From a virus (Duplodnaviria > Heunggongvirae > Uroviricota > Caudoviricetes): a stretch of DNA of 16,352 bases. The stretch's first letter is position 1, and each line of letters opens with the position of its first letter. Made by a program: the position numbers and the translations under genes. Positions 1 through 16,352 of this stretch are shown here, piece by piece. The stretch lies in the IMG/VR virus record IMGVR_UViG_2603880150_000001; one strand, given 5' to 3'. The notes beneath the pieces are model-generated. The model worked only from the letters and a program-made list of their open reading frames with translations. It ran no database searches and had not been told where the DNA came from.

Positions 1-45
1 CACTGGAACTGGTCGATACTTCCGGTGCGCCAGATATTGAATGGC

Positions 46-651
46 CTACGCCTCCGGCAGTTCAGGCCAGATGACATCCGGCGCGGTGCTGGTATCTGTT
101 GCCGTCACCGCGTCAATGTAATCCAGCGCAGCGTTAAGTCGGGCGGTTTCTGCCTGCGTCAGATTCCGTCCGGCCTGCAATTTCAGCTGAATCAGACTAA
201 TGGAAGCCATTGCAGTATCAATCAGTGACTGACGCTGTGCTTCTGCCGCGCCTACTGCGGCGCTATGCTGTGCCACAGTATCTGTTACCCATTTCTCACC
301 ATCCCATTCATCGTATGGCGTTAACGGGGCGATAGTGGTTGTATTTTCAGGATAATCACCCGGAGCTGTGATTTCTTTCGATTCTCCTGTTTCGGTGCTA
401 TAGATGATTTCACCGCGATGGTCTGGCACATATTCCCATGAGTTTAAATCTGCCGAACGGCAGATTGCATAACCAGCCTTATGTGTGCCAGGAGCATCTA
501 AACAGGAATATGCAGGGATACCGACACCCACAGCAAGATATTCAGTTGATGCAGAAATATACTCCCGTGTCTCACTGTCATAGTTATAAACGGTAATCTC
601 TCCTGCCTTTGTGGCAATAAATTTACTATTCAAGATGGCGTTATACATCAT
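46..651 (-). CDS. G: Tail fibre assembly protein (P2 gpG / Tfa family)
   Basis: 201-aa ORF. C-terminal stretch '...LNAALDYIDAVTAT...WPELPE' is typical of Tfa-type tail fibre chaperones. Start overlaps the stop of the upstream H gene (ATGA) and the position matches P2 order H-G. Confidence 0.75.
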   Translation of the reverse strand: MMYNAILNSKFIATKAGEITVYNYDSETREYISASTEYLAVGVGIPAYSCLDAPGTHKAGYAICRSADLNSWEYVPDHRGEIIYSTETGESKEITAPGDYPENTTTIAPLTPYDEWDGEKWVTDTVAQHSAAVGAAEAQRQSLIDTAMASISLIQLKLQAGRNLTQAETARLNAALDYIDAVTATDTSTAPDVIWPELPEA

Positions 652-1793
652 GCAGCCCTCACAATGTAATTAAATGAAATATTACGTGGGCGTGTCTCTG
701 CTGCACCGACAATACTGGTACTCAACCCCGTCGCTGTTCGTTTGTTATTTTTATTTCCTTCAATCAGACAGTTGTAATCATCATTACCAATTAACGAATT
801 AGTGGCATCAATACCGTCCGGGGACAAGGCATTAGTTGTAGAACTTAAAGTCAGCATCTCGTCTGAACTTGGAAGATTTTTTAATGGTATTTCATTGCGA
901 GAAATACCCGCGTAAAAAAAGGACTCATGCCTGTGCGCTTCAAAAGAGTCATCCTGAAGACTTAGCAAGGCACGTCCCGCATCCACACCACGCCCGTCAT
1001 CCCAGCCACGAATAAACTCACCACGTAAATCAGGCAATTTATTTGTCGGATAAGCCTTTGCCAGTTCCGGGTATTCTTCAGCAGAAAAAGCGGCACCGTT
1101 GCATTTCAGCCAGCCTGTTGGCGGAGTGGCGGAAGGCCACGGAACAGGCACGCCAACGGGTAATGCCGAACCTTCTCCCAAACCAAGGTTTTTAAGAACG
1201 TCGCCGGCCAGTCCCGCGTCAACCATTTCTTTCAGAGCATTAGCGATTAACGGGTACTGCTTGTGTGGATTGGCGGCCTCAACATGTTTTTTCATCAGGT
1301 CATCAGCATATCCTTTCACCTCGATAATCTTGTCGTCGACATACTGGCGCGTTGCCAGCACGACTGCCGGGTCGATTTTCAGGGTGATTGCCGATGTGCT
1401 CGACACAATCAGAATCATGCGAATGGTCTGCGTGCGACCGCTTCCCTCCTGCAGTTGTGGCTTGTAGGTCTCCGGACAGTTCGCCACGGCAATCAGAATA
1501 CCATCATCGTCATAGAGACCAATCTCGCGGATCCAGAAACCACCTTCATTCTCGGGAATAATCTGTTCCGCGATAATCTGACTGGTATTGGCCGGGTCAA
1601 CGGTCAGCAGGTTCAGCGGCGCGATGCGTTTCTGGTTAATGAGCTTCGTCTGCGCCGGATCAGGGGTCGGCAACGTACCATTCGCATCACCGACGGCCAT
1701 CTGCGTCAGGTTGAGTTTGGTACCGAGTGCCGCCGCGTTCGCCAGCCGCGCCGCGCCCTGATTGGTCAGAATGGCAAAATATTTTGCGGTCAT
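648..1793 (-). CDS. H: Tail fibre protein (P2 gpH-like N-terminus, Stf-like tail-collar C-terminal domain)
   Basis: 381 aa. N-terminus (MTAKYFAILTNQGAARLANAA...MAVGD...GGFW.RE.GLYDD.G.LIAVAN) matches the conserved P2 H baseplate-attachment region. C-terminal part contains 'PVPWP...GWL.C.G...YP.L...LPDLRGEFIRGWDDGRG', a tail-collar-like motif. Syntenic between I and G. Confidence 0.85.
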   Translation of the reverse strand: MTAKYFAILTNQGAARLANAAALGTKLNLTQMAVGDANGTLPTPDPAQTKLINQKRIAPLNLLTVDPANTSQIIAEQIIPENEGGFWIREIGLYDDDGILIAVANCPETYKPQLQEGSGRTQTIRMILIVSSTSAITLKIDPAVVLATRQYVDDKIIEVKGYADDLMKKHVEAANPHKQYPLIANALKEMVDAGLAGDVLKNLGLGEGSALPVGVPVPWPSATPPTGWLKCNGAAFSAEEYPELAKAYPTNKLPDLRGEFIRGWDDGRGVDAGRALLSLQDDSFEAHRHESFFYAGISRNEIPLKNLPSSDEMLTLSSTTNALSPDGIDATNSLIGNDDYNCLIEGNKNNKRTATGLSTSIVGAAETRPRNISFNYIVRAA

Positions 1794-2398
1794 GCGTTCA
1801 CTCTCAGGTTATCAATCAAATGGATGGCCGAGGCCGGGTAATATTCACCGCCGACGACAATCTCCTCGGGGGTGTAGGGGTAAACAGTCAGCGCGTCGCC
1901 GTGATAGCATCCCGCGCCGACATACAGTTCGCCGGTCGAGCTCAGACTGATAGCCAGCCCGGTCAGGTGGCGACTTGCCGGTTTGGCGTCTTCAATCAGG
2001 CGCTCAAGCTCCTGATACATTTCGTCAGTGATGCCGCTGTCGAGGACGCCAACAACGAGGCGGAATGTGCCTGGCTCCTCGTCGAGTTGCCACCACTCGC
2101 GCACCTCAATCAGAAAGCCGAGCGGCTCGACGACCCGACGCAATGCGCTGATGGTGCCTTTGTGCTGATGGACGAAAAACGAGGACGCGCAGACGTTGCG
2201 CTTTGTCGCCTCCGGCCATTTCTCATCCCACCTGTCGACCGACAGCGCCCACGCCAGATACGGCAGCAGCTTTACCGGGCAGGTGCGCCAGTTCCACAGG
2301 GTGCGCAGCGGTACCGGCACGCGCTGAATCTCAGAGAACGCAGCGGCGGCGGCGACCTCCAGCGGCGACGAGCCAACGGGTAATAGCCGGTCATTCAT
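1790..2398 (-). CDS. I: Baseplate/tail protein gpI
   Basis: 202 aa. Strong similarity to P2 gpI as recalled (LLP.GSSPLEVAAA...LAWA.SVDRWDEKWPEATKR...HKGTI.A.RRVVEPLG). Overlaps J end and H start. Confidence 0.9.
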   Translation of the reverse strand: MNDRLLPVGSSPLEVAAAAAFSEIQRVPVPLRTLWNWRTCPVKLLPYLAWALSVDRWDEKWPEATKRNVCASSFFVHQHKGTISALRRVVEPLGFLIEVREWWQLDEEPGTFRLVVGVLDSGITDEMYQELERLIEDAKPASRHLTGLAISLSSTGELYVGAGCYHGDALTVYPYTPEEIVVGGEYYPASAIHLIDNLRVNA

Positions 2399-3299
2399 CC
2401 GAGCCCCCGATAGTTATCTGGTACTCGGTACAGTTCGACGCCTGCGACTTACTCAGCACTATGTCGGCCTGCGGTGATGTCAGCTCGACACGCTGCACCC
2501 CCTCAACATGCAGCGCCGCATAAATGGCTGACAGACGGATATCACGCCCGAGGCGGTGCTGCGCGCTGATGTAGCTCTGCAGCTTCTGCTCTGACGCCTG
2601 CCTGATGGGTTCAGATTCGGGGCCGGGGTAAACGTAGATCGTCGCGTCAATCTGGTACGGCACAATCTCGGCTGACTGGACGGTCACCCGGTCAGCTACC
2701 GGGCGCACATCTTCGGCGTTCAGCGCTTTATCAACAATCGCCAGTAGCTCAGGGCTGGCAGTGCCGTCCCCCTCACGCGATAGCACGGTAATCGTCACGC
2801 AGGCTGGCGACGGGCTGGCGACCGAAACGTCAGCGACCCGCCCGTCGGCGCTGCGGCCGTGATACTCATATGCACCGACCGGACCCGCCACGCTCAATCC
2901 CTCAAACGCCTGTTGCGTGCGCAGTCGCAGGTCGGTATCAGATTCCATAACGGCTGGTGTCGGCGGGATGGTGGTATCATCCGCCGGGGTGATGGTCAGG
3001 CGTTCGGTATTATTGTTCCCGGCTACGACGTCGAGGTCGTTACCGGCGGAGTAGGCCAGCGTCACCGCCTGCGCGGCTTCGTTCACCCGCTGACGCCAGA
3101 TAACTTCACGGTAGGCGTTTTCCTGCAGCAGCTTAACAACCGGCTCTGACTCAAGTGTGAGCGTCCGGGCAATGGCCTCCTGCTGGTCTTCTGGATAGAG
3201 CGATATCAGCGTCGCTTTGCGTTCCGCAAGGATGGTTTCATAGTCCAGTTCCTCAACCACATCGGGAACGGGTAACTGACTCAGGTCAACGGTTGCCAT
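2391..3299 (-). CDS. J: Baseplate assembly protein gpJ
   Basis: 302 aa, same length as P2 J. Syntenic between W and I. Codon usage is GC-rich like its neighbours. Confidence 0.85.
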   Translation of the reverse strand: MATVDLSQLPVPDVVEELDYETILAERKATLISLYPEDQQEAIARTLTLESEPVVKLLQENAYREVIWRQRVNEAAQAVTLAYSAGNDLDVVAGNNNTERLTITPADDTTIPPTPAVMESDTDLRLRTQQAFEGLSVAGPVGAYEYHGRSADGRVADVSVASPSPACVTITVLSREGDGTASPELLAIVDKALNAEDVRPVADRVTVQSAEIVPYQIDATIYVYPGPESEPIRQASEQKLQSYISAQHRLGRDIRLSAIYAALHVEGVQRVELTSPQADIVLSKSQASNCTEYQITIGGSDE

Positions 3300-3305
3300 A
3301 GTTAT

Positions 3306-3653
3306 TTAACTCAGTGAAACAGTGGTTGAAACTGACGCACCGGTATCGGTGCGCATCCCGGTAATATCGACATATATTTCGCCAGCGTCGCCGGTCTCAA
3401 AGCTGATGGCGGTAAGCCTGATGCGCGGCTCCCACTTCTGGATAGCCGAATAGCACGCCACCATAATTTGCAGCCTGAGCGCCGGGTTTTGCGGCATATC
3501 AATCAGCGCCGACAGAAGCGAGCCATATTCACGACGCATCACCCGCGAGCCGACCGGCGTCAGCAGAATGTCGCGCATGCTCTGGCTGATATGCTCGGTA
3601 TCGCTGATGCCGAGGCCAGTATTTCGGTTCATACCCTGATAACGCGCTGTCAT
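3306..3653 (-). CDS. W: Baseplate protein gpW
   Basis: 115 aa, same length as P2 W. 'MTARY.GMNR..GL...D.EHISQS..DIL.TPVGSRVMRR.YGSLL' matches P2 W as recalled. Confidence 0.9.
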   Translation of the reverse strand: MTARYQGMNRNTGLGISDTEHISQSMRDILLTPVGSRVMRREYGSLLSALIDMPQNPALRLQIMVACYSAIQKWEPRIRLTAISFETGDAGEIYVDITGMRTDTGASVSTTVSLS

Positions 3654-4285
3654 ATCGGCGCACCCGTTGTCCCGCCGCTGTCGCCGGGGTGTTTATGGGT
3701 GTGGAGCACCTTGCCATTAGATGACAGCGACCCGCCTGTATGCTCGATGTTGCCTTTCATCGTTCCGCCCTTTTGCACCTCAAGCGTCGCTGTCGTCAGC
3801 TTGTTGGTGCAAATCACCTCGGGGGTGTCGAGGGTGATACTGGTTGAGGCTTTCACCAGTACCAGCGGCACGGTTGCGGTGATGGATCCCGATGCCGTCA
3901 CGTCGGCCGTTTTGATGCCGCTGACCGTCAGCGCACTGGTCTCGGGCTCGTACTCAATGACCGCACCATCAGGGAAAACCACATGCCACGCATCCGCCGA
4001 GGCAGAGGGGGCGGGGTTATCGTCGGAGAAAATTCCAGGCAGCACGAAAGCGGTATCAAGCTCGCCACCGATTGCCAGCAGCAGAACCTGCTCACCGACC
4101 GAGGGAGCCCACCACGTCCGCGAACGACCGGCGCGGGTGGTCAGCCAGTTCAGCCATGTAGTCTGGATCCCGCCGCTTTGTACGCGGCACAGCCCTTGCA
4201 CGGTATCAACCTCAGTCACCACACCTGAGCGGATGAGGTTGCGAATCGCGCGCGCGAGCTCCTGTATCGTGGATAACGTATTCAT
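3650..4285 (-). CDS. V: Baseplate spike/assembly protein gpV
   Basis: 211 aa, same length as P2 V. Start overlaps downstream W by 4 nt. Syntenic. Confidence 0.85.
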   Translation of the reverse strand: MNTLSTIQELARAIRNLIRSGVVTEVDTVQGLCRVQSGGIQTTWLNWLTTRAGRSRTWWAPSVGEQVLLLAIGGELDTAFVLPGIFSDDNPAPSASADAWHVVFPDGAVIEYEPETSALTVSGIKTADVTASGSITATVPLVLVKASTSITLDTPEVICTNKLTTATLEVQKGGTMKGNIEHTGGSLSSNGKVLHTHKHPGDSGGTTGAPI

Positions 4286-4353
4286 AGTGCAAGGATGCCT
4301 CTGGTCTGGAGTCGCGCCAATTCGCGCGGCTCCGGTGGTGGTTCACACAATAT

Positions 4354-4803
4354 TTATTTGCCGAGATGCCTGATAATGACGTTTTCAATCATCTGCTCAT
4401 CGTCGCGGGTGAAACCGAGTAACGGGCGCGCCTCGTACTGCACATCCCGGCTGTTGCGGTTTGGTCTGTCTTTGAGCCCGTACTGATGCACCCGCGCCAT
4501 GCGCTGCACCTTGTCGGTAAACTCCACCACCGCCGCACTGTCGCTGCCTTTGGCTTTCATAAAGCGACTGGTGCGCAGTTTGGCGAACATTTCACGTTTA
4601 ATCCGACCTTTCTTGCTCCTCACCGGCTGGCGCTTTCGTGCCGCATACGGGGTGCCGTCTGGTGCCTGCTGGCGCTTGATACGTTGTTGCTGACTGGTAC
4701 GCAGCTTTTTCGCAATCTCAGCCGCCATTTGCCGACGCGCCGCCGGTGACAGGCTGGCAATCAGACCGGCAAGGCGTTCCTGCAGTGCGGTTAACTCACT
4801 CAT
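4354..4803 (-). CDS. S: Tail completion / virion morphogenesis protein gpS
   Basis: 149 aa (P2 S about 150 aa). Syntenic between R and V. Basic, lysine/arginine-rich middle region as in P2 S. Confidence 0.8.
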   Translation of the reverse strand: MSELTALQERLAGLIASLSPAARRQMAAEIAKKLRTSQQQRIKRQQAPDGTPYAARKRQPVRSKKGRIKREMFAKLRTSRFMKAKGSDSAAVVEFTDKVQRMARVHQYGLKDRPNRNSRDVQYEARPLLGFTRDDEQMIENVIIRHLGK

Positions 4804-5272
4804 CCCACTTACTCACCAGTTCGCCGTTAACGTACAGCTCGACCGGGCGCGTCACCGGCTCAGGCAGCGGCGGCTCAGGGGCATAGCTGACATGCAGCGC
4901 GCCGTCGACCTCTTTGACGAGCGTGCGCTCGGTGAGCCTCAGGCTGATACTGATATCGAGCGAATCGTCGTTATTGATATCAATAATCCAGGTGAATCCT
5001 TTTTCCCGCCCGTCGTCGGTGGTCATAATGTCCGGCTGATGCTCACGCAGCCACGCCTGCACCGGCACGAATATCAAATCAAGGTCACCGGTGAAGTCGG
5101 TCACCACCACGTTAAGCACGTACACCTTTTCAAACGACAGCGAGCTCGCCAGTCTGGAATCGGTATGGCCGTTGTCGGCAAAAAGGCGCAGCATATCGGG
5201 GTTGTTTCGGAGCTGCGGCACGGCGTTAATCAGCGCTTTGCGCAGGCTTTTGTGCTTCTGCATCGAGTTCAT
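4796..5272 (-). CDS. R: Tail completion protein gpR
   Basis: 158 aa (P2 R about 155 aa). Overlaps S start by 8 nt. Syntenic downstream of the lysis cassette. Confidence 0.8.
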   Translation of the reverse strand: MNSMQKHKSLRKALINAVPQLRNNPDMLRLFADNGHTDSRLASSLSFEKVYVLNVVVTDFTGDLDLIFVPVQAWLREHQPDIMTTDDGREKGFTWIIDINNDDSLDISISLRLTERTLVKEVDGALHVSYAPEPPLPEPVTRPVELYVNGELVSKWDE

Positions 5273-5516
5273 CCTGACAGTGTTTGACGGTTTTGACCTG
5301 TAGCGCGCAGGCGATCAGCGCGCCCTCAAGGCGGCGGATATCTGCGCTCAGGTCACCATTGGTTTTCGGGTCACTTCCCGGCATCGGGCAAAGGCTCACT
5401 CTCGGGCATCCGTTGACCACAATCACCGGCGCTGGCGCAGGCGGTGCGGATGTGCAACCGACGCACAACATCAGGTAAAGCAGCGTTATACCAGCGGCGA
5501 AAGGCCTCATTTTCAT
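5226..5516 (-). CDS. lysC: LysC, Rz1-like outer-membrane spanin lipoprotein
   Basis: 96 aa, same length as P2 LysC. Hydrophobic signal followed by a lipobox-like 'LCVGC' and a proline-rich stretch. Reading frame overlaps the 3' part of lysB and the 5' part of R, the Rz/Rz1 overlapped arrangement. Confidence 0.75.
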   Translation of the reverse strand: MKMRPFAAGITLLYLMLCVGCTSAPPAPAPVIVVNGCPRVSLCPMPGSDPKTNGDLSADIRRLEGALIACALQVKTVKHCQDELDAEAQKPAQSAD

Positions 5517-5784
5517 TAAGTAACCTCGTTATTGATTGCTCGCGGCGGCTGGCTTCCTCGCTGGCCTTTGCGAGCTGTTCACGCAGTGCCACCTGCGCAG
5601 ATTCATTACGTCTGGCAAGCTGACCGGCAACACTGAGCTGATTTTTCAGCATGCCAATCGTCGTCTTTTGTTCGCTCGCGACGCGGTTTGCTGTCTCAAA
5701 GGAGCGGGATAAATTGCCGTTCTCATGGCGCAACCACAACATCCCGAGCACAGTCAGCACCAGAAGTGTAATCAGGATTTTCAT
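5371..5784 (-). CDS. lysB: LysB, Rz-like inner-membrane spanin
   Basis: Start chosen at the internal Met (MKILITLLVLTVLGMLWL...), giving an N-terminal transmembrane helix and a coiled-coil-like remainder. This ATG overlaps the K stop (ATGA). The longer ORF from 5811 would overlap K by 31 nt. Confidence 0.7.
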   Translation of the reverse strand: MKILITLLVLTVLGMLWLRHENGNLSRSFETANRVASEQKTTIGMLKNQLSVAGQLARRNESAQVALREQLAKASEEASRREQSITRLLNENEAFRRWYNAALPDVVRRLHIRTACASAGDCGQRMPESEPLPDAGK

Positions 5785-6278
5785 TCCATTACCCCGCCAG
5801 CGGTGCGCCATACGGTGACCAGTTTGTCGAGGCTGTGCTCACGTTGGCCGTAACCGGCACCCGGTAACGACGCCCAGATATTGCGGCACCTTGAAATTGC
5901 CTGCTCAATACGCCCCGCCTTAATATCCTCAATGGCACCGCGTTCGCGGATTAACTGAATCGCAAGTTTGTCCTGCGACAACGGGCTGAAATCAGGCAAT
6001 GCGAGTTGTTTCTGATAGTGCGGCCAGTAGAGATAAAGCTGCTGGTAACGCCCTGATGCCGTGGATTTTTCGCCGCGTCGATTAAACACTTTCGCTGGTC
6101 TGCCATGTGCGAAAGGGTGGTCGGTGTAGTCGGTGAAAATTTCCGGCTTGCCATCAAGGCCAGTGACAATGACGTCGTAACCACGATTTTTCGTCAGCGG
6201 ATGCGTCGCCGTCCCTTCGGAATAGGCCAGCATGTCCAGAAATGCGGCGATATTCTGGTGAGTATTAATGACCGGCAT
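5781..6278 (-). CDS. K: Endolysin gpK (lysozyme-like)
   Basis: Start at internal Met 'MPVINTHQNIAAFLDMLAYSEGT...', giving about 165 aa as in P2 K. Motif 'LAYSEGT' is typical of lambda R / P2 K type lysozymes. The 77-codon N-terminal extension in the raw ORF lies in another frame of holin Y and is not coding. Confidence 0.85.
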   Translation of the reverse strand: MPVINTHQNIAAFLDMLAYSEGTATHPLTKNRGYDVIVTGLDGKPEIFTDYTDHPFAHGRPAKVFNRRGEKSTASGRYQQLYLYWPHYQKQLALPDFSPLSQDKLAIQLIRERGAIEDIKAGRIEQAISRCRNIWASLPGAGYGQREHSLDKLVTVWRTAGGVME

Positions 6279-6561
6279 CGCTATCCCCCTGTTGTGACTT
6301 AAAGCGGCGCTGAATGGCGATTTCCACCACCTGATAACCTGCAATGCCGAGCATGGATCCAATCCCACAAACGGCAGGCAGTGACATATCTGGAAACTGC
6401 ACCAGAACAACACCGGCGACCATTGAAACAAAACCGCCGAGCAGCATGCGGCCGATAAACAGGCGCGGGGTAATGGGCTCACCGCCCGCCAGCACTTTTC
6501 CGACAACAATCATCACGCCAATCACAAACAGTGACAGGACGCCTTTTTCCCCTTCTGTCAT
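6265..6561 (-). CDS. Y: Holin gpY
   Basis: 98 aa with hydrophobic transmembrane segments and a charged C-terminus. Near-identical in pattern to P2 Y as recalled (LSLF.IGV.IVVGKVLAGGEPITPRLFIGRMLLGGFVSMVAGVVLVQFPD). Confidence 0.85.
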   Translation of the reverse strand: MTEGEKGVLSLFVIGVMIVVGKVLAGGEPITPRLFIGRMLLGGFVSMVAGVVLVQFPDMSLPAVCGIGSMLGIAGYQVVEIAIQRRFKSQQGDSDAGH

Positions 6562-6564
6562 GGT

Positions 6565-6768
6565 TTACTCCCAAAGGTTGATAGTTTCTGTTACGGGTGA
6601 CGATGCCACGTCGGGCAGGTCAATCGCCGTGCCATGCGGCAGAATGACGCCCAGCTCAGACAGACCGGGATTAGCCTGTAGCACCGTCTCGACCACGCCC
6701 TCAGTGCGCCCGTAATACCGGGCGCAAAGCGCGTCGAGGGTGTCGCCCTGCATCGCGTAGACTTTCAT
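6565..6768 (-). CDS. X: Tail protein gpX (LysM-like)
   Basis: Start at internal Met 'MKVYAMQGDTLDALCARYYGRTEGVVETVLQANPGL...' gives 67 aa, identical in length and very similar to P2 X. Its ATG shares one base with the L stop (TGATG). Confidence 0.8.
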   Translation of the reverse strand: MKVYAMQGDTLDALCARYYGRTEGVVETVLQANPGLSELGVILPHGTAIDLPDVASSPVTETINLWE

Positions 6769-7277
6769 CAGAGCTGACCCACGATGCAGCGCGGCTTGTC
6801 CTGCAGACGCGAGACCGACCAGCGCATATCCCGCCACAGGTCATCAATGGTGGTTTCGACGCTGTCGGCTTTTTTGTCACCCTTGCCCGTGGCCTCAACC
6901 CCGCGATAACGCTCATACAGGGTGGCGGTCGCCATCGCCGTCACGGCGCTGAGGTAGTGGAAAACGCGCACATTCTCGCCGTCGATTTCCTCGGCGTCAG
7001 GCACGTCGGCCAGTGTCTTAAACCCTGCGGCAATCTGGCGCAGCCGGTAGTCGTAAAGCTCCGCATTGGTTTCCGCCATGCCGGTCTTGATGGCGTTGCG
7101 CAGGCGCGCATCGGAAACCGTCTGCTCAAGGCGCATCAGTTCGCGCACCCGCTTCGGATCCACATCAGGGAAAAAGAACGTGTTTTTAATCACTGCGTCG
7201 CCCGTCTCCGGTGCGGGAATCACCACGCCCGGTACGTCCTGCGGTTCGTCGGGCTGATTCAGTATTACTGTCGTCAT
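6768..7277 (-). CDS. L: Head completion/stabilisation protein gpL
   Basis: 169 aa, same length as P2 L. Syntenic between M and X. Confidence 0.85.
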   Translation of the reverse strand: MTTVILNQPDEPQDVPGVVIPAPETGDAVIKNTFFFPDVDPKRVRELMRLEQTVSDARLRNAIKTGMAETNAELYDYRLRQIAAGFKTLADVPDAEEIDGENVRVFHYLSAVTAMATATLYERYRGVEATGKGDKKADSVETTIDDLWRDMRWSVSRLQDKPRCIVGQL

Positions 7278-7370
7278 GACAACCTCATTAGGTTGGGCGG
7301 TGGACGCCGGTCGCCGTCAGGGTCAAAACCCACTTTGACCGGCGTGCCGCCCGGCTCGGGGAGCGTTCAG

Positions 7371-8120
7371 TTAACCGGCGGTTTTTACCGCCTTTGGTGG
7401 ACGCCCGCGCTTTGCCGCCGGTTTGTTGGCAGGTTTGCGCGTGCGCGGTTTAGTCGTTTTACGGGATGCTGCCTCTGGCTTTGGCTTCAATGCGCGCTCC
7501 AGCCGCTCAATCTCTTTGCGCACACCGGCATTGCGGTCGAGCTGCATCGCGCGCTGAAACTGTGCCAGTGCTTCGGCGCTCTGACCGGCATCGCGCAGGG
7601 TCAGGCCTGTCACCTTATGCAGTCGAGCGCGCACCATATCGGGAACGTCAGCGCCGTCGGTCAGGCTAAGGGTGGTCAGCAGTAATGCGAGGTCGACAGG
7701 CTCACCGGCATCGCGCAGGCGCAGCGCGGCAAGCGCCACCTCCTCAACCAGCATGTAAGGTGTCGTGCGGCGATAGTCAGAGGTGAGGCCGTACTTCAGC
7801 GCGTATGGAGCAATTTCCAGCGCGCCAGCGATATCACCGGCATCGAGACGCCACAGCATGACTGTCATCAGAATGTCATCCTGCGCACCACGGCCATCAG
7901 CCAGCACACCGGCGACCCACGGCGCATAGAACGGCAGCAGCTCACGCTTTTTCGCGGCTTTCAGTTCGTTTGAACGGATGGTTTTCAATGTGCGGCGGTC
8001 ATCGGCCAGCTTTACCAGCATCTGCTCGTAGGCGGTTGCATGGCGCAGCGGGGCTTGTTCCCGCTGCGCGGCTTGAGAGGCCGAGACCCGCATCATGTGA
8101 CGCTGTGCGGGGCTCGTCAT
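7371..8120 (-). CDS. M: Terminase endonuclease (small) subunit gpM
   Basis: Start at internal Met (MTSPAQRHMMRVSASQ...) gives 249 aa (P2 M about 247 aa). Basic lysine/arginine/proline-rich C-terminus. Located 4 nt downstream of the N stop. Confidence 0.85.
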   Translation of the reverse strand: MTSPAQRHMMRVSASQAAQREQAPLRHATAYEQMLVKLADDRRTLKTIRSNELKAAKKRELLPFYAPWVAGVLADGRGAQDDILMTVMLWRLDAGDIAGALEIAPYALKYGLTSDYRRTTPYMLVEEVALAALRLRDAGEPVDLALLLTTLSLTDGADVPDMVRARLHKVTGLTLRDAGQSAEALAQFQRAMQLDRNAGVRKEIERLERALKPKPEAASRKTTKPRTRKPANKPAAKRGRPPKAVKTAG

Positions 8121-8124
8121 GGGC

Positions 8125-9192
8125 TTACTCTCCGCTTTCCGGTGCTGCAGGTGCGGTGAAATCGCCCAGGGTGATGTTTTCCAGCAGACACCCGGCGGCA
8201 TACGCCTCGACCACATAGTCGATATTCATTGACTCGTAGTTTTCCACGCGGTCTTTTTTCGGGTTTTCATCAATGCTGCGGCGGTGGCTCTCATCCATGA
8301 AATAGATAGAGAGGTTTTCCAGCGTGGTCACTAACACGGCATTCGCCGGGAAGTACGGCACACGCACAGCAGGCAGGTTGCCGATTCGCTTCTGGCTGAT
8401 GATGATATCTGCCGCGAGCGCTTCGCTGTTTTCTTGCGGCTTGTTTACCAGCGGGAAATATTTGTCGGCCAGCAGCTTACGGCCTACGATGGCAACGAGT
8501 TTCGGGTCATCCTGATAAACCTCGTCAATCAGGTTGTTGGTAGCATCCATCACCAGCGCGTCGAGGTTCTCATAGTCGCCGTTTTTACCGACGCGAATCA
8601 CTGCCGAAACGACCTTACCGTCAGCATCGGTGATATTGCTCATCACACGCGTCGGGGCTTCGTTGCGGTATTTCTGCAGCCAGCCGACGGCTACATCCTG
8701 CAGCATCGGATTTTTGGTGCGGTCAGAGGTGGCGGCGCGGGTGGTACCGTTAAAACCGGCCATGATGAAATCGAGCGCCTGACGCTTAACAATGGCGTCA
8801 CGGATGCGGCGCTGAAAGTCCTGAAAACGCGCCCACAGGTCGAGGGTTTTATATTTCAGATGGAAGTCAAAGTTAATCTGGTCGCACTCGTACTTGTTGG
8901 ACTCAAGCGCGGTGAAGTCTGCGGTCTTACGCTCATCATCGCCCGAGGTGTCGGTCGTGCTGGCGATAGTACCGGTCACACCGACGCCGATTTTCTCACC
9001 CTTCATTTCTGCGACCGGCAGAATATTAATCGTCTGCAGAAACGCGGATGACTCCTGCACTTTGTTCATCAGTGTTTGCGTGACGGACGGCTCGACGGTG
9101 AATTTTTTACTGACGTCATCAGTGCTGATGCCGTTCAGCTCAGCGACGCGGGTCAGATAGGCATTGAACTTAAAACGGGTATCCGGGCGCAT
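8125..9192 (-). CDS. N: Major capsid protein gpN
   Basis: 355 aa (P2 N about 357 aa). AGGA ribosome-binding site 6 nt upstream of the ATG. Syntenic between O and M. Confidence 0.9.
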   Translation of the reverse strand: MRPDTRFKFNAYLTRVAELNGISTDDVSKKFTVEPSVTQTLMNKVQESSAFLQTINILPVAEMKGEKIGVGVTGTIASTTDTSGDDERKTADFTALESNKYECDQINFDFHLKYKTLDLWARFQDFQRRIRDAIVKRQALDFIMAGFNGTTRAATSDRTKNPMLQDVAVGWLQKYRNEAPTRVMSNITDADGKVVSAVIRVGKNGDYENLDALVMDATNNLIDEVYQDDPKLVAIVGRKLLADKYFPLVNKPQENSEALAADIIISQKRIGNLPAVRVPYFPANAVLVTTLENLSIYFMDESHRRSIDENPKKDRVENYESMNIDYVVEAYAAGCLLENITLGDFTAPAAPESGE

Positions 9193-9268
9193 AGTATTTC
9201 CTGTTTGAATTTATCGGTTAGTCACTGCATCGGGCGGGGATGCCGCCCGGTTTCTGGTCTGCGGTTTA

Positions 9269-10123
9269 TCAGCAGTCGGTCAGCAGCTCATCGCCACCAC
9301 CGCCGCTGGCTTTCGTGCGTCGCGGCTGGCTGAAACTTTCGGTTTTATCGAGGGTGGTTTTCAGGTCGGAAAATGCCTGGCTGGTTTCTTCAACCTTGCC
9401 GGTCAGTTCCTGTTTGAAAGTGGCAAACGCGGTTTCCATAGCGGAAAGGCGCTCGTCCTGTTTTGTCAGGTTGGTTTGCACATGTTCGCTGACGGTGGTC
9501 ACCGCTTCATGCACATCATTCAGGCGAGCATCGTCGCTGACCTGCTTACGGCTGAAAATGGCTTTCACCTTATCGGCCAGGCTGTTGAGCACCGTGTCGG
9601 GAACGTCTTCAAACTCCAGCTCGGCCAGAGTGGCAGCGGAAAAGACGTTTTCAGGGTTGGCCTTAAAGCGCTGCAGCGGGTTGTGCTTCGCGTTGCGGCA
9701 GAATTCGAGGTATTCAGTGCCGAGGCTCGCCGGGTCATCGGTGACAGCAAGGCCGACGAGGTAGCATTTGCCGGTATTGGCAAAATTCGGCTGAATTTCC
9801 ATTGAGGTGTAGACCTTCTGCAATTTTTTATTCATCGCAATCAGGTCGTCGGTTGGGGTGATTCTGGCGAACAACGCCCATTTGCCGTTAAGCGCAGAAT
9901 CGTCGTCAATTATTTCAGCTTTCAGTTCAACCACATCGCCTAAGCGTTTGAAGTCGCCATCAGGAAAGAGACCGCGAATATGCTCAAGGTTAATGCGGCA
10001 ACCGTAGACGCGAGGGTCAAACGATTCGGCCATTTCCTGAATATCGTTGCCGCTGATAATGCGGCCGTCGCAGGTGTCACCCTCGACGCCGATGCGAAAG
10101 AATTTTGAGACTTTTTTTGCCAT
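9269..10123 (-). CDS. O: Capsid scaffolding protein gpO
   Basis: Start at internal Met 'MAKKVSKFFRIGVEGDTCDGR...' gives 284 aa as in P2 O; the N-terminus is near-identical to P2 O as recalled. The raw ORF's 50-codon extension runs into the P/O promoter region. Confidence 0.9.
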   Translation of the reverse strand: MAKKVSKFFRIGVEGDTCDGRIISGNDIQEMAESFDPRVYGCRINLEHIRGLFPDGDFKRLGDVVELKAEIIDDDSALNGKWALFARITPTDDLIAMNKKLQKVYTSMEIQPNFANTGKCYLVGLAVTDDPASLGTEYLEFCRNAKHNPLQRFKANPENVFSAATLAELEFEDVPDTVLNSLADKVKAIFSRKQVSDDARLNDVHEAVTTVSEHVQTNLTKQDERLSAMETAFATFKQELTGKVEETSQAFSDLKTTLDKTESFSQPRRTKASGGGGDELLTDC

Positions 10124-10288
10124 TGTCAGGAGTCCTGAGGTTGAGGTTACTGGTCCCCGCCAGTTTCCAGACTCAGGACACGCCAGACCACCAATGACGA
10201 CTGGACAACCGCCCACACAACAGCACCTTAGCGAATCACTGACGGCCATTAAGTAGCCTTGCCCTGAATCCACTACGGCGAGGCATCA
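10124..10288. promoter_or_regulatory. Divergent late promoter region between O and P
   Basis: 165-bp gap between divergent start codons, the position of the Ogr-activated late promoters in P2. Contains a 13-bp palindrome TCAGGAGTCCTGA (10126-10138) and a TGG-N12-ACA dyad (10202-10219) resembling the TGT-N12-ACA activator motif. Exact -10/-35 elements not resolved. Confidence 0.4.
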
Positions 10289-12058
10289 ATGACCATTTCC
10301 ACAGATACAACCTTGTTGCATGACCCGCGACGGCAGGCATCGCTGCTTTACTGGCAGGGGTTTTCCGTGCCACAGATTGCCGAAATGCTGCAGGTCAAGC
10401 GCCCGACCGTGCAGAGCTGGAAGCAGCGCGACGGCTGGGACGGCATCGCGCCGATTTCCCGCGTTGAAAGCAGCCTTGAGGCCAGGCTGATTCAGCTCAT
10501 CGCCAAGCCGCAAAAGACAGGGGGTGATTTCAAAGAGATTGACCTGCTCGGACGGCAGATTGAACGGTTGGCGCGAGTCAACCGCTACAGCCAGACCGGC
10601 AACGAAGCCGACCTTAACCCCAACGTCGCCAACCGCAACAAAGGGGAGCGCAAAAAGCCGAAAAAGAATTTTTTCAGCGACGAGGCTATCGATAAACTAG
10701 AGGAATTATTTTTCGATCAGTCTTTCGAGTACCAGCTGCAGTGGTACCGCGCAGGACTGGAGCACCGTATTCGTGACATTCTCAAATCCCGCCAGATTGG
10801 CGCGACATTCTATTTCTCCCGCGAGGCACTGCTGCGCGCACTGAAAACCGGCCATAACCAGATATTTTTATCAGCCAGTAAAACGCAGGCTTACGTGTTC
10901 CGCGAATACATCATCCAGTTTGCGCGACTGGTCGACGTTGACCTGACTGGCGACCCGATTGTCATCGGTAACAACGGCGCAAAACTGATTTTTCTCGGTA
11001 CCAATTCCAACACCGCGCAGAGCCATAACGGCGATCTGTATGTCGATGAAATATTCTGGATCCCGAATTTTCAGAAACTGCGCAAAGTCGCCTCGGGCAT
11101 GGCCTCGCAAAAGCACCTGCGCTCGACCTATTTTTCGACACCTTCCACGCTGGCGCACGGCGCTTACCCCTTCTGGTCTGGCGAGCTGTTCAACAAGGGG
11201 CGCAGCCGGATTGCCGACCGCATCGAAATCGACATCAGTCACAGCGCGCTCGCCGGTGGCCAGCTCTGCGACGATGGCCAGTGGCGGCAGATTGTCACCA
11301 TTGAGGACGCCCTTGCGGGTGGCTGCACCCTGTTCGACCTCGACCAGCTCAAACGCGAAAACAGTGATGAGGACTTTAAGAACCTGTTTATGTGCGAGTT
11401 TGTCGACGATAAAGCGTCGGTATTCCCGTTCGAGGAGCTGCAGCGCTGCATGGTCGATGTGATGGAGGAATGGGAGGACTTTGCCCCGTTCGCAGACCAT
11501 CCGTTCGGCTCTCGTCCTGTCTGGATTGGCTACGACCCGTCACACACCGGCGACAGTGCCGGGTGCGTCGTGCTCGCGCCGCCGGTGGTCTCTGGTGGCA
11601 AGTTCCGCATGCTGGAGCGCCACCAGTGGAAGGGCATGGATTTTGCAGCACAGGCAGAGGGCATCCGCAAGCTGACCGAGAAATACAACGTCGAATACAT
11701 CGGCATTGACGCAACCGGCCTCGGTCTCGGCGTGTTCCAGCTGGTGCGCTCATTTTACCCGGCGGCACGCGGCATCCGTTACACACCTGAAATGAAAACC
11801 GCAATGGTACTCAAGGCGAAAGACACCATTCGCCGTGGCTGTCTGGAGTACGACGCCGGAGCAACCGACGTCACACAGTCGTTTATGTCCATCCGCAAAA
11901 CCATGACCAGCAGCGGGCGCAGCGCCACCTATGAGGCCAGCCGCACCGAGGAAGCCAGCCACGCCGATATCGCATGGGCGACCATGCACGCCCTGTTAAA
12001 CGAACCGCTTTCTGCCGGTAGCGGCATGCAGCCTAAATCTATTCTGGAGTTCAACTAA
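10289..12058 (+). CDS. P: Terminase ATPase (large) subunit gpP
   Basis: 589 aa (P2 P about 590 aa). GAGG ribosome-binding site 7 nt upstream. Divergent from O as in P2. Followed 1 nt later by the portal gene. Confidence 0.9.
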   Translation: MTISTDTTLLHDPRRQASLLYWQGFSVPQIAEMLQVKRPTVQSWKQRDGWDGIAPISRVESSLEARLIQLIAKPQKTGGDFKEIDLLGRQIERLARVNRYSQTGNEADLNPNVANRNKGERKKPKKNFFSDEAIDKLEELFFDQSFEYQLQWYRAGLEHRIRDILKSRQIGATFYFSREALLRALKTGHNQIFLSASKTQAYVFREYIIQFARLVDVDLTGDPIVIGNNGAKLIFLGTNSNTAQSHNGDLYVDEIFWIPNFQKLRKVASGMASQKHLRSTYFSTPSTLAHGAYPFWSGELFNKGRSRIADRIEIDISHSALAGGQLCDDGQWRQIVTIEDALAGGCTLFDLDQLKRENSDEDFKNLFMCEFVDDKASVFPFEELQRCMVDVMEEWEDFAPFADHPFGSRPVWIGYDPSHTGDSAGCVVLAPPVVSGGKFRMLERHQWKGMDFAAQAEGIRKLTEKYNVEYIGIDATGLGLGVFQLVRSFYPAARGIRYTPEMKTAMVLKAKDTIRRGCLEYDAGATDVTQSFMSIRKTMTSSGRSATYEASRTEEASHADIAWATMHALLNEPLSAGSGMQPKSILEFN

Positions 12059-12059
12059 A

Positions 12060-13106
12060 ATGGGTAAACAAAAATCCCGTAAAGCCAACGCACAAAAGGC
12101 CAGCAAACCACAACAACTGACCGCCAGCGCACCGCCAAAAACGACAGCGTTCACCTTCGGCGAGCCGGTGCCGGTACTCGATAAGCGCGACATTCTGGAT
12201 TACGTCGAGTGCATCAGTAACGGCAAATGGTACGAGCCGCCGGTCAGCTTCTCAGGGCTGGCAAAGAGCCTGCGCTCTGCCGTGCATCACAGCTCGCCAA
12301 TTTATGTTAAGCGTAACGTGCTCGCGAGCACCTACATTCCGCACCCGTTGTTATCCCGTCAGGATTTCAGCCGCTTTGCGCTCGATTATCTGGTGTTCGG
12401 TAACGCCTTTCTTGAGCAGCGCCACAGCGTCACCGGCCAGTTAATCAAACTGCTGGCCTCGCCAGCCAAATACACCCGACGCGGAGTCGACGATTCGATT
12501 TTCTGGTTTGTGGAAAACTTCACCCAGCCGCACGAGTTCGCGCCTGATACCGTGTTTCACCTGCTGGAGCCCGACATTAATCAGGAGATTTACGGTCTGC
12601 CGGAATATCTCAGCGCGCTTAATTCCGCTTGGCTGAATGAATCCGCGACGCTGTTCCGCCGCAAGTATTATCAGAACGGCGCGCACGCAGGCTACATCAT
12701 GTATGTGACTGACCCGGCGCAAAGTGCGACCGACGTCGAATCGCTGCGCGAGGCGATGCGTAACTCGAAGGGGCTCGGCAACTTTAAGAACCTGTTTTTC
12801 TACGCCCCCGGCGGAAAACCGGACGGCATCAAAATCGTGCCACTGAGCGAGGTCGCCACAAAGGATGACTTTTTCAACATTAAGAAAGCCAGCGCCGCCG
12901 ACCTGATGGACGCGCACCGCGTGCCGTTCCAGCTCATGGGCGGCAAGCCCGAGAATATCGGTTCACTCGGTGACGTTGAGAAGGTGGCAAAGGTATTTGT
13001 GCGTAATGAGCTGTCACCCCTGCAGGATAGGTTCAGGGAGGTAAACGACTGGCTCGGTATGGAGGTCATCAGGTTCAAAGAGTACACACTCGACAACCCG
13101 GAATAA
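12060..13106 (+). CDS. Q: Portal (capsid vertex) protein gpQ
   Basis: 348 aa (P2 Q about 344 aa). Immediately downstream of P in the same orientation. Followed by a terminator hairpin. Confidence 0.9.
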   Translation: MGKQKSRKANAQKASKPQQLTASAPPKTTAFTFGEPVPVLDKRDILDYVECISNGKWYEPPVSFSGLAKSLRSAVHHSSPIYVKRNVLASTYIPHPLLSRQDFSRFALDYLVFGNAFLEQRHSVTGQLIKLLASPAKYTRRGVDDSIFWFVENFTQPHEFAPDTVFHLLEPDINQEIYGLPEYLSALNSAWLNESATLFRRKYYQNGAHAGYIMYVTDPAQSATDVESLREAMRNSKGLGNFKNLFFYAPGGKPDGIKIVPLSEVATKDDFFNIKKASAADLMDAHRVPFQLMGGKPENIGSLGDVEKVAKVFVRNELSPLQDRFREVNDWLGMEVIRFKEYTLDNPE

Positions 13107-13115
13107 TCACCTTTT

Positions 13116-13140
13116 AAGCCGCCATTTTGGCGGCTTTTGC
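13116..13140 (+). terminator. Hairpin terminator after Q, possibly bidirectional
   Basis: Perfect 8-bp inverted repeat AAGCCGCC/GGCGGCTT with a 5-nt loop, followed by TTTTGC on the plus strand. Lies between the convergent Q and DUF2188 genes. Confidence 0.5.
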
Positions 13141-13144
13141 TATG

Positions 13145-13369
13145 TTAGCCCTTAGACTTTTTAGGATCATCTTTTCTCTGATAAGTGCGTTCTTCCTGAA
13201 TTTTCCCATCTTCCTTGTGAATTTTGACCGAGCCTGTTTTGTTCGACATAAACTCAGATGTTGTTTTAATCAGCTCGGCCTTTGTGGGCGCGGTCTTGCT
13301 AGGGCGGTCATTGCCCTCTTTTTGCAACTTCCACTTATCGCCATCTTTTGTAATATGATAGTTATCCAT
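13145..13369 (-). CDS. Small DUF2188-like protein of unknown function
   Basis: Start at internal Met (MDNYHITKDGDKWKLQKEG...), preceded by a GGAGG ribosome-binding site. 74 aa with the pattern 'H...DG.W.vkkEG....s..f.TKaE.i....e.....g...IH..DGkIq....y...DP' that I recall for the DUF2188 family. Lysine-rich C-terminus. Confidence 0.55.
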   Translation of the reverse strand: MDNYHITKDGDKWKLQKEGNDRPSKTAPTKAELIKTTSEFMSNKTGSVKIHKEDGKIQEERTYQRKDDPKKSKG

Positions 13370-13573
13370 TAAAGCCTCCAACTGTTGTGGGGAACATAAA
13401 GTCTCAATATGGATATTAGCCAAAGCGAAACCGTAAAATTGTGCAACTGATCCCATCCTTTAGCACCACGCCACAGACGCACCACGCGCCCACGATCACA
13501 CCCGGCCACTACAGCGCCGTCACGACGTTCTCAGACGATAATTTTTAATAATACGCACCACCGCTGGCGCGCA

Positions 13574-13592
13574 ATGCTTTCCCCGCCACGCC
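13574..13592. other. Putative cos site (19-nt cohesive-end sequence, 186 type)
   Basis: The reverse complement of 13574-13592 reads GGCGTGGCGGGGAAAGCAT, which matches the cohesive-end sequence I recall for phage 186 (P2: GGCGAGGCGGGGAAAGCAC). Location downstream of portal gene Q is consistent with P2-family genome organisation. Sequence identity is from memory, not a search. Confidence 0.55.
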
Positions 13593-13737
13593 TGCCCGCT
13601 TTATGGGTCGGTTTTAATGCAGTTGCATGACCTCGCTTTAGCTAAGCTACTACCGGTACTCCTTATGTTTTGGCGGTTGGATCAACGCATGCAAAAAAAT
13701 GCAGTGGCATGCACACATTCATTACATCTTATTTATC

Positions 13738-14448
13738 TTATCGAACCCTTTTTTCCAGATTGAGTAGGGCTTTTTTGCATTTTTTTTGATTAATAAACGT
13801 TCTATCCAGTATCTTTATATGAAACATCATTACTCTATTGAAGCAAATAAACATTTCTCGGGCATCCTGGCCAACAATCAGAAACGACTCGCCATTAATA
13901 TTTGGAATGTTGCTATTCTTCGATAAATCATCAAATGCCTCAGAGCCACGTTCATTTCTATACATTTCTTTAATAGCCATTACTTCATCGTGGCGAACGA
14001 TATTAATCCAAATTAATTTATCTACAGTCAACAATTGCCCATACTCTAAGAAAAATACTCCCTTGGCTAACCAGGTGCCGTATTGGTAAATCTCCCTACC
14101 ATTTAGGGGTAATGTTATCTGCGCACCTTTTTTTGTATGCCTAACACTCTGGAATGCTTCACGAAATTTCGAGTCTTTTCTTTTAAGCGCATTATGGAAT
14201 TTATTAACAGCATCAAAGCTGCCTGTTGAGTGCTCTCCTACCATGCGGCAAATGACACCTAACACCTCGTCAATTCGGCTTTTATCGCCATTGCACTTTT
14301 TGCATACATAGAAATCACCTTCGCCGTTGGTTCTATGAATGGAGACTGAAACTTGCGGAATCATGTGTTCAACTGAGCGGCAGTGGGGGTGATTTTCAAC
14401 CTTATTCATGAGAACACCGCAATAAACGCAGTGTGTGCTTGGTTTCAT
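13738..14448 (-). CDS. HNH nuclease-domain protein with uncharacterised C-terminal domain (candidate accessory/defence gene)
   Basis: 236 aa from the Met with the best ribosome-binding site (AAGGG, 8-nt spacer); in-frame alternatives at 14454 and 14529. N-terminus carries a zinc-finger HNH signature: C-V-Y-C ... H-P-H-C ... V-E-H-M-I-P ... N ... C-K-K-C-N-G-D-K. C-terminal ~150 aa unrecognised. Gene is AT-rich (counted 60-nt samples 28% and 42% G+C, against ~60% in the terminase region). Confidence 0.6.
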   Translation of the reverse strand: MKPSTHCVYCGVLMNKVENHPHCRSVEHMIPQVSVSIHRTNGEGDFYVCKKCNGDKSRIDEVLGVICRMVGEHSTGSFDAVNKFHNALKRKDSKFREAFQSVRHTKKGAQITLPLNGREIYQYGTWLAKGVFFLEYGQLLTVDKLIWINIVRHDEVMAIKEMYRNERGSEAFDDLSKNSNIPNINGESFLIVGQDAREMFICFNRVMMFHIKILDRTFINQKKCKKALLNLEKRVR

Positions 14449-14544
14449 ATACATTGCCCTTACAATGTCTAATGACGAATGAGTAGCACTAAAATAACAC
14501 AAATCTGATGGTGGGATGTCAGCCCCCATGCTTTAGATTGGACA

Positions 14545-14574
14545 TACGAAAACCGGCTTTAATAGTGCCGGTTT
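14545..14574 (-). terminator. Rho-independent terminator (minus strand)
   Basis: Minus-strand RNA reads AAACCGGC-ACUAUUAAA-GCCGGUUUU: an 8-bp stem with a 9-nt loop followed by a U-run. Lies downstream of the small ORF and repeat copy A, and upstream of the HNH gene. Confidence 0.5.
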
Positions 14575-14595
14575 GGGCCAATCTCTACGGAACAG

Positions 14596-14666
14596 ACTAA
14601 CCCCTAGAGGGACTCGTTGTTCAACCCTCCAGTACCGAAAGCAAGTTTCAGCGCCGACGGCGTTCG
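14596..14666 (-). repeat. Repeat copy A (~70 nt) abutting the stop codon of the 69-aa ORF
   Basis: Aligns with 14999-15069 at roughly 80% identity. The core 'caaccc.ccag.ac.gaaagcaag.ttcagc.ccgacggcgtt.g' is shared. Minus-strand RNA can form a hairpin (12 of 14 pairs including G-U). Confidence 0.6.
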
Positions 14667-14876
14667 CTATCTTCGACATGGTGGTGGCGCATATTGTGTC
14701 GGCCTGCTGATATCGTTCAGCTTATCGTAGTTATCCCTGACTATTTCTGCACACCCGACCAATTCCGCTGGCGTCAGGTTCTCATTGACCATTATCGTCT
14801 GCAAGCGATGAACGATAGCCATCAGTTTTATGCTTTTAGTTTTGTGCTGCGGAATTTCGCCCGGTAGTCGATGCAT
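14667..14876 (-). CDS. Hypothetical small protein (69 aa)
   Basis: ORF with a GAGGG ribosome-binding site 9 nt upstream of the ATG. No recognisable motif. AT-rich cargo context. A second in-frame Met at codon 19 is an alternative start. Confidence 0.4.
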   Translation of the reverse strand: MHRLPGEIPQHKTKSIKLMAIVHRLQTIMVNENLTPAELVGCAEIVRDNYDKLNDISRPTQYAPPPCRR

Positions 14877-14998
14877 ATTATCGCCCTCAATGAATTTTAT
14901 TCAGTGCTGTCAAAGCGCCACTATAAAATCCTCTAAGGTAACGTCCCATTAATCACCGGTGTGTAACCAATAAAACATCGAGAAAGTTTGAAAGGTAG

Positions 14999-15069
14999 AA
15001 CTAACGCCTCTCGGAGCCAGTTTCAACCCCGCCAGCACTGAAAGCAAGATTCAGCACCGACGGCGTTTG
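14999..15069 (-). repeat. Repeat copy B (~70 nt) abutting the stop codon of the DinI-like gene
   Basis: Aligns with 14596-14666. Minus-strand RNA forms a 14-bp stem (CCGUCGGUGCUGAA / UUCAGUGCUGGCGG, 4 G-U pairs) with a 7-nt loop. On the plus strand the wobble pairs become A-C mismatches, so the fold is specific to the minus strand. Confidence 0.6.
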
Positions 15070-15303
15070 TTAATGCAGCCAGCTATCGTCCTCCCATACC
15101 TGCTGCATGATTTCCATTACTCGTTTTTTATCTTCGTCCAGTTTCAAACCGCTTAACTCAACGCCATTAGCTGAGCCCTTACGAATGCGGATAGCAGTCT
15201 TTGGGTAAATAGGTTGAAGATTGCGGTACAGCTCAGCCTCAAGTGCATCCAACGTTGCCTGACTAATTTTTTGCTCTTTATCCAACGTGATATTGATTCT
15301 CAT
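15070..15303 (-). CDS. DinI-like protein
   Basis: 77 aa. Alignable with E. coli DinI as recalled: 'MRI..T..K.......A.DAL..EL.R......P........R......LS........DK.R..EI.Q..WE....W'. Similar length (DinI 81 aa). Confidence 0.75.
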   Translation of the reverse strand: MRINITLDKEQKISQATLDALEAELYRNLQPIYPKTAIRIRKGSANGVELSGLKLDEDKKRVMEIMQQVWEDDSWLH

Positions 15304-15363
15304 AATCTAATCAGCCTTATAAAAATTATCATCTTCGGTTTCGTTATTTTCGCTGTTTGCTAG

Positions 15364-16352
<989 letters not shown>

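What the first reader, a model, noticed from the sequence alone, without database searches (positions are those of the whole stretch)
13593..15363. Cos-proximal cargo island with abrupt compositional shift
After portal gene Q and the putative cos, the sequence switches from GC-rich structural genes to AT-rich DNA. The island carries three non-structural genes on the minus strand (HNH protein, 69-aa ORF, DinI-like), a repeated RNA element and an IS5 insertion. The cos-proximal position corresponds to the variable tin/old region of P2, which I recall being described as a hotspot for anti-phage systems. The island continues beyond the window, so the full module is not visible.
Basis: partly seen in the sequence, partly recalled or inferred. 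Interest (0 to 1): 0.75.

Follow-up and report, generated by a model that had tools for sequence, protein, structure and literature searches.

The report
Prophage cargo slots flanking cos
This is the known variable "hotspot" next to the DNA-packaging site of a 186/P2-type prophage: it holds two uncharacterised AT-rich cargo genes, a piece of the phage's own SOS-induction operon broken by an IS5 element, and two copies of a conserved structured element that no RNA database lists.

Summary
G+C falls from 0.57 in the structural genes to 0.44 across 13107-15363. The three minus-strand genes, the repeat and the IS5 end are all present.

The locus is the published A-Q (cos-proximal) diversity hotspot of P2-like phages, syntenic with P2 tin/old. 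But the DinI-like gene (tumB) and the 69-aa ORF (PSP3 gp37 homologue) are backbone genes of the 186/PSP3 SOS operon, not cargo.

The swappable cargo is two cassettes flanking cos:
- a 236-aa HNH nuclease with a novel C-terminal domain (13738-14448);

IS5 sits in a CTAG inside the antirepressor gene tumA, so little or no cargo lies beyond the window.

The "repeated RNA element" is the most interesting part. It is a ~75-nt element found widely in enterobacterial P2-like phages. It has a 17-bp hairpin with strong covariation (13 of 17 pairs compensatory), a near-invariant tail and strand-specific G·U pairs. It has no Rfam match, and variable DNA begins immediately after it.

The functions of the HNH protein and of the element are inferred, not shown.

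The parts
12060..13106 (+). Portal gene Q, the conserved boundary of the region.
   Evidence: Pfam Phage_portal. 98.4-98.7% identical to relatives up to 13135-13138.
13112..13139 (.). G+C-rich hairpin (AAGCCGCC-ATTTT-GGCGGCTT) with T/A runs on both sides. Probable bidirectional terminator between the convergent Q and DUF2188 genes.
   Evidence: Read from the sequence. Homology with relatives that carry other cargo ends at 13135-13138.
13139..13559 (.). Variable slot L, between the Q terminator and the cos flank.
   Evidence: Replaced by a 1.3-kb nSTAND1 NTPase segment in L004 and by two other genes in L003; identical content in L005.
13145..13456 (-). DUF2188 cargo gene (103-aa ORF; the conserved part is residues 30-101).
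   Evidence: Pfam DUF2188 4e-18. PADLOC candidate PDC-S16 1.4e-14. phrog_3220. G+C 0.413.
13560..13722 (.). Conserved cos region. The 19-nt cohesive end lies at 13574-13592. The right-hand flank carries TGCATGC/GCATT motifs.
   Evidence: Termini of the 186 and PSP3 records map to 13592/13593. 17 of 19 match to P2 cosR. Alignment of five relatives.
13738..14448 (-). HNH-nuclease cargo gene of 236 aa. The ORF stays open up to 14529. Met28 is preferred as the start because phrog_31193 and all family members begin there and the first CxxC lies just downstream.
   Evidence: phrog_31193 9e-172. Conserved CxxC..N..EH..P..CxxCN..K..D motif. 10 of 30 relatives hit Pfam HNH_5 and 19 of 30 hit PADLOC PtuB. 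G+C 0.39.
14449..14546 (-). 5' region of the HNH cassette. Putative own promoter (TGTTATTTT, an extended -10-like motif) and a ribosome-binding site AAGGG 8 nt before the ATG.
   Evidence: This region travels with the ORF at 85% identity in L003: homology runs 13738-14575. The promoter call is a consensus reading only.
14547..14575 (-). t95b-like intrinsic terminator (ACCGGC-loop-GCCGGTTTT) that ends the SOS operon.
   Evidence: Homologous to the annotated t95b of phage 186. The same hairpin lies at a fixed ~23 nt after the element in 45 of 157 contexts, against 0 of 157 control windows.
14588..14668 (-). Structured element, copy B. It lies after the 69-aa gene. Its hairpin is degraded and most of its tail is kept.
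   Evidence: Covariance model R1: 71.5 bits, E 1e-16. Fold z-score +0.21.
14667..14876 (-). 69-aa gene, homologue of PSP3 gp37. Backbone gene of unknown function.
   Evidence: 88% identical to PSP3 gp37. phrog_11386 2e-46. 34 phage records in two genera.
14992..15071 (-). Structured element, copy A. It lies after tumB. Its hairpin is intact and its tail is variant.
   Evidence: R1: 83.7 bits, E 9e-20. -35.9 kcal/mol, z -3.85.
15070..15303 (-). tumB, the DinI-like second gene of the PSP3-type SOS operon.
   Evidence: Pfam DinI 7e-24. phrog_189. PSP3 annotates the homologue as tumB.
15307..15363 (-). 3' remnant of tumA: the last 18 codons plus the stop codon.
   Evidence: Identical to intact tumA of Ecol_545 and PSP3 up to the CTAG.
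15364..16352 (+). IS5 left end and transposase; it runs off the window.
   Evidence: GGAAGGTGCGAACAAG terminus directly after CTAG. Pfam DDE_Tnp_1 4e-34 and DUF772 3.5e-21.

Best explanation
The stretch 13107-15363 is the cos-flanking A-Q variable region of a 186/PSP3-type (Eganvirus) P2-like prophage. It is a composite of backbone and cargo.

Backbone. This is the distal part of the LexA-controlled SOS-induction operon: tumA (cut by IS5), tumB (DinI-like) and gp37. tumB and gp37 are each followed by a conserved structured element. The operon is closed by a t95b-like terminator.

Cargo. Two AT-rich single-gene cassettes sit on either side of cos. One is an HNH nuclease with a novel C-terminal alpha/beta domain, between the terminator and cos. 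The other is a DUF2188 protein, between cos and the Q terminator.

Inferred mechanism:
- The cassettes are exchanged by recombination between short conserved anchors. These are the element or t95b, the ~160-nt cos region, and the Q terminator.
- The cassettes travel with the phage.
- They are expressed from their own promoters in the lysogen and are possibly silenced by H-NS.
- They act in inter-virus competition.
- The HNH protein most likely cleaves incoming nucleic acid, with its C-terminal domain acting as sensor or regulator.
- The element acts as sense-strand RNA in the 3' part of the operon transcript, controlling stability, processing or read-through. It also marks the upstream edge of the variable DNA.

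Shown here: the synteny, the breakpoints, cargo replacement among relatives, conservation of the HNH motif, and covariation and strand bias of the element. Inferred: anti-phage function, promoter use, the RNA-level role and the recombination mechanism.
For: Synteny and annotation of PSP3, 186, P2 and E. coli relatives.

Breakpoints at 13135-13138, 13560-13567, 13631-13638 (homology resumes in a conserved TGCATGC motif block ending ~13722) and 14543-14597.

The hotspot is published. This exact gene order is listed there as 'hypothetical + DinI + hypothetical + hypothetical + DUF2188'.

Composition. Low-G+C cargo in a P2-like remnant is bound and silenced by H-NS (bioRxiv 10.64898/2026.09.05.749240).

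HNH family:
- It is small: 28 clusters among 5.8 billion sequences and 83 representatives among 1.84 billion.
- Every member whose context was examined lies in a variable slot of a P2/186/HP1-like prophage. In L081/L082 it sits in a degraded locus with only a faint portal remnant.
- Close relatives sit next to cos. Distant ones sit next to tail-fibre genes or the integrase.
- Catalytic residues are invariant.

Element:
- 94.8% of cells paired against 80.2% in shuffles (0 of 500 shuffles as high).
- 145 double-change cells against 41.6 expected.
- Slid controls reach at most 47% paired.
- 72 G·U cells against 12 A·C cells.
- Sense strand folds at -37 kcal/mol (z -3.7); antisense at -23.1 (z +0.36).
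Against: No experiment links this HNH family or DUF2188 to phage resistance.

The window's HNH protein itself passes no Pfam or NCBIfam threshold. Its PtuB hits are weak (7e-5).

No promoter for the HNH gene was found by the consensus scan on the minus strand.

In the K. oxytoca relative L093 the HNH gene starts 24 nt after the element with no terminator between them. Independent expression is therefore not general.

Both element copies in the window are degraded relative to consensus (71-84 bits against ~100).

Canonical P2 lacks the element.

RNA and displaced single-stranded DNA cannot be told apart from sequence alone.
Confidence: 0.75

Rival explanations
1. The whole island, including the DinI-like gene and the 69-aa ORF, is horizontally acquired anti-phage cargo.
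For: All four genes have low G+C and GC3. All are non-structural.
Against: tumB is annotated and conserved as part of the tum SOS operon in PSP3, SEN1, SW9 and 186, where it forms the C-terminal half of Tum. gp37 homologues occur in 34 phage records of both genera. Homology to relatives with different cargo is continuous across 14597-15364.
Confidence: 0.1
2. The HNH gene is a free-standing homing or selfish endonuclease that spreads by cutting HNH-less phage genomes near cos. It is not a defence gene.
For: An N-terminal HNH plus a C-terminal uncharacterised domain resembles free-standing phage HNH homing enzymes (established knowledge). The distribution is sporadic: 7 of 5426 E. coli genomes and 1 of 50697 phage records. 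The cassette junction lies exactly at the stop codon.
Against: Distant family members sit in three different variable slots of P2/HP1-like prophages rather than at one cognate target. The slot is shared with many unrelated cargo genes. No intron, intein or conserved target gene is interrupted.
Confidence: 0.15
3. The HNH protein is a packaging accessory that helps terminase cut cos, as gp74 does in HK97.
For: The gene lies within ~150 bp of cos in this window and in its close relatives.
Against: 186, PSP3, P2 and most relatives package without it. Distant homologues lie far from cos. The gene is rare.
Confidence: 0.04
4. The conserved element works as single-stranded DNA, as a priming or primosome-assembly (ssi) signal on the strand displaced during A-protein rolling-circle replication. 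It does not work as RNA.
For: The hairpin is strand-specific and tolerates G·T pairs. It lies ~1.8 kb downstream of the annotated ori in the direction of A transcription. Rolling-circle replicons need a lagging-strand start (established knowledge).
Against: It always lies just after a stop codon, within 12 nt in the three gene families found. In 29% of contexts it lies at a fixed 23 nt before an intrinsic terminator. That placement fits a transcript feature. Canonical P2 replicates without it. Which strand is displaced was not established here.
Confidence: 0.2
5. The repeat is only leftover homology from a duplication and has no function.
For: Only two copies are present, ~400 nt apart, and both are degraded in this window.
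Against: 135 distinct copies were found in more than 120 viral contigs. Their hairpin sequences have diverged but remain complementary, and the tail is invariant.
Confidence: 0.03

Closest known systems
P2-like gpA-gpQ (cos-proximal, tin/old) hotspot described by Rousset et al. 2022 (PMC9122126)
   Same: Same position between the replication gene and the portal gene, next to cos. AT-rich. Content differs among near-identical prophages. This gene order is already in their Table S5A.
   Different: The published locus is treated as one interval. Here it resolves into two separate slots on either side of cos plus a conserved SOS-operon segment. The cargo genes here are untested 'hypothetical' entries.
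SOS operon of coliphage 186 (p95-tum-t95a-orf97-t95b) and tumA/tumB of PSP3
   Same: tumB, the t95b-like terminator and the element between the last gene and t95b are homologous. An intact relative has a perfect LexA box upstream of tumA.
   Different: tumA is disrupted by IS5, and the promoter lies outside the window. orf97 is absent. gp37 and an extra element copy are present, as in PSP3.
PtuB, the HNH nuclease of the Septu defence system
   Same: Similar length. The HNH motif sits in the N-terminal half. 19 of 30 family members hit PtuB models, best 1e-8.
   Different: No PtuA ATPase is adjacent in any locus examined. Similarity is confined to the ~60-residue HNH core. The C-terminal domain is unrelated to any solved structure.
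Lambda sib and HK022 put: cis-acting hairpin RNAs that control mRNA decay or terminator read-through. This comparison is from memory and was not tested.
   Same: A transcript-borne hairpin element placed after a regulatory gene and before a terminator or downstream genes.
   Different: No sequence or Rfam relationship. The function is untested. This element carries a ~30-nt invariant tail.

Membership tests
P2-like A-Q diversity/defence hotspot | Lies between replication gene A and portal gene Q, adjacent to cos. | tested here: met
   Q and cos are in the window. A is not in the window, but it lies directly beyond tumA in intact relatives: 93.7% identity over 12000-15364 and 94.6% over 13000-15364.
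P2-like A-Q diversity/defence hotspot | Content varies among otherwise near-identical prophages. | tested here: met
   L003, L004, L005, PSP3 and 186 carry different DNA in 13139-13559 and/or 13632-14596.
P2-like A-Q diversity/defence hotspot | Cargo confers anti-phage activity. | not testable with these tools
   Indirect support only: the PADLOC candidate PDC-S16 for DUF2188 and PtuB-like HNH hits.
186/PSP3 SOS (tum) operon | LexA-repressed promoter upstream of tum. | tested here: not met
   There is no LexA box in 13600-15363, because the promoter is separated from these genes by IS5. The intact relative has TACTGTATAAATATACAGTA.
186/PSP3 SOS (tum) operon | Intact antirepressor gene (tum or tumA). 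| tested here: not met
   Only the last 18 codons of tumA remain next to IS5.
186/PSP3 SOS (tum) operon | DinI-like tumB and the terminal terminator t95b. | tested here: met
HNH (beta-beta-alpha-Me) endonuclease superfamily | Two CxxC zinc-binding pairs and the catalytic His and Asn residues. | tested here: met
   C7, C10, N19, E27-H28, C49, C52-N53, K56 and D60 are invariant or nearly so in 30 sequences down to 20% identity.
HNH (beta-beta-alpha-Me) endonuclease superfamily | Passes a curated family threshold. | tested here: inconclusive
Septu (PtuA + PtuB) | An adjacent PtuA ABC/AAA ATPase. | tested here: not met
   No ATPase gene in the window or in loci L002, L003, L090, L093 or L096.
IS5 | Terminal repeat GGAAGGTGCGAA..., a CTAG-type target, and a DDE_Tnp_1 transposase. 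| tested here: met
   The target duplication cannot be checked because the other end lies outside the window.
Any Rfam 15 family (for the repeated element) | Covariance-model match. | tested here: not met
   Nothing relevant at E<=1 in the window. Nothing at E<=10 on the consensus-like 186 copy.
Integron attC site (considered for the element) | R''/R' core sites, an integron integrase, and cassette arrays with one site per cassette. | tested here: not met
   At most two copies per locus. The element follows only three backbone gene families. No integrase lies nearby.

The most novel reading that the evidence does not exclude
The ~75-nt element is an undescribed cis-acting structured RNA of enterobacterial P2/186-like phages. 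It consists of a covarying 17-bp hairpin closed by AAC/GUU, followed by the invariant tail GAACAACGAG-N4-9-GGCGUUAG. It sits exactly where conserved phage DNA gives way to swappable cargo. It could control decay, processing or terminator read-through of the SOS or early transcript into whatever cargo lies downstream, while also acting as the recombination anchor for cassette exchange. Separately, the HNH protein with a START-like C-terminal domain could be a new single-gene anti-phage nuclease family confined to P2-type prophage hotspots.
Probability: 0.35. Interest if true: 0.7.

Novelty: new member of a known kind. Interest (0 to 1): 0.5.

Why it matters
The hotspot itself is already published, so the island adds one more catalogued arrangement.

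Three things would matter if confirmed:
- The HNH family is rare, compact and restricted to prophage variable slots, which makes it a cheap candidate for a new single-protein defence.
- The hotspot resolves into two slots bounded by short conserved anchors. This gives a concrete, testable route for the rapid cargo swapping whose mechanism the 2026 NAR study leaves open.
- The structured element has strong covariation, is common in enterobacterial P2-like phages and has no Rfam entry. It could explain how transcription from the phage's SOS or early operon is insulated from, or extended into, arbitrary cargo.

Tried and rejected
- HNH homologous to 186 Orf97, which occupies the same position and blocks 186 infection: rejected, BLASTP E 0.72.
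- Profile search of PDB sequences: nothing below E 0.17.
- Element as a cassette-punctuating, attC-like site: rejected. There are one or two copies per locus, and only after orf97, tumB or gp37.
- Three-way-junction and pseudoknot models of the element: not supported. The first alignment (A1) had an invariant 3' arm and no covariation, and one structure string was mis-registered. Only the long hairpin gained support once divergent copies were added.
- Chi-like GCTGGCGG in the 186-type 3' arm: not conserved in divergent copies, so dropped.
- Element as coding sequence: the variation has no period-3 pattern and there are 1-nt indels in the loop.
- Antisense targets of the tail within the window: none above chance.
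- Literature: Odegrip 2006 and Christie & Calendar 2016 are not held. A full-text search for the element's sequence found nothing.
- DUF2188 and HNH as an obligate pair: rejected. Each occurs without the other. A P4-hotspot arrangement 'AAA_21 + DUF2188 + HNH' does exist in Rousset's table.
Full report
**What the window is.** The window is a 186/PSP3-type P2-like prophage. It encodes tail-fibre assembly and tail-fibre genes, baseplate proteins I and J, and small terminase M. It also encodes capsid N, scaffold O, large terminase P and portal Q. The best phage matches for 13000-15400 are Salmonella phage PSP3, SEN1, SW9 and coliphage 186, all Eganvirus. Four complete E. coli genomes carry the whole stretch at 94.6% identity.

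**Check of the observation.**
- Composition: G+C averages 0.573 (sd 0.032, minimum 0.504) in 500-nt windows of the structural genes. It is at or below 0.486 (minimum 0.352) in every window of 13107-15363.
- Codon position 3: GC3 falls from 0.62-0.74 to 0.40-0.53.
- Genes, repeat and IS5: the three minus-strand ORFs, the direct repeat and the IS5 end are all present.
- cos: the 19-nt cohesive end is at 13574-13592. It matches P2 cosR at 17 of 19 positions, and the termini of the 186 and PSP3 records map to 13592/13593.

**Backbone versus cargo.**

PSP3 is annotated A-tumA-tumB-gp37-gp38-cos. Phage 186 is annotated p95 (LexA)-tum-t95a-orf97-t95b-cos, and orf97 is noted there to block 186 infection when expressed from a plasmid.

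The window's DinI-like gene is tumB. Its 69-aa ORF is 88% identical to PSP3 gp37, and gp37 homologues occur in 34 phage records of both Eganvirus and Peduovirus. These two genes are therefore backbone.

BLASTN against six relatives gives sharp breakpoints. Conserved DNA runs through Q to 13135-13138. It resumes at 13560-13567 around cos, with conserved motifs up to about 13722. It resumes again at 14543 (against 186) or 14597 (against the others) and continues to 15364. Two variable slots therefore flank cos.
- Slot L (13139-13559) holds a DUF2188 gene here. It holds an nSTAND1 NTPase in L004 and two other genes in L003.
- Slot R (about 13723-14546) holds the HNH cassette here. It holds gp38 in PSP3, a small ORF in L005, and HNH plus a Ser/Thr kinase in L003. 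It is almost empty in 186.

In canonical P2 the same interval, from the orf91 stop to cosR, holds tin and old.

The locus is the published gpA-gpQ hotspot (PMC9122126; PMC13586616). This gene order appears in Rousset's Table S5A as 'hypothetical + DinI + hypothetical + hypothetical + DUF2188'. It is catalogued but uncharacterised.

**IS5.** Alignment with intact tumA of E. coli Ecol_545 and PSP3 shows identity up to a CTAG, after which the IS5 terminus begins. Only 18 codons of the 60-codon tumA remain. In the intact relative, a perfect LexA box (TACTGTATAAATATACAGTA) lies between A and tumA. No such box lies in the island. The SOS promoter and most of the antirepressor gene are thus separated from tumB and gp37. 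Hardly any room is left for further cargo between IS5 and gene A.

**The HNH protein.**
- Database matches: Pfam and NCBIfam give nothing for the window protein. PHROGs gives phrog_31193 over residues 28-263. PADLOC gives weak PtuB hits.
- Family size: 28 clusters among 5.8 billion sequences and 83 representatives among 1.84 billion. Full-length members are 220-250 aa.
- Motif: an alignment down to 20% identity keeps CxxC, N19, E27-H28, P31, C49, C52-N53, K56 and D60. This is the HNH zinc and catalytic motif.
- Relatives: 10 of 30 hit Pfam HNH_5 and 19 of 30 hit PtuB models.
- Start codon: the conserved first CxxC argues for the start at 14448, not the shorter RefSeq call.
- Rarity: the gene occurs in 7 of 5426 complete E. 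coli genomes and 1 of 50697 phage records.
- Context: every member whose context was examined lies in a variable slot of a P2/186/HP1-like prophage. Most are next to cos in Klebsiella and E. coli. One is in a degraded locus with only a faint portal remnant. One distant relative lies beside tail-fibre genes, and another lies between the repressor region and the integrase.
- Partners: no ATPase partner is ever adjacent, so this is not Septu.
- Reading: this placement favours accessory or defence cargo over a packaging role. It weakens but does not exclude a homing enzyme.
- Expression: in the window the gene follows a t95b-like terminator and probably has its own promoter, since the upstream 127 nt travel with it in L003. 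In K. oxytoca it starts 24 nt after the element with no terminator.

**DUF2188.** The gene matches Pfam DUF2188 and the PADLOC candidate PDC-S16. DUF2188 proteins have been predicted, but not shown, to take part in defence (bioRxiv 10.1101/2022.04.27.489752). DUF2188 and the HNH gene each occur without the other.

**The repeated element.**

The two window copies belong to a family found in 186, PSP3, Wphi and many other phages.

A first set retrieved by the hairpin's 3' arm showed 97.8% pairing in the hairpin but no compensatory change. A second set was retrieved by the tail alone (GTTGAACAACGAG-N4-9-GGCGTTAG). It gave more than 120 viral contigs and 135 distinct copies.

Forty-five representatives below 87% identity in the hairpin half give the following:
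- a 17-bp hairpin closed by AAC/GUU, in which 13 of 17 pairs show compensatory double changes;
- 94.8% of cells paired, against 80.2% in shuffles (0 of 500 as high);
- 145 double-change cells, against 41.6 expected (0 of 500);
- slid controls at or below 47% paired.

G·U cells outnumber A·C cells 72 to 12. The sense strand of the 186 copy folds at -37 kcal/mol (z -3.7), against -23.1 (z +0.36) for the antisense strand. The structure therefore belongs to the strand that is sense to the operon.

The tail was fixed by the second search. It was also nearly invariant in the first, independent set, in 34 of 37 sequences.

The element follows only orf97-like, tumB or gp37-like genes. It occurs once per locus, or twice when gp37 is present. 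It is followed at a fixed ~23 nt by a t95b-type terminator in 45 of 157 contexts, against 0 of 157 control windows. Unrelated sequence begins right after its GTTAG.

It has no Rfam match, either in the window or on the consensus-like 186 copy. It is absent from canonical P2. Among one genome per species it was found mainly in Enterobacterales.

I read it as a cis-acting RNA of the operon's 3' region. It also serves as the left-hand homology anchor of slot R. A single-stranded-DNA role in rolling-circle replication is the main rival. Both window copies score below typical copies (71.5 and 83.7 bits against ~100).

**Verdict.** The island is real and correctly placed, but it is a member of a known kind. 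The untested items worth follow-up are the HNH family and, above all, the structured boundary element.

Noticed in passing
15307-15400, and beyond the window: IS5 is inserted at a CTAG inside the antirepressor gene tumA. This cuts tumB and gp37 off from the LexA-controlled promoter. The prophage is probably no longer SOS-inducible.
   Followed up: partly
46-1793: The tail-fibre assembly gene and the tail-fibre gene have lower G+C (0.49-0.51; windows down to 0.42) than the other structural genes. This looks like a second mosaic, host-range segment.
   Followed up: no
L093 5896-6001 (K. oxytoca contig): In this relative the HNH gene starts 24 nt after the structured element with no terminator. 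There it is probably co-transcribed with the tum/orf97 SOS operon, unlike in the window.
   Followed up: partly
L080 2797-3177 (phage Wphi): The Wphi counterpart of gp37 is split between annotated gp92 and an unannotated 48-aa ORF. This suggests a frameshift or a sequencing error in that record.
   Followed up: no
L084 and L086 (genome contigs): Exact matches to the element's 24-nt core occur in an Acidobacteriota MAG contig and a Thermoanaerobacterium assembly. This host range is implausible and may reflect contamination.
   Followed up: no
13690-13722, and the cos flank in relatives: The motif TGCATGC-N-TGCATT-T(n)-GCATGCGT and a second ATGCAACTGCATTAAAACC block are conserved on the right side of cos in the relatives aligned. 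They may be terminase or cosB-type sites or a weak terminator.
   Followed up: no
Rousset 2022 Table S1-type list: P4-satellite hotspots contain 'AAA_21 + DUF2188 + HNH' arrangements. DUF2188 therefore recurs next to Septu-like HNH nucleases elsewhere.
   Followed up: no
L090 4039-5207 (Klebsiella contig): An IS3-family element (HTH_Tnp_1 plus rve) lies in the same hotspot between tum and the HNH gene. This is a second case of an IS insertion in this operon.
   Followed up: no

Follow-up and report, generated by a model that had tools for sequence, protein, structure and literature searches.

The window, a 16,352-nucleotide stretch of DNA from the IMG/VR virus record IMGVR_UViG_2603880150_000001, holds, in inverted orientation, the late-gene half of a P2-family member of the 186/PSP3 type (Table 1). 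The terminase ATPase and portal genes are followed by cos. Beyond cos lie a gene on the opposite strand, here called the HNH gene, and the accessory region of the right end, which includes a DinI/tum module. The cos cut can be placed at 13592/13593: the alignment to the PSP3 right end begins at 13593, and position 1 of phage EtG, in its annotated cos, corresponds to 13592, which gives a second line of support. The 19-nucleotide cohesive end at this cut is what we take to be the P2/186-type sticky end. The stop codon of the HNH gene lies 145 bp from the cut, and the gene occupies the cos-proximal gpA-gpQ slot, in the position of old and tin in P2, where it had been placed by an earlier note made from the sequence alone.

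Table 1. Features of the window at and around the HNH gene.
Feature	Position	Strand	Remarks
Terminase ATPase gene	10289-12058	+	
Portal gene	12060-13106	+	
cos cohesive end, 19 nt	13574..13592	-	GGCGTGGCGGGGAAAGCAT on the minus strand
cos-flanking element	13685..13716		ACGCATGCAAAA..ATGCA..GCATGCAC; common to the window, E. coli EC6868 (L035) and PSP3
Insert relative to empty-site relative	~13718..14542		~825 bp: CDS plus ~94 nt 5' and ~20 nt 3'
CDS of the 236-aa HNH-family protein	13738..14448	-	Stop codon 13738-13740
Residues 61-236	13741..14268	-	Linker, alpha/beta domain and basic helix
Zinc-finger HNH (beta-beta-alpha-metal) core, residues 1-60	14269..14448	-	
In-frame upstream extension, 27 codons	14449..14529	-	Not seen in homologues or in the PHROG profile
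Ribosome-binding site AAGGG	14457..14461	-	8 nt 5' of ATG 14448; read from sequence
Candidate extended -10 promoter	14491..14499	-	TGTTATTTT; picked by eye, low confidence
Hairpin	14550..14574	-	AAACCGGC-N9-GCCGGUUU then U; 8-bp GC-rich stem, UUUU
Right-end accessory region with DinI/tum module			Beyond cos

The open reading frame described at 13738-14529 on the minus strand is present, and runs to 263 codons when counted from the first ATG. However, translation of the HNH gene almost certainly begins further in, with the ATG at 14448 (M28 of the long reading frame), which would yield a protein of 236 amino acids. Three observations converge on this start. An N-terminus equivalent to MKPSTHCVYCG is found in 22 homologues; the profile phrog_31193 (236 positions, function not known) matches residues 28-263 of the long frame (E 9e-172); and a ribosome-binding site, seen as an AAGGG/GGG block 6-10 nt before the ATG, is conserved at five loci (E. 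coli, Klebsiella, Kosakonia and metagenomic). The start at 14529 given in the earlier note is therefore misplaced by 81 nt in the upstream direction. The ATG at that position has no Shine-Dalgarno sequence before it, and the 27-codon extension is probably untranslated. Gene calls in databases vary in the other direction, as the version produced by the NCBI pipeline has 223 amino acids and thereby loses the first CxxC. The exact 236-aa sequence occurs on 315 contigs, where every copy is named 'hypothetical protein'. Of the UniRef entries, a single one is called 'HNH endonuclease 5 domain-containing protein', the rest being 'hypothetical'.

A promoter scan returned no sigma-70 consensus promoter on the strand of the HNH gene, and the candidate extended -10 element is conserved between the window and the allele in the prophage of E. 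coli P13-6. A fold scan gave no convincing terminator 3' of the gene, and searches of the cassette with Rfam and for repeats found nothing relevant.

The first 60 residues of the protein make up its zinc-finger HNH core. The motif that had been described (CxxC ... EHMIP ... N ... CxxCNxxK) is borne out and conserved across 45 sequences; in 236-aa numbering it reads C7xxC10 ... E27-H28-M-I-P31 ... N41 ... C49xxC52-N53-xx-K56. In the 45-sequence alignment, which extends down to 17% identity, H28, C52, N53, K56 and G130 are invariant, and C7, Y9, C10, E27, P31, D45, F46, C49 and D60 are at least 90% conserved. By comparison with known HNH motifs, C7, C10, C49 and C52 would be the zinc ligands, E27-H28 would provide a metal ligand and the general base, and N53 would be a further metal ligand. 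D45 takes the place of the structural Asn, and K56 is also conserved.

Database matches to this core were obtained mainly at the level of the family. The window protein alone had no match in Pfam or NCBIfam, and searching the PDB with its sequence returned nothing useful. In contrast, the family profile matched the HNH endonuclease 4h9d (E 1.5e-3) and the HNH domain of A. naeslundii Cas9 (E 0.023) in the PDB. The DH and CxxCNxxK motifs align in both matches, the [D/E]H pair E27-H28 falling opposite the DH of each. Pfam HNH_5 is matched by 10 of the 45 family members (best E 1e-6) and Pfam HNH by three of them. Among defence HNH models, the Septu-type HNH is nearest to the core: the PADLOC PtuB model is weakly matched by 31 of the 45 members (best E 1e-8) and by the long reading frame (E 7e-5), and the PDC-M01B HNH model is also matched. 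The PtuB matches are confined to residues ~5-65 of the protein, which correspond to profile positions ~40-108 of ~220-224, and no full-length model in PADLOC 2.0 matches the window protein.

The remainder of the protein has a well-defined predicted structure. A three-helix linker (residues ~50-100) is predicted to lead into an alpha/beta domain with strands at 103-110, 144-151 and 188-215 and helices at 117-136 and 153-177. The protein ends in a basic helix (residues 218-236, pI 10.6), whose basic character is conserved in the family, and the C-terminal region carries a conserved motif, Y123-G124-x-W-L-x-K129-G130. With the 45-sequence alignment, AlphaFold2 predicts one compact body (pLDDT 94.6, pTM 0.91). 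The earlier note could assign this region to no family and had proposed profile searches and structure prediction; both were carried out, and its view holds. Pfam and NCBIfam return nothing, PDB sequence and profile searches match the HNH core only, with no match past residue ~60, and Foldseek of the predicted structure finds no real neighbour (best E 0.02). SRA, EVE, YTH, winged-helix and EndoIII readers show no Pfam, PDB or fold match to the C-terminal domain, nor did the structure searches recover any known sensor that resembles it. The idea that the domain is a shuffled sensor module was also considered and rejected: in an exhaustive profile search, domain-only matches resemble shortened reading frames, and no other architecture occurs. 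Since the domain is never paired with another effector in that search, there is no signal of modularity to mark it as a 'sensor'.

The HNH gene is carried on a discrete insert. Its edges were set by alignment to the prophage of E. coli EC6868 (L035), which has no cargo at this site, and to PSP3, which carries gp38. On the cos side, the window, EC6868 and PSP3 share a conserved cos-flanking element, beyond which their sequences diverge, and this marks the edge of the insertion slot. The slot therefore extends from the terminator of the tum/DinI operon to the cos-flanking element, that is, between gpA and gpQ. The comparison of cargo at this junction that had been suggested earlier identifies a variable slot, as PSP3 carries an unrelated 140-aa gp38 there and EC6868 carries nothing. 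A 69-aa reading frame upstream of the gene belongs to the backbone; it is a homologue of PSP3 gp37 and is missing from other contexts. The contrast in base composition on which the earlier note had remarked is also evident, with a GC content of 0.390 for the HNH gene (GC3 0.397), compared with 0.555 for the portal gene (GC3 0.705) and 0.564 for the structural region; by this measure the gene is foreign to the phage backbone.

The gene had further been credited with an upstream terminator of its own. A hairpin does exist there (dG -17.5 kcal/mol, z -2.4), but it is also present in EC6868, which lacks the HNH gene, with a T-run of TTTTTTT compared with TTTT here. It is therefore the terminator of the backbone tum/DinI operon and lies outside the insert, which rules it out as the cassette's own terminator. 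The hairpin shields the HNH gene from upstream transcription.

That the gene moves as a single unit, as had been supposed, can be seen from the prophage of E. coli P13-6 (L002). This prophage has a different cargo context, and nevertheless shares with the window a block at 13738-14575 (84.8% identity), which extends from the stop codon to just beyond the upstream hairpin. The two HNH proteins are 86% identical, with a dS of 0.8 and a dN/dS of 0.09, whereas the portal protein of the P13-6 prophage is 100% identical to that of the window. Because the HNH alleles have diverged while the portal proteins are identical, the cassette is swapped independently of the backbone, and the low dN/dS indicates strong purifying selection on the HNH gene. 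In diverged backbones the HNH copies have diverged as well, with 62-69% protein identity compared with 76-84% for the portal.

The gene is rare. It was detected in seven of 5426 complete E. coli genomes, 1190 of which have a P2-type portal, so that it is present in ~0.5% of E. coli P2-type prophages. This distribution agrees with the earlier judgement that a packaging function is unlikely. A packaging HNH of the HK97 gp74 type can be rejected on these counts, on its absence from PSP3 and EC6868, on the 236-aa length of the protein, and because the portal gene and cos lie between the gene and the terminase. A profile search run exhaustively over 1.84 billion cluster representatives recovered 81 at E <=1e-3 and 26 at E <=1e-30, mostly of 220-250 aa and alike in their full-length architecture. 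The family thus comprises ~80 sequence clusters, in Proteobacteria. Searches by accession, PHROG identifier and keywords found no paper that names or describes it.

Relatives with at least 55% identity occur in E. coli, Salmonella, Citrobacter, Cronobacter, Klebsiella, Kosakonia, Lelliottia and metagenomes. All of these relatives occupy the gpA-gpQ slot in 186-like prophages, with transcription directed toward cos. More distant members have other locations. In another P2-family phage, the gene sits between those for the repressor and the integrase; other copies stand at the end of an HP1-like tail module, belong to an integrative element or lie in chromosomal islands. At all nine loci measured, the GC content of the HNH gene is below that of its locus.

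Several of these loci also carry genes associated with defence. In the P13-6 prophage, the HNH gene adjoins a PD-T4-6-like kinase rather than cos, and DinI is absent. Elsewhere, the neighbours include a SIR2 gene that matches PADLOC PDC-S25 (E 2.5e-145; L003); SoFic, a type I restriction-modification specificity subunit and a class II pAgo (L007); a protein with a GmrSD N-terminal domain together with a HEPN protein, within an IS-flanked island (L010); and a nearby Argonaute-associated REase-like (Aga-REase-like) gene (L016). Four other loci (L004, L005, L006 and L009) have no recognisable defence neighbours. Across ~30 loci there is no conserved partner gene. A DUF2188 gene was considered as a partner and rejected, as it does not occur beside other homologues. 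The cassette contains no methyltransferase, which excludes a type II restriction-modification system; a D12 methylase is found 5' of gpA at L013-L015 only, and is missing at L001, L002, L012 and L020. Similarly, no gene for a PtuA-type ATPase (AAA_15/AAA_21) is present in the cassette or beside homologues at ~30 loci.

The HNH gene is thus a real gene, under purifying selection and with conserved catalytic residues, and it forms a single-gene unit at a hotspot. We infer a nuclease activity and, from genomic associations, a defence function, along with a target and a role for the C-terminal domain. On balance, the gene is probably hotspot cargo that encodes a stand-alone immune nuclease of the prophage. 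This reading draws on the conserved catalytic site, purifying selection, the behaviour of the cassette, the defence neighbours in unrelated genomes and the lack of a partner.

A plausible mechanism can be outlined. The zinc-stabilised HNH site would cut nucleic acid, with H28 as the general base and E27 and N53 holding the metal ion. The rigidly joined alpha/beta domain and the basic terminal helix would serve in substrate recognition or gating. Since no methyltransferase, ATPase or immunity gene lies alongside, the means of sparing the host would be built into the HNH protein itself, and two routes can be envisaged. In the first, which we slightly favour, the target would be a feature foreign to host DNA, for example a modified base, or a DNA structure or end specific to phages. 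In the second, the nuclease would stay dormant until a phage cue frees its activity, resulting in abortive infection. By either route the lysogen, and hence the prophage, would be shielded from competing phages. A more specific proposal, which we put forward tentatively and regard as possible rather than probable, is that the protein represents a new type of one-protein immune nuclease: a Septu-type HNH without PtuA, licensed by a fused C-terminal sensor. In this case the C-terminal domain, whose fold has no detectable solved relative, would sense a phage-specific feature of nucleic acid or a phage protein.

A number of other explanations need to be weighed against an immune nuclease. A free-standing HNH homing endonuclease would cut the empty cos-proximal slot of P2-type phages, and recombinational repair in co-infected cells would then copy its gene into the slot, which would account for both the fixed position and the sporadic distribution of the gene. 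In favour of this reading, the gene has an HNH core, an AT-rich composition relative to the phage and no partner gene. It also recurs at one and the same junction in 186-like phages from E. coli, Klebsiella, Kosakonia and metagenomes, its presence among close relatives is patchy, and an empty site exists (EC6868). Homing, although still a serious contender, is nonetheless unlikely. No NUMOD, IENR, AP2 or HTH DNA-binding module was detected, and relatives reside in non-phage defence islands, next to genes for pAgo, restriction-modification and GmrSD, as well as elsewhere in P2-family phages. The divergence of the copies in diverged backbones does not resemble a recent invasion, and the variety of unrelated cargo in the slot is more than one homing enzyme could account for. 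Alternatively, the protein could be a nuclease of the lytic cycle, produced by SOS-induced read-through of a weakened tum terminator, in which case the lysogen would not be protected. It might then degrade host or competitor DNA, or process intermediates of replication or recombination. This is improbable for a gene that is dispensable and rare among P2-type phages and has relatives outside phages, even though it lies directly 3' of the SOS-linked tum/DinI operon in the same orientation, behind a terminator with a T-run shorter than in the prophage that lacks the gene, and has no strong promoter of its own that could be detected. Moreover, its 5' region moves with it between contexts, including into the P13-6 prophage that lacks DinI, which suggests that the gene has expression signals of its own.

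Two further readings assume that the protein acts with something not yet recognised. HNH nucleases are common toxin domains, and the protein is basic, with the look of a nucleic-acid-binding protein; it could thus be a prophage addiction module or an antibacterial effector, kept in check by a small antitoxin or immunity factor that has escaped recognition. We consider this very unlikely, as there is no conserved adjacent small reading frame or RNA (Rfam finds nothing in the region), no secretion or delivery domain, and no N-terminus resembling a signal peptide. Least likely of all is a split Septu-like system, in which the protein would be the HNH nuclease half and a PtuA-like ATPase would be encoded elsewhere in the host or phage. 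It is true that similarity within defence libraries is only to the PtuB and PDC-M01B HNH models, and that PtuB needs PtuA for its activity (PMC12640716). However, ~30 loci include no neighbouring ATPase gene, the similarity is limited to the core, no solved PtuB is matched, and the basic C-terminus differs from the acidic surface of PtuB. A stand-alone immune nuclease, carried as hotspot cargo, therefore remains the reading that we prefer.

If the gene is protective, a compact 236-aa, single-protein nuclease system of ~0.8 kb would join the defences borne by prophages, and a function could be given to PHROG 31193 and to the family of ~80 clusters. Protection would also show how a Septu-lineage HNH is held under control when no ATPase is present, a question relevant to the way in which hosts escape harm from nuclease effectors. 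The C-terminal domain, well predicted yet unmatched, is a concrete target in the search for a new recognition module. At the same time, the HNH gene is one plausible candidate among many at a known hotspot, and the principle itself is not new. Support for a defence role comes from a 2026 preprint, which reports that six of eight randomly chosen loci of no known function at P4 hotspots proved protective (bioRxiv 10.64898/2026.02.27.708500).

Comparison with known systems helps to place the protein. Among its closest counterparts by sequence is PtuB of Septu, the HNH subunit of PtuA-PtuB, which also acts as an effector of retrons Eco4 and Eco7. The HNH core finds its best defence-profile match in PtuB, and the two proteins are comparable in size (~220-240 aa). 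PtuB is inactive without PtuA, and the surface by which it binds PtuA is acidic (PMC12640716), in contrast to the basic C-terminus of the HNH protein. None of the solved PtuB structures is matched by the family profile, even at E 10. Identity with PtuB was therefore rejected, as there is no PtuA nearby and the similarity ends at the HNH core. Geobacter Gmet_0936 (PDB 4h9d) and the HNH domain of Cas9 offer a comparison as small CxxC...CxxC zinc-finger HNHs. Unlike these, the window protein has D45 in place of the structural Asn and Glu rather than Asp as metal ligand, and bears ~175 extra residues whose predicted fold has no known match.

McrA-type, modification-dependent type IV enzymes and END nucleases resemble the HNH protein in combining a nuclease with a second domain in one polypeptide, without a methyltransferase and in a defence-island setting. 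END nucleases in particular provide a precedent for a solo nuclease that is joined to a sensing domain and has no accompanying methyltransferase (PMC12191111). The HNH protein differs in lacking a recognised reader, whether SRA, EVE, YTH or inactive EndoIII.

The closest comparison by location is with the cargo of the gpA-gpQ hotspot itself. In P2-like phages this locus is an experimentally validated anti-phage hotspot, with old, tin, DUF4238, 3HP and DprA-PRTase as examples, and it also houses partition systems and a cytolethal distending toxin, so that its cargo is not all defensive (PMC9122126). Table S5A of the same study shows the same gene arrangement as a rare one, with the HNH gene listed as 'hypothetical' (PMC9122126); from its position only, we infer that gene to be WP_032143468. 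A second likely accession for the protein is WP_223849042. Although the HNH protein belongs to a different protein family from the other cargo, the gene shares the characteristic features of the hotspot: it lies between A and Q by cos, it is variable among relatives, and it forms a short, AT-rich and self-contained unit that is swapped among near-identical phages.

The cargo slot beside cos has a sharply defined edge. A conserved element, ACGCATGCAAAA..ATGCA..GCATGCAC, is common to the window, the related phage PSP3 and L035, an Escherichia coli EC6868 prophage without the HNH gene. It lies ~95–125 nt from the cos cut, precisely where the slot ends on the cos side, and may belong to an extended packaging signal.

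In L002, the E. coli P13-6 prophage, cos sits in the middle of the cargo. Its portal side holds two genes of unknown type (241 and 274 aa, GC 0.37), and its gpA side holds a 538-aa PD-T4-6-like Ser/Thr kinase together with an HNH allele. Because genes lie on either side of cos in L002, cargo is therefore accepted at both cos flanks.

Features of the window and of related loci
Feature	Sequence	Position	Strand	Remark
Conserved cos-flanking element	window	13685-13716		common to window, L035 and PSP3
Cargo region around cos	L002	2317-5821		
Terminator hairpin, tum/DinI operon	window	14550-14574	-	compared with L035 4151-4185
45-nt direct repeat, two copies	window	14625-14669, 15028-15072		84% identity, 403 nt apart
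DUF2188 gene	window	13145-13456, probably 13145-13369	-	Pfam E 3.8e-18
ORFs spanning low-GC segment 401-1000	window	46-651, 648-1793	both -	
Block with distant HNH-family member	L010	108-9013		

The tum/DinI operon, which we take to be SOS-inducible by analogy with the tum gene of 186, ends in a terminator with a run of four T in the window (TTTTCG), while that of L035 has seven. Given this shorter run, read-through from the operon into the HNH gene is conceivable. The two copies of the direct repeat are found immediately 3' of the 69-aa ORF and of DinI, respectively. L035 has just the copy after DinI, so the orf69 module appears to have been inserted or duplicated, with the repeat element at its borders. 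GC falls to ~0.42 across 401-1000, near the window's far end. The ORFs spanning this segment presumably represent the tail-fibre and assembly region, and it would presumably be a second compositionally foreign segment of the window.

Annotation of the HNH gene itself varies. The RefSeq version, in L002 and in L001 (another locus carrying the gene), is 223 aa long and starts at M14 of the 236-aa form, while a 263-aa ORF is used in other records (cluster members). With the 223-aa call the zinc ligands of the first CxxC are lost, and this may explain why no HNH domain is recognised by automated annotation.

The distant family member in Pseudidiomarina mangrovi (L010) belongs to what looks like a composite-transposon-like defence island. 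Two 395-aa ORFs, equal in length and GC, stand one at each end; a Pfam scan of the left-hand one identifies it as a DDE transposase (DDE_Tnp_1). The block contains genes for an RNase_T exonuclease, a GmrSD N-terminal-domain protein and a RiboL-PSP HEPN protein, plus two unknown genes.

A small DUF2188 gene (GC 0.42) is situated across cos from the HNH gene, in the stretch that separates cos from the portal stop. In PADLOC it hits PDC-S16 (E 1.4e-14), a candidate single-gene defence system. The DUF2188 gene was rejected as a partner of the HNH gene because it was not found beside other HNH homologues. Loci described as 'AAA_21 + DUF2188 + HNH' appear in the P4 table of Rousset et al. 2022 (PMC9122126), a study of P2/P4 hotspot cargo.

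Follow-up and report, generated by a model that had tools for sequence, protein, structure and literature searches.

The 16,352-nt stretch of viral DNA that we analyzed (hereafter, the window) carries in its right part the right end of a 186/PSP3-type P2-family prophage. Read along the minus strand, on which all of the features described here are placed, the order is tumA interrupted by IS5, tumB (a DinI-family gene), one copy of a noncoding element (E_B), a gp37-like gene, a second copy of the element (E_A), a terminator resembling t95b of phage 186, a hotspot ORF and cos. The 3′ remnant of tumA (15307..15363) is cut by IS5 at the target CTAG (15360-15363), with the IS5 end GGAAGGTGCGAACAAG running from 15364; alleles of tumA without IS5 are present in the sister prophage L133 and in E. 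coli Ecol_545. The tumB gene (15070..15303) encodes a 77-aa homologue of PSP3 TumB (Pfam DinI, E = 7e-24) and is followed by E_B (14999..15070) and by a 122-nt spacer (14877..14998) that is conserved in PSP3-type relatives, on the minus strand of which we looked for promoter-like and terminator-like sites and found none. Between this spacer and E_A (14595..14667) sits a 69-aa gene of the gp37/orf92 family (14667..14876; phrog_11386, E = 2e-46; PSP3 gp37), whose product ends in PPPCRR and whose relatives also precede the element in Wphi, P2-EC67 and pro147. After E_A, both a terminator scan and an alignment identify an intrinsic terminator (14545..14574) that reads AACCGGC-loop-GCCGGTT and then TTTCGTAT; it is homologous to the annotated t95b of 186, with a weaker T-run, and the whole of 14664..14543 is homologous to 186 and to single-copy relatives. 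The variable hotspot segment of the prophage (13633..14544), over which the homology of relatives is lost from 14543 or 14597 to about 13632, contains a 263-aa ORF with an HNH-like motif (13738..14529; phrog_31193, weak PtuB/HNH matches). The cos core GGCGTGGCGGGGAAAGCA (13575..13592), together with a conserved block that extends to ~13632, forms the right-hand boundary of this hotspot.

A sequence-only reading of the window had described a ~70-nt element in two copies of about 80% identity, each starting within a few nucleotides of the stop codon of a different small gene, with a terminator after copy A only. This description was confirmed in each respect. A repeat search of the window picks out a 45-nt core (14625-14669 and 15028-15072; 84% identity), and the column identity of the two copies is 79% over about 110 nt (MAFFT). 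When a covariance model built from relatives was run on the 16.3-kb window, it returned exactly two matches, both on the minus strand, at 14999-15070 (62.2 bits, E = 8e-18) and 14595-14667 (60.1 bits, E = 4e-17), the next-best match scoring 10 bits. Both copies begin 2 nt after a stop codon: the DinI/tumB stop TAA (15072-15070) is followed by CA and then by the AAC of E_B (15067-15065), and the stop TAG of the 69-aa ORF (14669-14667) by CG and then by the AAC of E_A (14664-14662). The core of E_B runs from AAC at 15067 to TTAG at 15001 and comprises hairpin 1 (15067..15025), a single G (15024) and a 3′ module (15023..15001); that of E_A runs from AAC at 14664 to TTAG at 14597, with a partly degraded hairpin 1 (14664..14623) and a 3′ module (14621..14597). 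The hairpin and T-run at 14574-14545 follow E_A, and no terminator-like site follows E_B.

The same reading proposed that each copy folds into a long hairpin on the minus strand, that of copy B relying on G·U wobbles. For E_B this is borne out: folding yields -35.5 kcal/mol (z = -5.0) and four G·U pairs for the minus strand, but only -16.1 kcal/mol (z = -0.6) for the plus strand. For E_A the claim was too strong, as this copy alone folds no better than shuffles (z = -0.2); relative to the family it has four non-standard pairs and a 1-nt deletion in the 3′ arm of hairpin 1 and one altered pair in hairpin 2. Within the 3′ module, E_B has a 2-nt deletion and other changes from the family consensus, and E_A keeps GGUUGAACAACGAG intact with GCGAGGCG altered to UCUAGGGG. 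Both window copies, which score 60-62 bits against 70-89 bits for most relatives, may be partly decayed. We considered and rejected IS5 as the cause of this decay because the uninterrupted prophage L133 has the same low-scoring copies.

Across the family, the element is about 68 nt long and is arranged as AAC-[hairpin 1]-GUU-G-AAC-[irregular hairpin 2]-GUU-AG. Hairpin 1 has about 19 bp, a 5-nt loop and a conserved G·G mismatch, and hairpin 2 is short and irregular, with tandem G·A and an exposed GAGG. This two-part build, a covarying hairpin joined to a 3′ module of invariant sequence, had escaped the sequence-only reading. Hairpin 1 is maintained by compensatory substitution, with G·U tolerated on the sense strand only. 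In a set of 105 distinct element copies its sequence varies and its pairing is kept: 14 of the 19 pairs change on both sides, paired cells amount to 89.8% (30-49% in slid registers), and double changes number 331 compared to 94 ± 17 in shuffles, with 0 of 500 shuffles reaching 331. A lack of conserved pairing, which had been named as fatal to an RNA element, is thus not what the family shows. RNAalifold independently gives hairpin 1 and also pairs AAC (52-54) with GUU (74-76). In the sense orientation there are 185 G·U/U·G and 34 A·C/C·A combinations, which identifies the sense strand of the early/SOS operon as the folding strand; the sense strand also folds better in 90 of 101 copies (mean -28.6 vs -20.5 kcal/mol).

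These data support a strand-specific folded element and not a duplex DNA site. The earlier proposal of an RNA-level element rather than a DNA site therefore stands against duplex DNA, on both the compensatory changes and the excess of G·U over A·C, but not against every form of DNA, since DNA energy parameters favor the same sense strand and a folded single DNA strand is energetically feasible. Hairpin 2, for which the predicted fold is AAC..GUU-G-AAC..GUU, shows zero covariation because its bases do not vary. Likewise, an outer helix AACGYY/GGCGUU is compatible in 92% of cells and a loop-GCGAG pseudoknot in 82%, and neither shows covariation in the family alignment because their 3′ partners never vary.

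The 3′ half of the element is almost invariant, and it is as sequence that this module is conserved. In a sample chosen by DinI protein, and so independent of the motif, pairwise identity is 0.67 for hairpin 1, 0.87 for the 3′ module and 0.33 just past the element; the module is far more conserved than the synonymous sites of the adjacent gene (majority fraction at DinI third codon positions, 0.72). Directly after hairpin 1, all copies carry GGUUGAACAACGAG, an invariant, seed-like stretch that is predicted to be mostly unpaired. A role in ribosome binding would account for only about one third of contexts, and the module is equally conserved where no ORF lies downstream (186, PSP3, Wphi and this window). 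This invariance implies a binding partner. Unmasking of GAGG by a terminating ribosome was considered and rejected, as occluding the first 14 nt lowers its unpaired probability from 0.68 to 0.56 in copies with an adjacent ORF and from 0.46 to 0.44 in copies without one. No sites complementary to the invariant motif were found in the window.

The association with gene 3′ ends noted in the window extends to the family. The element follows DinI at all 79 usable loci (79/79), where the match to the model starts on the final nucleotide of the DinI stop codon; at 17 of the 79, a second copy lies about 405 nt downstream. More generally, a same-strand ORF ends -1 to +16 nt before AAC, most commonly by 1-2 nt, in 72 of 84 distinct upstream contexts. 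The last conserved gene upstream is DinI/TumB, gp37/orf92 or 186 orf97, with a gap of 1-2 nt and up to 16 nt. Some prophages have cargo upstream (Fic in L334; XRE+RT in Klebsiella VIM1phi7.1), and there the element is not the 3′ UTR of the adjacent gene. Directly downstream, the element is followed by a terminator, by the next gene or by variable cargo. In 186, RCIP0057, EtG, window copy A and many relatives, a hairpin and U-run that make up a terminator are found 22 nt past the element, and some lineages have a separate terminator 22 or 61 nt past it; most relatives have an ORF or unrelated DNA right after the element and no terminator. In 186, the element falls between the orf97 stop codon and t95b, the annotated terminator of the p95 transcript, and so lies inside a mapped mRNA. 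Two unrelated families, the 85-aa phrog_2100 family and a UmuD-like gene, begin 2-3 nt past ...GCGTTAG.

The element is common across enterobacterial P2/186-type phages, a breadth that the sequence-only reading missed. Of 5426 E. coli genomes, 341 have matches, at one place in the median case and at two at the most, and every context that we inspected, including plasmid-borne ones, is a P2-like prophage; among these contexts it is confined to enterobacterial P2-like prophages. These counts, with at most two places per E. coli genome, do not describe a known repetitive sequence, and on the same grounds (341/5426 genomes, maximum 2 places, prophages only) we rejected both a genome-wide repeat (REP/BIME, ERIC/IRU, box C or RSA) and a MITE. 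As to recurrence after other cargo genes, which the sequence-only reading had put forward as a check, the cargo carries no element of its own. With no genome holding more than two copies, this is not a multi-cassette system. Scanning genomes with a loosened pattern gave mostly chance matches outside Enterobacterales; these scored 20-36 bits with the model and were rejected. The element is absent from reference P2 and is therefore dispensable for the basic life cycle; it is also absent from phiCTX, HP1 and K139, and from P4, though the P4 hotspot shares some cargo with that of P2. PHB48 has a decayed copy that reflects an ordinary deletion and not precise excision. Rfam 15 gives no gathering-level match in the window, nothing over the element at E ≤ 10 in 14400-15400 and, for the consensus-like copies from 186, RCIP0057 and L052, nothing overlapping at E ≤ 1. 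The covariance search suggested by the sequence-only reading thus turned up no Rfam family, and our own model found the two window copies and recurrence throughout the family. Keyword searches of the literature covered gave no description of the element, and a text search of it gave no occurrence of GTTGAACAACGAG and found GCGAGGCGTTAG in five papers only (four on Anaplasma, one on Yersinia typing), which from their titles appear unrelated. The element is apparently undescribed and unannotated.

Judging from sequence comparison, the element adjoins the edge of the region in which P2/186-type phages swap anti-phage cargo genes. This region is the gpA-gpQ hotspot beside cos in P2-family phages, and the fast turnover of its cargo is an open question in the discussion of the paper that describes it (Rousset et al., 2022; PMC9122126). 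We found 93 distinct downstream contexts that diverge right after TTAG. Relatives lose homology to the window at 15000/15001, 14597 or 14543 and regain it at about 13632; the first two breakpoints coincide exactly with the 3′ ends of E_B and E_A, respectively, in keeping with the earlier suggestion of a cassette boundary. Single-copy relatives read DinI-E-terminator; a single spacer-gp37-E unit is exactly what separates them from the window. E_B and E_A bracket this unit, which is present or absent in otherwise collinear relatives.

What might such an element do? We put the probability at roughly 0.5 that the element acts within mRNA and doubles as a recombination anchor of the defense hotspot, a molecular function that we infer. 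Its carrier would be the rightward transcript of the early/SOS operon in P2/186-type phages of enterobacteria (Peduoviridae), on which it would act in cis. At the RNA level, hairpin 1 would form a barrier, or a structure for processing, at the 3′ end of the upstream message. It starts close enough to the stop codon for a ribosome to reach it, so that it may also damp translation upstream in the way of a REP hairpin. The 3′ module would present GAGG 8-9 nt before the start codon of a gene beginning 2-3 nt downstream, as a portable translation-initiation region, and a factor of some kind probably reads it as well. Finally, since the element is the only conserved noncoding island between variable segments, it may be the left-hand homology anchor for recombination that swaps the cos-adjacent defense hotspot.

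We regard it as unlikely that the element is instead the site of one-site, integron-like cargo capture, in which an enzyme of the phage or the host would recognize the folded strand and join foreign DNA exactly at the end of ...GTTAG, and the P2/186 defense hotspot would be an acquisition platform. Of equal standing is a reading in which the factor that reads the invariant 3′ module is an RNA-binding one, of host or phage origin, with a regulatory or anti-defense role. Unlikely, too, is a DNA-level recombination site, folded as single-stranded DNA in the manner of an integron attC or the hairpin site of an HUH enzyme, with cargo joined or excised at ...GTTAG and the RNA-like signals reflecting selection on the folded DNA strand. 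Such a site would fit the nucleotide-exact junctions at the element 3′ end in many relatives, the variable DNA on both sides, the flanking of the gp37 unit by two copies, AAC...GTT termini like those of attC core sites, and DNA folding that also favors the sense strand; moreover, the title of a 2004 paper by Nilsson et al. reportedly proposes site-specific recombination at this P2 locus. However, there are at most two copies per genome, cargo genes lack an element of their own, and no dedicated recombinase is linked to it. The bases outside AAC and GTT are not complementary in the RYYY/RRRY manner, and the favored strand is the coding strand, whereas attC uses the bottom strand. P4, which shares some hotspot cargo with P2, has no element, and the decayed copy of PHB48 is not a precise excision. 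Nor does the element resemble the P2/186 A-protein nick site, GCGCCTCGGAGTCCTGTCAATAAC, to a significant degree, and we rejected this candidate: the best local alignment is the 7-mer CGCCTCG, and 718 of 2000 shuffles do as well.

The remaining explanations are less probable again. It is doubtful that hairpin 1, the single-stranded seed GGUUGAACAACGAG and a t95b-type terminator make up a trans-acting small RNA that is released from the 3′ UTR of the SOS-operon mRNA and pairs with a conserved host or phage target. Although the seed-like stretch is invariant and mostly unpaired by prediction, the U-run terminator 22 nt past the element recurs in 186, RCIP0057, EtG, copy A and many relatives, and AACAAC resembles an Hfq (AAN)n site, what directly follows the element in most relatives is an ORF or unrelated DNA and not a terminator, copy B has no terminator and the window contains no complementary site. 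We find it very improbable that read-through into the cargo is controlled by a pause signal or by an RNA like HK022 put, which would modify RNA polymerase for processive antitermination: in 186, the annotated terminator of the p95 transcript (t95b) lies 22 nt downstream, and no Rfam family matches. The element is predicted to have two stem-loops with one unpaired nucleotide between them, and it lies upstream of terminators. Its GGCGTTAG, which agrees with the RfaH ops core GGCGGTAG in 7 of 8 positions, has T at the ops G5 position and lacks the downstream TG. Even less credible is a single-strand initiation site (lagging-strand origin) on the strand displaced in A-protein rolling-circle replication. 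A strand-specific hairpin some 0.5-1.5 kb from ori (itself within gene A), a DNA fold that favors the same strand and the annotation of P2 gene B as needed for lagging-strand synthesis are in line with such a site, but P2 and 186 replicate leftward from ori, which would displace the other strand. Moreover, the element is missing from reference P2, which replicates nonetheless, and from HP1, K139 and phiCTX (HP1 and K139 being annotated with an A-type nicking replication protein), and tight spacing to stop and start codons is not expected of an ssi site. Least probable of all is a neutral relic, a functionless duplicated 3′ flank carried along with small genes. The somewhat degenerate state of both window copies, the decayed copy in PHB48 and the lack of the element in P2 might suggest such a relic, but compensatory changes far beyond shuffled and slid controls, a 3′ module much more conserved than the synonymous sites next door, and an element after 79/79 sampled DinI genes all speak against it. 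The covariation and conservation statistics have effectively refuted this last explanation.

Both P2 and 186 are classic model phages, and their gpA-gpQ locus next to cos is now recognized as one of the main stores of anti-phage systems. The element, a noncoding module with sharp boundaries and under strong selection that lies exactly where the homology of relatives ends, is a concrete candidate for the left-hand recombination anchor, and its covariance model is a practical landmark for delimiting hotspots in contigs. It is also an apparently new structured RNA with unusually clean covariation. As the element lies in the 3′ region of the antirepressor operon under SOS control, it may have a bearing on how tight the control of prophage induction is.

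How does the element compare with known systems? Hairpin 1 is not an intrinsic terminator, since it is followed in all copies by GGUUGAACAACGAG and not directly by a U-run, and ARAGORN finds no tRNA or tmRNA gene in the window, which led us to reject a tRNA/tmRNA-like element. Like integron attC sites, the element is an imperfect palindrome directly after an ORF (of a cassette, for attC), conserved in structure above sequence, with AAC...GTT ends and exact junctions at its 3′ end. We rejected an attC assignment because the four bases that flank the invariant AAC and GTT are not complementary and are purine-rich on the 5′ side (ACAAAC, GCGAAC, AGAAAC), where attC has mutually complementary RYYYAAC and GTTRRRY; because there are no more than two copies per locus and none in the hotspot cargo, where attC sites form arrays; and because wobble asymmetry and folding energies favor the coding-sense strand. 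We saw no intI in the annotated regions inspected. HK022 put RNA consists of two stem-loops separated by one unpaired base and is, as we propose for the element, a cis-acting phage RNA of about 70 nt in an early operon, upstream of terminators. Unlike put, the element is at the end of its operon and not near the promoter, the terminator after it in 186 is annotated as functional, and the two have no sequence relation.

Close parallels for the proposed mRNA function are hairpins at gene 3′ ends. REP/BIME-type extragenic hairpins in this position stabilize mRNA, and a REP hairpin within about 15 nt of the stop codon reportedly damps translation (work attributed to Liang et al., 2015). The element shares with them a stable sense-strand hairpin a few nucleotides after the stop codon, with no U-tract; it differs in being longer, in having a conserved 3′ module and in residing always in P2-like prophages rather than genome-wide. 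The sib site of lambda, the RNase III retroregulator downstream of int, is likewise a long hairpin just past a dosage-sensitive gene, and the element could similarly govern decay of the upstream message, with the antirepressor/DinI in place of int; its stem, however, is about 19 bp and it is common to several unrelated upstream genes. At a sib-like site, RNase III cleaves within a duplex of about 20 bp.

For the proposed role in recombination, close parallels are the PeSLs (promoter-early stem-loops) of T4-type phages, reportedly described by Arbiol, Comeau and Krisch in 2010. PeSLs belong to another phage family, have no sequence relation to the element and occur in dozens of copies per genome as opposed to at most two, and the element has in addition a second, invariant module. 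The early promoter by which PeSLs are named also has no counterpart here, as no sigma-70-like promoter was found on the minus strand of 13400-15500 and TTGAAC-N17/19-(G)TTAGnn is, by inspection, a poor promoter match. Nevertheless, both are short, conserved, noncoding stem-loop modules that flank small variable ORFs in a hyperplastic region, with copies that would serve as homology patches for modular gene shuffling. As expected of PeSLs, the two copies in the window bracket gp37, and the breakpoints at 15000/15001 and 14597 are mosaic junctions.

The cos-proximal end of a 186/PSP3-type (Eganvirus) prophage of the P2 family makes up the right third of the window, with the early/SOS operon on the minus strand; Salmonella phages PSP3, SW9, SI22 and SEN1 match 14400-15365 at ~91% identity over tumA-tumB-gp37 (megablast). 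Read along the minus strand, an IS5 in tumA (end starting at 15364; CTAG target at 15360-15363) is followed by tumB (15303..15070; Pfam DinI), which the PSP3 annotation calls "similar to dinI and 3' end of 186 tum", and directly by copy B of the element (14999-15070). After a 122-nt spacer come a gp37/orf92-family gene (14876..14667; phrog_11386), copy A (14595-14667), a terminator (14574..14545), a 263-aa ORF (13738-14529) and cos (GGCGTGGCGGGGAAAGCA, 13592..13575), beyond which the portal gene lies on the opposite strand. This region is the gpA-gpQ locus, a hotspot of anti-phage systems beside cos (Rousset et al., 2022; PMC9122126). Its only cargo here is the 263-aa ORF (phrog_31193; 223 aa in the RefSeq version), which has no partner gene, carries a CxxC...EH...N...CxxC HNH-like motif and weakly matches Septu PtuB nucleases (E about 1e-4). 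Between cos and the portal gene stop, a DUF2188 ORF (13145-13456, minus strand) matches PDC-S16, a PADLOC candidate defence family (E=1e-14), and may represent a second small cargo slot across cos.

The repeat described in the sequence-only reading was confirmed, with 84% identity between the copies over a 45-nt core and 79% over ~110 aligned columns. A covariance model built from relatives places only two matches in the window (62.2 and 60.1 bits; the third-ranked scores 10 bits), and both copies begin 2 nt past a stop codon, in line with the few nucleotides given in that reading. Its statement that each copy folds into a long hairpin is firm for copy B only. Copy B folds in the strand-specific manner proposed (-35.5 kcal/mol on the minus strand, z=-5.0, vs -16.1 on the plus strand; four G·U pairs), whereas copy A, which the description fits only loosely, folds no better than shuffled sequences (z=-0.2) and departs from the family model in hairpin 1, the 5' stem, where four pairs are non-standard and the 3' arm has lost 1 nt, and in hairpin 2, where one pair is altered. 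The terminator expected after copy A is present and is homologous to t95b of phage 186. At 60-62 bits, both copies rank below most relatives, the bulk of which score 70-89 bits, with a few divergent copies at 49-68. Copy B combines an excellent hairpin with a 2-nt deletion in the invariant 3' module, while in copy A the hairpin is eroded and GCGAGGCG has become UCUAGGGG. Because a sister prophage without IS5 (L133) shows the same defects, IS5 is not their cause. A perfect G+C-rich 11-bp hairpin in the late-gene region (8043-8069, plus strand; GCGCAGCGGGG-CTTGT-CCCCGCTGCGC), a partial match to the model, is probably an intergenic terminator.

On the sense strand of the early operon, the stop codon is followed by 1-2 nt (up to 16), AAC, hairpin 1, GUU, G, AAC, hairpin 2, GUU and AG. 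Hairpin 1 comprises 19 paired positions closed by a ~5-nt loop; its sequence diverges widely among phages while pairing is retained. Across 105 distinct copies, both-sided changes occur at 14 of the 19 pairs, 89.8% of cells are standard pairs and double-sided changes number 331 vs 94±17 in column shuffles (0/500 reach 331), in an alignment that was fitted to the model and is hence biased toward structure; these compensations are also visible in the raw sequences. Sliding the hairpin-1 partner by 1-3 columns lowers pairing to 30-49%, and RNAalifold independently recovered the same helix. Wobbles are asymmetric, with G·U or U·G in 185 cells vs A·C or C·A in 34, and in 90/101 copies it is the sense strand that folds more stably. 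The fourth pair is a conserved G·G mismatch in 76/105.

The 3' half, GGUUGAACAACGAG-n3-5-GCGAGGCGUUAG, is almost invariant. In a sample of loci picked by DinI protein similarity, with the motif not used, its pairwise identity is 0.87, variable loop included, compared with 0.67 for hairpin 1 and 0.33 immediately downstream; the majority fraction at DinI third codon positions is 0.72. Modeling indicates that this half can form a short irregular hairpin (AAC/GUU, C-G, tandem G·A/A·G, GC/GC), and CTCGC variants have Watson-Crick pairs in place of the tandem mismatch. As the bases of hairpin 2 do not vary, no covariation support for it is possible. An alternative outer helix, AACGYY/GGCGUU, is sequence-compatible and, although unproven, would account for the G conserved in the G·G mismatch. 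A pseudoknot between loop and GCGAG is also possible, and equally unproven.

The element is found by blastn in ~50 Peduoviridae records from Escherichia, Salmonella, Klebsiella, Yersinia and Erwinia hosts. Phage 186 has a copy at 30341-30415, flanked by the orf97 stop codon and t95b; PSP3 has two, and Wphi, P2-EC58 and P2-EC67 are further carriers. No copy is present in reference P2, satellite P4, Pseudomonas phiCTX, Haemophilus HP1 or Vibrio K139. Matches occur in 341 of 5426 complete E. coli genomes, at no more than two places in each, and plasmid matches are P2-like prophages within IncC and other plasmids. A pattern scan of IMG/VR gave >120 loci with 98 distinct cores. Model-confirmed matches in the genome collection are all from Enterobacterales (Citrobacter, Enterobacter, Leclercia, Pantoea, Serratia, Trabulsiella and Tenebrionibacter); pattern matches outside the enterobacteria score only 20-36 bits under the model and were set aside as chance. 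All 79 usable loci of the DinI-selected sample have the element; the model match starts on the final base of the DinI stop codon, and 17 of the loci resemble the window in having a second copy ~405 nt downstream. A known RNA family was not recovered: neither the window copies nor consensus-like ones matched Rfam 15, and the GenBank/RefSeq entries for 186, PSP3, Wphi and E. coli Ecol_545 leave the site unannotated.

Of 84 distinct upstream contexts, 72 have an ORF (40 codons or more, on the same strand) whose end falls -1 to +16 nt before the AAC, the distance being 1-2 nt in 45 contexts and 7 nt in 12. The upstream genes belong to the DinI/TumB, gp37/orf92, 186 orf97 and phrog_698 families, with a few other C-termini; outside the 72 is Klebsiella phage VIM1phi7.1, whose reverse transcriptase ends ~70 nt upstream. 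Downstream, all 93 distinct contexts diverge from the first base past TTAG. What follows is a terminator (t95b-type at +22 or another type at +61), an ORF starting at +2/+3 (the 85-aa phrog_2100 family or a UmuD-like gene), for which the GAGG of the element sits 8-9 nt before the start codon, or unrelated DNA, convergent genes included. In many relatives outside E. coli, such as IMG/VR loci L052:7603-7860, L029 and L131, a gene of the uncharacterised phrog_2100 family (85-88 aa; MGSKDSNYQVVYRG...GGGFWLG...) starts 2-3 nt past the element, as does a UmuD-like 107-aa gene in L021 and L058. Cargo can also lie upstream: a reverse-oriented Fic gene (Salmonella Newport plasmid p20723-1, L334, 2892-4070) or an XRE gene plus reverse transcriptase (Klebsiella phage ST147-VIM1phi7.1, L010, 475-2047) sits between early operon and element, so variable DNA is possible on either side. 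Also seen in this pair of loci is a convergent 143-aa gene that ends within the ...GTTAG of the element. One IMG/VR contig (L084) has two opposite copies, 3858-3931 (minus) and 6236-6309 (plus), one of them following a truncated 24-codon DinI remnant, which suggests a rearranged or tandem prophage.

Mosaic junctions were read from alignments of the window minus strand with 89 related loci. Homology to fifteen two-copy relatives runs from 15364 down to 14596/14597, the last base of copy A, and to one more stops at 14613; in each of them it resumes only at ~13632-13637, next to cos. Two other two-copy loci, L133 and L141, match over the whole stretch. Homology to single-copy relatives ends at 14999-15001, the last bases of copy B, and several carry on with the copy A-plus-terminator flank (14664..14543); their order is therefore DinI-element-terminator-cos, one spacer-gp37-element unit fewer than the window. 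The earlier suggestion of a cassette boundary gains from these alignments, as the 3' end of the element coincides with recombination junctions among relatives. A sharp boundary also marks the right side of the variable segment (~13632-13637, 40-45 nt before cos); the hexamer GCGAGG shared by the 3' module and AAGCGAGGTCATGCAACTGCATT (13593-13640, minus strand) is probably a chance likeness. In PSP3-like phages the B-type copies are orthologues of one another, and so are the A-type copies, as with the common CTCGC variant after DinI; the duplication is therefore old. Salmonella phage PHB48 (1470-1580) has a decayed copy between orf97-like and gp37-like genes, in which a 28-nt deletion has taken out the 5' arm of hairpin 1 together with its loop and the motif carries mutations, and an intact copy after gp37, suggesting that an operon needs just one intact copy.

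The IS5 (15360-16352) lies at a CTAG target within tumA, the antirepressor part of the PSP3 type, with its end GGAAGGTGCGAACAAG starting at 15364 and its transposase ORF running from 15433 on the plus strand; IMG/VR locus L133 and E. coli Ecol_545 both have the allele without it. The insertion parts tumB-element-gp37-element from the 5' part of tumA. By analogy with 186 p95, it would separate these genes from a LexA-controlled promoter, and it probably uncouples tumB-gp37 from the SOS promoter. The element in this strain may have lost expression from its normal promoter, and the prophage may be non-inducible owing to IS5.

The element is strand-specific, structurally constrained, under purifying selection and tied to the end of the rightward early/SOS operon. 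We infer that it is a cis-acting RNA element, because the 186 copy falls within the mapped p95 transcript, ahead of t95b, G·U is tolerated and A·C is not, and spacing to stop and start codons is tight; we put the probability that it is a functional structured RNA at roughly 0.8. It is possible that the folded molecule is instead a DNA strand, with a site-specific recombination mechanism, as DNA energy parameters favor the sense strand too. An attC-like cassette system is difficult to reconcile with a maximum of two copies and cargo genes without the element; the core boxes are not complementary, the strand is the wrong one and no recombinase is linked to the element. A lagging-strand origin is at odds with its absence from reference P2, phiCTX, HP1 and K139, the last two annotated with an A-type nicking replication protein, and a put-like antiterminator with the annotation of the terminator after the 186 element as functional. 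Most copies have no terminator after them, which argues against a small RNA as a general answer.

If the element acts in cis as RNA, hairpin 1 would serve the tum/dinI message as a 3'-end barrier or processing structure. REP hairpins near stop codons are reported to limit upstream translation, and hairpin 1 may do the same, since it begins within reach of the terminating ribosome. The 3' module would provide a ready-made ribosome-binding region for any gene 2-3 nt downstream, but such use covers only ~1/3 of contexts and the module is equally conserved with nothing after it; folding calculations gave no support for unmasking of GAGG by an upstream ribosome. In the genome, the 68-bp island, above all its invariant 30 bp, would be the natural left-hand homology patch for exchange of the cos-adjacent hotspot, which fits the two-event model speculated on by Rousset et al. 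(PMC9122126). That the element is both a cis-acting RNA and a hotspot recombination anchor we regard as an even bet.

We consider the element a new, well-supported structured RNA family tied to a topical locus, the anti-phage hotspot of P2-type phages. We found no description of it in Rfam, database annotations or the literature searched, a search outside which the most relevant older papers fall. The PeSLs of T4-type phages are stem-loop regulatory cassettes that flank and shuffle small ORFs. In its working, the element is closest to these PeSLs and to REP-type 3' hairpins, but it belongs to neither, as it has no promoter, is not dispersed and has a two-part architecture of its own.
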